Below, in pieces: positions 1-64,000 of a stretch of 64,000 bases of DNA. Position numbers and translations under genes: made by a program. The first letter of the stretch is position 1. Every line of letters starts with the position of its first letter. The notes under the pieces are model-generated. The model saw nothing but the letters and a program-made list of their open reading frames with translations. It searched no databases and had not been told where the DNA came from. The DNA is from an uncultured Gammaproteobacteria bacterium (GTDB lineage: Bacteria > Pseudomonadota > Gammaproteobacteria > JAADHQ01), in assembly GCA_963807455.1 (NCBI GenBank), contig CAWECS010000005.1, forward strand, positions 63,146-127,145, given 5' to 3'.

Positions 1-1014
1 TCGGCTGGTAAAGACCTGCGCCCAATGGTGAAATTGGTGGATGAAGAGGGTAATGATGTCTTCATTCCCGGTACTGAAATTCCGGCACAGTATGCATTGC
101 CAGCCGGCGCGATTGTCAGCGTGGATGACAACACAGCGGTAAAAGTGGGCGATGTGCTGGCACGTATCCCGCAGGAATCATCGAAAACACGTGATATCAC
201 CGGTGGTTTACCACGCGTTGCCGACCTGTTCGAAGCGCGTAAGCCAAAAGACCCCTGTATCATGGCTGAACATTCCGGTACTGTCAGTTTTGGTAAAGAA
301 ACCAAAGGTAAACAAAGGTTTGTCATCACTGATGAAAATGGCGATCAACATGAGGAGCTGATTCACAAATGGCGACATGTCACCATATTTGAAGGTGAGC
401 ATGTAGAGCGTGGGGAAATAGTGGTTGAAGGCGAGCCTGATCCACACGATATCCTCAGGCTTCTGGGTATCACTACGCTGGCTGACTACCTGGTCAAGGA
501 AATCCAGGATGTATACCGCTTGCAGGGTGTAAAAATCAATGACAAGCATATCGAAGTCATATCTCGTCAGATGATGAAGAAGGTCGAGATCAAGCATCCC
601 GGCGATTCCAATTATCTGAAGGGTGAGCAACTCGAGCGATTTGGCGTTCTCGAGGTCAACGAAAAGTTGATCAAGGAAGGCAAGCAGCCGGCCCTGGTTG
701 AGCCATTATTGTTAGGTATTACCAAGGCATCACTGGCCACCGAGTCATTTATCTCAGCCGCTTCATTCCAGGAAACAACCCGTGTCCTGACCGATGCAGC
801 CGTACGTGGTTTGAGCGATGATCTCCGTGGTCTGAAGGAAAATGTCATCGTTGGTCGACTGATTCCATCAGGAACTGGCCTGGCCTATCATGAAGAACGC
901 CGTCGTCGACGTGCCAAGGTAGAGCAGCCTGAGGCAATGATTGATACCGCGGAACTGATGCCGGCAAGTGGTGATATCGCTGATGATGTCGCGACCATAG
1001 ACTCTGAAAGCTAG
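1..1014 (+). CDS. rpoC: DNA-directed RNA polymerase subunit beta' (C-terminal part; 5' end lies outside the window)
   Basis: Frame-1 ORF is open from nt 1. Translation (..[53 protein letters not shown]..) matches the conserved beta' C-terminus. It lies just upstream of rpsL, as in the canonical rpoBC-str arrangement. Confidence 0.9.
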
Positions 1015-1043
1015 CAAGCCGGAGGGTGTCTGTGGCCATAAAT

Positions 1044-1080
1044 CAGCCCTGAATTGACATAATTCAGGGCTTTTTTTATT
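1044..1080 (+). terminator. Rho-independent terminator after rpoC
   Basis: Stem AGCCCTGAATT (1045-1055) pairs with AATTCAGGGCT (1061-1071) around a 5-nt loop. A T7 run follows at 1071-1077. Confidence 0.7.
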
Positions 1081-1148
1081 GCGCCGGGTCTAGGTTGGTG
1101 GTTTTTAAGGCAAGACGGCAAAAATAATAAAAAATAGCGAATATCCCC

Positions 1149-1177
1149 TTGACATAGGCATCCCTAAACTCTAATAT
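1149..1177 (+). promoter_or_regulatory. sigma70-type promoter of the str operon (rpsL)
   Basis: TTGACA (1149-1154), a 17-nt spacer and TAATAT (1172-1177), about 85 nt upstream of the rpsL ATG. It is embedded in AT-rich sequence (UP-element-like A tracts 1115-1140). Confidence 0.6.
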
Positions 1178-1260
1178 TCCTCGGCTCTGGCAGGTCAGAT
1201 TAGTCTCTGGTCTGTCTTTTGTTTTTTTAGCAACAATTTTGAAGTCGGAGCACGGTTTTA

Positions 1261-1635
1261 ATGGCTACAATCAATCAGTTGGTGCGCAAGCCACGTTCGC
1301 GTAAAATAGAGAAGAGTAAGGTTCCAGCGCTGGAAAGTTGCCCACAAAAGCGCGGTGTATGCACACGTGTATACACAACCACACCGAAAAAGCCTAACTC
1401 GGCCATGCGTAAAGTAGCTCGCGTTCGCCTGACTAACGGCTTTGAAGTGACCAGTTATATAGGTGGTGAAGGCCACAACCTGCAAGAGCACTCGGTGGTG
1501 TTGTTGCGAGGTGGTCGTGTCAAGGATTTGCCAGGTGTGCGTTATCACATCGTTCGAGGCAGTCTGGATACTTCCGGTGTTGATGCGAGAAGGCGTGGTC
1601 GTTCTAAATACGGCGCCAAACGTCCTAAGAGTTAA
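1261..1635 (+). CDS. rpsL: 30S ribosomal protein S12
   Basis: 124 aa, [23 protein letters not shown] motif. First gene of the str operon. Confidence 0.97.
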
Positions 1636-1668
1636 TGAATCAAGATTCATAGAGAGATTTGAGAGACC

Positions 1669-2139
1669 ATGTCCAGAAGAAGAGAAAGCGGAAAACGAAG
1701 CATTCTTCCTGATCCAAAATTTGGCAGCCTGATGCTGGCCAAGTTTGTTAATATGATCATGGTTGATGGCAAAAAATCAACAGCAGAAAAGATTGTTTAT
1801 ACTGCGCTGGAATCCATTGCTGAAAAGAGCAAGGCTGATTCGGTTGAAGTTTTCCAGAAAGCACTGGACAACATTAGTCCTCATGTTGAAGTTAAGTCAC
1901 GCAGGGTAGGTGGTGCTACTTATCAGGTGCCTATCGAAGTCAGGGCTGAGCGACGTCAGGCGCTGGCTATGCGTTGGATGATCGAAGCATCACGTAAGCG
2001 TGGAGAAAAGTCCATGGCGCGGCGCCTGGCTGGTGAAGTGGTTGATGCTGCGGAAAGTCGTGGTTCTGCTGTCAAGAAGAGAGAAGACACGCATCGCATG
2101 GCTGAAGCAAACAAAGCTTTTGCTCACTACCGTTGGTAA
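1669..2139 (+). CDS. rpsG: 30S ribosomal protein S7
   Basis: 156 aa, [13 protein letters not shown]..; canonical S7; follows rpsL. Confidence 0.97.
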
Positions 2140-2166
2140 GCTTGCAGGGCTACAGGTTTTGATGAG

Positions 2167-4263
2167 GTGGCACGTACAACTTCCATAGATCGATACCGTA
2201 ATATAGGTATCATGGCGCACATTGATGCCGGGAAGACAACGACGACAGAGCGAGTCCTTTTTTATACAGGAGTCTCGCACAAGATTGGAGAGGTTCATGA
2301 TGGCGCAGCCACTATGGACTGGATGGAACAGGAGCAAGAGCGCGGAATAACGATTACTTCTGCAGCCACGACCTGTTTCTGGAAAGGCATGGATCAGCAG
2401 TTCAAGGAACATCGTATTAATATTATTGATACGCCTGGACATGTTGATTTCACCATTGAAGTAGAACGATCCTTGCGGGTGCTCGATGGCGCCTGCGCTG
2501 TTTTTTGCGCGGTAGGCGGTGTTGAGCCGCAGTCAGAAACAGTCTGGCGTCAGGCAGCTCGCTACGAAGTACCGAGAATGGCCTTCGTCAACAAGATGGA
2601 TCGATCAGGCGCAAATTTTTTGCGCGTGGTAGAACAGATAAAAGATCGCCTCGGAAGCACTCCGGTGCCAATGCAAATGAATATTGGCACTGAAGAAGCA
2701 TTTGAGGGTGTAGTTGACCTGGTGAGAATGCGGGCCATCTACTGGAACGAAGAAGATCGGGGTGTGACTTATGAAGCCCGCGATATTCCGGAAGCCTTGC
2801 TTGACCAGTGTCGCGAACTACGTGAGCAGATGGTCGAAGCGGCTGCCGAAGCAACTGAAGAGTTGATGGATAAATACCTTGAGCAGGGTGAGCTCTCGGA
2901 AGACGAAATTCGTGAAGGTATTCGTCTGCGTACATTGAGTAATGAAGTGGTGCCATGTTTCTGTGGCTCTGCATTCAAAAACAAAGGTGTGCAGGCTATG
3001 TTGGATGCAGTAATTGACTACATGCCTTCACCGCTGGATGTTCCAGCCATTAAGGGTGTCCTTGATGACAAGGATGAAACGGAAGGCGAGCGCCATTCAT
3101 CAGATGATGAGCCGTTTGCAGCACTGGCCTTCAAGATAGCAACGGATCCATTTGTTGGAACCTTGACTTTCTTCCGGGTCTATTCTGGCGTGATTAGTTC
3201 CGGCGACTCGGTTTATAACCCGGTCAAGGGTAAAAAAGAGCGCATTGGGCGTATTGTGCAGATGCATGCCAATAGCCGTGAAGAGATTAAAGAAGTACGC
3301 GCTGGTGATATAGCAGCGGCGGTTGGTTTAAAAGACGTGACTACAGGTGAGACATTATGTGACCTGAATAATATTATCACGTTGGAGCGCATGGAATTTC
3401 CGGATCCGGTTATTTCGATTGCCATTGAACCAAGAACCAAGAGTGACCAGGAAAAGATGGGGGTCGCTCTGTCCAAGTTGGCACAGGAAGATCCGTCTTT
3501 TCGAGTGCATACGGATGAAGAATCCGGGCAAACCATCATTTCCGGGATGGGCGAGCTACACCTGGAAATTATTGTCGACCGGATGAAGCGTGAATTTAGT
3601 GTTGAAGCGAATGTAGGTAAGCCGCAAGTAGCATACCGGGAAACGATTCGTTCAACCGTAGAACAGGAAGGCAAGTTCATCAGGCAGTCAGGTGGACGAG
3701 GTCAATACGGCCACGTTTGGTTGAAGATAGAGCCGCAGGAGCCGGGAAGCGGTTACGAATTTGTTAATGGCATTGTCGGCGGGGTCGTACCTCGTGAGTA
3801 TGTGCCAGCAGTAGATAAAGGTATTCAAGAACAGATGCAGAGTGGTGTTCTAGCGGGATACCCGGTTGTTGATGTAAAAGTCACTCTGTATGACGGTTCT
3901 TATCATGATGTGGACTCGAACGAAATGGCATTTAAAATTGCCGGATCCATGGGTTTCAGAGACGGGGTTACACAAGCAAGCCCTGTTTTACTTGAGCCGA
4001 TCATGAGCGTTGAAGTGGTGACACCTGAAGATTATATGGGTGATGTCATGGGAGACCTGAATCGACGACGAGGTCTTGTGCAGGGGATGGATGATAGTCC
4101 GGCTGGCAAGATTATTCGTGCCGAGATTCCATTGTCTGAAATGTTTGGTTATGCCACTGACTTGCGATCAGCAACCCAGGGCCGAGCCACTTATTCGATG
4201 GAATTTGAAAAGTATAGTGAGGCTCCTGCCAGTGTGGTAGCAGCTGTGACGAAATCGTTTTAA
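2167..4263 (+). CDS. fusA: Elongation factor G
   Basis: 698 aa from a GTG start. G1 motif [20 protein letters not shown] and the whole EF-G domain set. Confidence 0.97.
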
Positions 4264-4300
4264 TAGTACTAACTTTATAGAACATAAGAGGTAGCGCGCC

Positions 4301-5491
4301 GTGTCTAAGGAAAAATTTGAACGTAACAAGCCACACGTTAACGTGGGAACGATTGGTCACGTAGACCATGGAAAGACGACGTTAACAGCCGCGATTACCA
4401 AGGTAATGGCAGAGGCCTCAGGCGGAGAAGTTAAAGCCTTTGACGAAATCGATAACGCGCCTGAAGAAAGAGAGCGCGGCATTACGATTGCAACCTCACA
4501 CGTTGAATATGAATCTGCGAACCGCCACTACGCGCACGTAGACTGCCCGGGCCATGCTGACTACGTCAAGAACATGATCACCGGAGCGGCACAGATGGAT
4601 GGCGCGATCCTGGTGGTGAGCGCAGCCGATGGCCCGATGCCACAAACACGTGAGCACATTCTGCTGTCACGCCAGGTAGGCGTACCTTATATACTGGTCT
4701 TCATGAACAAGGCCGACATGGTGGACGACGCTGAGCTGCTGGAACTGGTTGAAATGGAAATTCGTGAGCTGCTCGACAGCTATGACTTCCCGGGTGACGA
4801 CACCCCGATCATCATCGGTTCCGCGCTGAAAGCGCTGGAAGGTGATACATCCGATATTGGCGCACCCGCGATCATGAAGCTGGTAGCAGCGATGGATGAT
4901 TACATCCCTGAGCCCGAGCGTGCCGTGGATGGTGACTTCCTGATGCCGGTAGAAGATGTTTTCTCTATTTCCGGTCGTGGTACTGTAGTGACCGGTCGTA
5001 TCGAGCGTGGCATCGTCCACGTCGGTGATGAAATTGAGATTGTCGGTGTCAAGGATACCGCCAAATCCACTTGTACCGGAGTAGAGATGTTCCGCAAACT
5101 GCTGGACGAAGGTCGCGCAGGGGACAACGTTGGCGTACTACTGCGTGGCACCAAGCGTGAAGAAGTGGAGCGTGGTCAGGTACTGGCGAAGCCTGGATCG
5201 ATCACCCCGCACACCAAGTTTGAGTGTGAAGTATACGTACTGGGTAAAGAAGAAGGCGGTCGTCATACCCCGTTCTTCAATGGTTATCGTCCACAGTTTT
5301 ACTTCCGTACCACGGACGTGACCGGTGCCTGTGATTTACCGGAAGGTATCGAGATGGTCATGCCGGGTGATAACGTGCAGATGGTGGTGACACTGATTGC
5401 GCCGATTGCGATGGAAGATGGTCTGCGGTTTGCGATTCGTGAAGGCGGTCGTACTGTAGGCGCCGGTGTTGTAGCTAAAATAATCGAGTAA
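4301..5491 (+). CDS. tuf: Elongation factor Tu
   Basis: 396 aa, GTG start. [26 protein letters not shown] motifs. Confidence 0.97.
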
Positions 5492-5497
5492 ACGACT

Positions 5498-5809
5498 ATG
5501 TCCAAGCAAAGAATACGTATCCGACTGAAGGCTTTTGATCATCGACTGATTGACAAGTCTGCTGTAGAAATAGCAGAGACTGCCAAGCGCACAGGTGCTC
5601 AGGTTCGTGGTCCTATCCCACTGCCGACGAAGAAGGAGCGTTTTACAATCCTGATTTCGCCGCATGTCAACAAGGATGCGCGCGACCAGTATGAACTGCG
5701 TACGCACAAGCGTCTGATGGACATTGTTGATCCAACAGACAAGACGGTTGATGCGCTGATGAAGCTGGATCTGGCCGCTGGCGTAGATGTACAGATTAAA
5801 CTGAATTGA
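5498..5809 (+). CDS. rpsJ: 30S ribosomal protein S10
   Basis: 103 aa, [19 protein letters not shown].. Starts 6 nt after the tuf stop, so there is no separate S10 leader. Confidence 0.96.
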
Positions 5810-5837
5810 TTGCGAAAGAAGCAACTGGGGTTTGGTA

Positions 5838-6476
5838 ATGACTATTAGTGTAGTAGGTCGAAAAGCAGGTATGACACGCGTCTTCACAGAAGCGGGTGAG
5901 TCTATCCCTGTGACAGTGATTGAGGTTGAGCCTAACCGGGTGACACAACTGAAGGCGGATGAGACTGATGGTTATCGTTCGATTCAAGTGACTGTAGGTC
6001 AGCGCAAGGCATCACGTGTCAATAAAGCGGCTGCCGGACACTTTGCCAAGGCAGGTGTTGAAGCAGGACGTGGACTCTGGGAGTCGCGTCTGGACGATGG
6101 CGAAGGCGAAGGCATTGAAGTGGGTTCAGAGATCAAGGTTGATGTCTTTGAAGAAGGTCAGATTGTTGATGTGACTGGGACCTCGATTGGTAAGGGTTTT
6201 GCTGGTGGTGTTAAGCGTCATCATTTCCACATGCAGGATGCGACTCATGGTAACTCATTGTCACATCGTGCATCGGGTTCTATTGGTCAAAACCAGACGC
6301 CTGGACGTGTATTTAAGGGTAAGAAAATGGCTGGTCACCTGGGTAATGTGCGCCGCACCATCCAGAACCTTGAAGTTGTCCGTGTTGATGCCGAGCGTAA
6401 CCTGTTATTAATTAAAGGTGCAGTGCCTGGTTCCAAAGGTGGCGATGTAATTATTCGCCCCGCTGTAAAAGCTTGA
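5838..6476 (+). CDS. rplC: 50S ribosomal protein L3
   Basis: L3 sequence (..[13 protein letters not shown]..). The ORF track starts at a TTG at 5832, but the ATG at 5838 (MTISVVGRK) aligns better with L3 N-termini. Confidence 0.93.
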
Positions 6477-6485
6477 TAGGAATAG

Positions 6486-7106
6486 ATGATGGATCTACAA
6501 ATGCAAAATGCCAAAGGTAACGCGAAACTAACAGTTTCTGATGCTGCATTTGGCCGTGAGTTTAATGAAGGCCTGGTTCATCAAGCAGTAGTGGGTTATC
6601 TCGCTACGGCAAGAGCAGGAACACGTGGCCATAAGAGTCGTTCTACGGCTAGCGGTGGCGGAATAAAACCTTGGCGACAAAAGGGGACAGGACGCGCGCG
6701 TTCTGGTACAATTCGCAGCCCAATCTGGAAAGGCGGCGGTAAAACCTTTGCAATCAGTGGTGGCCAGGATCATTCGGTCAAGCTGAACAAGAAAATGTAC
6801 CGCGCAGCAATGCAGTCCATCCTTTCTGAGTTGGTCAGGCAAGAACGCCTGGTAGTAATTGAAGATTTAACGTTGGATACACCAAAGACCAAGGACCTGC
6901 TGGCAAAAATGTCTGTTTTAGGCGTAGGTGAAAAGGCTTTGATTGTGACAGAGTCAGATAACCTGAATCTGTTTTTAGCAGCACGAAACTTGCCCTATGT
7001 GGAAGTTGAAGATGTGGCCGGGTTAAATCCTGTCAATCTTGTCGGCGCCGAGCAAGTTATCATGACAGAAGCTGCGATCAAGCGTGTAGAGGAGTTACTG
7101 GGATGA
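6486..7106 (+). CDS. rplD: 50S ribosomal protein L4
   Basis: 206 aa, ..[37 protein letters not shown].. Confidence 0.95.
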
Positions 7107-7405
7107 GCCAGGAAAGACTGATGAAAGTATTGTTAGCACCGCACGTTTCTGAAAAGACAACGCGGGTTGCTGATCAGGCTAACCAGGTTGTATTCAAGGT
7201 TTTGCCGGATGCTACTAAGATTGAAATTAAAAAAGCAGTCGAATTGCTTTTTGAAGTGCAAGTATCTTCAGTGCAAGTGTCCAATATGAAGGGCAAACTA
7301 AAACGTTTTGGCCAAAGCATCGGACGTAGAAAAAGCTGGAAAAAAGCCTACGTTACTTTAGCAGAAGGTCAGGATATAGATTTTATTGGCGGCGATACTG
7401 CTTAA
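7103..7405 (+). CDS. rplW: 50S ribosomal protein L23
   Basis: 100 aa; a 4-nt overlap with rplD (ATGA) is typical; L23 sequence. Confidence 0.95.
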
Positions 7406-7444
7406 TAAACTGGATTAAATGAATCGAATTTTGGTTGTAAGATC

Positions 7445-8272
7445 ATGGCGATAGTAAAAGTTAAACCGACATCACCTGGCCGACGTGGCTTGGTAAAAAT
7501 TGTCTCCCCGCATTTGCATAAGGGTGAGCCGCATGAGCCATTGCTTGAGAAAAAGAGCAAAAATGGCGGTCGTAATAATTACGGCAGAATCACGGTTCGT
7601 CATCATGGTGGTGGGCACAAGCAGCGTTATCGCATAATCGATTTCAAACGCGACAAGACAGGTATTCCTGCGGTCGTTGAAACGATAGAGTATGACCCGA
7701 ACAGAACAGCACATATCGCGCTTGTACTGTATGCCGATGGTGAGCGTCGATATATTATCGCTCCCAAAGGTTTGCGTTCCGGCGATCAAATTATGTCTGG
7801 CGTTGATGCGGCAATTAAAGCGGGTAATGCCTTACCTATGCGTAATATTCCTGTTGGAACAACCGTGCATAATATTGAAATGAAGCCTGGCAAAGGCGGC
7901 CAGATTGCACGAAGTGCAGGCACCTCGGCGCAAATCGTAGCCAGAGAAGGAGCGTATGTCACACTCAGACTGCGTTCAACTGAAATGAGAAAAGTATTAT
8001 CAGACTGTATGGCCACTATTGGTGAAGTCAGTAATGACGAGCACAGTTTGCGCAAGTTGGGTAAGGCTGGTGCATCACGCTGGCGTGGTATCAAGCCGAC
8101 AGTTCGTGGTGTTGCCATGAACCCGGTTGATCATCCGCATGGTGGTGGTGAAGGCCGTACCTCTGGTGGGCGTCATCCCGTATCTCCATGGGGAACGCCA
8201 ACAAAAGGTTATAAAACTCGTAAGAACAAGCGTACTAGTCGCTTGATCGTACGCCGTCGGACTAAAAAGTAA
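7445..8272 (+). CDS. rplB: 50S ribosomal protein L2
   Basis: 275 aa, ..[22 protein letters not shown].. and a C-terminal GGGEGR.. Confidence 0.97.
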
Positions 8273-8289
8273 GGACTGAGGTGTAAACT

Positions 8290-8562
8290 GTGCCACGTTC
8301 AGTAAGAAAAGGTCCATTTGTTGATCTGCATTTAATCAAAAAGGTAGATGAGGCAAAGGCCACAAATAGCAAAAAACCGATCAAGACATGGTCAAGAAGA
8401 TCCATGGTATTGCCTGATATGGTGGGTTTAACCATCGCTGTACATAATGGCCGTCAACACGTGCCAGTGCTGATTTCAGACAACATGGTTGGCCACAAAC
8501 TCGGCGAATTCTCGGCAACCCGGACTTTTAAGGGTCATGCCGGTGATCGTAAAGCCAGGTAA
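8290..8562 (+). CDS. rpsS: 30S ribosomal protein S19
   Basis: 90 aa, GTG start, [15 protein letters not shown].. Confidence 0.95.
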
Positions 8563-8574
8563 CGGAGTGTTGAA

Positions 8575-8904
8575 ATGACATCAGCAAAGCTAACAAATGC
8601 AAAAATTTCGGCACAAAAAGTCCGCCTCGTGGCTGATCAGGTGCGAACCATGCCGGTAGAGCGCGCGCTGGATTTACTGACTTTCAGTAATAAAAAAGCT
8701 GCAGCCCTGGTAAAGAAAGTGCTGGAATCTGCCATCGCCAATGCCGAGCATAATGACGGTGCTGATATTGACGAGCTGAAAGTTAAAACAATTTATGTGG
8801 ACGAAGGTCCTACCCAGAAGCGCTGGAGAGCCAGAGCCAAGGGTCGTGGTAACAGAATTCTGAAACGCACCAGTCACATTACCGTGACTGTGGCTGACTC
8901 GTAA
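8575..8904 (+). CDS. rplV: 50S ribosomal protein L22
   Basis: 109 aa, L22 sequence. Confidence 0.95.
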
Positions 8905-8919
8905 TAGGAGCAGACCGTA

Positions 8920-9591
8920 ATGGGTCAAAAAGTACATCCAACTGGTATTCGACTAGGTATATCAAAAGACTGGACAGCACGCTGGTACGCTGGATCAGAT
9001 ACATTTGCAGATACCCTGGAACAAGACCTGAGAGTTCGCGAGTATCTTAAAAAGAGGCTGTCACAGGCTTCAGTGAGTCGTATTCAAATTGAACGACCAG
9101 CTCGTAGTGCACGTGTCACTATCTTTACTGCCAGACCAGGAATGGTTATTGGTAAGAAAGGTGAAGATATTGAGAAACTGCGTAACGAATTGATCAAGAT
9201 GATGGAAGTACCTGTTACGGTCAATATTGAAGAAATACGCAAGCCTGAGCTCGATGCACTGTTGGTGGCTGAGAGCGTTGCGCAGCAACTGGAACGTAGA
9301 ATCATGTTTCGACGTGCCATGAAGCGAGCCGTTCAAAATGCGATGAGACTGGGTGCCCTGGGTATCAAGATCAATGTCTCTGGTCGTCTGAATGGTGCAG
9401 AAATCGCACGTGCCGAGTGGTACCGCGAAGGTCGAGTACCACTGCATACACTGCGTGCTGATATTGATTATGGTACGGCCGAGGCGAACACAACCTACGG
9501 TATAATTGGAATCAAGGTTTGGATCTTTAAAGGTGAAGTATTTGAAGATGCCGAAGCAGAAGCTGACAGTCAAGCAGCAACAGCCAGCTAA
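8920..9591 (+). CDS. rpsC: 30S ribosomal protein S3
   Basis: 223 aa, [14 protein letters not shown].. with a KH domain. Confidence 0.97.
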
Positions 9592-9605
9592 CGGAGTTCT
9601 GGATA

Positions 9606-10019
9606 ATGTTACAACCAAAGAGAACAAAGTTTCGTAAACAAATGAAAGGTCGCAATCGTGGCCTGGCCCAGGCTGGCAACAAAGTCAGTTTTGGTGAGTA
9701 CGGACTTAAAGCGGCCGAGCGTGGACGTATCACTGCTCGCCAGATTGAGGCTGCACGTCGTGCACTAACACGTCACATTAAACGTGGCGGTAAAGTATGG
9801 ATTCGTTTGTTTCCAGACAAGCCCATCACCAAAAAGCCTCTTGAAGTACGTCAAGGTAAGGGTAAGGGTAACGTAGAATACTGGGTGTCATTAGTGCAGC
9901 CGGGTTCGATGTTGTATGAGATGGAAGGTGTTTCAGAGGAAATTGCACGTGAAGCATTTCGTCTGGCGAGTGCGAAGCTGCCCATCAAGACTATTTTTGT
10001 AAGTCGGACGGTGATGTAA
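9606..10019 (+). CDS. rplP: 50S ribosomal protein L16
   Basis: 137 aa, [19 protein letters not shown].. Confidence 0.97.
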
Positions 10020-10213
10020 TGAAAGCGAACGATCTTCGTCAGAAAAATGAACAGGATTTATCCAAAGAACTGGATGGCTTGTTGCGCGAGCAGTTTAACC
10101 TGAGAATGCAGCAGGGTACCGGACAGTTGACAAGACCTGATCAAATGAAAAAAGTGCGCCGTAATATTGCCCGCATTAAAACTGTATTAAATGAAAAAGT
10201 CCCGTACAGGTGA
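10019..10213 (+). CDS. rpmC: 50S ribosomal protein L29
   Basis: 64 aa, [14 protein letters not shown].. Confidence 0.93.
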
Positions 10214-10219
10214 CGCGTC

Positions 10220-10480
10220 ATGAGTGAAGCTGCCCAGGTAGAAAAAAATGCACGTACCATTTCCGGTCGCGTCGTGAGTACTAAAATGGACAAGACGATT
10301 ACTGTCCTGGTTGAGCGTAAGGTAAAACATCCTATTTATGGAAAGTTTATCCGGCGTTCTACCAAGATCCATGCGCATGATGAAAATAATGTGTGTAATG
10401 AAGGCGATAACGTTGTTATTGAGCAGTGTCGTCCTGTATCAAAATCCAAAAGCTGGAATTTGGTAAAAGTAGTCAATTAA
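10220..10480 (+). CDS. rpsQ: 30S ribosomal protein S17
   Basis: 86 aa, ..[17 protein letters not shown].. Confidence 0.95.
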
Positions 10481-10493
10481 CAAACAACAGGTT

Positions 10494-10530
10494 GTCGCTC
10501 ACTGACGGTGAGTAACAGCGAATTTTTAAT
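10494..10530 (+). terminator. Hairpin plus T-rich tract between the S10 and spc blocks (possible attenuator or partial terminator)
   Basis: TCGCTCAC (10495-10502), loop TGACG, then GTGAG(TAACA)GCGA as an imperfect stem. The sequence ATTTTTAATTT follows. Confidence 0.35.
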
Positions 10531-10551
10531 TTAAGTATTTGGAAGTTAGCC

Positions 10552-10920
10552 ATGATACAGATGCAAACAGTGCTTGATGCGGCGGATAATAGTGGTGCTC
10601 GCCGTGTACAGTGCATTAAGGTACTGGGAGGCTCGCACAGACGCTATGCCGGGATTGGTGACATTATTAAGGTCAGTATCAAGGAAGCTATTCCGCGTGG
10701 TAAAGTCAAAAAGGGTGAGGTTTATAACGCCATAGTCGTACGTACGCGTAAAGGCGTGCGTCGTGCAGATGGTTCACTGATCCGTTTTGATGGAAATGCA
10801 GCTGTTTTACTTAATGCGAACCTGCAGCCTATTGGCACTCGTATCTTTGGCCCTGTAACACGTGAGTTGCGTGGTGAGAAATTTATGAAAATAATCTCAC
10901 TGGCACCTGAAGTGCTTTAA
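10552..10920 (+). CDS. rplN: 50S ribosomal protein L14
   Basis: 122 aa, [17 protein letters not shown].. Confidence 0.97.
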
Positions 10921-10934
10921 TCGGAGACTGGATT

Positions 10935-11252
10935 ATGCGCAAAATTAAAAAGGGTGATGAGGTAGTAGTAACTACTGGTAAAGACAAAGGTCGACGTGGC
11001 ACTGTTAGTAGTGTGCTGGCTGACGGTCGAGTGATCGTTGAGAATGTTAATGTTGTCAAAAAACACGTGAAAGCCAATCCCAATGCCGGGGTTGCTGGTG
11101 GAATTGTTGACAAAGTGATGCCTATCAATGGTTCCAATGTCATGCTGTATAATCCAGCCATTGATAAAGGCGACAAAGTTGGCTTCAAGTTCCTAGAAGA
11201 TGGCAGAAAAGTTCGTTATTTCAAGTCGAATGACGAAGTGATTGATGCGTAA
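10935..11252 (+). CDS. rplX: 50S ribosomal protein L24
   Basis: 105 aa, [19 protein letters not shown].. Confidence 0.95.
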
Positions 11253-11266
11253 GGGTTGATGTAACG

Positions 11267-11806
11267 ATGGCTAGATTGCAAGAATTATATAAAACAACTT
11301 TAGTTGACCAGTTAAAAGATGAGCTGGGCCTGAAGAATGTAATGGAAGTGCCCAAGATCACCAAGATCACTATTAATATGGGTGTGGGTGAGGCTCTGGC
11401 TGACAAGAAAGTACTTGAGCATGCTGTTAGTGACATGGAAAAAATTTCCGCCCAAAAGGCAGTCATTACCAAAGCACGTAAATCCATTGCGGGTTTTAAG
11501 TTACGTGAAGACTGGCCAGTGGGTTGCAAGGTAACGCTGAGACGGGAACGCATGTATGAGTTTCTGGATAGATTAATCAGCATCGCCATACCACGAATTC
11601 GAGATTTTCGTGGTTTGAATCCAAAGAGCTTCGATAGCAATGGCAATTTCAGCATGGGAACCGATGAACAGATCATTTTCCCGGAAATTGACTATGACAA
11701 AATTGACACGTTAAGAGGGTTGGATATTACTATCACAACCACTGCACGTAACGCGGATGAAGGAAGAGCCTTGTTAAAGGCGTTTAACTTCCCTTTTAAA
11801 GGCTGA
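11267..11806 (+). CDS. rplE: 50S ribosomal protein L5
   Basis: 179 aa, [16 protein letters not shown].. Confidence 0.96.
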
Positions 11807-11816
11807 GGATATTTGA

Positions 11817-12122
11817 ATGGCTAAGACAAGTATGATCAATCGCGAAAACAAGCGAACTCAAACTGTTAAAAAATATGCAGCCAAGAGAGAAGCGTTGAGA
11901 GCGATTATTAAAAGTGCGGCATCCAGCTACGAAGAAATAACAGCGGCTGTCAATAAATTACAGGCATTGCCAAGAGATGCCAGTCCATGCAGAGGGCGTA
12001 ATCGCTGCAGACTGACAGGCAGACCACATGGTTTTTACCGTAAGTTTGGTTTGTCACGTAACAAACTTAGAGAAGCGGCAATGCGCGGAGATGTACCCGG
12101 CCTGCGCAAGGCTAGTTGGTAG
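11817..12122 (+). CDS. rpsN: 30S ribosomal protein S14
   Basis: 101 aa long-form S14 (no zinc ribbon). Confidence 0.95.
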
Positions 12123-12157
12123 GAATTTAACAGGATCTTATTTAGGAAGTATCTGAT

Positions 12158-12553
12158 ATGAGTATGACTGATCCCATTGCAGATTTGCTGACCCGTGTAA
12201 GAAATGGGCAAACTGCTAGTAAGGCAGAGGTTTCCATGCCTTCTTCCAAGGTTAAGGTTGAAATTGCAAAAGTATTGAAGGACGAAGGTTACGTCGATAG
12301 TTATGCAGTTAATGACGTAGAAGGTAAAGCAAACCTGGTTATCCAGTTGCGCTATTACCAGGGCAAGCCTGTAATTGACAAGATCAAACGCGTCAGCAGG
12401 CCTGGATTACGTATCTTTAAAGGTAAAGGTGAGTTACCCAAGGTTAATGGTGGATTGGGTATTGCTATTATTTCTACCTCTAAGGGTGTTATGACAGATC
12501 AGGCAGCACGCACCGCCGGCGAGGGTGGTGAAGTACTCTGCACGGTTTCGTAA
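12158..12553 (+). CDS. rpsH: 30S ribosomal protein S8
   Basis: 131 aa, [17 protein letters not shown].. Confidence 0.96.
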
Positions 12554-12574
12554 GCGGGTGAATGGTAAATAAAG

Positions 12575-13108
12575 ATGTCCAGAATTGCGAAGAATCCAAT
12601 TAGTGTACCGAAGGGAGTTGAAATAAAACTCTCAGGTAAATCCGTAAACGTCAAAGGACCGAAAGGTCAGATGAATATGGAGTTGCACGGTAATGTTGAA
12701 ATGTCCCATGAAGGTAGCGAACTGATTTTCAAGCCTAGTGGAGATCATAAATCTGGCTGGGCCATGTCCGGCACCATGCGTTCCCTGGTGAGTAACATGG
12801 TCACCGGCGTCAGTGAAGGTTTTGAGAAAAAACTGCAACTGGTAGGTGTTGGATATCGTGCACAGGCCAAAGGTAAGGTGCTGAATCTTGCGTTAGGTTT
12901 TTCACATCCTGTCGATTACGAAGTACCGGAAGGTATTACCATCGATACGCCAAGCCAGACTGAAGTCGTGGTAAGCGGATGTGATAAGCAGAAAGTAGGA
13001 CAGGTTTCAGCAGAAATTCGTGCTTTCAGGCCACCTGAGCCTTACAAAGGCAAAGGTGTTAAATATGCGGATGAAACTATCATTCGTAAAGAAGCTAAGA
13101 AGAAGTAA
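12575..13108 (+). CDS. rplF: 50S ribosomal protein L6
   Basis: 177 aa, [16 protein letters not shown].. Confidence 0.96.
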
Positions 13109-13124
13109 GGTAAGGGTGTAAGTG

Positions 13125-13478
13125 ATGGACAAGAAATCTGCACGAATCAGACGCTCACGCAAGTCCCGCAGCAAAATCAGGGAACTGGGTGCGGTACGTC
13201 TTTGTGTATATCGTACGCCACGCCATATCTATGCGCAGGTGATCTCGTCAACAGGTAGTGAAGTGCTCGCAAGCGCATCAACACTGGACAAGACCGTTCG
13301 CGCTGATGTTAAAAGCACAGGTAATGCAGATGCGGCGACGCAGGTAGGCAAGGCAATTGCTGAACGAGCAAAAGCAGCAGGCGTTACCAAAGTTGCATTC
13401 GATCGTTCCGGTTTTAAATATCATGGTCGAATTAAGGCCTTGGCAGATGCAGCGCGTGAAAACGGGCTAGAGTTTTAA
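13125..13478 (+). CDS. rplR: 50S ribosomal protein L18
   Basis: L18 ([10 protein letters not shown]..). The ORF track starts one codon earlier (13122, MM..); the second ATG matches E. coli MDKKSAR. Confidence 0.94.
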
Positions 13479-13489
13479 GGGTAAATTGT

Positions 13490-13996
13490 ATGTCAGTAGC
13501 TGAAAATACAAGTTCAGGTGATGGATTATTAGAGAAACTGGTTGCCGTTAATCGTGTAGCAAAAGTTGTCAAGGGTGGTCGTATATTCGGCTTTACTGCC
13601 CTGACAGTGGTTGGCGATGGAAACGGTAAGATTGGCTTTGGCTACGGAAAGGCACGTGAAGTTCCTGTGGCTATCCAGAAGGCGATGGAAAAGGCACGTA
13701 AGAATATGAGGCAGGTCGCATTGAATAGCGGCACGCTGCAATATGATATTACATCCCGGCACGGCGCCAGTAAGGTCTTTATGAAGCCGGCCTCTGAAGG
13801 TACCGGTATTATCGCAGGTGGCGCGATGCGTGCTGTTTTTGAGGTGGTAGGTGTGCATAACGTACTTGCCAAATGTATTGGATCACGTAATCCGAATAAC
13901 GTTGTGCGTGCAACTATTCGTGGATTGACCGAAATGGCCTCTCCAGAAAGTGTTGCTGCTAAACGCGGTAAAAGTGTTAAAGATATCGTGAGTTAA
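13490..13996 (+). CDS. rpsE: 30S ribosomal protein S5
   Basis: 168 aa, ..[43 protein letters not shown].. Confidence 0.97.
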
Positions 13997-13999
13997 ACC

Positions 14000-14185
14000 A
14001 TGGCTGAGCAAAAAATAAAAGTAACATTGGTTAAAAGCATGCATGGGCGCATCAAAAGCCACCAGGCTTGTGTCAGAGGTCTTGGTCTACGGAAAATTCG
14101 TCAGTCTGTAATGGTTGATGGAACACCTGAGAATCGAGGCATGATTAACAAAGCCTACTATATGCTTAAGGTGGAGGAAGCCTGA
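14000..14185 (+). CDS. rpmD: 50S ribosomal protein L30
   Basis: 61 aa, [17 protein letters not shown].. Confidence 0.93.
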
Positions 14186-14186
14186 T

Positions 14187-14621
14187 ATGCGTCTTAATAC
14201 ACTCAAGCCTGCTGAAGGCAGTAAAACTGATGCAAAACGCGTGGGCCGTGGAATGGGTTCAGGACTGGGTAAGACCTGTGGTCGTGGACACAAGGGTCAG
14301 AAGTCTCGATCCGGCGGTTTCTCCAAAGTCGGTTTTGAAGGCGGCCAGATGCCATTGCAAAGACGTTTACCTAAAATAGGTTTTCGTTCACGCAAAGCAA
14401 AACGTACAGACGAGATTCGCCTGTCTGAGTTACACCTGGTTGAAGGTGGTGTCATTGACATGTTGTCACTGACAAAAGCGAAACTGATTACAGATCGTAT
14501 TGTTCGAGTCAAAATTATAGATTCTGGCAAGTTAGAACAGGCGGTTACGGTTAAAGGTGTGGCTGTCACTAAAGGTGCTCGAGCTGCGATAGAGGCTGCT
14601 GGCGGCAAGGTAGAAGATTAA
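14187..14621 (+). CDS. rplO: 50S ribosomal protein L15
   Basis: 144 aa, [26 protein letters not shown].. Confidence 0.96.
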
Positions 14622-14622
14622 G

Positions 14623-15966
14623 TTGGCTAAAGCAGGCGCTAATTTGCCAGGTGGACTTGGCGGTGCAACACAGGTAAAAGAACTGCGTAAGCGTTTGTTA
14701 TTTGTATTGGGCGCATTGTTTGTATTTCGTGCCGGTACGTTTATAACCGTACCTGGCCTGAACCCGGTTGAGCTGGCCCAGCTGTTTGAGTCACAGCGAA
14801 ATACCATTTTGGGAATGTTTAACATGTTCTCAGGTGGAGCGCTGGAGCGCTTGTCTATATTCGCGCTGGGTATTATGCCTTATATATCTGCATCCATTAT
14901 TATGCAGTTATTGACGGTGGTGATTCCTTCTTTGGAAGCGATGAAAAAAGAAGGTGAAGCCGGTCGTAGAAAGATTACGCAATACACACGCTATGGCACG
15001 GTGGTGTTGGCTACTTTTCAGGCACTCGGCGTTGCTGTTGGCCTCAGTAGGCAGCCAGGGCTGGTCACTATAGATCCAGGTAGTTTTTACTTTACTACCG
15101 TTATTATTCTGGTGACAGGTACCATGTTCCTGATGTGGTTGGGAGAGCAGATTACCGAGCGTGGTATCGGCAATGGTATATCCATGCTGATTTTTGCCGG
15201 GATAATTGCCGGCCTGCCAAGCGCAATAGGTACAACGCTGGAACTGGCCAATACCGGCGAAATGAGTATTTTTATGGTGCTGATAATATTCATGCTAACC
15301 ATAGCAGTCACGGCATTTGTAATTTTTGTCGAACGAGGTCAGCGCAGAATAACGGTTAATTACGCAAAGCGCATGCAGGGCCGTAAAATGTATGCGGCAC
15401 AAAGCAGTCATTTGCCATTGAAGTTGAATATGTCAGGTGTTATTCCACCGATATTTGCTTCCAGTCTGATTTTGTTCCCTGCCACCATGGGTAAATGGGT
15501 GGGTGATAGCTCGGAAGGTATGCAGTGGTTAGGTGATTTCGCCCAGTTACTGTCACCTGGTCAGCCATTATATGTGCTTGTTTATGCCATGCTGATTATA
15601 TTTTTCTGCTTTTTTTATACTGCGCTGGTATTTAATTCGCGTGAAACGGCAGAAAACCTCAAGAAATCTGGTGCATTTATACCGGGTATTCGTCCAGGTG
15701 AGCAGACAGCCAGGTATATTGATGGTGTTTTGTCCAAGCTGACTATGGCAGGTGCAATTTACATAACATCGGTGTGTTTATTGCCGGAGTTTTTGATTCT
15801 TTACTGGGATGTGCCATTTTACTTTGGTGGTACATCTTTGTTGATTATTGTTGTTGTCGTGATGGATTTCATGGCGCAAATGCAGGCCCATATGATGTCG
15901 CAGCAATACGAAGGGCTAATGAAAAAGGCCAATCTGAAGGGTTATGGTCGGTCAGGCCTGCAATAG
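14623..15966 (+). CDS. secY: Preprotein translocase subunit SecY
   Basis: 447 aa with a TTG start directly after the rplO stop. Aligns along its full length with E. coli SecY ([19 protein letters not shown].., ..[21 protein letters not shown]..). Confidence 0.95.
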
Positions 15967-16027
15967 ATTAATTTTTAAAATCAAAGCGTTACCTGTGTTT
16001 CGCGGTTATTTTTAGTGGAGTAGGCAA

Positions 16028-16141
16028 ATGAAAGTTCGCGCATCAGTCAAAAAAATGTGTCGTAACTGCAAGATTGTTCGTCGTAATGGTGTCGTGCGGG
16101 TAATCTGTAAAGAACCTCGCCATAAACAGCGCCAGGGTTAG
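16028..16141 (+). CDS. rpmJ: 50S ribosomal protein L36 (zinc-ribbon form)
   Basis: A 37-aa ORF ([37 protein letters not shown]) that is too short for the ORF track. It has the C-x2-C..C-x4-H zinc motif and lies between secY and rpsM as expected. Confidence 0.92.
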
Positions 16142-16236
16142 ACGAAGATTATTTATTTTTAGACAGTTTTAGGATATCATGTCGCGTTTGCCGGATTCGG
16201 ATCCGGTTATTGCGTTTGTGCAAGAGGAAGATTTGA

Positions 16237-16593
16237 ATGGCTCGTATATCAGGAATTAATATTCCAGACCATAAGCATGCAGTGATCTCACTGACATCAA
16301 TCTACGGGATTGGCAGTACACGTGCCAAGGCTATTTGTGAGGCAACCGGTATCGGTACGTCGACAAAAATTGCTCAGCTGGATGAAGCTGATCTGGAAAA
16401 ACTGCGTACTGAAATCGGCAAATACGTTGTTGAAGGTGATTTGCGTCGTGAAGTCACCATGAACATCAAACGATTGATGGATCTGGGTTGCTATCGAGGA
16501 ATACGTCATCGTCGTGGATTGCCATTGCGTGGTCAGCGTACCAAGACCAATGCCCGTACACGGAAAGGGCCACGTAAGCCCATCAAGCGCTAG
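16237..16593 (+). CDS. rpsM: 30S ribosomal protein S13
   Basis: 118 aa, [14 protein letters not shown].. Confidence 0.97.
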
Positions 16594-16634
16594 TCGTTTT
16601 ATTTAGAATTTAAGTTTATTTAGGTAATTAGGAT

Positions 16635-17015
16635 ATGGCAAAGCCAGCAGCACGTAAAAAGAAGATTAATGTATCCGATGGGGTCGCCCATATACATGCT
16701 TCTTTTAACAATACTATAGTTACTATCACAGATCGTCAGGGTAATACGTTGTCCTGGGCGACCGCCGGTGGTTCTGGATTCCGAGGTTCTCGCAAGAGCA
16801 CGCCGTTTGCAGCGCAGGTTGCTGCTGAGCGCGCCGGCAAGGTTGCTCAGGAATATGGAATGAAAAATGTCGAGGTGATGGTCAAGGGTCCGGGTCCCGG
16901 GCGTGAATCTGCAGTCAGAGCACTTAATGCGCTGGGCTTCAAAATCACTAACATTACCGATGTTACCCCCATTCCACATAATGGTTGTCGCCCACCTAAA
17001 CGGCGCAGAGTTTAA
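16635..17015 (+). CDS. rpsK: 30S ribosomal protein S11
   Basis: 126 aa, ..[22 protein letters not shown].. Confidence 0.96.
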
Positions 17016-17030
17016 TTCTGGAGGTTATCA

Positions 17031-17657
17031 GTGGCTAGATATATTGGTCCAAAGTGCCGTTTGTGTCGTAGAGAAGGTACCAAACTGTTCTTGAAAGGAG
17101 AGAAATGTTTCTCCTCGAAATGTGCTATAGAAAATCGTCCTACTCCTCCTGGAGTACACGGTGCCCGGCGTACACGTCTGTCTGATTACGCGGTACAGTT
17201 GCGTGAGAAGCAGAAGTTACGTCGTACCTATGGTGTTCTGGAACGCAAATTCCGAACTTACTATAAGGAAGCCGCACGTTTGAAAGGTTCGACCGGTGAA
17301 AACCTGTTGCAACTGCTTGAAAGCCGTCTGGATAATGTCGTCTATCGTATGGGTTTCGCTGCATCCAGAGATGAAGCAAGACAGCTGGTTCGCCATAAAA
17401 GCATCGAAGTCAATGGCAGAAAAGTGAATGTACCTTCCTATCAGTTGCAAGGTGACGATGTTGTCTCTGTGACTGAAAATGGCCGTAAGCAAGGTCGAAT
17501 TCAAGGTGCACTGGATATGTCCCAGCAGCGCGGTATTTCTGGCTGGATTGATGTTGATGCGAAGAAGATGACAGGGGTGTTTAAATCAGCACCAGAAAGA
17601 AGTGATCTTCCTTCAGATATCAATGAACATTTAGTTGTTGAACTTTACTCAAAATAA
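17031..17657 (+). CDS. rpsD: 30S ribosomal protein S4 (cysteine-containing zinc-ribbon-type N-terminus)
   Basis: 208 aa with a GTG start and a GGAGG Shine-Dalgarno at 17020-17024. S4 sequence; N-terminus [31 protein letters not shown] carries a C-x2-C ... C-x4-C motif. Confidence 0.95.
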
Positions 17658-17676
17658 GTAATAGAGAGGGTAATCC

Positions 17677-18681
17677 ATGCAGGGTTTCGTTACAGATTTG
17701 CTTAAGCCACGTGTGGTGGATGTACAGGTTACCGACGAGCGCAGAGCCAAGGTCACGTTGGAGCCTTTGGAACGCGGTTTTGGTCATACTTTAGGTAATG
17801 CCTTGCGCAGGATCCTGTTATCTTCTCTCCCTGGTTGTGCTGTTGTAGAGGCACAAATTGAGGGGGTCTTGCATGAGTACACGGCGATTGAAGGTGTACA
17901 GGAAGATGTCATTGAAATCCTGTTGAACCTGAAAGGTCTTGCCATTGTCATGCATGCACGTGATGAAGCTACACTGACTTTGCGAAAAAAAGGTCAGGGA
18001 CCCGTTCTTGCCAGTGATATTACTCTGGACCATGATGTCGAAATCATCAACCCGGATCATATTCTTGCTAACCTGACTCAGGAAGGCGAGCTGAACATGA
18101 CGCTGAAGATTGAGCGTGGTCGTGGTTACGTTCCTGCTAACATCAGAGCCAAGACACTTGAAAGTCGACCTATAGGCCAGCTGTTACTGGATGCTACTTT
18201 CAGCCCTGTCTATCGTATAACCTATAATGTCGAAAGTGCTCGTGTTGAACAGCGTACTGACCTGGACAAACTTATTATCGGTATCGAAACCAATGGTACT
18301 GTTGATCCAGAAGAAGCCATTCGACAAGCTGCCGGCATATTACAATCACAGTTGGCCGTATTTGTTGACTTGACAGGTAATGACGTTGAGCAGCCGGAAG
18401 AGAGAGAATCAGAAATTGATCCTATTCTTCTGCGTCCAGTGGATGATCTGGAATTGACTGTTCGCTCAGCCAATTGCCTGAAGGCAGAGAGCATTTATTA
18501 CATTGGTGACCTCATACAGCGTACAGAAGTTGAATTGCTGAAAACCCCTAATCTGGGTAAGAAGTCACTGACCGAGATTAAAGACGTGCTTGCCTCGCAT
18601 GGTCTGTCTCTGGGAATGCGTCTCGAAAACTGGCCACCAGCCAGCTTGCGAGAAAAAGAAAATGAGACTGCTATCGTATAA
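17677..18681 (+). CDS. rpoA: DNA-directed RNA polymerase subunit alpha
   Basis: 334 aa, [12 protein letters not shown].. with N-terminal dimerisation and C-terminal alpha-CTD regions. Confidence 0.97.
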
Positions 18682-18728
18682 TAGCGGTTAAGTAGATTTA
18701 CTAATTAATAGAATTCAGGGTTTTAGTC

Positions 18729-19112
18729 ATGCGTCATCATAATTCAGGCCGACAGTTAAATCGGAATAGCAGCCACAGAACGGCTATGTTTCGAAATATG
18801 TCTTCATCCTTATTTCGTCATGAAATCATTCGTACCACGCTGGCCAAGGCAAAAGAATTGCGTCGTGTGGCTGAGCCAATGATCACCACGGCTAAAACAG
18901 ACAGTGTTGCTAATCGTCGTCTGGTTTTTTCGAGATTGCGTGATAAGGAAATGGTTGGCAAGTTGTTTGCAGAGCTAGGTCCTCGATATGAGTCACGTCC
19001 AGGTGGCTATATCCGCATACTTAAATGTGGTCATCGTCCTGGTGATGCAGCGCCCATGGCTTATGTGGAGCTGGTTGATCGACCCATTACTGAAGACTCG
19101 GATGACGAGTAA
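18729..19112 (+). CDS. rplQ: 50S ribosomal protein L17
   Basis: 127 aa, [17 protein letters not shown].. Confidence 0.96.
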
Positions 19113-19130
19113 CTGAAAACATTCTAATCA

Positions 19131-19156
19131 AGCCGGGTTTCCCCGGCTTTTTTTAT
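19131..19156 (+). terminator. Rho-independent terminator of the alpha operon
   Basis: AGCCGGG (19131-19137), a short loop, CCCCGGCT (19141-19148), then a T8 run. Confidence 0.75.
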
Positions 19157-19279
19157 GTCTTTAAATTGAGTGTATTGGTGTTTCATGCAGTGACCAGATA
19201 GTTAAGTCGTTATATCAGCAAAAGCTATCCACTGAGTTCTGCTGTACATCAGTATCCCGCAGGTCTATATTTCAAGCCT

Positions 19280-20017
19280 ATGAATGAAACGACAATGATT
19301 GTGCTGTTTACTGATTTTGGTATTCAGGATCCCTATGTGGGGCAGCTCAAGTCTGTACTCACACAGAATGCTCCGCAAATACCCGTCATTGATCTGTTGC
19401 ATCAGGTGCCGGATTACGATATTCGTGCTGCATCCTATTTGCTGCCTGCCTATGTCGAGGAATTTCCGCTGAATAGTATTTTTGTTTGTGTCGTCGACCC
19501 AGGTGTCGGTGGTCCACGTCAGGCCTGTGTAGCACAAATAGATGGTCGTTGGTTTGTGGGGCCAGATAATGGTTTGCTTTCTGTATTACAGCGACGATCA
19601 AGTCAGGTGAGATGGTGGAAAATAGCTGCTCCAGTTGATCCGATCTCAGCAAGTTTTCATGGTCGGGATATATTTGCACCTGTGGCTGCTAAACTGAGTC
19701 AGGGTGATTTATCAGGGCTGCAAGCAGTGAAGCCGCCGCGACCACAGAGTGAATGGCCTGATGACCTGTGCGAGATTGTGTATATCGATCATTACGGAAA
19801 TCTGATTAGTGGCTTCCGGTTTTCGCAGTTGCCCGGAGGCTGCAGGCTGCAGTTTAAAGGTGATAGTTTGCCTGCCGCACGCACATTTTCTGATGTTGAT
19901 GAAGGCAAAGCCTTTTACTATCAGAATGCAAATGGTTTGCTTGAGATAGCGGTAAACAAGGGCAATGCCAAATCTATGTTTAGCGCCATACCCGGGGATA
20001 GCTTTACTCTATCATGA
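19280..20017 (+). CDS. SAM hydrolase / SAM-dependent halogenase family protein (S-adenosyl-L-methionine hydroxide adenosyltransferase-like, DUF62)
   Basis: 245 aa. The N-terminal LFTDFGIQDPYVGQLKSVL and ..VCVVDPGVGG.. match the conserved DUF62 / fluorinase-like family signature. Confidence 0.7.
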   Translation: MNETTMIVLFTDFGIQDPYVGQLKSVLTQNAPQIPVIDLLHQVPDYDIRAASYLLPAYVEEFPLNSIFVCVVDPGVGGPRQACVAQIDGRWFVGPDNGLLSVLQRRSSQVRWWKIAAPVDPISASFHGRDIFAPVAAKLSQGDLSGLQAVKPPRPQSEWPDDLCEIVYIDHYGNLISGFRFSQLPGGCRLQFKGDSLPAARTFSDVDEGKAFYYQNANGLLEIAVNKGNAKSMFSAIPGDSFTLS

Positions 20018-20156
20018 CTTGTATTTGTAAAATTCGCCTTCGCAAATTTTCGCGAACAGCCAGCATGGAATAGTCGTTCGATGGCAATAAAACGACTTGG
20101 ATTGAGTGTTTATGCTAAATGAGAAAACTTATTTGTATGGGATATACTTTACGTAG

Positions 20157-20792
20157 TTAACGTGTGCCAAAGACTACCATGGTTTTACCACTGACAGAGA
20201 TCAAACCTTGTTCTTCAAGGTTTTTCAGCACGCGCCCTACCATTTCACGAGAACAGCCGACGATCCGGCCTATTTCCTGTCTGGTGATTCTGATTTGCAT
20301 GCCATCAGGATGGGTCATGGCATCGGGCTCCTTGCATAGATCGAGCAAAGTTCTGGCGATCCGGCCGGTAACGTCAAGGAAGGCAAGGTCACTGACTTTG
20401 CGGCTAGTCTTTCTTAGTCGCATTGCCATTTGTGAGGCCAATTCAAATAAGATTTCCGGGTCTTCGTTGGCGAGCTGGCGATATCTTTCGTAACTGATTT
20501 CAGCGAGTTCACAGCTAACCTTGGTCTTGATCCAGGCACTACGCGTCTGATCCTGAAATAGGCCCATTTCGCCGAAAAAATCCCCTTTATTAAGGTATGC
20601 CAACACAATTTCACGGCCATCAGAGTCCTCGATAAGTACACTGACCGAACCTTCAATGATGTAATAGAGCACATCAGGCTTATCACCAGCATGGATAATC
20701 ACGCTTTTTGCGGCATATTTACGGGTATGGCAATGCGACAGAAAGCGTTCAATGACCGGATTTGGGCTTTTTGGTATCGGTAATTTAGCCAT
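20157..20792 (-). CDS. crp: cAMP receptor protein (CRP/FNR family transcriptional regulator)
   Basis: Near-identical to E. coli CRP over the cNMP-binding domain and the HTH ([20 protein letters not shown]). Start set at the internal ATG 20792 (MAKLPIPK.., GGA Shine-Dalgarno upstream), which gives 211 aa against 210 aa in E. coli. The ORF track extends to 20846. Confidence 0.93.
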
Positions 20793-21037
20793 GTGTTCAG
20801 ATAATTCCTTTTTTATGCTGCTGCTGTTTATATGCCTGGCGTACATAGTTTGGCAATGTCATGCTGCTTTAGTTCATCTAAAACACACGAATTTCTCGGT
20901 AGTTAACCATGCTGTTCTTGTAAACCTGCCGTATAATACTACGTTAACGGTTGTTTTTGCCAAGACTTGAGGCCAAAAAAGGCCTGCTGGTATATACAAT
21001 CTGATAAATGGTAGTTTGTCGGGGAGACAGATATTCA

Positions 21038-21460
21038 ATGAAAGCAAGGATCAAATGGGTAGAAGAGGTAAAATTTCTTGGTGAAACCGCCAGCGGCCAC
21101 GCTTTGTTGATGGATGGTCCGGTTGAAAGTGGTGGCCAGAACCTGGGTCCCAGACCGATGGAGATGCTATTGCTGGGTATGGGTGGTTGCACTGCTTTTG
21201 ATGTGGTCACCATGCTGAAAAAATCGCGTCAACAAGTGCATGACTGTGTAGTAGAATTATCTGCTGAACGGGCAGACGAGGTGCCTAAAGTATTTACTCG
21301 CATACATGCTCATTTTATTGTTTCCGGTAAAGGTCTCAAGGAAAGCCATATTGAGCGAGCCATCTCCCTTTCAGCGGAAAAATATTGTTCGGCATCTATT
21401 ATGCTGGGGCAGATGGCTGAAATTAGTCATGATTATGAAGTCATTGAAACTGAAGCCTAG
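21038..21460 (+). CDS. OsmC/Ohr family protein (peroxiredoxin-like)
   Basis: OsmC-family motifs (..GPRPMEMLLLGMGGCTAFDV..). Start taken at the ATG at 21038, which has a GGAGA Shine-Dalgarno. The ORF track begins at 21008. Confidence 0.7.
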   Translation: MKARIKWVEEVKFLGETASGHALLMDGPVESGGQNLGPRPMEMLLLGMGGCTAFDVVTMLKKSRQQVHDCVVELSAERADEVPKVFTRIHAHFIVSGKGLKESHIERAISLSAEKYCSASIMLGQMAEISHDYEVIETEA

Positions 21461-21500
21461 TGCCCAGAGTTAAGTAGTAGAAAAGCTAGAAGGAAACAGA

Positions 21501-21893
21501 GTGAAACAACCCGAACCCACCACAGGAATGCGCCATCTTGCATTGACGGTGCAAGATCTCGAAGCGGCTGAAAAATTTTACGTCGGACTGATGGGTATGT
21601 CGGTGGAATGGCGTCCCGATGTAGATAATGTTTATTTAACTTCCGGTAATGACAACCTGGCGCTGCATCGAGGCAAGCCAGGCTTTAATCCACATGGCGA
21701 TCAGTCCCTGGATCACCTTGGATTCATCCTTAAGCGAGCGGATGATGTCGATGACTGGTATCAGTTTTTACTGTCCGCAGGCGTAGAGATGTTGACACAG
21801 GCTAAAACGCATCGCGATGGCGCGCGCAGTTTTTACTGTAAGGACCCTGCTGGCAATACCGTTCAGATAATCTATCATCCTCCATTAGCCTAA
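21501..21893 (+). CDS. VOC family protein (glyoxalase / bleomycin resistance / dioxygenase fold)
   Basis: 130 aa, ..[24 protein letters not shown].. is a typical VOC N-terminus. The GTG start is uncertain; an alternative ATG lies at 21528. Confidence 0.65.
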
Positions 21894-21910
21894 TCGTCAG
21901 GAGAATCTCA

Positions 21911-22717
21911 TTGGCAAGATCAAAGAAACTGAAACTGCATGGTTTCAATAATCTGACGAAAACTCTAAGTTTTAATATCTATGATATTTGTTATGCCGAA
22001 AATGCCAAGCATAAACAGGAATACATTGAGTATATTGATGAGGAGTATAATGCCGACAGGTTAACTAAGATACTCATGGATGTATCCAATATAATCGGTG
22101 CCAATATACTGAATATTGCACATCAGGATTATGATCCACAGGGCGCCAGTGTGACCATGTTAATATCCGAAGAGCCGGTGACTTCGCAGGAGTTATCCAA
22201 TACGGAATCCCCGGGGCCATTACCCGAGGCGGTGGTCTCTCATCTGGATAAGAGCCATATCACCGTACATACCTATCCGGAAAGTCATCCCGACCATGGT
22301 ATTAGTACCTTTCGTGCAGATATTGATGTCTCTACCTGTGGGCGAGTCTCACCCCTGAAGGCATTGAACTATCTTATCCATAGTCTGGAGTCAGATATTG
22401 TGATTATGGATTATCGTGTGCGTGGTTTTACGCGTGATACCCGCGGTAAAAAACATTTCATTGATCATAATATTAATTCCATTCAGAACTTCCTGCCACG
22501 GGATATCCTGCAAATGTATTCCATGATGGATGTTAATGTTTATCAGGAATATATTTTTCATACAAAAATGATGCTAAAGGAATTTGATATCAATCGTTAC
22601 CTGTTTGGTTCCGGCGTGGATGATTTTAGCGATAAGGAAAAGAAACGTATATCAGGTCTATTGCAGCATGAAATGGCAGAAATATTTTATGGCATGAATA
22701 TGGCGAAGGGCAGGTAA
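21911..22717 (+). CDS. speD: S-adenosylmethionine decarboxylase proenzyme
   Basis: 268 aa. Aligns with E. coli SpeD over its whole length ([44 protein letters not shown]..). TTG start. Confidence 0.92.
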
Positions 22718-22755
22718 AAGAGCAAAGATACAAGGGTAAAGAAAAAGTTCTGGCG

Positions 22756-23400
22756 CTATATTCGGTAGGCAATCGTGGTCATGATTTTAGAAGTCAGGCC
22801 CATTATTTTCTTGATGGGTGAGGGCAACTCGGCACCACCTGCGTTGAGAGCAGTCATGCGATGTTGTTCTTCATCGGTTTTCATTTGCTTCAAAATTGCC
22901 TGACTACGTAAATCCTGTTCAGGTAATTGTTTTAAGTGTCCGTCCAGGTGGCTGACTACCTGTCTTTCGGTCTCTGCAACAAAACCCAGGCTCCATTTGT
23001 CACCAATTAACCCTGCGGTTGCACCGATTGCAAATGAGCCCGCATACCAGAGAGGGTTCAAATAACTGCTGTGACTACCCAGTTCTTGCAGTCGGGCGTC
23101 ACACCAGTTCAGGTGATCATTTTCTTCCATTGCGGCCCGCTCCATATTGTCACGTACCTTGGGTAATTTTGCCGTCAAGGCTTGCCCCTGATACAGGGCC
23201 TGCGCACAAACCTCGCCAGTATGGTTGACTCTCATCAAGCCGGCGATATGAGGTACATCACTTTCCTGAAGTGGCGATTCTTCAATGTTTTCTGCCGGAT
23301 TAGGACGATCGGTACTTTCAGGTTTGCCGAAAAGGGTGCGCACGGCCTTGTCCAGGTTGATCAATAGCTGGTCAGCAGGGCTGTAATGTCTTTGAGTCAT
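22756..23400 (-). CDS. coq7: Demethoxyubiquinone hydroxylase (Coq7 family di-iron enzyme)
   Basis: Coq7 signatures (..RVNHTGEVCAQALYQGQ.., the ExxH di-iron ligands). Start taken at MTQRHYS (ATG 23400). The ORF track extends to 23436. Confidence 0.85.
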   Translation of the reverse strand: MTQRHYSPADQLLINLDKAVRTLFGKPESTDRPNPAENIEESPLQESDVPHIAGLMRVNHTGEVCAQALYQGQALTAKLPKVRDNMERAAMEENDHLNWCDARLQELGSHSSYLNPLWYAGSFAIGATAGLIGDKWSLGFVAETERQVVSHLDGHLKQLPEQDLRSQAILKQMKTDEEQHRMTALNAGGAELPSPIKKIMGLTSKIMTTIAYRI

Positions 23401-23540
23401 GAGATCAAAGATACAAGAATAAAAAAGCAGATACAAGATAAAAAAATGACAAAGAAAATCAAGCCTCCATCACTGTAAACGACCTATTCTATTTTATCTT
23501 TAAACTTGTATCTTGTATCTTGTTTCAGTATCTTTGTTCT

Positions 23541-23849
23541 ATGTCCTATTACAAATACCATGTTTTTTTCTGTACTAATCAACGCGATGACGGCCGGGCC
23601 TGTTGTCAGGATTTTGATGCGCTTGATATGCGCCAGTATCTAAAAACAGCGGTCAAAGAATCTGGTTTGTCAGGCCCTGGCGGAGTTCGGGTTAATACTG
23701 CCGGATGCCTGGATCGATGTGAGCTGGGCCCAGTCATCGTCGTCTACCCCGATGATATCTGGTATACCTATGTGGATAAGCAGGACCTTGATGAGATTCT
23801 TTCAGAGCATCTAAAAAAGGATCATGTGGTGGAGAGGTTGTTGATTTAA
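23541..23849 (+). CDS. Thioredoxin-like [2Fe-2S] ferredoxin family protein
   Basis: ..YKYHVFFCTNQR..GRACC..TAGCLDRCELGPVIVVYPD.. is the Cys pattern of thioredoxin-like 2Fe-2S ferredoxins. ATG at 23541; the ORF track begins at a TTG at 23520. Confidence 0.75.
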   Translation: MSYYKYHVFFCTNQRDDGRACCQDFDALDMRQYLKTAVKESGLSGPGGVRVNTAGCLDRCELGPVIVVYPDDIWYTYVDKQDLDEILSEHLKKDHVVERLLI

Positions 23850-23924
23850 CTATAAGGGACGAGGTGCTAGAAAAGTCAAAAGATTCTCTTGACAAGTTAT
23901 TCAGGGTAGAGGATCATCCTGGCA

Positions 23925-24008
23925 TAGTCCCTAGTCCCTAGTCCCTAGTCCCTAGTCCCTAGTCCCTAGTCCCTAGTCCCTAGTCCCTAGTCCCTAGTCC
24001 CTAGTCCC
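23925..24008. repeat. Perfect heptanucleotide microsatellite (TAGTCCC)x12, which reads (GGGACTA)x12 on the minus strand
   Basis: Twelve uninterrupted 7-nt units lie between the ferredoxin stop (23849) and the anti-sigma stop (24008). The anti-sigma TAG stop sits inside the first unit on the minus strand. Confidence 0.95.
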
Positions 24009-24745
24009 TATATCTTAATATACGACCAACCTTCCTGTTGTTTTTTCATGACCTCGCCCAGTGCTGAGGGTACGGTGACCGTTTCAGGTAACATAATGAC
24101 CTTCTTGCCGGTTTGTCGCTGAACGCGTTTAATTGCATTTTGACAAGCCATGAACGTCAGATTTTGATAGCGTTGCTGGAGCACTTTAATTCTTTCACCA
24201 AAAGGGGTGTGTTTTGCCTGTAGTAGTTTGAGCCCTTTACCATTAGTGAGAATATCCAGTTTTACTTTCTTACCCATGTTTTCATATTGACTGAGAAAAT
24301 TTTCAGTTTCATCCAGAACAGTTTGCAGTTTGGATTGATTGTCAGTGGTGACATGCAGCATGAGTTTTATTTCATCGGCATGGCTTGTTGTTGCCGATTT
24401 TATTTGCATGGCTTCTGCAATATCAAGCAGGCTGTTTGCTTGCTGACTGTGTAAATGCAGGCTCCAGCCAAGCGCCACACCAAGAGACAAAATAATACTG
24501 GCGGCAAAGGCCATTCTGGATTTTTTTGCAAATACAGATCGGCCTAGTTGGCTTCCTTCAGGCGGGAGTTTTTCATGATAAGCATAGCGCACCATCTCAC
24601 GTATTTTTTGCAAGTCAGTTATACGACTATCCAGCTCAGGATTGTAGCGTAGTTCATCAAGCAATCGACCTGTCTCTTTCTTATCGAGTTCGCCGTCGAT
24701 GTAGGCATTCAGGTATTCATCTGAATAGTGATCATTATTGTTCAT
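24008..24745 (-). CDS. Anti-sigma factor (single-pass membrane protein, RseA/ChrR-like N-terminal anti-sigma domain)
   Basis: 245 aa. The N-terminal ..SDEYLNAYIDGELD.. motif is typical of anti-sigma N-domains. It has one TM helix (AFAASIILSLGVALGW). The start overlaps the stop of the ECF sigma gene by 4 nt. Confidence 0.75.
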   Translation of the reverse strand: MNNNDHYSDEYLNAYIDGELDKKETGRLLDELRYNPELDSRITDLQKIREMVRYAYHEKLPPEGSQLGRSVFAKKSRMAFAASIILSLGVALGWSLHLHSQQANSLLDIAEAMQIKSATTSHADEIKLMLHVTTDNQSKLQTVLDETENFLSQYENMGKKVKLDILTNGKGLKLLQAKHTPFGERIKVLQQRYQNLTFMACQNAIKRVQRQTGKKVIMLPETVTVPSALGEVMKKQQEGWSYIKI

Positions 24746-25296
24746 TTCACTCTCCTGAGAAATGGTATTTGATCATCCATGGTCTGGGTTTTCAGGTTTA
24801 AAAGTTGTTGGGTTAAAGATTTGCGGGCACGACAGAGTCGGCTCATGACAGTACCTATCGGTGTTTGTAAAATTTCTGCGACTTCAGCGTAACTGAAACC
24901 TTCCAGGTCAACCAATGTTAGCGTCTGTCGTTGTCCTATCGGCAGTCCAGCGACAGCATTCAGTATCGAGTCGGTAATATATTGACGGTGGTATTGTGAC
25001 TCTGGAGTTTCATCAACAGTAAACACACAGTCTTCAATATCTTCATGTTCGCGATTGCGACGAAAATGATCGCGCCAGCAATTGGCGAGAATGCCATACA
25101 GCCAGCAATTCAATGCTTCAGGATTTTTCAGGCTGGAATATTTTTTTAATGCCTTGGTCATGGTTTCCTGGGTTAAGTCATCACTCAGCGCTTCATCGTG
25201 GCACCAGGAGTAAGCAATACGGTATAGCCTGTTTCTCTGTGCAGCAATTCTGCCTTTCATTTCCCGGTCTTTACAAAAATGCGTTAATGGGTTCAT
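24742..25296 (-). CDS. ECF (RpoE-like) RNA polymerase sigma-70 factor
   Basis: 184 aa with sigma-70 region 2 (..LSDDLTQETMTKALKK..) and region 4 (..LTLVDLEGFSYAEVAEILQTPIGTVMSRLCRAR..). It is translationally coupled to the anti-sigma gene. Confidence 0.85.
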   Translation of the reverse strand: MNPLTHFCKDREMKGRIAAQRNRLYRIAYSWCHDEALSDDLTQETMTKALKKYSSLKNPEALNCWLYGILANCWRDHFRRNREHEDIEDCVFTVDETPESQYHRQYITDSILNAVAGLPIGQRQTLTLVDLEGFSYAEVAEILQTPIGTVMSRLCRARKSLTQQLLNLKTQTMDDQIPFLRRVK

Positions 25297-25345
25297 ATGG
25301 TTGCCTGTTTATTATTATGCGCTGTGATATTAATACACATGATAC

Positions 25346-25374
25346 TAGGACGTTGTAGCGATGGGAAATATTCC
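25346..25374 (-). promoter_or_regulatory. Candidate ECF-type promoter (GGAATA-N17-GTCCTA) for the sigma/anti-sigma operon
   Basis: On the minus strand, GGAATA (complement of 25369-25374), a 17-nt spacer and GTCCTA (complement of 25346-25351). The -10 lies about 50 nt upstream of the sigma start and resembles RpoE-type GGAAC-N16/17-GTCTAA promoters. Confidence 0.45.
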
Positions 25375-25442
25375 ATAATAATAAAACATAAGAAGGTTAT
25401 AAATTAATAAAAATCTAATATGTAATTTATTTGCAATTAGCT

Positions 25443-25470
25443 GGAATAAATTGCATCTTACCTACGTCTA
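25443..25470 (+). promoter_or_regulatory. Candidate ECF-type promoter (GGAATA-N17-GTCTA) reading toward the DsrE-like gene
   Basis: GGAATA 25443-25448, a 17-nt spacer and GTCTA 25466-25470. It has the same architecture as the divergent element at 25346-25374 and sits about 100 nt upstream of the 25568 ATG. Confidence 0.4.
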
Positions 25471-25567
25471 GAATGTTATGACATGCTCATAGTATTCAGG
25501 TTCCATAGACCAGTATTAGAGAATGATTCATAAAAAAACTGTATAACAAGACCCAGGAGTCAGCACT

Positions 25568-26011
25568 ATGAAAAAACCAATGCTGAAGTTGGCCGCCATA
25601 CTGGTAGCAGCTTCTCTTTCCATGGGAGCGTTTGTTGCCCAGGCAGCCAAACCTTTCGCAAAATATAAAGTCGTATTGCAAATCAGTGATCCCAATCCCT
25701 TCAAGCAAACGCTGGTACTGAATGTTGCCAGTAATCTTGTCAAGCATTATGGTGAAGATGATGTGGATGTTGAGATCGTAGCCTTTGGACCAGGCCTGCG
25801 TTTGTTGATGGACGGTAACGCCAATGCAGGACGTATCGATGGATTGGCAGAAAAAGGTGTTAGATTCAGCGCCTGTTCCAATACTATTCGTAATTTCGGT
25901 AAAAAACTCGGCGCACCACCCAAGCTGGATAAACATGCTACAAAAGTCAGTGCCGGTGTAGTTCAGATTATTGATCTGGTGAAACAGGGTTTTATCCTGG
26001 TCAAACCATAA
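25568..26011 (+). CDS. Secreted DsrE/DsrF-like family protein
   Basis: 147 aa with a signal peptide (MKKPMLKLAAILVAASLSMGAFVAQA). The mature part has the DsrE-like fold pattern (..KVVLQISDPNP..VEIVAFGPGL..FSACSNTIRN..). AGGAG Shine-Dalgarno. Confidence 0.55.
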   Translation: MKKPMLKLAAILVAASLSMGAFVAQAAKPFAKYKVVLQISDPNPFKQTLVLNVASNLVKHYGEDDVDVEIVAFGPGLRLLMDGNANAGRIDGLAEKGVRFSACSNTIRNFGKKLGAPPKLDKHATKVSAGVVQIIDLVKQGFILVKP

Positions 26012-26070
26012 AAAATAATTCATAGATTTAAATACCAAGCATAAAATTTCTTATGTCTGAGGAGATAATA

Positions 26071-27445
26071 ATGAGAGCAATTTTCAAGAAAACGATGCTG
26101 GCTGCATCGTGTGCTGCTGCAATTGGCGGCATCAATACTACAGTACAGGCTGCCGACTGGTTATCAATACAGGGCACCGAGGCTCATGGTACAGCGGGTC
26201 GCGCCAAGGTATGGGGGTTTATCCAGGCGCAGTATCAGAGTGATAACAGTGCAGCCAAATGGCGCTGGCACATATGTGCCACCCAAGTTGATTGGACCTG
26301 ATCTTGACTCGCAGGATGCATTTAATGTTAACCGTGCACGTATTGGCGTGCGTGGAACTGGTATGCCAATCGATCCTAACGTGAACTATTTCTTCCTGGT
26401 TGAGTTTGGTAATAATGCCATTACCAATCCAGGTAGCGGATTTGCCAAGGTGACCGATGCCAGTATTACCTTGAACCATTTGAAAGAATATGCGCGTGTT
26501 CGTGCAGGTCAGTTCAAGATCCCGATGGCTGAAGAGGTCTATCAGGGTATTGCCTTGATTGACTATGTAAACTTTACTGCATGGTGTTAACCAGATGTTG
26601 CTGGAGCGTGTTCCTAACAGAGCATACACTGGTAACGTTGCTCCGCAGCCAATAGCATCTACAACTTCATTAAATGCCTTTAACCAGTCAATTGATGCTG
26701 CACGTGATGTCGGTGTGCAGGTGTTTAATACCTTCAAAGTAGCGCCAAGCTGGGAAGCCAGTTACTCATTTATGGTTGGTAATGGTAACGGTATCAACAG
26801 TTCGGACAATGATAACGCAAAAGATTATCATCTGTATTTTTCTACCGCCAAAGTGTTTAAAGGTACAGGTCCAAGACGCCAGGACTGGAAAACTTTTGCC
26901 TGGTATACCAAAGGTGATCGTCATCTTGATGGTAACAATGATGGTGTAACTGAAGAATATGACCGTAAACGCTATGGTGTCGGTACCCGTTACCTCAAAC
27001 TACCTTTCCGCGTAGCGGTTGAGTGGATCAAGGCCAAAGGCGTTATTTTCCAGGGTCCGGATAAACCAAGCTTTGGGTTGTTGCCGTCCTTCCATAGGTA
27101 ATCCTACAACATCCTGCTAATGGATTGAATGATAATGCGGAAGCCAGTCAGTGGTCATATTGATGTTGGATATTATATTCCCAATACAAAATGGGAGCTG
27201 GATCTGCGCTATGCTGATTACACCCGTATGGAAGACTCTAATTGGTGCGTTCGTCAATTTGCACCTGAAGAGAATTCACGGTACTTGGGTGTTCAGTATC
27301 ACTTCAACAAGAAAACACGTTTGACTGTCAACGTCACTGACCGTGAGGTCGAAGCTCACTGCATTCGCTGCAGGTGCAGGTGCCAAATGGAAATCTGGAT
27401 GGTATTGATAAGCGTTATGCAGTACAGCTGACGCATATCTTCTAA
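26071..27445 (+). pseudogene. Outer-membrane porin (phosphate-selective OprO/OprP-like) disrupted by 6 or more frameshifts and in-frame stops
   Basis: A signal peptide (MRAIFKKTMLAASCAAAIGGINTTVQA) begins at 26071 after a GAGGAG Shine-Dalgarno. Porin-like segments continue in frame 2 (26300-26590: ..NRARIGVRGTG..QFKIPMAEE..), frame 3 (26595-27101) and other frames. A C-terminal ..YAVQLTHIF* ends at 27445 with the terminal Phe typical of OMP beta-barrels. No single frame is open. Confidence 0.5.
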
Positions 27446-27484
27446 GTGATCTCTTAGCAAGATTGTGACATGTAATGGTAGTAC

Positions 27485-27517
27485 AAACCCCGGCTTGTCC
27501 GGGGTTTGTTTTTTCAA
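27485..27517 (+). terminator. Rho-independent terminator after the porin pseudogene
   Basis: ACAAACCCCGG pairs with CCGGGGTTTGT around the loop CTTGT, followed by TTTTTTC. Confidence 0.7.
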
Positions 27518-27548
27518 AGAAGAAAATTATTGAGGTTGGAAATGAAGC

Positions 27549-28054
27549 ATGAAAAACTGTCTAACTGCTAGCATGCTTGCTATATTGCAAGCCTGTCGGG
27601 TCTTCCAATGTTAAGGATAGCAAGCCGCAAATGTAACATCTGATCCAGCTGGCGCAAGCGTTTATGCGAATGGGGCCAAGTTGGGAGTGACGCCATTACG
27701 GGCATAATTTGTTCAAGGCATTTCCTGCGGGATGGAATAACTGGGTGCTGAGTGCGCAAGGAGTACTGATGGTCAAGAAATCAGGCTGCGAGGATTTCAT
27801 GCTCAAAGTCAATGACGCCATTATTAGCCAGCCAATTCATGCGAAGTTGAATTGTGACAAAGCAGCCGCCACTGCCAAGCAAGAAGCGGATACCCAGGTT
27901 ACAGCCAGCTGCCAGCACGGCAGTCAGCCCTGCATCGCCCAAAGCCAGCCAGACTGAGGAACGTTTGAGTGAATTAAAGGAGCTGTATGAAAAAGGCGTG
28001 ATCACAAAGCAGGAATATGCCGCCACCCGGAAAAGGATACTGAATGAGCTGTAA
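27549..28054 (+). pseudogene. Lipoprotein with PEGA-like and C-terminal SHOCT domains, disrupted by several frameshifts
   Basis: A lipoprotein signal with lipobox (MKNCLTASMLAILQAC) runs into a stop after 21 codons. A PEGA-like segment (SDPAGASVYANGAKLGVTPL) and ..KKSGCEDFMLKVND.. lie in other frames. The last 66 codons (27854-28054) are an intact SHOCT motif (LSELKELYEKGVITKQEYAATRKRIL). Confidence 0.4.
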
Positions 28055-28094
28055 CGAGTTTACATACTGATATTGAAGTTCACCTAGTTTAATC

Positions 28095-28120
28095 AGGCCG
28101 ACATCGTCGGCCTTTTTTTG
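28095..28120 (+). terminator. Rho-independent terminator
   Basis: AGGCCGAC, loop ATC, GTCGGCCT, then T7. Confidence 0.75.
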
Positions 28121-28386
28121 TGTACAAAGATTGCCCCCATTAGCCCCCATTATATTAAGCAAGATGCTAATCTTGGCTTCAGCTTACAGTCAGGAATGGT
28201 TTAGATAAGCATGTTGGATATCAATAACATTAATATAAAAGGGGTTAATGTTTCTATCATTGATTAAACTTTTTCGATTTCAGGGTTGACAGCAACGCAA
28301 GAATATTAGAAAATTATTACATACTGATTCATCTGATTTATAAATCATGTGAATCTGACTCCTCCATCCTCCTTTGGTGGATATTT

Positions 28387-28420
28387 AAGCACAGCTCCTA
28401 CCTTTGCTGTGCTTTTTTTT
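28387..28420 (+). terminator. Terminator-like hairpin in the rplM upstream region (end of a candidate small RNA or leader)
   Basis: AAGCACAGC, a 10-nt loop, GCTGTGCTT, then T8, about 140 nt upstream of rplM. Confidence 0.5.
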
Positions 28421-28557
28421 GCCTGAAATTGATGATGTCTGTCTGCGGGCATGATTTATCCTGAAATTCGAACAATAATGCTTGAATAACAGACCTTTCT
28501 TATGTAACATTTCCGGCTCGCTAGACCATTGGTTTATATTTTTCGGAGCAGGATTCA

Positions 28558-28986
28558 ATGAGAACCTTTAGTGCAAAACCGGCCGAAGTGACACGTGACT
28601 GGTATATTATCGATGCCGAGGGCAAGACCCTGGGTCGTATGGCTACAGAAATCGCGCGTCGTTTACGCGGTAAACATAAAGCGGAATATACCCCGCACGT
28701 CGATACGGGCGACTATATCGTTGTCATCAATGCTGAAAAGATCCATGTCAGTGGTAATAAAATGAAGCAAAAGCTTTATCAGCATCATACAGGGTATATT
28801 GGTAACCTGAAAACCATCAGCCTGGAAAAATTACTGGTAAAATCACCTACTGCGGCTGTTGAAAAAGCCGTTAAGGGTATGTTGCCTAAAAATCCATTGG
28901 GCAGGGCGATGTTCAGGAAGCTTAAAGTCTTTGCTGGTGGAGAGCATACACATGCCGCTCAGCAGCCCAAGCAGCTTGAAATCTAG
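28558..28986 (+). CDS. rplM: 50S ribosomal protein L13
   Basis: 142 aa, [27 protein letters not shown].. Confidence 0.96.
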
Positions 28987-29028
28987 CATCAGAACCAATT
29001 ATTTAATGGCATAAATCTGGAATAAATT

Positions 29029-29424
29029 ATGGCAGCAACAGAACAATATACCGCCACCGGGCGACGCAAGACCTCAACAGCACGTGTATATCTCCGTCCT
29101 GGGAAGGGTGACATCAAGATTAACAAACTCAGTCTCGAGCAGTATTTCGGTCGTGAAACAGCACGCATGCTGGTTCGTCAGCCGCTGGAACTGGTTGAGG
29201 CAACGGACAAGTTTGATGTTTATGTCAATGTATCTGGTGGTGGAAACAGTGGCCAGGCCGGCGCTATTCGCCATGGCATCACGCGTGCACTGATGGAATA
29301 TGATGAAACCCTGCGGCCTGCGTTACGCAAAGCTGGTTTCGTAACACGTGATGCCCGTAAGGTTGAGCGTAAGAAGGTTGGCCTGCACAAAGCACGTAAA
29401 GCTCCTCAGTACTCGAAACGATAA
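29029..29424 (+). CDS. rpsI: 30S ribosomal protein S9
   Basis: 131 aa ending ..KAPQYSKR. Confidence 0.96.
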
Positions 29425-29489
29425 AAGTATTTCGAGTAGTAGCTGGTAGCGAGGGGCTAGTGGCTAGGTTAAATTAAGGAGGAAAGCGC

Positions 29490-29872
29490 ATGGATGCATT
29501 AGAGAATCTGGAAGTTTGGAAAAGAGCATGTAGACTTTCGGTGAGCATTTATCAAGTTTTTGCAGATAGTAAACAGTATGCTTTTAAGGATCAGATTACA
29601 CGTTCTGCTTTTTCAATTCCGTCGAATATCGCTGAAGGGTATGAAAGGGGTAGGTCATTACAGAATCCAGTTTTTAAATAATTGCTAAAGGTTCCTGCGG
29701 CGAACTTTGGACTCAATTAATGATCGGTAGAGCAGCAGGCTTGATTGATGCTGAAACGAGTAAAGAGCTGGAAAATGAAGCCAGGGAAATTTCAAAAATG
29801 CTTTATGGCTTAATGAAGTATTATAATGAAATTCAAGAAAAACTGGTTCCTAGCAAAAACCTAGTCTACTAG
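29490..29872 (+). pseudogene. Four-helix-bundle protein (23S rRNA intervening-sequence protein family, TIGR02436-like) with two +1 frameshifts
   Basis: Frame A reads [43 protein letters not shown], then stops. The family consensus continues as ..QFL.. in the +1 frame and as IIAKGSCGELWTQLMIGRAAGLIDAETSKELENEAREISKMLYGLMKY.. in the +2 frame, ending at 29872. AAGGAGG Shine-Dalgarno upstream. Confidence 0.6.
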
Positions 29873-29902
29873 TCCCTCGGTCACCTCGCTACTGTTATTT
29901 AT

Positions 29903-29976
29903 TGGGGAATCGTCTAACGGCAGGACAGAGGACTCTGACTCCTCTAATCAAGGTTCGAATCCTTGTTCCCCAGCCA
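29903..29976 (+). tRNA. tRNA-Gln (anticodon CUG)
   Basis: 74 nt. 7-bp acceptor stem TGGGGAA/TTCCCCA, D-arm GTCT..GGAC, anticodon stem GAGGA/TCCTC with loop CTCTGAC (anticodon CTG), T-arm CAAGG-TTCGAAT-CCTTG, discriminator G and an encoded CCA. Very similar to E. coli tRNA-Gln. Confidence 0.9.
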
Positions 29977-29987
29977 AAAAATAATAA

Positions 29988-30010
29988 CCCGCTTAGGCGG
30001 GTTTTATTTT
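29988..30010 (+). terminator. Terminator after tRNA-Gln
   Basis: CCCGC, loop TTAG, GCGGG, then TTTTATTTT. Confidence 0.7.
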
Positions 30011-30030
30011 GCTGGCGAACAGCGGAGCTT

Positions 30031-30066
30031 GCGGTTGCTCCTGCGCATCCATGCGCCCGCAACCGA
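30031..30066. repeat. REP-like palindromic element, copy A (inverted relative to copies B and C)
   Basis: GCGGTTGCTCCTGCGCATCCATGCGCCCGCAACCGA. Its reverse complement shares the core GCGGGCGCA(T/C)GGATGCGCAGGAGC with copies at 32803 and 32896. It is internally palindromic (GCGCAT..ATGCGC). Confidence 0.7.
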
Positions 30067-30412
30067 AGTGCCATTCCTTAGAGAAAGTTATAAACGGCAA
30101 TAAGCGCTTCCGAGTGCCCCTTATCAAAATACCGCTTAACGATAGTTAAATATCAACGATGAATGAAAATGGTAATGCAGGTGCGCTGGGCGCTGGGTGT
30201 ACCCATAATTGTTTATATTATTCTTCCAGACTGGGTGTTTAATAGTATTCAAGATCGTCTAGTAATTCATTCCCATATAGTCTGATACTTAGCAAGGCGC
30301 CATTTTATTAGCATTAGAATGTGGCGCAACATTCTGATTTTAATGCCATATTATATAATGTTGTAAATATGATACAGCTATTATAGGTGTGTCGTTTTTT
30401 TGAATAAAAATG

Positions 30413-30440
30413 TTGCATTTTTCTTTTTTGTTGCTATAGT
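30413..30440 (+). promoter_or_regulatory. sigma70-type promoter of porin copy 1 (TTGCAT-N16-TATAGT)
   Basis: TTGCAT 30413-30418 and TATAGT 30435-30440, about 50 nt upstream of the ATG. The same architecture occurs upstream of copy 2. Confidence 0.55.
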
Positions 30441-30489
30441 TCATGGCGTGTTTACAAATATAACTAAATTATTTAGAGGAATTCCTTAG

Positions 30490-31473
30490 ATGAATAAAAA
30501 ATTACTTGCTATTGCGGTGGGTGCAGCATTCAGTGCCGCTCCTATGTTTGCTTCTGCTGAAGTGACTGTTTATGGTCATGCTCAGGTTGAAGTGGGAACT
30601 GTTGATAATGGTACAACTGATACAAACAGTCGTTGAAGATAACGCTCGTGGACGTATTGGTTTCAAGGCTTCTGAAAAGCTGGGTAATGGTATGACAGCT
30701 ATCGCCAAGTACGAATTCCGTACTGATACTGCTGATAACGTTCGTACAGCAGATGGTGGTCCACTGACTGCACGTGAAGCCTTTGTTGGTTTGAAAGGTG
30801 GTTTCGGTACTGTTCAACTGGGTAACTTGAAGTCAGCTTATAAATACAACGGTGGTGTTAAGTATGACCCCTTCGTTGCTACATTGATTGAAGCTCGTGG
30901 CGCTAACGGTATGTCTAAAGGTGACTGGTAGGTGCATTTGGTCACAATGGTTTCCTCGCTAACAGTATTGGTTACATGTCGCCGAAGATCGGTGGTGGTT
31001 TCACTGGTTGGGCTACTTTCAGCCCTGATGAAGCTGGAGCAGGATAATGGTGCCGATGGCGACTATAGCTTTGGTCTGAAGTTTGCTCAAAAAGCCTGGG
31101 AAGTATTTGTTGCTGGTGTTAACAATGATGACGCTGCAAGTTACGAATGCAATCAAATTTGGTGGTATGTACAAATTTGGTAACTTCAAGGTTACTGGTC
31201 AGTACGAAATGGTGAGCTTCAATACTGGCTGCTACGCAGATACTGATGTTTATTTCATCGGTGGACAGGCCAAGTTTGGTAATAATGTATTGGTTGCGCA
31301 GTTCGGTAATTCAAGGATACAGACGGACGGCTGCTGATCTTGATTACTTCACTATCGGTGTCATTCATAATCTGTCCAAGAAAACACGTCTGACAGCTGG
31401 TTTCCGTAGCTACGATACTAGTGCTACAGCTGAAACTGATACATTTGCTGTTGGCATGCGTATGAAGTTCTAA
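30490..31473 (+). pseudogene. Outer-membrane general porin (Gram-negative/Neisseria-type porin family), tandem copy 1, disrupted by 5 or more frameshifts
   Basis: Starts MNKKLLAIAVGAAFSAAPMFASAEVTVYGHAQVEVGTVDNG (signal peptide) and ends ..AVGMRMKF*. Paralogous to 31748-32727 along its full length, but the reading frame changes near 30630, 30930, 31050, 31140 and 31320. Confidence 0.7.
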
Positions 31474-31499
31474 TAAAAACTATTAAAGTTGTATAGTTT

Positions 31500-31528
31500 G
31501 AACGGGGCCTTATGGACCCCGTTTTTTA
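31500..31528 (+). terminator. Rho-independent terminator after porin copy 1
   Basis: AACGGGGCC, loop TTATG, GACCCCGTT, then TTTTATT. Confidence 0.75.
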
Positions 31529-31677
31529 TTGTCGTAAATTTGATAATACTTAGCACTTGTTAATGAATACTTGCTTATTTTTGACGATAAGCCAGATACG
31601 AAAACCTAACAATAATCTATATTTAATAAACATTTACATGTGTGGATAATATCATTGTTGTTTTATTACAAAGATTG

Positions 31678-31705
31678 TTGCAATAAAACAGAATGTTGCT
31701 ATAGT
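31678..31705 (+). promoter_or_regulatory. sigma70-type promoter of porin copy 2 (TTGCAA-N16-TATAGT)
   Basis: TTGCAA 31678-31683 and TATAGT 31700-31705. The motif ...TGTTGCTATAGT.AT is shared with copy 1. Confidence 0.55.
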
Positions 31706-31747
31706 CATCCATGTTAATGGATATCTATTACTTGAGGAATCAATCAA

Positions 31748-32727
31748 ATGAATAAAAAATTACTTGCACTTGCCGTGGGCACAGCTTTCACGGCAGTACC
31801 AATGTTCGCAACTGCTGACGTGACTGTTTATGGCCATGCACAGGTTGAAGTGGGAACAGTTGATACAGGCGCAACTGATCAAACAGTTGTAGAGGATAAC
31901 GCACGCGGTCGTATTGGTATCAAGGCATCTGAGAAACTGTCTAATGGTATGACGGCTATCGCCAAGTACGAATTCCGTACTGATACTGCTGATAACGTTC
32001 GTACAGCAGATGGTGGCCCACTGACTGCTCGTGAAGCCTTTGTTGGTTTGAAAGGTGGTTTCGGTACTGTCAATTGGGTAACTTGAAGTCAGCTTATAAA
32101 TACACCGGTGGTGTTAAGTATGATCCCTTCGTCGCTACATTGATTGAAGCACGTGGTGCCAATGGTATGTCCGGTGGTGAACTGGGCAATGGTCAATATG
32201 GCCATAACAGCTTCCTGGGTAACGCAATTGGCTATATGTCACCCAAAATCGGCGGTGGTTTCACTGGCTGGGCGACATTCAGCCCTGATGAAGGTGCTGG
32301 TTCAGGCGGTGATTACAGCTTTGGTTTGCAGTTTGCTCAAAAAGCCTGGGAAGTATTTGTTGCCGGTGTTAGAAATGACGAAACTGTAGGTGCTGGTGGT
32401 GATGCAATCAAGTTTGGTGGTATGTACAAATTTGGTAACTTCAAGGTTGTTGGCCAGTACGAAACACTGAGTTTTGAAACAGCAGGTACGCCTGACACTG
32501 ATATCTATTTCGTCGGTGGTCAGGCCAAGTTTGGTAACAATGTATTGGTTGCCCAGTTCGGTAACAAGGATCCAGGCGGTGCTGCTTCTGATCTTGATTA
32601 CTTCACCATTGGTTTGATTCATAACCTGTCCAAGAAGACACGTCTGACAGCTGGTTTCCGTAGCTATGATACAAGTGCTACTACAGAAACTGAAACATTT
32701 GCTGTTGGCATGCGTATGAAGTTCTAA
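31748..32727 (+). pseudogene. Outer-membrane general porin (Neisseria-type porin family), tandem copy 2, interrupted by a single 1-nt deletion
   Basis: MNKKLLALAVGTAFTAVPMFATADVTVYGHAQVEVG.. has a signal peptide and aromatic girdle and ends ..FAVGMRMKF. One frame change lies near 32060-32075: ACTGTCAATTGGG here against ACTGTTCAACTGGG in copy 1. Otherwise about 326 aa are open. It could be functional if the indel is a sequencing error. Confidence 0.7.
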
Positions 32728-32755
32728 TAAAAACTAATAAAGTTTTATATATTTG

Positions 32756-32786
32756 AACGGGGCCTTCGGGCCCCGTTTTTTTTTGG
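32756..32786 (+). terminator. Rho-independent terminator after porin copy 2
   Basis: AACGGGGCC, loop TTCG, GGCCCCGTT, then T9. Confidence 0.8.
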
Positions 32787-32802
32787 CCATGGATGGCCTT
32801 AT

Positions 32803-32837
32803 GCCGCGGGCGCACGGATGCGCAGGAGCGGCGTCTC
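32803..32837. repeat. REP-like palindromic element, copy B
   Basis: GCCGCGGGCGCACGGATGCGCAGGAGCGGCGTCTC. Confidence 0.7.
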
Positions 32838-32895
32838 AAAGTAAATATCATACTTAAATCGAAGTAGAGGAAAAAAGCTATTTCCCTCCAGATGC

Positions 32896-32926
32896 TCGCG
32901 GGCGCACGGATGCGCGGGAGCGGCGT
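32896..32926. repeat. REP-like palindromic element, copy C
   Basis: CTCGCGGGCGCACGGATGCGCGGGAGCGGCG, in the same orientation as copy B and 93 nt downstream of it. Confidence 0.7.
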
Positions 32927-33113
32927 TTCACATCGTTTGCATGTTTTCAAATGTAGAATGCAATTTTTATGTTTGCAGATTAATAAAAAAATAGTGGATA
33001 GTGAGGTTAATTGAATATTTTTTTTCACGATTAGCCGTGATTTGACGTTTATCACCCGGCCTCATTCCTGTATGGAGTAATCAACGGGTTATCTTTTGGG
33101 TTATCATTGAGAC

Positions 33114-33533
33114 ATGGATGATTACTCTTTACCCGGTCTGTTTATCAGTGCTTTTATTTCTTCTACCCTGTTTCCAGGTGGTTCTGAAGCGATATTTATT
33201 TACATGGTGACTCAGGGTGATGAGTCCTTGATGCAGCTCTGGTGGGTGGCCAGTTTAGGTAACACCCTGGGTGGAATGACTTCCTGGTTAATTGGGTATT
33301 ACCTGAGTAGACGTTATCCGGCGCAGGCGCTGGTCAAGCCTGAGCATAAGCGAGCATTGGATTGGGTGCAACGCTGGGGTAGTCCCGTGTTATTGATGTC
33401 ATGGTTGCCTGTAGTGGGTGATCCTCTCTGCGTTGTAGCGGGCTGGTTGCGAATGCACTGGTTCATCTGCTTATTAATGATTCTGATGGGTAAGGCTGTG
33501 CGCTATGCGGTTTTGTTGTCACTATTTGCATAG
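33114..33533 (+). CDS. yqaA: YqaA family inner-membrane protein (DedA-related)
   Basis: 139 aa. Aligns with E. coli YqaA (..SAFISSTLFPGGSEA..GNTLGGMTSWLIGYY..SWLPVVGDPLCVVAGWLRMHW..). Confidence 0.85.
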   Translation: MDDYSLPGLFISAFISSTLFPGGSEAIFIYMVTQGDESLMQLWWVASLGNTLGGMTSWLIGYYLSRRYPAQALVKPEHKRALDWVQRWGSPVLLMSWLPVVGDPLCVVAGWLRMHWFICLLMILMGKAVRYAVLLSLFA

Positions 33534-33657
33534 TTAAAGCCTCACCTGAAATAGCCACACCTTGTTTGCTGTGATACCTGCTCTATTCTCAGCGATTTAA
33601 ATTAATCAGCGTTTCCCTTCTTATCCTTTCTTTAATGTATGCTAATATAGATTCACT

Positions 33658-36600
33658 ATGACCACGACCCGAATACGCGAAATCCCTTATAACTATACGT
33701 CTTTCTCTGACCGCGAGATTGTTATCCGCTTTCTGGGTGAGGAGATGTGGGAGATTATTAATGCATTACGTGGCGCGCGCCAGACTGGCCAGTCAGCTAG
33801 AATGTTGTTCGAGGTGTTGGGTGACATGTGGGTGGTGGTGCGTAACCCGTTTCTGCAGGATGATCTGCTGGAGAATCCAAAACGTCTGGCTTCACTAACG
33901 CATGCCTTGCAGCATCGTCTGGATCAGATTGTTGCCAGGGCCGCCGGAAACGAAAAAGTACTGCAACTGGCCAGTGCTGCACACACTGCGGTTGAACAAT
34001 TTCAGCAATGTTTTCCGCAACAAAAAAGTCTGCGTCAGAAAACACTCAAGCGTTTATTAAAAGTCACCCGTAAGGACAATATCGATTTCGGGGGGTTGGC
34101 GCGTGTGTCTCATGTTACTGATGCGTCTGACTGGCGAGTCGCTTATCCCTTTGTGGTAATTAGCCCTGACACAGAAGAAGAAATGGCAGCAGTTGTTACG
34201 GCCTGTTTTGATCTGGAATTGCCGGTGATACCTCGCGGTGGTGGTACCGGCTATACCGGTGGTGCGATTCCCTTACAGGAAAATACCGCGATTATTAATA
34301 CCGAAAAACTTGAAGCACTGAGTGCGGTTGAGATGCGTACGCTAACAGGGCTGGATAAACCCGTGGCCTGTGTACGTGCTGAAGCAGGGGTGGTGACGCG
34401 CAGAGTTTCCGAGTTGGCAGAAAGTAATGGATTGATGTTTGCAGTTGATCCGACTTCACAAGATGCCTGTACCATTGGTGGTAATGTTGCTATGAATGCG
34501 GGCGGCAAGAAAGCGGTGATGTGGGGTACCACGCTGGATAATCTGGTGTCGTGGAGAATGGTCACTCCGGATGCTAAATGGCTTGAAGTTGAACGCATTA
34601 ATCATAACCTGGGCAAAATTCATTGTCAGGAGAAGGTAGAGTTTCGGATTACCCGCTATCAGGCTGATGGCAAAACCCAGGAGGGTGAACCCGAGTTACT
34701 ACAAATTCCAGGCAAACAACTGCGCAAGCAGGGTCTGGGTAAGGATGTGACGGATAAATTTCTGGCAGGTCTGCCCGGCGTGCAGAAAGAAGGCTGTGAT
34801 GGCTTGATCACCTCGGCGGTTTTTATTTTGCATCGCATGGCTAATTTTACTCGTACTGTCTGTTTGGAATTTTTTGGCTCAGATATGAGTCGCGCCGTAC
34901 CTGCTATTGTAGAAACCAAGGACTACCTGGACCAACATAGTGGTATTGAACTAACCGGGCTCGAACATCTGGATGAACGCTACGTGCGTGCCGTGAATTA
35001 CAGTACCAAAGCCTCGCGTCGCCAGTTACCAAAAATGGTGTTGCTGGTCGATATATCCGGTGATGATGAAGAATCAGTGGCTCAGGCGGCGTCTAAAGTC
35101 GTACAGATGGCGAACGGGCGTGATGCTGAAGGCTTTATTGCCGTTAGCCCCGAAGCGCGAAAACGTTTCTGGCTGGACCGTTCGCGTACAGCTGCTATTG
35201 CTGCACATACCAATGCGTTCAAGATCAATGAAGACGTGGTGATTCCACTGGATCGACTGGGCGACTATTCAGAGGGCATTGAGCGCATCAATATTGTTCA
35301 ATCGATTCGCAACAAACTGTCCATGATTGATGCGGTACAGGAATATCTGCAATCTGATATGCGAGAACTTCATTTACATGAAGAGTTTCTCGACAGCGAA
35401 GAAAATAATGCCATCATCGAAACAAAAAAACAGGCTGCCTTGCAGCAATTACAGTCAGTCAGAACACTTTGGCAGGCCACACTGGATAAACTCGACGAAG
35501 CAGTGAGTCAGTGCCCGTCATTATTGACGGATGTGGATGATAATCATATCCATGCTGATGACACTATATTGAATTTGTTATTGCGTCGGGATTTACGCAT
35601 TTCCTATCGACAGGCCATAGAAAAGCCGCTGAAGGCTATTTTTTCCGGTCGTGAGCACGAAGGCGTGCGCGAAAAGCTGGATGATATTCATAAGAAAGTG
35701 CGCTCAAGTCGTTTGTTTGTCGCCACTCATATGCATGCGGGTGATGGTAATGTACATACCAATATTCCGGTCAACTCCAATGACTATGCGATGTTGCAGG
35801 AAGCCGAGCGGGTAGTCGACCAGGTGATGGCGCTGGCGATATCACTGGATGGTGTTATTTCCGGTGAACATGGTATTGGCATGACCAAAATCCAGTATCT
35901 ATCAGATGAATACCTGGAAACATTCGCTGCATACAAACAGCAGGTAGATCCGAAGAACCGTTTTAATCCGGGTAAGCTGGTGAAGGGTGCCGGACTTGAG
36001 AATGCCTACACGCCCTCATTGCGGTTGCTGCAACAAGAAGCGTTGATACTGGAAGCCAGCGAATTGGGCAAGCTCAATGATGATATACGTCACTGCCTGC
36101 GCTGCGGTAAATGCAAACCAGTGTGTAATACACATATCCCGCGTGCAAATCTGTTCTATTCACCACGCAACAAGATTCTCGCTACAGGCCTGATCATTGA
36201 AGCCTTTCTGTACGAAGAGCAAACCCGTAGAGGTATCTCCATCAGGCATTTCGATGAGATGAATGATGTGGCTGACCACTGTACTGTCTGCCATAAATGT
36301 CTGGCACCTTGTCCTGTGGATATTGATTTTGGTGATGTGTCGGTGCGTATGCGTAATATTCTCATGTCGCAGGGTAAAAAGCGTATTAACCTGGCAACGC
36401 GAGCCTCGATGTTATTTTTGTTTATCAAGGACCCGCTAGCAGTAGGGTTAATGCGAAAAGCCCTGGTGCAATGGGGTTATGGTTTGCAGCGCCTGGGATA
36501 CAAGTTTGTACGCCCTTTACTGGGTAAGCGTAAGGCATTGCCTCCGGCAACCACCGGCAAACCCAAAGTCATGAGCCAGATTGTACATCTGGTGGATAAA

Positions 36601-37500
36601 CCCATGCCAAGCAAAATTCCATCCAAGCCAATGCGGGCCATTCTTGATCTTGAAGACAGCAAGACAGTACCCATTATCCGTGACCCGAAAAAATCGCATG
36701 AGGATTCGGATGCCGTCTTTTATTTTCCCGGTTGTGGTTCCGAGCGCCTGTTCAGCCAGATTGGTCTGGCGACCATGGCCATGCTCTATGAGTCAGGAGC
36801 ACAGACTGTTTTGCCGCCTGGCTACCTGTGTTGTGGTTACCCACAAACAGCGGGCGGTGATGAGACCCGTGGCCATAAAATCACCACGGAAAACAGAGTG
36901 CTGTTCCATCGAATCGCCAATACCCTGAACTACCTGGACATCAAGACCGTTATCGTTTCCTGTGGCACCTGTATGGATCAGTTGTTGCAGTATGAATTTG
37001 GAAAAATTTTCCCCGGCTGTCGCTTGCTGGATATCCACGAATACCTGATGGAAAAAGATATGAAAATAGAACAAGCCAATGGCACTCAATATCTTTATCA
37101 CGATCCTTGTCATACACCGATGAAGACTTACGCACCCATTAAAGTAGCCTCCAGTTTGATGGGTCAGGAAGTTAAATTATCGGATCGCTGTTGCGGTGAG
37201 GCCGGTACGCTGGCGGTATCCCGGCCGGACATTTCCACGCAACTGCGCTTCCGCAAACAGGAAGAGCTGGAAAAGGGTATAGCATCTTTTACTGGGCAAA
37301 CTAAAGTCACCTCGAATGAAGTCAAGTTGCTGACTTCATGCCCGGCCTGTCAACAAGGTCTGGCCCGTTATGCGGATGACACCGGTCTTGAAACAGAATA
37401 CATCGTAGTGGAAATGATCAGCAAGCTGTCAGGTTCTGATTGGCAAGAAGCATTCGTATCAAAAGTTAGTCAGGGTGGTATAGAGCGAGTGTTGTTGTAG
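33658..37500 (+). CDS. FAD-linked oxidase fused to an Fe-S / CCG-domain oxidoreductase (YdiJ-like GlcD-GlcF fusion; putative D-2-hydroxyacid dehydrogenase)
   Basis: 1280 aa. FAD-binding PCMH region (..[16 protein letters not shown]..), FAD-oxidase C-terminal region (..[11 protein letters not shown]..), two 4Fe-4S ferredoxin motifs ([12 protein letters not shown]; [12 protein letters not shown]) and two CCG-type cysteine-rich domains. It resembles E. coli YdiJ (1018 aa) with an N-terminal extension of about 140 aa. Confidence 0.8.
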
Positions 37501-37561
37501 TGCATTGAAGTTCGATCGAATGCAGTTAATGTTTAGCCAGTCTATCTGTTTTTCCAGACGA

Positions 37562-38317
37562 TCATGCCCGTTCCAGAATAAATGTCCCTTTGCTTTGCTG
37601 AAATCGTAGAGTCAGAAAACGTACACCAATAGAGAAGGCGCTGGACCCAAATTCATGGGTGCTTTGACAGCTGGTTACTTCAGCTACGGCATGCAGCAGG
37701 TCGCTGGCAATTTTTATTATTTTTGTTTTGGCAACAGCTTCGGTGGTGATAAATGACAGTCCATTGGGTGACATGTCCTGGAGCCTGACGGGTTTGCGTG
37801 TTTGTGGCCATGCGGTGTAAATACCGATGACTTCGTCTTTGCTGATGCGCATGATGGCACGACGGCAGGATTGCTCCAGTTCCATAGGGCTTGCCTCTGA
37901 TAAAGGACTGTCACAGCGGGCGCATGTTGCTTCGAGTTGTTGGGGGGGGAGATGCTTATGGGGCGTTTTACAGAACACGCAATGTGAATTGACTTTATTG
38001 CGGTTTTTTTTAATTTTTGGTTCGGTTTGATGTTCTTTTTCTGCTGTAGTTTGATCTGTCCGCTGGTGAAATTGCTTGCCACCGAGAGAAGATTTCGAAT
38101 GGCGTTGCATTAATTCATTGTCGTAATTAGCCCGCTTTTCCTGGTTAGTGAGTACGGAATAAGCTTCGTTGATGATAGTGGCCTTTGCATGATCTCCACC
38201 CAGATCTGGGTGTTGCTTCATTTTTTGCATGATAGCGCGATAGCTCGAGCGTATAACAGGTGTCGGGGCATCTGGTTGTACGTGCAGGATGCGATAATAA
38301 TTTCTGCGATTACTCAT
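37562..38317 (-). CDS. J-domain (DnaJ-like) protein with a central zinc ribbon and a C-terminal PilZ (c-di-GMP-binding) domain
   Basis: J-domain NYYRILHVQPDAPTPVIRSSYRAIMQKMKQHPDLGG..EAYSVLTNQEKRANYD (the HPD motif is present). Zinc ribbon C-x2-C-x17-C-x2-C (CVFCKTPH..CARCDSP). PilZ signatures RRAIMR (RxxxR) and DMSPNGLSF (DxSxxG) lie 19 residues apart. Start taken at the ATG at 38317 (MSNRRNYYRIL); the ORF track extends to 38347. Confidence 0.7.
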   Translation of the reverse strand: MSNRRNYYRILHVQPDAPTPVIRSSYRAIMQKMKQHPDLGGDHAKATIINEAYSVLTNQEKRANYDNELMQRHSKSSLGGKQFHQRTDQTTAEKEHQTEPKIKKNRNKVNSHCVFCKTPHKHLPPQQLEATCARCDSPLSEASPMELEQSCRRAIMRISKDEVIGIYTAWPQTRKPVRLQDMSPNGLSFITTEAVAKTKIIKIASDLLHAVAEVTSCQSTHEFGSSAFSIGVRFLTLRFQQSKGTFILERA

Positions 38318-38731
38318 GGGTAAATTAAGCCTGTTGTTTTCGACCATTCACTGACTAAAAAGCACTTGGTTACATAAGGGTTATCGTCATTTGGTCAACA
38401 ATTCTTTAAACGGATGATGTTTATTCCCTGCCAATTTTATTTTTTATTGAATGTGATAATGTATGTCATTGATATTGATTTATATTTAGCAGGGTATTTG
38501 TTTTTAGTCACAGGTAATTAATCTATGCGATTGATAGCAAGTTTAGGCTTTCCTGGCCTACTTTTTGCTATAGAGACCCGCTATTTATTAATGTTATTTA
38601 GCCACAAGGCGAGTTTTTAGTCCTGTTTGCAGCGTGAAGATTTTCCCTGTGAGGCCGATATATAAATGGTGAATAATGGTGTCGGACCCGGTAAACATTA
38701 TACAAAATGTTATTTCTCCAGATTTAAGCTT

Positions 38732-40067
38732 ATGCAAAAAACAAAAATATTCTCCCCGCTTTTCAGTTTTGGTATCCGCCAGAAGCTGTTGCTGATCCTG
38801 TTGATTGTGCTGTTAACCGCCTTGACGCTGAGCGGCTGGATGGCATTACAGCAGGAAAAAGTAAATACTCTGGAAGAGATTAATCAGCGCGGTTCGGATA
38901 TCAGTCGTTTTGTTGCCAAGTCGCTCAGTTATAGTGTGGTTGGTTATGATTACCATACCATTCAATTATTGCTGGATGAGATTACGTCATCAGAAGATGT
39001 TGGTTATGCCCGGGTCACCAATCAGCAGGGCAATGTCATGGGCGAGGCCGGTGAAAGGGAACCCGGATTGTTCTCGACGATGGTGATGTTTACCCAGGAT
39101 ATCAAACTTGAGGACAGCCTCATCGGAAATCTGGAATTAGGGTTGAGCACAGCTAAAACGATCGAGACTCTTGAAGAAAAAAAATATAGTATCATTCAGC
39201 GTGAAGTTATTATCGTCCTGCTGATTGCGTTAGGAGAGTTTATTGCGCTTTCGATTTTTATTATTCGACCCGTGCGATTAATGTCAAAGACACTTGTTTC
39301 CAGTGTTGATGAAAATGGTCATATTATAGAAAAAATACCGGTTGTGTCTCGTGATGAGTTCGGACAATTGGCTGAAAGTTTTAATACTCTGAGTGAGCGT
39401 CTAAATGTTGCTAATCAGCAACTACAGTCAAAAATAGAGCTGGCTGACAAGCAGTTAGCTGGAGACAAACAGACAGTTGCGGATTCAGTCAGAAGAGTTG
39501 AAAATCATTAATGAGAAATTTAAAAGAATGTCAATTACTGACTCATTAACCGGTTTATATAATCGCAGGCATTTTGAGCAGTTACTAAATACTGAATTTA
39601 AGACGGCCAGACGGCATGGCGAAGTAAATAGCTTGATTATTATTGATATTGATCATTTCAAACGAATTAATGACAATTTCGGACATCCAGCAGGAGACCT
39701 TGTGCTGCGGGATGTTGCCAGGTTACTGAAGAAGCGTCTACGTAGCACAGACTATCTTTGTCGTCTTGGTGGGGAAGAATTTGTAGTGTTATGCAAGCGG
39801 GCTGACAAGCAATCCGCGCTCAATATTGCTGAGGAAATGCGTAAAATAGTAGAACAAGCCCAATTTGATTTGGGAGGTGAGGTAACTCAGGTGACTATTA
39901 GTCTTGGTGTGTCGACACTGAGTCAGAATGAGGAATTAGAAGAGGCTGATCTGGCCTACCGTCAGGCTGACAAGGCGGTCTATTACAGTAAGCAAAATGG
40001 TCGCAATAAAACTGCTCATTATGATGACATCAAGGAACATGAGCTGGTCGATGAGTTTAGTCAGTAA
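38732..40067 (+). pseudogene. Membrane-bound diguanylate cyclase (periplasmic sensor-TM-HAMP-GGDEF) with one frameshift at the HAMP/GGDEF junction
   Basis: ORF 38666/38732-39511 encodes TM1, a periplasmic region of about 130 aa, TM2, HAMP and a coiled coil (..QQLQSKIELADKQLA..) and then stops. The GGDEF domain continues in the -1 frame from about 39459 (..LETNRQLRIQSEELKIINEKFKRMSITDSLTGLYNRR..RLGGEEFVV..). A single indel lies near 39455-39475. Confidence 0.7.
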
Positions 40068-40188
40068 AGCCTGTGTAGACTGCTTTATCCGGTGTTGAGA
40101 AATATTCTATTATTGATAATATATCGATAGCCAGTACAGCCGTGTTTAAGTGGTCAGTCAGGTAAAGATAATTAATATGCCAGTCATG

Positions 40189-40217
40189 AAAAAGGCCGAC
40201 TATAGTCGGCCTTTTTC
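40189..40217. terminator. Bidirectional rho-independent terminator between the convergent GGDEF and rpiA genes
   Basis: AAAAAGGCCGAC, loop TATA, GTCGGCCTTTTT. T and A runs on both sides make it symmetric. Confidence 0.75.
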
Positions 40218-40371
40218 ATGTGTCTGCGGGGGTTAAAGAGCCTCTGATCAATTCATGGATTGGCTTCTGGAGGCTAAAATATTCCTGGCTTTGTGTTGGA
40301 GATCTAGCTAATAGCCTGCTATTAACTGCGATCTCCATCCAATCCAGAATTAATCAGAGGCTCCTTAAGGA

Positions 40372-41031
40372 TTACCTTTCCAGTTTTTTAATCCCACCCT
40401 GTGTGCCTAACAGCAATACATCTGCCGGTTTGATCGCAAACAAGCCATTGGTTACCACGCCGGTTATGTTGTTCAACTGGTTTTCCAGGCCACGCGGATC
40501 AACGATGGACATATCATGGATGTCCAGTATTACATTGCCATTGTCAGTGACAAAGCCATCGCGATAAACCGGACGTCCACCCAGTTTGACCAGCTCACGT
40601 GCGACGAAGCTTCTGGCCATTGGGATCACTTCAACGGGTAACGGGAATTCACCCAGGACATCAACCAGCTTGGAGTCGTCTGCGATGCAAACAAATTTCT
40701 TGCTGCAGGCGGCGACAATTTTCTCGCGTGTGAGTGCGCCGCCACCACCTTTGATCAGGTGTAAGTGCTGATCACTTTCATCGGCTCCATCGATATACAC
40801 AGAAATTTCATTCACTGAATTCAGATCGAAAACCTGTATGCCATGTCCGCGTAGGCGCTCAGCGCTGGCTTCGGAGCTGGCAACCGTGCCATCAATTTTG
40901 TGTTTAATCTCTGCCAGGGCATCAATAAAGAAATTGGCTGTAGAACCAGTGCCAATGCCGATGATGGTGTCAGGTTCCACATATTCGATAGCCGCCTGTG
41001 CGACCATTTTTTTTAGCTCATCCTGTGTCAT
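40372..41031 (-). CDS. rpiA: Ribose-5-phosphate isomerase A
   Basis: Aligns with E. coli RpiA from MTQDELKK onward (..[24 protein letters not shown]..). Start at the ATG at 41031; the ORF track lists a TTG at 41043. Confidence 0.93.
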
Positions 41032-41285
41032 TTCAGGCTCCAAAGTTAATTAATTGGCAAAATGATACGCCTGAGCGCATGAATTGTCATGTTTTTTGAG
41101 TCTATGGCGTCTGGATTGGCATAGGCTGAATATTCAAGACGGAAGGTGGGCTACTTCAAGGAAAAATCAGAAATGAGGGCTGTTGAAAATGACGATGTGA
41201 ATACAGCCTGAGCGATGCTTTTCAAGCTGACGATGCTTGCTAAAGCGGGCTAGGAAATTGGCTCCTAAACTGTTACTTTTACGCC

Positions 41286-42800
41286 ATGACCGAAAAATAC
41301 GTCGATAAAATCATCAAAGCACGCGTTTATGACGTGGCGAAAGAAAGCGCTCTGGATCGGGCCAATCTACTCAGTCGCAGAATGGGCTGTGATATTTACC
41401 TCAAGCGCGAAGATCTACAACAGGTGTTTTCATTTAAGTTAAGAGGTGCCTATAACAAAATCGTGCAGTTACCCGAAGCGGCACTCAAATGTGGAGTCAT
41501 TGCTGCATCAGCCGGCAATCATGCCCAGGGAGTAGCGCTGGCAGCAGCGAAATTAGGTATATCTGCCACCATTGTAATGCCAGTAACCACACCTAGTATA
41601 AAGGTCGAATCAGTACGCAATCATGGAGCAAAAATAATCTTGCATGGTGATGCTTATGACGACGCTTATGCTCATGCTCTGATACTGGCTGAAAAGCAAA
41701 AACTGACCTTTATTCATCCCTTCGATGACCCGGATGTTATTGCCGGGCAGGGTACTGTGGCGATGGAAATATTGCATCAATTCACTGACGATATTCATGC
41801 GATATTCGTTCCTGTCGGTGGTGGCGGACTGATTGCCGGGATGTCTGCCTATATCAAGCATGTGCGTCCGGAGATTAAAGTGATTGGTGTTGAACCGGAG
41901 GATGCACCTACCATGCAGCAGTCACTTTTGAACGATGAGCGTGTACTGCTTGATCAGGTGGGTATTTTTGCTGATGGTGTCGCTGTTCGCCAGGTCGGTC
42001 AGGAAAATTTTCGCATCGCGCGCACCTGTGTTGATGACATGGTGCTGGTGACAACGGATGAAATTTGTGCGGCCATCAAGGATATTTTCGATGATACCCG
42101 TTCGGTAATGGAGCCTGCCGGCGCATTGGCCGTAGCTGGAATGAAGAAATATATCAAGCAGCATGCTTTGGCTGATAAGAATCTGATTGCCGTCAATACG
42201 GGGGCCAATTTGAACTTTGATCGTTTAAGACATGTTGCCGAGAGGGCTGAGCTGGGCGAGCAAAGGGAGGCATTGCTGGCGGTGACCATACCTGAAAAAG
42301 CCGGAAGTTTTCGTCAGTTTTGTCAGGCCATCGCTCATCGCGGTATTACCGAGTTCAATTATCGCTATGCCGACGACAAGGATGCGCATATTTTCGCAGG
42401 TATTCAGTTACGGCATGGAATTGAGGAAAAACAGGAGTTACTGCTGCAATTGCATGAGATGGGCTACCCTGTTCTGGATATGACTGACAATGAAATGGCA
42501 AAAATACATATCCGCTATATGGTCGGTGGTCATGCAAAAAGCGTCACCAATGAACTGGTGTACCGATTTCAGTTTCCGGAACGTCCGGGCGCCTTGTTAG
42601 CTTTTTTGACCAATATGGGTGCAGACTGGAATATTAGTATGTTTCATTACCGCAACCATGGTGCAGATTACGGTCGAGTATTGGTAGGTATTCAGGTACC
42701 TGAAGATGAGCGTGATCGTTTCGATCAATTTCTATTGCAGCTCGGTTATGAGTACTGGCAAGAGCAGAATAACCTGGCTTATTCCTTGTTCCTGGGTTGA
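41286..42800 (+). CDS. ilvA: Threonine dehydratase, biosynthetic
   Basis: 504 aa with PLP-fold motifs (..SFKLRGAYNK..) and two C-terminal ACT-like regulatory domains. Confidence 0.92.
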   Translation: MTEKYVDKIIKARVYDVAKESALDRANLLSRRMGCDIYLKREDLQQVFSFKLRGAYNKIVQLPEAALKCGVIAASAGNHAQGVALAAAKLGISATIVMPVTTPSIKVESVRNHGAKIILHGDAYDDAYAHALILAEKQKLTFIHPFDDPDVIAGQGTVAMEILHQFTDDIHAIFVPVGGGGLIAGMSAYIKHVRPEIKVIGVEPEDAPTMQQSLLNDERVLLDQVGIFADGVAVRQVGQENFRIARTCVDDMVLVTTDEICAAIKDIFDDTRSVMEPAGALAVAGMKKYIKQHALADKNLIAVNTGANLNFDRLRHVAERAELGEQREALLAVTIPEKAGSFRQFCQAIAHRGITEFNYRYADDKDAHIFAGIQLRHGIEEKQELLLQLHEMGYPVLDMTDNEMAKIHIRYMVGGHAKSVTNELVYRFQFPERPGALLAFLTNMGADWNISMFHYRNHGADYGRVLVGIQVPEDERDRFDQFLLQLGYEYWQEQNNLAYSLFLG

Positions 42801-43044
42801 GCATTCTGCCAATTGAAATACATTCTGGCTATTCTTTTAAAACCGCCGAATGAGGCTAGACTAATTAACCCTCAATAGCATATTGAAGTGGGTCATCTTG
42901 ATTCGGAATAGTGATTGCATGCGATCGGCTCATGTTTGCATCAACAACTTTACGGGTGTTTCTTAAAGCCGGATTCAACGCGGGTTAGCTTGTTCACTAA
43001 GGCCTTATCTGATCATCAATTTCTTTACTAATTTATTGATATAC

Positions 43045-43073
43045 AAAGAAAAGGCCCGCATAGCGGGCCTTTA
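43045..43073 (-). terminator. Rho-independent terminator downstream of the histone-like gene
   Basis: AAGGCCCGC, loop ATA, GCGGGCCTT. On the minus strand it is followed by a T-rich run. Confidence 0.7.
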
Positions 43074-43093
43074 ATGTTTGAAGAGAATTAATA

Positions 43094-43486
43094 CTAGCGT
43101 CTTCTCTTCTTGGCAGCAGCTCTTTTCTTCTTAGCTGGAGCCTTTTTCTTCTTCTTGGCAGCAGCTTTTTTCTTTTTAGCTGGAGCCCTTTTCTTCTTCT
43201 TGGCAGCAGCTTTTTTCTTTTTAGCTGGAGCCCTTTTCTTCTTCTTGGCAGCAGCTTTTTTCTTTTTCTTAGCTGGAGCCTTTTTCTTCTTCTTGGCAGC
43301 AGCTTTTTTCTTCTTAGCTGGAGCCTTTTTCTTCTTCTTAGCTGCAGCTTTTTTCTTTTTAGCTGGAGCTTTTTTCTTCTTAGCTGTTGCCTTCTTCTTC
43401 TTGGCTACAGACTTTTTCTTTTTAGCCACTGCCTTTTTCTTCTTGGCAGGAGCCCTCTTTTTTACTGCTTTCTTTTTAGTTGCCAT
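43094..43486 (-). CDS. Lys/Ala-rich histone H1-like nucleoid protein (AlgP/Hc-like), composed of KKKK-A-P/A-AKKKK repeats
   Basis: 130 aa from the ATG at 43486, which has GGAGG 7 nt upstream: MATKKKAVKKRAPAKKKKAVAKKKK.. followed by about 16 repeats of A(A/P)AKKKK(K). The DNA is a perfect 42-48-nt tandem repeat. The ORF track lists a TTG at 43501. Confidence 0.75.
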   Translation of the reverse strand: MATKKKAVKKRAPAKKKKAVAKKKKSVAKKKKATAKKKKAPAKKKKAAAKKKKKAPAKKKKAAAKKKKKAPAKKKKKAAAKKKKRAPAKKKKAAAKKKKRAPAKKKKAAAKKKKKAPAKKKRAAAKKRRR

Positions 43487-44698
43487 GTTAATGACCTCCA
43501 ATAATAAATAATATAAGTATCGTTTGCTCGCGATTGAGTATATACCAGTAGAAAGAAAATTCCAGTAAAATCAAAAAATAATTTGACTTTTTTAATTTTA
43601 GTTATACTTGAATGTTAAAAAAACATTGTTGCTGGAAATATCTTTTATTGCTGCATTCTGACTTTTGTGTCGGCAAACGATATGAAAACTTAAACTTTAG
43701 GTAACAGAATCGGATAAAAAACGAATATTTTAAAAAAAAATTAGTATATGTAGCCATTTTTGATAATTAATTCGGATTATTTTTAAAAATTTAAAGATGA
43801 AAACTTGTTTTTAGTGTTTCTTGAGTAAGAAATAATTACTTTTTCATTCGCTGAACGAAATTTGAATGCATCAACAGAGATTTTTTAGTTAAATTTATAA
43901 AAATCGTAAAAAAAATGCCTTCGTAATAGTTGGTTTTTCTAAAAAATGCTTTTTTATGTTTATTTTTTCTTTTTTAATTCTATTTTTGTCTTAAATTATC
44001 CTGCTGAACGTGAAAAATGACGCGCAATGTAAAAAAGTGTCGTAATTTTTTACATTTTTTATTGATTGATCACTGACAAATGCGCTGTTTTGACCTGGTT
44101 GTTGTCGTTTGGCCGCTATTTTTCAAAAAATTAATAGAGCCGACTGATAATTTAAGCCGATTTTGTTTTTTTAAAAGAATATTTTTGTCTTTTTGACTCA
44201 CTCAGAGGGTACTAATCGCTGTTCTTGGTTGTTGAAGGGCTTTTATATTGGATGAATGCTCGTACAAGCGGTTTTTTTCAATTGTTTTTGTTGTTCTGAT
44301 AATTTTTATCTTATTTTTTTTGTAAAGTGTAAAAAATTGTAACCAATGGTCATTTTATCTCATGCTGGCTTTTATGCAGAATAATGTTGCCATGCATTCC
44401 CGTTTCTATTCCGGTTGCATGATTTCAATGCATCTATGTTTATTCATACTCTCTTTTGGCTGAATAATTAATCGCTGCCATGAAGATGCAATTTATTATT
44501 TAGACAATTTGAGCAGCATTGATAACGAAGCGTCGATAAAAAGCTTTATGCATTGCAAGATGCAATGAAATGCCGAATGTTTTACCTTAGGCGACTCTGT
44601 TTCAATGAGCAGGTGCGAATGAAACCAGTTTTTTTTCAGCCAGATCGTAAAAACTCTTTTTTGTATTCTACGGCCGCATTATCAAAGGTGGTAAAAAT

Positions 44699-45295
44699 CT
44701 ACTGTTTTGAGGAATAGAGTTTATTTTCAGTGATAACTAATTGCAGCGGTACATCCCAGGTTTGCGGATGGATGTTCGGGACTTTTTGAAACTCATAGGC
44801 AATGCCAATCATTCTGGGTTTGTCCCAATGTTGCCTGAAACGCAAAAAGTTAAAGCTACGGTCATAGTATCCTCCTCCCATACCGATTCGGTGGCATTGC
44901 TGATCAAAGGCCACTAGCGGCGTTATGACCAGATCAAGATGAGTAGCAGGAATTAAATCACGACCATGGTATACCGGCTCGGGAATTCCATAGCGATTGA
45001 TTTGCATTTTGCTGTCGGCATGCCAGCGCGTAAACCAGAGCCGGTTAGTTAAGAAAGGCATCAATACGGGCAGGTAAATTGATTTACCTAACTGACGGGC
45101 CAGATCAACTAATGGTAATGGACTCATTTCACCTTGCATGGGCAGATAAACAGCAAGATTCTGGCTGTTGAGAAAGAACTTATGTTTTTTTAGTCTTGCA
45201 TGCATCATCCAGGCATATTGTTGACGGCTGATGTTATCCAGCTGCTGTCGTTGCCGCTTGATGCGGGATCTGATAGTGGCTATTTCAGTTTTCAT
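44699..45295 (-). CDS. fau: 5-formyltetrahydrofolate cyclo-ligase
   Basis: 198 aa, MTHFS family (..GMGGGYYDRS..). It lies directly downstream of the 6S RNA region, as E. coli ygfA/fau does. Confidence 0.85.
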   Translation of the reverse strand: MKTEIATIRSRIKRQRQQLDNISRQQYAWMMHARLKKHKFFLNSQNLAVYLPMQGEMSPLPLVDLARQLGKSIYLPVLMPFLTNRLWFTRWHADSKMQINRYGIPEPVYHGRDLIPATHLDLVITPLVAFDQQCHRIGMGGGYYDRSFNFLRFRQHWDKPRMIGIAYEFQKVPNIHPQTWDVPLQLVITENKLYSSKQ

Positions 45296-45429
45296 TCTCT
45301 ATCTCTATTTTAATGTCAGTGCCTTGAAGCATGATATTTTGCCATGAGAAATAGCTCTGGAAGCGTTATTAGCCAGTGAGGAAACGATCGTGTTGATGGA
45401 TAAAGTAAAAGGATCATCGCTTAAGATTA

Positions 45430-45613
45430 AAGGGTCCCGCGTGTGCCGTCGCAGCTTTCGCCCTTGAACCTGAGGTTCAGGTGGGAATAGCGTGGATTCA
45501 TCAGGCTTTCCGCTTCAAGGCGGACTTGCACAACAGTATCTGAACACTAAACCCGGGTATAATAACATGGCTCAAGAATTTACCCGGCTGCTAACGAACA
45601 CCGCAGGAGATCA
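45430..45613 (-). ncRNA. ssrS: 6S RNA (SsrS); end coordinates approximate
   Basis: The minus-strand sequence AUGAUCUCCUGCGGUGUUCGUUAGCAGCCGGG..CUUGAGCC..UAUACC ... CACCUGAACCUCAGGUUCAAGGGCGAAAGCUGCGACGGCACACGCGGGACCC aligns segment by segment with E. coli 6S RNA (..UGUUCGCAAGCGGGCC..CUGAGCC..CAUACC ... CACCUUGAACCAAGGGUUCAAGGG..CUGCGGCGGCAU..). It has the conserved zapA-ssrS-fau synteny. Confidence 0.65.
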
Positions 45614-45615
45614 TA

Positions 45616-45930
45616 TTATAGTTCCATTTGCTTGCCGTTATGCAAGGCTGATTCAATTTTTTCCTGAATATTTCGCACGCGGCTACTGATCGACTGGTTT
45701 ATGTCGTCTTTCTGATTTTTATTGGTCAGTAGATCGTGGGTGATGTTCAGTGCTGCCATGACTGCAATACGATCAAGACCAACGACTTTGCCACTATCAC
45801 GGATTTCGCGCATTTTTTTGTCAAGATACTGTGCACTGGATCTAAGGCTGATTTCCTCATCCTCTGGGCAGGCGATTAGAAATTCCTTGTCAAGTATATG
45901 GACATTAAGGCGTTTATTTTCCTTGCTCAT
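45616..45930 (-). CDS. zapA: Cell division protein ZapA
   Basis: 104 aa, ..LNVHILDKEFLIACPEDEE..LRSSAQYLDKKMREI.. in the conserved position upstream of ssrS. Confidence 0.85.
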   Translation of the reverse strand: MSKENKRLNVHILDKEFLIACPEDEEISLRSSAQYLDKKMREIRDSGKVVGLDRIAVMAALNITHDLLTNKNQKDDINQSISSRVRNIQEKIESALHNGKQMEL

Positions 45931-46160
45931 GGGTGTTTCTCCATTGACTTGAGGCGCGTAATCATGGCCTCGACACGGGTCTTGACCTGCTCATTTTTTT
46001 GCATCAACTGGTTCCTGTCGTTCTTGAGTGTAGCCTGCTGGTTTCGTAGAGATCGGTTTTCTTCAGTCAGGCGATTGCAGATGTGAATGAGTTCATCAAC
46101 CCTGTGTTCGAGCTTTTTGAGTTCTATATCTACTGTTTGTGTGGGTTTTTCTGTTGTCAT
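45927..46160 (-). CDS. Small coiled-coil protein (ZapB-like / TIGR02449 family) co-transcribed with zapA
   Basis: 77 aa with heptad-rich sequence (..LKKLEHRVDELIHICNRLTEENRSLRNQQATLKND..). It has a 4-nt overlap with the zapA start. Confidence 0.6.
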   Translation of the reverse strand: MTTEKPTQTVDIELKKLEHRVDELIHICNRLTEENRSLRNQQATLKNDRNQLMQKNEQVKTRVEAMITRLKSMEKHP

Positions 46161-46345
46161 GCAATGAATATAGAGCGGCAGCTACGCCCGGTCAATGCCA
46201 GACTGCCGCAGAACGGCAAAATTTTCCGATGAATAGGCGGAAAAATCCCGTCTTGTGATCGGTTTTATAGTTTTTTTCATTCACAATATGGGTTTTTCCC
46301 AGACCATGCTAGCATATTAACTATTTCATATAAGGAACACGGCAG

Positions 46346-46909
46346 ATGTCCTATTCAGTCGATTTTGATGATCTTTCACATATATTGATGAAAATGAATA
46401 CAGCTGCAGAAGCGGCAGAGGCTCAAGGCCTGTTGTGTGGCATCTTGTGTGCGCTTGGGCGAGTAGATAAACAGTCATGGATACAACAAGTGATAGGTGA
46501 GGCTGTTGATCCGGGTGATTTATTGATCAAGGAGCTTAAGGATCATCTGGAGTCGCTTTATCAGCAGACGCTGGAGTCAATGTATGATGATGAATTTGGT
46601 TTCCGGCTGTTTTTACCCGATGATGAGGTATCGCTTGAAGAAAGAATCCATACCATCAGTGAATGGTGTCAAGGTTTTCTGTTAGGTTTCAGTATGCGTT
46701 CACTGGACTCCATAGAGAGTGAAGCCAGAGAGGAAATCGAAGGGCTATTGGAAGATTTTATTGAGGTCACGCGAATCGATGCGGAATCGGGTGAGGATGA
46801 TAGCGATGATGAGGATTCATTTGTCGAAATAGAGGAATATATTCGCATGGGTGTGATCTATATTTTTTCCAGTCTAAATCCGGTTGCTACCAGCCATAGG
46901 CTACAATAG
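46346..46909 (+). CDS. ygfB: UPF0149 family protein YgfB
   Basis: 187 aa with an acidic C-terminus. It sits upstream of pepP as in the E. coli ygfB-pepP-ubiH-ubiI locus. Confidence 0.75.
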   Translation: MSYSVDFDDLSHILMKMNTAAEAAEAQGLLCGILCALGRVDKQSWIQQVIGEAVDPGDLLIKELKDHLESLYQQTLESMYDDEFGFRLFLPDDEVSLEERIHTISEWCQGFLLGFSMRSLDSIESEAREEIEGLLEDFIEVTRIDAESGEDDSDDEDSFVEIEEYIRMGVIYIFSSLNPVATSHRLQ

Positions 46910-46922
46910 GAACACACCCGTG

Positions 46923-48227
46923 ATGAATATGAAGGAATTTGCAAGAAGAAGAAAACAGCTCATGCGCATGATGGGCGAAGGTTCTGTGGCGATACTGCCC
47001 GCAGCGCCTATGACTATTCGTAACCGCGATGTTGATTATCCCTATCGTCAGGACAGTGACTTTCATTACCTGTCTGGATTCCCTGAGCCGGAATCAGTGA
47101 TTGTTTTGATTCCCGGTAGAAAACAGGCTGAATATATATTGTTCTGTCGTGAACGTGATATGGAAATGGAAACCTGGAACGGAAAACGTGCCGGGCAGGC
47201 AGGTGCTTGTGAAATCTATGCTGCGGATGATTCATTCCCGATCAATGATATCGACGATATCCTGCCAGGTATGTTGGAAGGCTGTGAGCGCGTGTATTAT
47301 ACCATGGGCGCGCACCCGGAATTTGATCAGCATGTGTTGCAATGGGTGAATACTATTCGCTCCATGAATCGCACGGGTTCAAGAGCGCCTGGAGAGTTCG
47401 TCTCCCTGGAACATTTGCTGCATGATATGCGGCTTTATAAAAGCCGTGCAGAAGTAGCTTTGCACAGGAAGGCGATGCATGTGTCTGCAGAAGCGCATAA
47501 GCAGGCCATGAGGGTCGCCAGGCCCGGGCTAATGGAATACGAGGTCGAGGCCGAAATCCTTTATCACTTCCAGCGTAATGGCATGCAGACCGCTTATTCA
47601 TCCATCGTCGGCTCTGGTGAGAATGGATGTATTTTGCATTACACTGAGAATTCAGCAAAGCTTGAAGACGGTGACTTGTTACTGATCGATGCCGGTGCAG
47701 AAATGCAATGTTATGCGGCCGATATCACCCGTACCTTTCCGGTCAGTGGTGTATTCTCCAAGGCGCAAAAAGCCCTTTATCAAGTGGTGCTCGATGCACA
47801 ACTGGCAGCGATCGATAAAGTTCGTCCCGGTCATCACTGGAATGAAGCACATATTGCTGCAGTCGAAGTATTGACTGAAGGGCTGGTTGAATTGGGAATA
47901 TTAAAAGGCAAGGTCAAGAAGTTAATCAAGGACGAATCATACCGCCGTTTTTATATGCATCGAACCGGACATTGGCTGGGAATGGACGTGCATGATGTCG
48001 GCGACTATAAGGTCGATGGCGAATGGCGTGAGCTTGAGCCGGGGATGATGTTAACCGTTGAGCCGGGCTTGTACATACCGAAAGGATCCAAAGGCGTGGC
48101 TAAAAAATGGTGGAACACCGGCATTCGTATTGAAGACGATGTCTTGGTAACAAAGGATGAACCAAAAGTCATGACCGCAGCAGCACCTAAAACCATCGAT
48201 GAAATACAAGAGTGGATGGCGCCTTAG
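46923..48227 (+). CDS. pepP: Xaa-Pro aminopeptidase
   Basis: Aligns with E. coli PepP (..YPYRQDSDFHYLSGFPEPE..HYTEN..DGDLLLIDAG..HGTGHWLGMDVHD..EPGLY..IRIEDD..). Start at the ATG at 46923 (MNMKEFARRRK); the ORF track begins at 46884. Confidence 0.92.
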   Translation: MNMKEFARRRKQLMRMMGEGSVAILPAAPMTIRNRDVDYPYRQDSDFHYLSGFPEPESVIVLIPGRKQAEYILFCRERDMEMETWNGKRAGQAGACEIYAADDSFPINDIDDILPGMLEGCERVYYTMGAHPEFDQHVLQWVNTIRSMNRTGSRAPGEFVSLEHLLHDMRLYKSRAEVALHRKAMHVSAEAHKQAMRVARPGLMEYEVEAEILYHFQRNGMQTAYSSIVGSGENGCILHYTENSAKLEDGDLLLIDAGAEMQCYAADITRTFPVSGVFSKAQKALYQVVLDAQLAAIDKVRPGHHWNEAHIAAVEVLTEGLVELGILKGKVKKLIKDESYRRFYMHRTGHWLGMDVHDVGDYKVDGEWRELEPGMMLTVEPGLYIPKGSKGVAKKWWNTGIRIEDDVLVTKDEPKVMTAAAPKTIDEIQEWMAP

Positions 48228-48233
48228 TCAGCA

Positions 48234-49499
48234 ATGGATAGCAGCGACTCAATCAGACCTGATTATGACATACTGATTGTCGGCGGAGGCATGATAGGCG
48301 CCAGCCTGGCCTGTGCGCTGGCACCGTTATCCTTGAAAATTGGCATCATCGAGCGTTATCCATTGCGTTCATCATCGCAGGCGAGTTTTGATGATCGTAG
48401 TACCGCATTAGCCTATGGCACGAGAAAAATTTTCCAGAGCATGGGGATTTGGCCCTTACTGGAACCTGTTGCCATGCCTATTACCGGCATCCATATATCT
48501 GATCGTGGCCATTTTGGCGCTACCCGACTCAATAGTCAGCAATGCGGCGTCGAGGCACTCGGCTATGTGATAGAAAATCGGGAATTGGGCGCAGTGTTGC
48601 AGTCCACGCTTGAACAAAATCAACAGCTGGAATTGATTTGCCCGGCTGATGTCGAAGAGGTGAATATCAATGAGCATTATGCTGAAGTGTCTGTGAATGA
48701 AAACGGTCAAACCCGTCACCTCACAGCCGCATTGATAGTAGCTGCTGATGGCAGTCAGTCCTTGATTCGGCAACAGCTTGGTATGCCATCAAAAATATGG
48801 ACGTACGGGCAGACTGCCCTGATCAGCAACGTCAGTAGCAGCGCTCCGCATCAGCAACTTGCCTATGAACGCTTTACCGAAACAGGTCCACTGGCTTTGT
48901 TGCCAATGAGGCCATTAACGGAGCAGGGGCAAATGGTGTCACGATATTCTCTGGTGTGGACCGTGAGGGATGAACAGCTTGAAGAGTATCTTGGTTTAAA
49001 TGATGAAGCATTCCTGCAACGGCTGCAACAGTGTTTTGGGCGCCGCCTGGGAGAGTTCGTTCGCGTGGGTACTCGTCACAGCTATCCATTGCAACTCGTC
49101 AGAGTGCCTACACAGGTGCAGTCACGGGTTGCATTGATTGGTAATGCCGCGCATACACTGCATCCTGTTGCAGGCCAGGGCTATAATCTTGGCATGCGTG
49201 ATGTTGCAGTTTTGACTGAAGTGCTGGCGAATGCATTAAGCGCTGCAGCCGATATTGGCGACCTGCAAGTACTGAAACAATATGCCGAATGGCGACGCCG
49301 GGACCATGATAGTGTCACAGCGTTTACCGACGGTCTGGTGCGGATTTTTACCAACCCGCTTTTGCCGGTAAAAATCGCCAGAAGTATGGCATTAACGACA
49401 CTCGATTTTGTTCCTCCCTTGAAGAGAATGCTGAGTAAGCACACGATGGGCTTGTCCGGCAGGATTCCAGCCATGGCCAAAGGCCAGCCAATCAAATAG
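48234..49499 (+). CDS. ubiH: 2-octaprenyl-6-methoxyphenol hydroxylase (FAD-dependent)
   Basis: 421 aa; GxGxxG (ILIVGGGMIGAS); UbiH/UbiF/UbiI family; downstream of pepP. Confidence 0.85.
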   Translation: MDSSDSIRPDYDILIVGGGMIGASLACALAPLSLKIGIIERYPLRSSSQASFDDRSTALAYGTRKIFQSMGIWPLLEPVAMPITGIHISDRGHFGATRLNSQQCGVEALGYVIENRELGAVLQSTLEQNQQLELICPADVEEVNINEHYAEVSVNENGQTRHLTAALIVAADGSQSLIRQQLGMPSKIWTYGQTALISNVSSSAPHQQLAYERFTETGPLALLPMRPLTEQGQMVSRYSLVWTVRDEQLEEYLGLNDEAFLQRLQQCFGRRLGEFVRVGTRHSYPLQLVRVPTQVQSRVALIGNAAHTLHPVAGQGYNLGMRDVAVLTEVLANALSAAADIGDLQVLKQYAEWRRRDHDSVTAFTDGLVRIFTNPLLPVKIARSMALTTLDFVPPLKRMLSKHTMGLSGRIPAMAKGQPIK

Positions 49500-49717
49500 C
49501 CTGATGGCGGCACTATTATATCGAGGCTGTAGAACCGTTGATATTTAACTGTTTTTTCAGTGGCATAGCATCAAAAAGAATTCCCAGGTGACAGCTAAAT
49601 TTATCGATTGGCTGGCCGATGTATAAATAAGCATGTAGGTGCTGACATTCAACGTCTGGACGAGAAAACCGTTTGACGTCCCGTAATAGTAAATGGATAT
49701 TAATCAGGGTATTCAGT

Positions 49718-50221
49718 ATGAATAAACGTAAGCATAAAGTGATTCTGAAAGGTTTTGAACAGCATTTTATACTGCTCTCTTTTATGACAGTGATTACGGC
49801 CTTGATCCTGATGATTTCATTAGTCATAGGGGCAATGTGGCTGATAGATCCAGCGCTACTGGGTGGAGCCAGTCTTGAGGATACCTTATACGTCGGTGCG
49901 ATTGGTTTTATTTTACTGGCAGCTACCTATTATTACACTTTACGCATTGATCATCGTGTTTCTGGTCCAATTTTCGTATTAATGAGAAATTTAGAACGTA
50001 TCGGTGATGGTGACCTCACCACCGAAATGAGATTGAGGCAACAGGACCATTTGCAGGAAATTTCGGCTGCATTCAACCGCAATGTCGCCACATTACGAGA
50101 TCAGCTACAGGACCTAAAACTAACGGCTGAGGCCATTCATTCAGCGAACAGTGATGCGGAAATCAAACCCCTGATGAATAAGTTAATCACCGACCTCGCC
50201 AAAATCAAGACTGCCATGTAG
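49718..50221 (+). CDS. Hypothetical membrane protein with a HAMP-like segment, conserved between ubiH and ubiI
   Basis: About 167 aa from MNKRKHK. It has two TM helices, then ..VSGPIFVLMRNLERIGDGDLTTEM..ISAAFNRNVATLRDQLQDL.. which is HAMP-like. It occupies the same position as the hypothetical gene between ubiH and visC in Pseudomonas. Confidence 0.5.
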   Translation: MNKRKHKVILKGFEQHFILLSFMTVITALILMISLVIGAMWLIDPALLGGASLEDTLYVGAIGFILLAATYYYTLRIDHRVSGPIFVLMRNLERIGDGDLTTEMRLRQQDHLQEISAAFNRNVATLRDQLQDLKLTAEAIHSANSDAEIKPLMNKLITDLAKIKTAM

Positions 50222-50366
50222 GCACAACGCAAAAACCGCTCCCTTGCGCGCTTACTTTATTAAATAATACGGCTGATGTGGCTCGCCATAGGCTGGCAAC
50301 GTAGAAAGATACCCGATTCATTGGTTTTTAATTGCTATCTGCACCCGGGTGGTGCAAAATTTTTCC

Positions 50367-51590
50367 ATGAGAGAAAAATATCAGGTCGTGATTGTGGGTG
50401 GCGGTATGGTAGGTGCATCGATGGCAGCCGCTCTGGCTGATGCTCCGCTGGAGGTATTATTGCTGGATGCCGCGGAGCATATTCCGGATATAATAACAGC
50501 GGATTATGACATTCGCGTCTCTGCAATTACCACGGCTTCACTGCGTTTTTTCCAATCGCTGGGTATCTGGGATGACTTGCAAGCCAGTCGCATCACCGCA
50601 TTCGATCAGATGCATGTCTGGGAAAAGCAAAGTGGTGCGGAAATTCATTTTGATGGTGCTGAAGTAGGTGAAGCTGCGCTGGGCTATATCATTGAAAATC
50701 GGCTGATCCAGCATTTTTTGCTCAATAAGGTGCAGCAATCCGATAATATCGATTTTATTGACAAGGTCAGACTGGAATCTTTTCAAACTATTGATAATGA
50801 GCAGATCGAATTGCAGCTGGACAATGGACACAGCTATCGTTGTGATTTGTTAATCGGTGCAGATGGTAGTCATTCCAAAGTCAGATCACTGGCCGGTATT
50901 GAGACTAAAGGCTGGCAGTATGATCAGTCCGCGATTGTCGCGAATGTGCACACTGAATTACCTCACCAACACACTGCCTGGCAGTGTTTTCTCGAAGATG
51001 GGCCGTTGGCATTTTTGCCATTGAATGACCAGCATTGCTCTATTGTCTGGTCATGCCAGAGTGAGCATGCTGAAGCCTTAATGCAATTGCCTGAGCAGGC
51101 GTTTGAGCAACAATTGGCGCAGGCATTTGATCATCGTCTGGGGGAAGTTAAATTGAACAGTGCCCGCGGTATCTTTCCCTTGCAGTTGCAATACATTAAT
51201 CAATACGTCAAGCCAGGTGTCGCCCTGATTGGCGATGCAGCACACAGCATCCATCCATTAGCCGGGCAGGGCGTCAATCTGGGTTTGCTGGATGCCGCCT
51301 GTCTGGTGGATGTCATACTGGAAGGAATAGCAGCGCATCATGCCCCCGGCTCATATAAACAGCTGAGACGCTACGAGCGCTGGCGTAAGGGTGATAATCT
51401 CGGCATGATGTTTGTCATGGACGCTTTCAAAAAATTATTTACTACGCGTTCAGCACCCTTGCAATTTATACGCAATAGCGGCATCAAAATGACCAATTCG
51501 ATTAACCCATTGAAAAAGGCCATCATGCAATCAGCCGCAGGCATGCGTGGAGAACTTCCTTCGATGATTCGGGATGTAAAGCATCTGTAG
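50367..51590 (+). CDS. ubiI: 2-octaprenylphenol hydroxylase (FAD-dependent; UbiI/VisC)
   Basis: MREKYQVVIVGGGMVGAS.. and the UbiH-paralog family. ATG at 50367; the ORF track begins at a GTG at 50349. Confidence 0.85.
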   Translation: MREKYQVVIVGGGMVGASMAAALADAPLEVLLLDAAEHIPDIITADYDIRVSAITTASLRFFQSLGIWDDLQASRITAFDQMHVWEKQSGAEIHFDGAEVGEAALGYIIENRLIQHFLLNKVQQSDNIDFIDKVRLESFQTIDNEQIELQLDNGHSYRCDLLIGADGSHSKVRSLAGIETKGWQYDQSAIVANVHTELPHQHTAWQCFLEDGPLAFLPLNDQHCSIVWSCQSEHAEALMQLPEQAFEQQLAQAFDHRLGEVKLNSARGIFPLQLQYINQYVKPGVALIGDAAHSIHPLAGQGVNLGLLDAACLVDVILEGIAAHHAPGSYKQLRRYERWRKGDNLGMMFVMDAFKKLFTTRSAPLQFIRNSGIKMTNSINPLKKAIMQSAAGMRGELPSMIRDVKHL

Positions 51591-51706
51591 AAAATTTCTA
51601 TACTCTACGCATGGCGTTTGCCCTTATTTAATTTGCTCTTGGTCTCTATGGTAGGCACAAGCTTCAGGGTAAATTGTATGATAGATAATAAAAAGGTTTG
51701 CACAAC

Positions 51707-52930
51707 ATGACACTCAGCCAACTTCTCGCTACTCTGATTTCAATCGCGGCAGTTTTCAGTTATATCAACTACCGTTTTCTGCATCTGCCCAGCACTATCG
51801 GCTTGATGTTATTGGGGCTGTGTTTGTCTTTACTGATTCTGTTGCTGGACCAGTTTGGTTTAGGTGTCCATGCCGTAGCGGAGAGTATTATTCACAGCAT
51901 TGCATTTGATGATACCTTGTTGCATGGCATGCTCAGTTTCCTGTTATTTGCAGGCGCCTTGCATGTCAACCTGGCTGATCTTGCCAGACAGAAATGGGTC
52001 ATACTAACCTTGGCAACCCTGGGTATCATGATTTCCACTACCTTGATCGGTTTCGCAGCCTGGTGGTTACTGGCCTGGCTGGGTTTTGAAATTTCATTTC
52101 TCTATTGTCTGTTATTGGGCTCGCTGATTTCGCCTACCGATCCTATTGCAGTACTGGGGATACTAAAAAAAGTGGGTGTGGCCAAAACACTGGAGACAAA
52201 AATCACCGGCGAGTCACTGTTCAATGATGGTGTTGGTGTGGTTATTTTCCTGGTCATCCTCGGCCTGATCACCGGCGAAGGACAGCTCGAAATCTCGGCA
52301 GTATTGATGTTGTTTGTTGTCGAGGCCATAGGCGGCATCTTGTTTGGCTTACTCATCGGCGCCATCGCATTTTATATGCTGCGCTCAGTGGACCAGTATC
52401 AGGTGGAAATTCTGACCACCCTGGGTCTGGTGATGGGAGGTTATGCGCTGGCGGAGTATATTCATGTATCCGCGCCTATTGCGATTGTGGTGGCCGGGTT
52501 AATGATTGGTAATCATGGTCGATTACTGGCGATGTCAGATAAAACCCGCGAACACGTGGATACTTTCTGGGAGCTGGCTGATGAAATACTTAATGCAGTC
52601 CTGTTTGTCATGATAGGCCTTGAAATACTGGTGGTGAGTCTGGGGGCGGATTACCTGATCGCCGGCTTGATGATGATTCCGATTGTACTGCTGGCGCGTT
52701 TCCTCTCAGTCGGTATTCCGATTACTTTCATGAGCCGATTCAGGGAGTTCAGTCCGCGGGTAGTGATCATACTGACCTGGGGAGGTTTGCGCGGCGGCAT
52801 CTCGGTAGCCCTGGCTCTTTCATTGCCCAAGGGTGATGAGAGAGATCTGATATTGACTATCACTTATTGTATTGTGATTTTTTCTATCATGGTGCAAGGG
52901 CTGAGTATCGGAAAGCTGGTGAGTAAGTAG
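51707..52930 (+). CDS. Na+/H+ antiporter (CPA1 / NhaP-type sodium:proton exchanger)
   Basis: About 407 aa with 10-12 TM helices and CPA1 motifs (..SLISPTDPIAVLGILK..ESLFNDGVGVV..). ATG at 51707; the ORF track lists a TTG at 51698. Confidence 0.8.
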   Translation: MTLSQLLATLISIAAVFSYINYRFLHLPSTIGLMLLGLCLSLLILLLDQFGLGVHAVAESIIHSIAFDDTLLHGMLSFLLFAGALHVNLADLARQKWVILTLATLGIMISTTLIGFAAWWLLAWLGFEISFLYCLLLGSLISPTDPIAVLGILKKVGVAKTLETKITGESLFNDGVGVVIFLVILGLITGEGQLEISAVLMLFVVEAIGGILFGLLIGAIAFYMLRSVDQYQVEILTTLGLVMGGYALAEYIHVSAPIAIVVAGLMIGNHGRLLAMSDKTREHVDTFWELADEILNAVLFVMIGLEILVVSLGADYLIAGLMMIPIVLLARFLSVGIPITFMSRFREFSPRVVIILTWGGLRGGISVALALSLPKGDERDLILTITYCIVIFSIMVQGLSIGKLVSK

Positions 52931-53065
52931 GGGAAATATATGCTTGTTTGCCATCTGAAATGTGAGTAATCAATATTTCTAGCGATTGTATTCTACATAT
53001 TCTGGTATTAGATGCCGATTTTGGCAGATTTAAGCAATAACTAATCAATAACTTAAAAATCCACT

Positions 53066-53093
53066 TGGATTCCATGCAGGCTACAGGTATATT
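53066..53093 (+). promoter_or_regulatory. Candidate sigma70 promoter for the gcv leader (TTGGAT-N16-TATATT)
   Basis: TTGGAT 53066-53071 and TATATT 53088-53093, which places the transcription start about 10 nt before the first riboswitch aptamer. Confidence 0.4.
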
Positions 53094-53106
53094 TGCACTT
53101 CAATTA

Positions 53107-53337
53107 CAGACCCGATGGGAGATACCCGAACACTTGTTCGGGAGCCGAAGGCGCAACACATCGCTCGGAAACGCTCAGGCAAACGGACTATCGGGTTATA
53201 TTGACTCTGGAGAGTGATTACATAGGGTGATCCACCGACGGGGCAGAGAATAGGCCATTATGCTGTCATTCTCAATCTCTCAGGTTAAGGGACAGAGGGG
53301 CGGTAACAGGTCTTGGCCTGTTGCCGTCTTTTTTTTG
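53107..53337 (+). promoter_or_regulatory. Glycine riboswitch (tandem aptamers) with terminator expression platform, leader of the gcvT operon
   Basis: Aptamer 1 has P1 CCCGAT..ATCGGG (53111-53195) with GGGAGA, GCCGAAGGCGCAA and CUCAGGCAAACGGAC. Aptamer 2 has P1 CTCTG..CAGAG (53206-53297) with GGAGAG, CACCGACGGGGCA and CUCUCAGGUUAAGGGACAGAG. Then an intrinsic terminator: a 10-bp stem CGGTAACAGG/CCTGTTGCCG plus T8 (53301-53336). This is a classic ON-switch arrangement. Confidence 0.85.
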
Positions 53338-53357
53338 CACATTGTCCGGGAAACATC

Positions 53358-54455
53358 ATGGGAAAAAGAACACCTTTATATGACCTGCATGTCTCTATGG
53401 GAGGCAAGATCGTTGATTTTGCGGGTTGGGATATGCCCATCCACTATGGCTCGCAAATAGAAGAACATCACCAGGTGAGAAATGATGCAGGCATGTTTGA
53501 CGTCTCACATATGACCGTCATTGATCTCAGCGGACCGTCGGTGACAGCCTTCCTGCGCTATTTGCTCGCGAATGATGTTGACCGACTCAAACAAGCAGGC
53601 AAAGCGCTATATAGCTGCTTGCTCAATCCGGCCGGTGGTGTTATCGACGACCTGATCGTGTATTACATGCGTTCTGACTGGTACCGACTGGTGGTTAATT
53701 CTTCCACGCGTGATAAGGACCTCGCCTGGATCATGCAGCAGGCAGAAGCCTTCGACGTCCAGGTGATTGAACGCCCTGAAACCGCTATGATTGCTGTGCA
53801 GGGTCCTAACGCCAGCAGTAAGCTAAAACAGGTTCTGGGTGCTGAGGCGGCGAGCATTCTCGATGGACTGGGGGTGTTTTTCGCCACAGAAATCGGTGAC
53901 TTTTTTATTGGGCGTACAGGCTATACTGGCGAGGATGGCTTTGAAGTGATTTTGCCGCAGCAGCAGGCTGCTCGATTCTGGCAAGATCTTTATGATGTGG
54001 GCGTTAAGCCAATTGGTCTGGGTGCGCGCGATACGCTACGACTTGAAGCTGGCATGAACCTCTATGGTACAGATATGGATGAAGAGATTTCTCCACTGGA
54101 GGCAGGGCTCGGCTGGACTATCGCCTGGGAGCCGGCTGACAGGGACTTTATTGGTCGCAAACCACTTCAACAACTGCGTGCGAACAAGGCAGAAAAAAAA
54201 CTGGTGGGTCTGGTATTGCAGGGCAAAGGGGTATTACGTAATCATCAAAAAATCGTTGTTGCCGGCATTGGTGAGGGCGAGATTACCAGTGGCAGCTTTT
54301 CGCCTACACTGGGTAAAGCCATTGCCTTTGCCAGAGTGCCCGCAGCAACAAAATTTGATTGCAGCGTGGATATGCGTGGTCGGCTGATACCCGCGCGTGT
54401 CGTCAAGCTGCCCTTTGTTCGCCATGGCAAGTCCTGTTTGCCAGAGGATAGTTAG
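53358..54455 (+). CDS. gcvT: Glycine cleavage system aminomethyltransferase T
   Basis: MGKRTPLYDLHVSMGGKIVDFAGWDMPIHYGS.. is a canonical GcvT N-terminus. ATG at 53358, 21 nt after the riboswitch terminator. The ORF track begins at 53313 inside the leader. Confidence 0.92.
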   Translation: MGKRTPLYDLHVSMGGKIVDFAGWDMPIHYGSQIEEHHQVRNDAGMFDVSHMTVIDLSGPSVTAFLRYLLANDVDRLKQAGKALYSCLLNPAGGVIDDLIVYYMRSDWYRLVVNSSTRDKDLAWIMQQAEAFDVQVIERPETAMIAVQGPNASSKLKQVLGAEAASILDGLGVFFATEIGDFFIGRTGYTGEDGFEVILPQQQAARFWQDLYDVGVKPIGLGARDTLRLEAGMNLYGTDMDEEISPLEAGLGWTIAWEPADRDFIGRKPLQQLRANKAEKKLVGLVLQGKGVLRNHQKIVVAGIGEGEITSGSFSPTLGKAIAFARVPAATKFDCSVDMRGRLIPARVVKLPFVRHGKSCLPEDS

Positions 54456-54563
54456 CATTAGGCATACTGCAGCTGGTAAAATGCATCCATGTAGCCTGTG
54501 AGCATTCAGGGCATTTTCCGAGAAGCAAGTAAAAATACACAGTTATCATTTAGAGAGGTCGTT

Positions 54564-54959
54564 ATGAGCGAAATACCAGCAGATCTGAAATACACCAAGA
54601 GCCATGAGTGGGTAAAACCTGAAGAGGATGGCACTGTCCTGATGGGAATCACAGATCATGCCCAGGACTTGCTGGGCGATATGGTTTATGTAGAACCGCC
54701 GGAAGTGGGCAATGAAGTGGAAGCGGAAGATGTTTGTGCTGTAGTGGAGTCAGTTAAAGCCGCATCGGATGTCTATAGTCCTATCAGCGGAGAAATTATC
54801 GCAGCGAATGACACTTTGTCCGATACTCCCGAGTTGGTCAATAACGACCCTTATGGAGAGGGTTGGATCATGCGCCTTAAACCGGCCGACGATCTTGAGA
54901 TTGAGCAACTAATGGATGCAGACGCCTACACAGCACATGTCGCATCCGAAGAACATTAA
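54564..54959 (+). CDS. gcvH: Glycine cleavage system H protein
   Basis: [18 protein letters not shown].. with the lipoyl-lysine motif [11 protein letters not shown] at 54564 with a GAGAGG Shine-Dalgarno; the ORF track begins at 54498. Confidence 0.92.
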
Positions 54960-54982
54960 AGCCTGGCAGGAGTAGGAAGTAC

Positions 54983-56338
54983 ATGCCCTTTATTCCACAT
55001 ACCGATGAAGATATTCAGCAAATGCTCGACACCATTGGCGTGTCATCCATCGATGATTTGTTCGATGAAATACCGGCATCATTGCGTAATGACAGTTTGA
55101 AAATTGTGCCTGCACAGGCGACCGAAATGGAAGTGTCACGCTTGATGCATGCTCGAGCCGCACAGGATGGCCAGCCATTATGCTTTATGGGCGCGGGTGC
55201 CTATGATCATCATATACCGTCAGCGGTATGGGAATTGACCACACGTGGTGAGTTTTATACGGCCTATACCCCGTATCAGGCAGAAGCCAGTCAGGGTACA
55301 TTGCAGCTGCTATACGAATACCAGACCATGATGGCCAGCCTGAATGGTCTGGATGTATCCAATGCTTCTTTATATGATGGTGCCTCTGCACTGGCTGAAG
55401 CGGTATTAATGGCTGTACGTGCCAATCGAAAATCAAAATCAAAACGTATTCTGATGCCACGCACGGTGCATCCAAATTATCGTAAGACAGTCACTACCAT
55501 TGTCGCCAAGCAGGGTATTACCCTGGAACTGATCGATTATGATCGTAACAGTGGTGCTGTGGATGCCGCTGCGTTACCCGGGAATCCTGGTGATTTTGCT
55601 GCACTCGTTATCCCGCAACCCAATTTCTTTGGTGTGCTTGAGGACGTTGATGCACTCACCGACTGGGCTCATCAGCATAAGGCGCTGGTGATTGGCGTTG
55701 TCAATCCGGTTGCGCTGGCGGTATTAAAGCCACCCGGTGAATGGGGAACTGATGGCGCTGACATTGCCTGTGGTGAAGGCCAGCCGCTGGGTATTCCAAT
55801 GTCTTCGGGCGGTCCCTACTATGGCTTTATGTGTTGTAAACAGGACTATGTCAGACAAATGCCCGGGCGTATTATTGGTCGTACTGTCGACATGGAAGGC
55901 AAGCCCGGTTTCACATTAACTTTACAAGCACGTGAACAGCATATTAGACGATCCAAGGCGACTTCCAATATTTGTACTAATCAGGGATTGATGATTACTG
56001 CCACCACCATCCATATGTCTTTACTCGGTGCGCAGGGCCTTGAGAACGTGGCGTTGAACTGCCATGCCAACACACAAAAACTGGTGCAGAAACTTAGTGA
56101 GCTACAGGGTGTGGATGTGGTATTTAAAAATCCGGTGTTCCACGAAGCAGTGCTGAGAATTTCAGCGCCGTTAGAGGAAGTCATGCGTGCCTTGCATGTT
56201 CAGAACCTGTTGCCAGGCTATGCCTTGCAGGATGACTATCCTGAGCTGGAAAATTGTCTGTTGGTGTGTGCGACTGAAACACGCACAGATGAAGATATAG
56301 ATACTTATGTAAATCACATGCAAAGGATTCTTGGTTAG
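54983..56338 (+). CDS. gcvPA: Glycine dehydrogenase (decarboxylating) subunit 1
   Basis: 451 aa. N-terminal half of the split P-protein (..[23 protein letters not shown]..). Confidence 0.92.
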
Positions 56339-56464
56339 CATGAGTCGGTTAAATGTCCGGTCCAGCCGAAATGGTAATGACAGTGCAGGCATCATTACCA
56401 GTGGAATGAGAATAGATGTTCAGACAAGTAGAAAACTTAACAGCAGCATTGACAGGAGAGACAA

Positions 56465-56965
56465 ATGGCTAAAATAACTTTACATGGTAATGCGTTTAAT
56501 ACGAATGGTGATTTACCGGGTATAGGCAGCGATGCACCGGATTTTAAACTGGTGGATGCTGAATTAAATGACCGTAACTTGTCTGATTATTCAGGAAAGA
56601 AAAAGTTACTCAACATCGTTCCCAGTCTGGACACACCTGTGTGCGCGACTTCCACCAAGCATTTTAATGATGCCGCCAAAGGCCGTGAAGATGTCGTGAT
56701 GTTAATAATTTCTGCTGATCTGCCTTTTGCTTCCGGTCGATTCTGTACGGGTGAAGATCTTAAAAATGTAGTGCCACTGAGCATGATGCGATCAAAGAAT
56801 TTTGCCAAAGATTACGGCATTCTGATTAACGACGGGCCTTTGGCAGGTATCACCGGTCGAGCAGTGGTGGTGCTGGATGAAAATAATAAAGTGGTTTACA
56901 CCGAACTGGTACCTGAAATCGCACAGGAGCCGGATTACGATAAGGCGATAGCAGCACTCGCTTAA
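56465..56965 (+). CDS. tpx: Thiol peroxidase (lipid hydroperoxide peroxidase, atypical 2-Cys peroxiredoxin)
   Basis: 166 aa, ..APDFKLVDAELNDRNLSDYSGKKKLLNIVPSLDTPVCATS.. Tpx family. Inserted between gcvPA and gcvPB. Confidence 0.88.
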   Translation: MAKITLHGNAFNTNGDLPGIGSDAPDFKLVDAELNDRNLSDYSGKKKLLNIVPSLDTPVCATSTKHFNDAAKGREDVVMLIISADLPFASGRFCTGEDLKNVVPLSMMRSKNFAKDYGILINDGPLAGITGRAVVVLDENNKVVYTELVPEIAQEPDYDKAIAALA

Positions 56966-57068
56966 GTAGCAATAAAATTGGCTGGAGATTTATATCAGCT
57001 TGCAATAATCGCCTGGCGTGACGAGTGCACGTCAGGCACTTAATATAGTTTAATTCAGTGGTAGTATT

Positions 57069-58520
57069 ATGTTGATTTTTGAAAAGTCGAAAAAGGGAAG
57101 AAACAATCCATCGCAGGCGCCACATTCACGTCCGCCAATGTCAGATATCCCTCAATCCTTGCAGCGCAGTCAACGCGCCTTGTTGCCAGAGACCTCAGAG
57201 ATGCAGACAGTGCGCCACTATACGCAGTTATCACAAAAGAATTTTGCTATTGATACCCATTTCTATCCACTCGGTAGTTGCACCATGAAATATAACCCGC
57301 GCGCTTCAAACAGCTTGAGTATGCTGCCTGGTTTTCTGGCGCGGCATCCGCTGGCACCTGAAACGATGGGTCAAGGTTTTATGGCCTGCATGTATGATTT
57401 ACAGGAAATATTGAAAGATGTTACCGGTATGAAAGCAGTCTCACTGACGCCGGCAGCCGGTGCGCAAGGAGAGCTGGCTGGAATGGCAATGATACACGCC
57501 TATCACGAAGCGCGCGAAGATCATCAACGTACCGAAGTACTGGTGCCGGATGCCGCGCATGGCACTAATCCAGCCTCTGCCGTGATGTGTGGTTACAAGG
57601 TTCGCGAAATCCCGACCGATGAGCATGGGGATGTCGATCTGGCCGCACTCAAGGAGGCCGTTGGGCCACAAACTGCGGGCCTGATGCTAACTAATCCTTC
57701 AACGCTGGGCGTATTCGAGCGCCGTATAGAAGAGATTGCAAAAGTGGTTCATACGGCGGGAGGGCTGCTTTATTATGATGGCGCCAACCTCAATGCGATT
57801 CTCGGCAAGGTTCGTCCGGGGGACATGGGTTTTGATGTTATTCATATGAATCTTCATAAAACCTTCTCCACGCCACATGGCGGTGGCGGACCGGGAGCCG
57901 GTCCGGTCGGTGTAAGTCAACGACTGGAACCGTTTTTGCCGATACCTATTGTTGCCTATGATGGTGACAGCTATTCATGGATGACTGAAAAACAAAAACC
58001 GCAGAGCATTGGCAGGTTATCGACCTTCATGGGTAATGCCGGTGTTCTCATGCGCGCCTATATCTATGCACGTTTGCTGGGTCGCGAAGGCATGGTGAGG
58101 GTATCAGAATTTTCAACCCTGAATGCGAATTATATGATGGTGCTATGTGAGAAAAAAGGATTTGATCTGGCTTTCCCTGATCGCCGCGCCACGCATGAAT
58201 TTATTGTTACGCTCAAACGTCAGGCCAAAGAACTGGGCGTGAATACTATGGACTTTGCCAAGCGCTTGCTGGATTACGGCTTTCATGCGCCGACGACCTA
58301 TTTTCCGTTGTTGGTACCTGAGTGCCTGTTGATTGAGCCGACTGAAACCGAAGACAAGGATACCCTGGATGCTTTCTGTGATGTACTGGAAAAAATAGCG
58401 GTCGAGGCGAAGGAAAATCCGGATTACGTTAAAGGCGCACCATATACACAACCCGTACGCCGCCTGGACGATGTGCGCGCTGCGCGTGAGCTTGATCTAG
58501 TCTGGAGCCAGGATAAATAA
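57069..58520 (+). CDS. gcvPB: Glycine dehydrogenase (decarboxylating) subunit 2
   Basis: 483 aa, PLP-binding half of the split P-protein (..[25 protein letters not shown]..). Confidence 0.92.
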
Positions 58521-58538
58521 CAAAACGGAAACTAGGCT

Positions 58539-58913
58539 ATGAAACCAGGGCGTACCGGAATTTCGCGTATCGCATATGCATTTATTTATTCCATGCAGGG
58601 CTTTCGCGCAGCGATAAAGCATGAGGCTGCCTTTCGTCAGGAATTAATGCTGACGGTTGTTTTGGTGCCCGTTGCATTCTGGCTGAGCACTGATCCCGTG
58701 CATTTAATGGCCATGCTGGGTAGTTTGCTGCTGGTGCTGATCGTTGAGATACTTAACTCGGCGATTGAGGCAGTTGTTGACCGTACCGGCGAAGAGCCGC
58801 ATAAACTTTCAGGCCGGGCCAAGGACATGGGTTCAGCTGCCGTTTTTCTCGCATTGATGAATGTCGTTGTCATGTGGGGTTTGGTATTGTATCAACTTTT
58901 TGTTAAAACTTGA
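58539..58913 (+). CDS. dgkA: Diacylglycerol kinase
   Basis: 124 aa with three TM helices; DgkA family (..AFRQELMLTVVLVP..EILNSAIEAVVDR..). Confidence 0.85.
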   Translation: MKPGRTGISRIAYAFIYSMQGFRAAIKHEAAFRQELMLTVVLVPVAFWLSTDPVHLMAMLGSLLLVLIVEILNSAIEAVVDRTGEEPHKLSGRAKDMGSAAVFLALMNVVVMWGLVLYQLFVKT

Positions 58914-58926
58914 GTAGGAAAAAATT

Positions 58927-59859
58927 ATGTCTGCACTGATATGTGGTTCCTTTGCCTATGACACCATCATGGTTTTTCACGATCATTTTAAAAATCATAT
59001 TCTGCCGGACAAGGTGCACATGTTGAATGTGTCATTCATGGTGCCGGATATGCGCCGTGAATTTGGTGGATGTGCCGGTAATATCGCCTATGGCTTGCAT
59101 TTGCTGGGTGGTAAAGCCAAACCTATGGGTGCTGTTGGTAAAGACTTCGCGCCTTATGCTGACTGGATGGATAGCTTCGGCATCAACCGTGCCCACATCA
59201 AGGTGATCGATGAAAGCTACACTGCCCAGGCCTATATCACTACCGATATGGATGATAACCAGATAACCGCATTTCATCCCGGGGCGATGGGATTTTCACA
59301 TGAAAACAGGGTTGAAGATGCCAGTGATGTCACCATCGGTATTGTATCGCCGGACGGTCGTGAAGGCATGATTGAACACGCCCTGCAGTTTGCTGAAGCA
59401 GATATTCCTTTTATTTTTGATCCGGGGCAGGGTATGCCGATGTTTGACGGTGATGATTTGCTGACATTTGTTGATCAGGCTACCTGGGTGACCGTCAACG
59501 ACTATGAGTCACAACTGTTACAGGAAAGAACCGGATTGTCGCCACATGAAATTGCCGAACGTGTCGATGCCTTGATTATTACTCGTGGAGCACAAGGTTC
59601 CTACATTTACACACAGGAAAAACGTCTGGAGATTCCCGCTGCCAAAGCCTCGTCACTGGTTGATCCTACTGGTTGTGGTGATGCCTATCGTGGCGGTTTA
59701 CTGTTTGGTCTGATGAATGATATGGATTGGGATGTTACCGCAAGGCTGGCAGGCTTGATGGGTGCTATCAAGATACAACAGCATGGCACGCAAAATTATA
59801 AATTCACCATGGATGAATTTGCCGACCTCTTTAAGGAAGCTTATGGATTTAGTCTTTAA
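58927..59859 (+). CDS. PfkB-family carbohydrate/nucleoside kinase (adenosine-kinase-like)
   Basis: 310 aa; ribokinase fold with the C-terminal DPTGCGDAYRGGLLFG anion-hole motif. Confidence 0.75.
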   Translation: MSALICGSFAYDTIMVFHDHFKNHILPDKVHMLNVSFMVPDMRREFGGCAGNIAYGLHLLGGKAKPMGAVGKDFAPYADWMDSFGINRAHIKVIDESYTAQAYITTDMDDNQITAFHPGAMGFSHENRVEDASDVTIGIVSPDGREGMIEHALQFAEADIPFIFDPGQGMPMFDGDDLLTFVDQATWVTVNDYESQLLQERTGLSPHEIAERVDALIITRGAQGSYIYTQEKRLEIPAAKASSLVDPTGCGDAYRGGLLFGLMNDMDWDVTARLAGLMGAIKIQQHGTQNYKFTMDEFADLFKEAYGFSL

Positions 59860-60012
59860 GGATTAATGCCCGCGATTAGCCTGAAAAAGAATTGTCATTG
59901 CGAGCGGAAGGTGCCCTACTTTATTAAAATAACCAGACGCTTGATGCGATATGCATACTGGAATATTGCATTGTACACAACGCGGCAATCTGTTTGATGT
60001 AGTGAGATTCAA

Positions 60013-62094
60013 TTACTCAAACTTCAGGCTGGCGCTAGCCTCCGTGTTAGCGAGTTCGATTTCAAGTGCTGCCAATGTGGTTACCGGTGCCTGACAGCTT
60101 GTGCCACTACAGATGTAGGCGATCATGCCTTTAGTGGTGTTTTTTCGTTCACCCAATAATCCGGGTAGATCGCTGGCGGTATCAGGAATAGCCAGGCTGA
60201 TTCTGCGAGGAGCATAGGGTTGTGCGCAACGCTGCTGCCATTGTGTTAAAGCTTCCCCTGTTCCCCGCAGGACAATAATTTGCGGCGGATAAAGGCTCTC
60301 TTCCAATGCCAGCAGCATACTGTTATGGGCGTATGGAATCTGGCGGATGGCGGGCCAGGCACTTTTTAATGCCCGCTCGGCGGCCTGGCTGTATTCCATG
60401 TTACCTGTGATATGTCCAAGGCGTAGTAGCGCATGAGCCGCAATGCCATTGCCGGAGGGAATGGCTTCATCACCATAAGGTTTTGGGCGTTCGATTAATT
60501 GCTCGTGATCATTCGAGGTAAAGAAAAATCCGCCTTGTTGCTTATCTTCAAATTGTTCCAGCACAGTGTCAGCTAAAGCCAGCGCGAACGACATATCACC
60601 ATCACGCCAGCGCGCTTGCATTAATTCCAGTATGGCATCAAGCAGAAATACATAATCATCAAGATAAGCATTCAGATGCGCGCGCCCGTCTTTATAGGTG
60701 GCCAGCAAGCGCTGGTCTTTCCACAGGGTATTTTTTATAAAGTCGAGGGATCGAAACGCAGAATCTATTAAATCCTCACGACCCAGGTGGCGTCCGGCCG
60801 CGGCCATGCCCTTGATCATCAAGGCGTTCCATGAGCATAATATTTTTTCATCACGACCCGGACGAATACGCGCCTCTCTTGCCAGGAACAGTTTTCGGCG
60901 TGCACTGTTGACCCAATTTTTTATTTGTTCAGCACTATGCTCACTTTGTTCAAGGATCGCTTCCCATTGCATGAATACATGTGGGTAGTATTGACCTTCA
61001 AAATTCGCTTTTCTGTTAATGCCATAACGTAAGGAGAAATAATGGAATTCATCGGTATCCAGTTGTGCTTTAATGTCCTCGACCCGCCATGAATAAAACT
61101 TGCCTTCAACACCTTCCGAGTCTGCATCGAGACTGGAATAGTAGCCACCCTCAGGCGATTGCATCTCGCGTTGCACCCACGATGAAGTGGTTTCAATCAC
61201 TTCAAGAAACAAGGGCTCAGCGGTGGCACTCCAGGCTTCACTATAGAGCGTTAATAGCGGGCCATTATCGTAGAGCATTTTTTCGAAGTGCGGGATCATC
61301 CAGTAATCATCAACCGAGTAGCGGCAGAAGCCGCCACCGAGTTGATCATTGATGCCACCATGGGCCATTTGTATCAGGTTATGACAGGCCATTTGCAAGG
61401 CGCGAGTATCCTCGCGGCTACCTGCCCAGTGGCGTAACAGGCGTTCTATGTTGGTAGGGTGAGGGAACTTGGGGGCATTGCCAAAACCGCCATTTTTGTT
61501 ATCCATATGATCCTCGAGCTGACGGCGCGACATGTCAAGAGGAGCAGGTGTCAGGCTCAGCTTGTCATCATTACTTTCGATTTGTAATGATTGCATGGCT
61601 TGCATCAGTGCCTGATTTTGTTGCTGTAATTGATCGAGGTGGTGTTGATAAAAATCAGCAATTCGATTCAGCAGGTCTGAGAATGCAGGTAGTTGATGGC
61701 GTTGTTCTTTGGGGAAATAGGTGCCGGCAAAAAACGGCATATGGTCATCCGGCATCAAAAAAACGGTCAGAGGCCAACCACCGGGGCGTTGAGTCATTAA
61801 TTGGTGAGCGCGCTGATATATTTTATCCAGATCAGGGCGTTCTTCTCGATCCACCTTGATGTTGACAAACAGGCGGTTCATGATTTTTGCAGTGTCTTCA
61901 TCTTCAAAGGATTCATGTGCCATCACATGACACCAGTGACAGGCCGAATAGCCTATTGACAGTAAAATAGGCCGATTTTCTTCGCGCGCTTTCGTCAGGG
62001 CCTCTTCACCCCAGGGAAACCAGTCAACAGGATTATCGGCATGTTGTTGCAGGTAAGGGCTGGTTTCGTGTATCAACCGGTTTGTGCTGCTCAT
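60013..62094 (-). CDS. Thioredoxin-domain-containing protein, YyaL / DUF255 family (N-terminal thioredoxin-like plus six-hairpin glycosidase-like domain)
   Basis: About 693 aa from the ATG at 62094 ([51 protein letters not shown]..). The ORF track extends to 62124. Confidence 0.8.
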
Positions 62095-62318
62095 GGGAGT
62101 GATGTAAGCCTTTGAAAAACTCAACTATACAACAAAAGACGCCATTCTTGTAGCTTGAGAGGCTTGATATAAGCTATTGAATTAAATAATGAATATATTT
62201 ACATCATGGTTATTGAAATAGTCCTTAATTTTCTATGTTTTTGGTCGATACCCGATAATAATTCACTAAGTTTGTGCCTGTGGCACAATGAGGCTGGCTA
62301 AAAATGAAAGAGGTATCT

Positions 62319-62621
62319 ATGAATGAAATTCCTAAATGGGATGTTGCCCTGGAAGCTATTGCCAAAGAAAAATACCAACAACTGGGAAGGCCAATGGATC
62401 TGGCTGATTTCAAACAATTAGGTCATGAATACAAGGTACGCTTCGATGATTTGATGCACAGCCTTTGCCAATTGGTTAAATATGAAGCCTGGAGCCAGCA
62501 AGGCTTTGATGAGCAAGGCAATGTGCTCAGCGACGACAAGCTGGAATCATTGTTTGTCTACAATCGCCTGGATGAAAAAATTGCCGAGCAATATGCAGTG
62601 AAATGGCAGCCTGTTGACTGA
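62319..62621 (+). CDS. Hypothetical protein
   Basis: About 100 aa, open from 62304. No recognisable motif. It lies upstream of and in the same orientation as lgt. Confidence 0.4.
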   Translation: MNEIPKWDVALEAIAKEKYQQLGRPMDLADFKQLGHEYKVRFDDLMHSLCQLVKYEAWSQQGFDEQGNVLSDDKLESLFVYNRLDEKIAEQYAVKWQPVD

Positions 62622-62768
62622 ATTCAAGGTTTGCAGGAACCCTCTTTATCTATCTGTTTATAATCTATAACAAGCAGGGCTGATATCTACCATCATGCTT
62701 TCATGGGGTGCTGAACCCGTGATAAGATTGAATGCATAATTATTATGATAATTGAGCGTTCAGTACCC

Positions 62769-63563
62769 ATGATTGCCTATCCTGATTTTGATCCTGTTAT
62801 TTTTTCTATTGGTCCACTGAATCTACGTTGGTATGGCCTGATGTATATCATCGGCTTTGCATTGGCCTGGTGGCTGGCAAAAAGACGCGCACAACGGGCC
62901 GATATTAACTGGAGCAATGATCAGGTTGACGACGTTATATTCTATGGTGCCCTGGGTGTTATTCTCGGTGGTCGTCTTGGCTATATCCTGTTTTACAAGT
63001 TCGAGGATTTTCTCAATCAACCAGCGATTCTGTATCGGGTTTGGGAAGGAGGGATGTCATTTCATGGAGGCTTGATTGGTGTCATTCTGGCATTGTGGCT
63101 TTTTTCACGACGTTATAAAAAATCGTTATTTGCTGTAACGGATTTTATCGCCCCGATGATACCGCTGGGACTGGGTTTTGGTCGCGTGGGTAATTTTATT
63201 AATAATGAATTATGGGGTAAACCGACAGAGTTGCCCTGGGGGGTGATACCGATCAATGGCCAACTGGCGTTGCATCCTTCGCAATTGTATGAGGCTTTTC
63301 TTGAGGGTCTGGTGCTATTCGTGATCTTGTGGGTGTATTCATCCAGGCCCAGGCCAGTGATGTCTATTTCCGGGCTGTTTTTGCTTTGCTATGGCCTGTT
63401 TCGTTTCATGGTCGAATTTGTCCGCGTACCCGATATTGATATTGGTTACCTTGCATTCGACTGGCTGACCATGGGGCAGGTCCTGTCCCTTCCCATGATT
63501 TTTATCGGAGGTATAATGATTCTCATAGCAGATAAAAAATTCACAGGGAGAGTCACATCATGA
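62769..63563 (+). CDS. lgt: Phosphatidylglycerol:prolipoprotein diacylglyceryl transferase
   Basis: Aligns with E. coli Lgt from ..[27 protein letters not shown].. ATG at 62769; the ORF track begins at 62745. Confidence 0.92.
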
Positions 63564-64000
63564 AGCAGTATCTAGAACTCATGCGCCATGTCCGCGATCA
63601 CGGGGTTCGCAAGGAAGACCGTACCGGTACCGGTACACTGAGTGTATTTGGTTATCAGATGCGCTTTGATTTGTCAGCCGGTTTTCCGCTGGTCACTACC
63701 AAAAAATGCCACCTCAGATCTATCATTCATGAATTACTCTGGTTCCTGAAAGGTGAGACCAATGTTCAATATCTCAAGGATAACGGTGTTTCCATTTGGG
63801 ACGAGTGGGCTGATGAGCAGGGTAACCTGGGTCCAATCTATGGCTATCAATGGCGTTCATGGCCTGCTGCGGATGGCCATCATGTTGACCAGATCAGTCA
63901 GGTGATTGAGCAACTGAAAAATAATCCAGATTCCCGGCGTATCATTGTCAGTGCATGGAATGTCGGCGAAATTAAGAATATGGCCTTACCACCTTGCCAT
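63560..64000 (+). CDS. thyA: Thymidylate synthase (N-terminal part; continues beyond the window)
   Basis: [38 protein letters not shown].. is a canonical ThyA N-terminus. It overlaps the lgt stop, as in the E. coli lgt-thyA operon. Confidence 0.93.

Follow-up and report, generated by a model that had tools for sequence, protein, structure and literature searches.

A candidate curved control region, conserved in shape more than in sequence, upstream of a bacterial histone H1-like gene

Curved DNA made of phased A tracts lies upstream of hns, virF, and plc, where it modulates bacterial promoters or nucleates H-NS, and the bent DNA of kinetoplasts is condensed by H1-like KAP proteins. Little is understood about bacterial H1-like proteins (Hc1/Hc2, AlgP, and similar) except in Chlamydia and Pseudomonas, and the control of their dosage is largely unexplained. 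A study of Chlamydia (PMC12282069) reports that the H1-like gene hctB is transcribed by sigma-28; its authors also used ChIP to examine sigma-66 at that promoter. Histone H1 has a general preference for A·T DNA, and its binding to A-tract-rich SAR DNA exceeds that to a pUC19 fragment ~40-fold (PMC1890542). Upstream of prokaryotic promoters, plectonemes are pinned by intrinsic curvature (PMC6301789), and the usual period in bacterial genomes is ~11 bp (PMC4132750). Here we describe an intergenic gap that is probably a curved control region, conserved in its shape and carrying tandem promoters for the H1-like gene beside it.

The gap is 1,212 bp long and lies in a 64-kb stretch of DNA, all of which was analyzed (the window). 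The features discussed below are as follows.

43094 to 43486, minus strand: Lys/Ala-rich histone H1-like gene (by its translation), adjoined by the gap
43487 to 44698, no strand: whole intergenic region, AT-rich and noncoding, with fau upstream in the same orientation and the H1-like gene on the other side
43487 to 43590, minus strand: predicted proximal promoter, 5' untranslated region, and Shine-Dalgarno block, near-invariant in the 14-locus alignment
43667 to 43693, minus strand: candidate sigma-28 (FliA)-type promoter, TTAAGTTT-N11-GCCGACAC, directed at the H1-like gene
43600 to 44400, no strand: helically phased A/T-tract array with an AA/TT period of 10.3 bp, strongest at 43700 to 44300
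44037 to 44054, minus strand: box C, TGTAAAAAATTACGACAC, 18 nt, consensus TGTAAAAAAnnRCGACAC, inside the array
44553 to 44565, no strand: palindrome D, TTGCA-N3-TGCAA, resembling an operator, at the edge of the AT-rich region nearest fau

An earlier note on this DNA, made from the sequence alone, had described ~1.2 kb without an ORF of ≥60 amino acids (aa). This is borne out, as no such ORF is found on either strand from 43512 to 44698, and these 1,187 bp are the longest stretch of this kind in the window (the runner-up is 820 bp). The biggest ORFs in the gap are of 54 aa (44553 to 44717, plus strand), 51 aa (43602 to 43757, minus strand), and 43 aa. The left border proposed in that note, 43502, comes from a TTG-extended ORF; the gene itself begins with the ATG at 43486. 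Because this ATG and the GGAGG at 43495 to 43499 are identical in 14 genomes, we place the gap at 43487 to 44698. Its strong AT-richness is likewise confirmed, with a GC content of 0.21 to 0.34 in 300-bp segments versus 0.42 to 0.50 in the flanks (comparison value, ~46%), and the A/T tracts and the TGCATTGCAAGATGCAATGAAATGC motif that had been quoted are found where the note placed them. The H1-like gene consists of tandem repeats of 45 nt, and a strong terminator lies after it (43050 to 43072). Searches of Pfam and NCBIfam with its protein gave no match, because the protein is of low complexity.

We compared the locus with 14 related loci, from genomes in which the identity of the fau protein is 54 to 84% and coding DNA is only ~68 to 82% identical between relatives. 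The order fau, AT-rich gap, Lys/Ala-rich H1-like gene, ilvA is found in all 14, and the orthologous gaps are 813 to 1,338 bp long with a GC content of 20 to 32%; elsewhere in these genomes, most intergenic gaps are <300 bp. The comparison of orthologous regions proposed in the earlier note finds the gap retained in 14 loci and four conserved sequence elements within it. One relative (L017) lacks both the H1-like gene and the gap. A more distant one (L029) has the H1-like gene and the proximal promoter with a gap of 890 bp, but this gap has neither the 10.3-bp signal nor boxes C and D, and the array would therefore be dispensable for expressing the H1-like gene. A further locus from the metagenome scan (L028) was discarded as a chance match within an unrelated coding gene.

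The comparison bears directly on whether the gap hides a small or noncanonical protein-coding gene, the finding that, according to the earlier note, would overturn its reading. ORFs of 30 to 54 aa are present, and annotators called a 60-aa gene in the gap of one relative (L010). However, tblastx between the gaps shows similarity equally in all six frames, full of stop codons, with no ORF conserved in position and frame among the orthologous gaps, and the conserved islands are only 13 to 30 nt long. We regard the probability of a hidden gene as close to negligible. A horizontally acquired or decaying island, also put forward earlier, was rejected: 14 genomes share the synteny around the gap, neither repeats nor a tRNA or integrase flank it, and the periodicity described below is kept without alignable sequence. 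Low GC is the sole trait that the gap shares with an acquired AT-rich island. A replication origin or DNA unwinding element was rejected as well, for want of DnaA boxes and of a skew switch; GC skew is positive across the whole window, and TTATCCACA has no match with ≤1 mismatch in 43487 to 44698.

The A/T tracts of the gap are phased, as the earlier note had guessed. The 10.3-bp AA/TT peak of the window has a z score of 6.6 against dinucleotide shuffles, and the normalized power of the array at this period is 25 versus a background of ~1.4, in a sharp spectrum. The phase is coherent over ~600 bp of the array, which is ~58 helical turns. When 1,200-bp segments were slid across the whole 64 kb (315 positions), the five with the strongest periodicity all overlapped the gap. 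The same 10.3-bp peak is present in all 14 related gaps (z, 2.1 to 27), with a mean normalized power of 21.7 versus ~1.4 for background, and within each of the 14 loci the array region ranks first for this periodicity. No further comparable array was found in the 64-kb window or in ~140 kb of the related loci. Searches for tandem and dispersed repeats revealed no repeat unit underlying the periodicity, and between ~9 lineages the cores of the arrays, ~600 bp between conserved elements, cannot be aligned. The array thus has what defines phased A-tract DNA, namely, AA/TT dinucleotides at the helical period, in coherent phase, and beyond what composition explains.

Curvature was estimated with a dinucleotide wedge model. 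The model predicts 10 to 14 degrees per turn in the array versus 5 to 7 in the flanks and, with the same parameter table, a ratio of end-to-end distance to contour length of 0.23 versus 0.72 ± 0.14 in shuffled sequences. On this model, strong curvature or superhelical coiling is predicted for the array DNA. The profiling of GC content and curvature that the earlier note called for accordingly locates both the low GC and the 10.3-bp phased tracts in the gap, and the periodicity supports its suggestion of phased A-tract DNA, for which the wedge model predicts curvature. Judged from these comparisons, the predicted shape of the DNA in the gap is conserved more than its sequence.

These results also bear on the idea that the gap is a neutral AT-rich spacer, left by a decayed gene or an old insertion and without function beyond the proximal promoter. 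Such a spacer could well be AT-rich and mostly unalignable between lineages, and it could vary in length as these gaps do, one of which (in L008) has an additional insertion of ~200 nt. Drift, however, yields no sharp, phase-coherent 10.3-bp signal that ranks first in 14 loci, nor would it retain this structural signal in lineages whose sequences are unalignable, preserve boxes C and D, or preserve the relation of phase to promoter described below. In addition, the gap persists where the fau identity is only 54%, although other gaps in these genomes are short, and tblastx shows no trace of a pseudogene. A neutral spacer is thus very improbable, and we conclude that the gap is conserved, probably functional noncoding DNA rather than junk, and that it holds neither a hidden gene nor a known RNA.

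Two promoter-like elements are directed at the H1-like gene. For the distal one, we used the sigma-28 consensus, TAAAGTTT-N11-GCCGATAA, and the functional Escherichia coli aer promoter, TAAAGATA-n11-GCCGACAT, both from PMC2859248, with the position of the -10 element taken from PMC12784957. The motif in the window has 3 mismatches to the consensus in 16 positions, compared with 4 for the functional aer promoter, and its predicted start near 43659 would give a leader of ~173 nt. It occurs in 14 of 14 loci, always on the sense strand and at -196 to -222 from the ATG, with 2 to 4 mismatches and a spacer that is always 11 nt long but variable in sequence. The chance rate of a motif with ≤3 mismatches is 0.0077 per kb of background. 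Both octamers are thus near consensus around an exact spacer, and they are kept, above chance and at a fixed strand and distance, while the spacer is free, a pattern of conservation like that of a promoter. This is a candidate promoter of the sigma-28 class upstream of the H1-like gene. In the whole window there are 4 such matches with ≤3 mismatches versus 0.57 expected, a number reached by 0 of 100 shuffles, and 1 of the 4 precedes a gene for a diguanylate cyclase (GGDEF) sensor. No fliA or flagellar genes were seen within the window. A match on the opposite strand (43691 to 43717), which the window shares with its closest relative and no other locus, was treated as chance.

The proximal block, ~105 nt, is almost fully invariant in the 14-locus alignment and reads GTCAAATTA-TTTTTTGAwTTTACTGGAATTTTCT-N4-TACTGGTATATACTCAA...GAGCAAACGATAC...TATTGGAGGTCATTAAC. 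It contains a candidate -10 element, TATACT (43542 to 43537), and the Shine-Dalgarno sequence GGAGG (43499 to 43495); despite this -10 element, the -35 element is poor. The core of the block is retained in two more distant relatives (L029 and L030). The block is likely to be a promoter for the H1-like gene, with any sigma factor assigned to it by inference only. The earlier suggestion of a long 5' regulatory region for the histone-like gene is supported by these conserved tandem promoters.

The array also tends to keep a register with the distal promoter. With one representative per lineage, which removes phylogenetic dependence, the rotational phase of the array relative to the sigma-28 -35 element has an R of 0.57 to 0.67 (P = 0.013 to 0.048). 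For a 150-bp span, 6 of 9 phases fall within ~20 degrees and a seventh is ~40 degrees off, while the outliers (L022 and L023) are the lineages with the weakest periodicity. The rotational phase of the array relative to the sigma-28 promoter is thus similar in most lineages.

The remaining two elements are small islands within or at the edge of the array. Box C, which is among the most enriched 8-mers, has a single match in the window versus 0.10 expected. It is present with 0 or 1 mismatch in 7 loci, at -457 to -568, and as weaker copies in 4 more, and the surrounding 30 nt are 97% identical between the window and one relative (L001). Box C is likely to be a protein-binding site. Its assignment, by eye, to a second sigma-28 promoter, to a TyrR, CRP, CpxR, or IHF site, or to a GacA box was rejected because spacing or conservation was unsuitable.

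Palindrome D yields the top-ranked enriched 8-mers and extends in the window to CATTGCA-TCT-TGCAATG. Twelve of 14 loci carry it without a mismatch and the remaining 2 with a single one, and there is exactly one copy per related locus and one perfect copy in the window; the arms of D are invariant, and its central triplet is free (TCT, AGA, AGT, or ACT). Of the repeated motifs reported earlier for this part of the gap, only the core TTGCAAGATGCAA (44553 to 44565) is kept in relatives; the second copy of GATGCAAT is confined to the window, without counterpart in relatives. As an RNA, D would form a hairpin of 5 to 7 bp, each arm having 2 G-C pairs, with a fold no better than that of shuffles, and a T run follows the hairpin in only some loci. 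Since the arms are invariant without compensatory change, a protein site fits D better than a terminator of ssrS-fau. An architectural site with the same 5-N3-5 geometry is matS. By eye, however, spacing or conservation did not suit D as a matS-like site or a LysR T-N11-A box, nor did they suit sigma-54 promoters (GG-N10-GC) near D and downstream of box C.

The earlier note had also offered one or more unannotated small RNAs as an explanation. The gap would then encode at least one noncoding RNA, either a small RNA or a long structured leader that sigma-28 would transcribe from ~43659, or a transcript that carries box C or hairpin D. A conserved promoter 173 nt upstream of the ATG implies at least a long leader, small conserved islands are present, the slot after fau in E. 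coli carries the small RNA SibC and the toxin IbsC, and the proximal leader of 146 nt has a somewhat more stable fold than its shuffles, although this exception among the folds is marginal (z = -2.4). The other folds, of the leader, box C, and D on both strands, have z scores of -0.25 to -1.0, and in an RNAalifold analysis of 13 leaders, all predicted pairs are invariant (covariation term, +0.35), which is to say that there is no covariation. The covariance-model scan proposed in the earlier note found nothing in the gap at the Rfam gathering threshold, and at E values up to 10 (43000 to 45700) the best score was 18.5 bits versus a cutoff of 60 bits; the Sib and QUAD families of the E. coli slot are among those without a match in the gap. 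In the 14 related loci, Rfam matched only 6S RNA and riboswitches, all outside the gaps, and the 6S RNA adjacent to the gap is the sole RNA found next door. A consensus scan of 42800 to 45600 found no intrinsic terminator inside the gap and fewer promoter-like sites than in shuffles. No intrinsic terminator was found in any of the gaps on either strand, and a relaxed scan for a hairpin plus T run in the 14 gaps found only palindrome D, in 3 loci. The conserved islands, moreover, are set in unalignable sequence. With no positive evidence from Rfam, terminators, or covariation, we consider a noncoding RNA quite improbable.

An explanation that we consider unlikely, although it accommodates more of the data, is that only the proximal 210 nt are regulatory and that the array is an autonomous element of chromosome architecture that happens to lie beside the H1-like gene, such as a domain boundary or a site that pins plectonemes or loads a nucleoid protein with high affinity. 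To our knowledge, the 600-bp array exceeds by far every known upstream curved activator; such a length fits a role beyond simple promoter activation, and a coherent array of this size far exceeds the needs of a promoter. Palindrome D, which marks the far edge of the array, shares its 5-N3-5 geometry with sites such as matS, and the same gene cassette exists without an array in L029. The pinning of plectonemes by curvature (PMC6301789) would also agree with this explanation. On the other hand, the array always abuts the H1-like promoters with its rotational phase to them largely kept, it is found only with the H1-like gene in that slot, and the window and related loci contain no second array, as noted above.

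We therefore return to the gap as a probable control region of the H1-like gene. Two tandem promoter blocks, the distal sigma-28-class block ~205 nt before the ATG and the proximal block, would drive the gene, and the curved array would be an architectural platform that sets promoter activity. Its most likely ligand may be the H1-like protein itself, which would be expected to prefer A tracts and AT-rich DNA, and binding of the array by this adjacent Lys-rich protein is plausible. By cooperative nucleation on the array, the protein could exert negative autoregulation or be titrated there. Alternatively or in addition, the array may serve an H-NS-like silencer or the pinning of plectonemes upstream of the promoters, and boxes C and D may be bound by further regulators. 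Under control by sigma-28, the condensing protein would be made in step with a program of motility or development, as for hctB in Chlamydia.

A more far-reaching proposal, which we put forward only tentatively, is that the array is a purpose-built, shape-selected superstructure, a bacterial counterpart of SARs or positioning sequences, that cooperatively loads the H1-like protein or senses supercoiling or temperature and so would act in cis as a dosage sensor for a condensing protein whose synthesis sigma-28 drives. We know of no description in bacteria of such a module, a histone gene with its own titration platform.

The locus would be a natural case in which geometry (period, long-range phase coherence, and setting relative to the promoter) is conserved while sequence drifts, and the array adjoins the gene for a protein of a class that prefers such DNA. 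That DNA shape is a regulatory or architectural signal in bacteria is a long-standing idea, which could be tested here with one fragment and one protein. For annotation, the lesson is that where a compact genome seems "empty" for 1.2 kb, the DNA may be functional and noncoding and not a missed gene.

Compared with known systems, the slot itself is like the fau-serA region of E. coli, in that it follows ssrS-fau directly and precedes the rpiA neighborhood. The E. coli region is 388 bp long and encodes the SibC small RNA and the 19-aa toxin IbsC, a type I toxin-antitoxin system, whereas the gap in the window has neither a match to Sib or any other Rfam family nor a conserved small ORF. The candidate distal promoter has the same two octamers as E. 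coli aer, with the exact 11-nt spacer, and the -10 elements GCCGACAC and GCCGACAT are identical (PMC2859248). Like hctB (Hc2) of Chlamydia trachomatis, the gene that it serves encodes a Lys-rich, H1-like, DNA-condensing protein. Unlike at hctB, 173 nt with a second, invariant promoter separate it from the ATG, and the host is an uncultured free-living gammaproteobacterium and not a developmental intracellular pathogen. A second, independent link of sigma-28 to a histone-like condensing protein, outside the Chlamydiae, is thereby predicted.

Like the curved regions of hns, virF, and plc and those that pin plectonemes (PMC6301789), the array has A/T tracts that recur with the helical period just upstream of promoters, is predicted to be curved, and in most lineages keeps a similar rotational phase to the promoter. 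Those known examples have a few tracts over 50 to 150 bp, while the array keeps one phase over ~600 bp (~58 turns). Its period is 10.3 bp, unlike the ~11 bp of bacterial genomes (PMC4132750), and, unlike in the known curved upstream regions, shape appears to be conserved across lineages without conservation of sequence. By analogy, the pairing of 0.6 to 1 kb of A-tract-rich DNA with a Lys/Ala-rich, H1-type protein resembles that of eukaryotic SARs with H1. Unlike SARs, this A-tract region is a cis neighbor of the gene for the protein itself, and this suggests autoregulation rather than genome-wide scaffolding.

On the minus strand, the genes at this locus are in the order zapB, zapA, 6S RNA, fau, gap, and histone H1-like gene, with ilvA and rpiA further on. 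The features closest to the AT-rich gap are the following:

45430-45612, minus strand, 6S RNA (ssrS), Rfam 91.8 bits, flanked by zapA and fau as it is in E. coli
44699-45295, minus strand, fau (5-formyltetrahydrofolate cyclo-ligase)
43094-43486, minus strand, H1-like gene, 130 aa, Lys/Ala-rich, with a strong terminator behind it

Because the H1-like gene truly begins at the ATG at 43486, which has GGAGG ahead of it, the gap spans 43487 to 44698 (1212 bp). The interval 43512 to 44698 contains no ORFs of ≥60 aa on either strand (the longest internal ORF is 54 aa), and this 1187-bp ORF-free stretch is the longest in the 64-kb window, with a runner-up of 820 bp. The gap has a GC content of 0.21 to 0.34, compared with 0.42 to 0.50 in the flanks. 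The absence of ORFs and the AT richness described in an earlier note on this DNA are thus confirmed, and the motifs it quoted are found at their given positions. The window also has an ORF-poor region at 29682 to 32727, which holds a tRNA (29903 to 29973) and porin gene fragments. One fragment (30572 to 30928, 119 aa) matches Porin_4 positions 47 to 132, and a pair (31748 to 32086 and 32074 to 32727, 112 and 217 aa) matches positions 3 to 99 and 106 to 309; the pair looks like a single gene interrupted by a frameshift, which would make it a pseudogene or reflect an error of assembly.

Fourteen distinct related loci came from a fau protein search, from the encoding contigs, which were looked up, and from two scans, one of genomes and one of metagenomes. 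The query for both scans was the invariant SD/start sequence of the H1-like gene (GGAGGTCATTAACATGGCAAC, identical in 14 genomes). The fau and IlvA proteins of these loci are 54 to 84% and 71 to 89% identical to those of the window, and all 14 share the order fau, gene-free gap, H1-like gene, and ilvA (on the opposite strand). Their gaps are 813 to 1338 bp with 20 to 32% GC, while the whole loci have 39 to 47%. The 6S RNA is kept in 14/14 (80 to 105 bits). In L008, the closest relative, a GC-richer insertion of ~200 nt (5610 to 5860) directly follows the fau stop; the window and L010 lack this insertion, which may be a mobile or repeat element of small size. Among more distant relatives, L017 (50% fau identity) lacks the H1-like gene and has normal GC, an unrelated ORF of 290 aa, and a DUF4124 gene, L029 (fau 52%) retains the H1-like gene and proximal promoter with an 890-bp gap of higher GC, and in L030 this slot is occupied by an EVE-domain gene and an ORF of 86 aa, with the H1-like gene next.

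Coding DNA of the window and L001 is only 68 to 82% identical, and therefore neutral intergenic DNA is expected to be unalignable, as is the case for the majority of the gap. Judged by sequence comparison, the gap is nevertheless conserved and not decayed. The earlier note's suggestion of a degraded, horizontally acquired segment is contradicted by the gene order retained in 14 loci and the absence of mobility genes; border repeats, which a genomic island might have, are also absent. No conserved coding gene, the finding that the note had set against its own reading, was detected, since similarity between gaps extends through all six frames and crosses stops. The note's small-RNA candidate is likewise unsupported: 6S RNA is the only Rfam family bordering the gap, and there is no near-threshold Rfam match in the gap of the window or of the 14 related loci, no gap examined contains an intrinsic terminator, RNAalifold finds invariant pairs only, and RNA folds no better than shuffles except for a 146-nt leader with a marginal z of -2.4. 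A replication origin was rejected because DnaA boxes are absent and GC skew is monotonic, and so was the E. coli arrangement, in which SibC/IbsC occupy the post-fau slot, as no counterpart was found in the gap. Elsewhere in the window, a tandem glycine riboswitch at 53106 to 53305 (plus strand; two aptamers, 63 and 46.9 bits) lies directly ahead of gcvT and the glycine cleavage genes.

The H1-like gene is a tandem array of a 45-nt repeat (7.9 copies, 86% matches), and its length therefore probably varies among strains; proteins of 84 to 159 aa are called in relatives. Pfam and NCBIfam searches with the window protein (43094 to 43486) gave no match.

Four conserved elements, given here in the orientation of the H1-like gene (window minus strand), lie within the gap. 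Element A (43487 to 43590) is ~105 nt abutting the ATG, is nearly invariant in 14/14 genomes, and reads GTCAAATTA-TTTTTTGAATTTACTGGAATTTTCT-N4-TACTGGTATATACTCAA..GAGCAAACGATAC..TATTGGAGGTCATTAAC-ATG. We read it as a candidate proximal promoter, 5'UTR, and SD, with a -10 of TATACT at 43542->43537 and a poor -35. Element B is TTAAGTTT-N11-GCCGACAC at 43693->43667, which resembles the sigma-28 consensus TAAAGTTT-n11-GCCGATAA and the aer promoter of E. coli as defined by experiment, TAAAGATA-n11-GCCGACAT (PMC2859248). A site of this type occurs in 14/14 loci, on the same strand, with 2 to 4 mismatches, at -196 to -222 from the ATG, and with a spacer of exactly 11 nt whose sequence is free. In dinucleotide-shuffled gaps, matches with ≤3 mismatches occur at 0.0077 per kb. 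Because the sigma-28 -10 octamer spans -15 to -8 (PMC12784957), transcription from element B is predicted to start at ~43659, giving a 173-nt leader. The proximal promoter is recognizably alike in L029 (6430 to 6561) and L030 (6640 to 6764), with ACTGG..AATTT..CACTKGTWTATACTCA, and the sigma-28-like matches there are weaker (4 to 5 mismatches, at -132 and -116). Since these two loci keep the promoter cassette but lack the 10.3-bp array described below, as well as box C and palindrome D, the cassette is older than the array.

Sigma-28-type matches with ≤3 mismatches number 4 in the window versus 0.57 expected. One, TGAAGATT-N11-GCCGATAT at 38635 to 38661 (plus strand), lies in a 318-bp AT-rich ORF-free stretch directly ahead of a CHASE5-HAMP/GGDEF sensor gene and is weak independent support for the use of sigma-28 by this organism. 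The CHASE5-HAMP (38666 to 39511) and GGDEF (39477 to 40067) ORFs share 35 nt, read in different frames, and are probably the two parts of a single frameshifted sensor diguanylate cyclase. Another sigma-28-like match, TAAACTTT-N11-TCGGATAA at 43691 to 43717 (plus strand), is back-to-back with element B and oriented away from the H1-like gene. This match occurs in the window and, in weaker form, in L008 only, and is probably due to chance.

Fourier analysis of the AA/TT signal in the window gap gives a sharp 10.3-bp peak (z = 6.6 versus dinucleotide shuffles). The signal is concentrated at ~43600 to 44400, and of 315 sliding 1200-bp windows across the 64 kb, each of the best 5 overlaps the gap. 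The peak is narrow, which indicates that phase is held over ~600 bp, and repeat searches found no tandem unit behind it. All 14 loci have a peak at 10.2 to 10.4 bp (z of 2.1 to 27), and in each the strongest 600-bp window falls within the gap (rank 1). Normalized power at 10.3 bp averages 21.7 over the loci compared with ~1.4 in the remainder of the window, which has its own weak maximum near 10.7. A dinucleotide wedge model predicts 10 to 14 degrees per helical turn at 43670 to 44270 versus 5 to 7 in the flanks, and an end-to-end/contour ratio of 0.23 for the gap versus 0.72 ± 0.14 for shuffles. The curved DNA proposed in the earlier note is thus supported by the periodicity and predicted by this model. 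Across ~9 lineages, just 0 to 90 of 585 nt of the periodic cores can be aligned, mostly box C. The cores are unalignable yet periodic, and therefore geometry is what is conserved. When the phase of the 10.3-bp component is measured from the element B -35, it clusters with R of 0.63 to 0.69 in all 14 loci and 0.57 to 0.67 with one representative per lineage (Rayleigh p 0.013 to 0.048; anchor-jitter control, 0.009 to 0.048). Over a 150-bp span, the phases of 6/9 lineages are mutually within ~20 degrees and L013 is a seventh, ~40 degrees off; L022 and L023, in which periodicity is weakest, are the outliers.

Unbiased 8-mer enrichment in the distal gaps returned only D, C, and GTAAAAAA. Box C (TGTAAAAAATTACGACAC, 18 nt, 44054->44037) is present with 0 to 1 mismatches in 7 loci and more loosely in 4 more, 457 to 596 nt ahead of the ATG. 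Palindrome D (TTGCA-N3-TGCAA, 44553 to 44565) is perfect in 12 loci and has one mismatch in the other 2, is present as exactly one copy in each locus and in the window, and lies 72 to 391 nt past the fau stop; its arms are invariant and its center triplet is free. Given its weak hairpin and its invariant arms, which lack compensatory changes, D is more likely to be a protein operator than a fau terminator. The window encodes a true CRP equivalog (20160 to 20846, minus strand; 358 bits, exceeding the curated cutoff). At 24011 to 25296 (minus strand), it encodes an ECF sigma factor, and the unannotated ORF of 245 aa that comes next is probably the anti-sigma. Both are candidate regulators, but no site matching either was recognized in the gap.

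Comparison of these loci demonstrates two conserved predicted promoter blocks that point toward the H1-like gene, which agrees with the long regulatory region among the earlier note's proposals, and, directly upstream in a rotational register preserved in most lineages, a long phase-coherent A-tract array, predicted to be curved, with two short specific sites. We think it fairly probable that the gap is a shape-conserved curved control region with tandem promoters for the H1-like gene. The array would be an architectural platform controlling both predicted promoters, and the product of the H1-like gene would be its most economical ligand. In eukaryotes, H1 shows an overall preference for A.T, and its binding to SAR DNA rich in A-tracts is ~40-fold better than to plasmid DNA (PMC1890542). 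A Lys/Ala-rich condensing protein would need tight dosage control, and cooperative loading on the array, from which the protein would spread across the promoters or loop to them, could provide negative autoregulation or titration. Plectoneme pinning, which is known for intrinsic curvature ahead of promoters (PMC6301789), a silencer similar to H-NS, and a temperature-dependent loss of bending in the A-tracts might also contribute.

Sigma-28 promoters, curved upstream DNA, and H1-like nucleoid proteins are each already known singly. What is new is how large and coherent the array is (~58 turns, all in one phase), that its period is 10.3 bp within a bacterium, where the usual genomic periodicity is ~11 bp (PMC4132750), that it is conserved as shape without sequence, and that it is constantly paired with an H1-like gene bearing a predicted sigma-28 promoter. 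In Chlamydia, the H1-like gene hctB is a sigma-28 target (PMC12282069), and sigma-28 control of the H1-like gene through the predicted element B would be a parallel to this.
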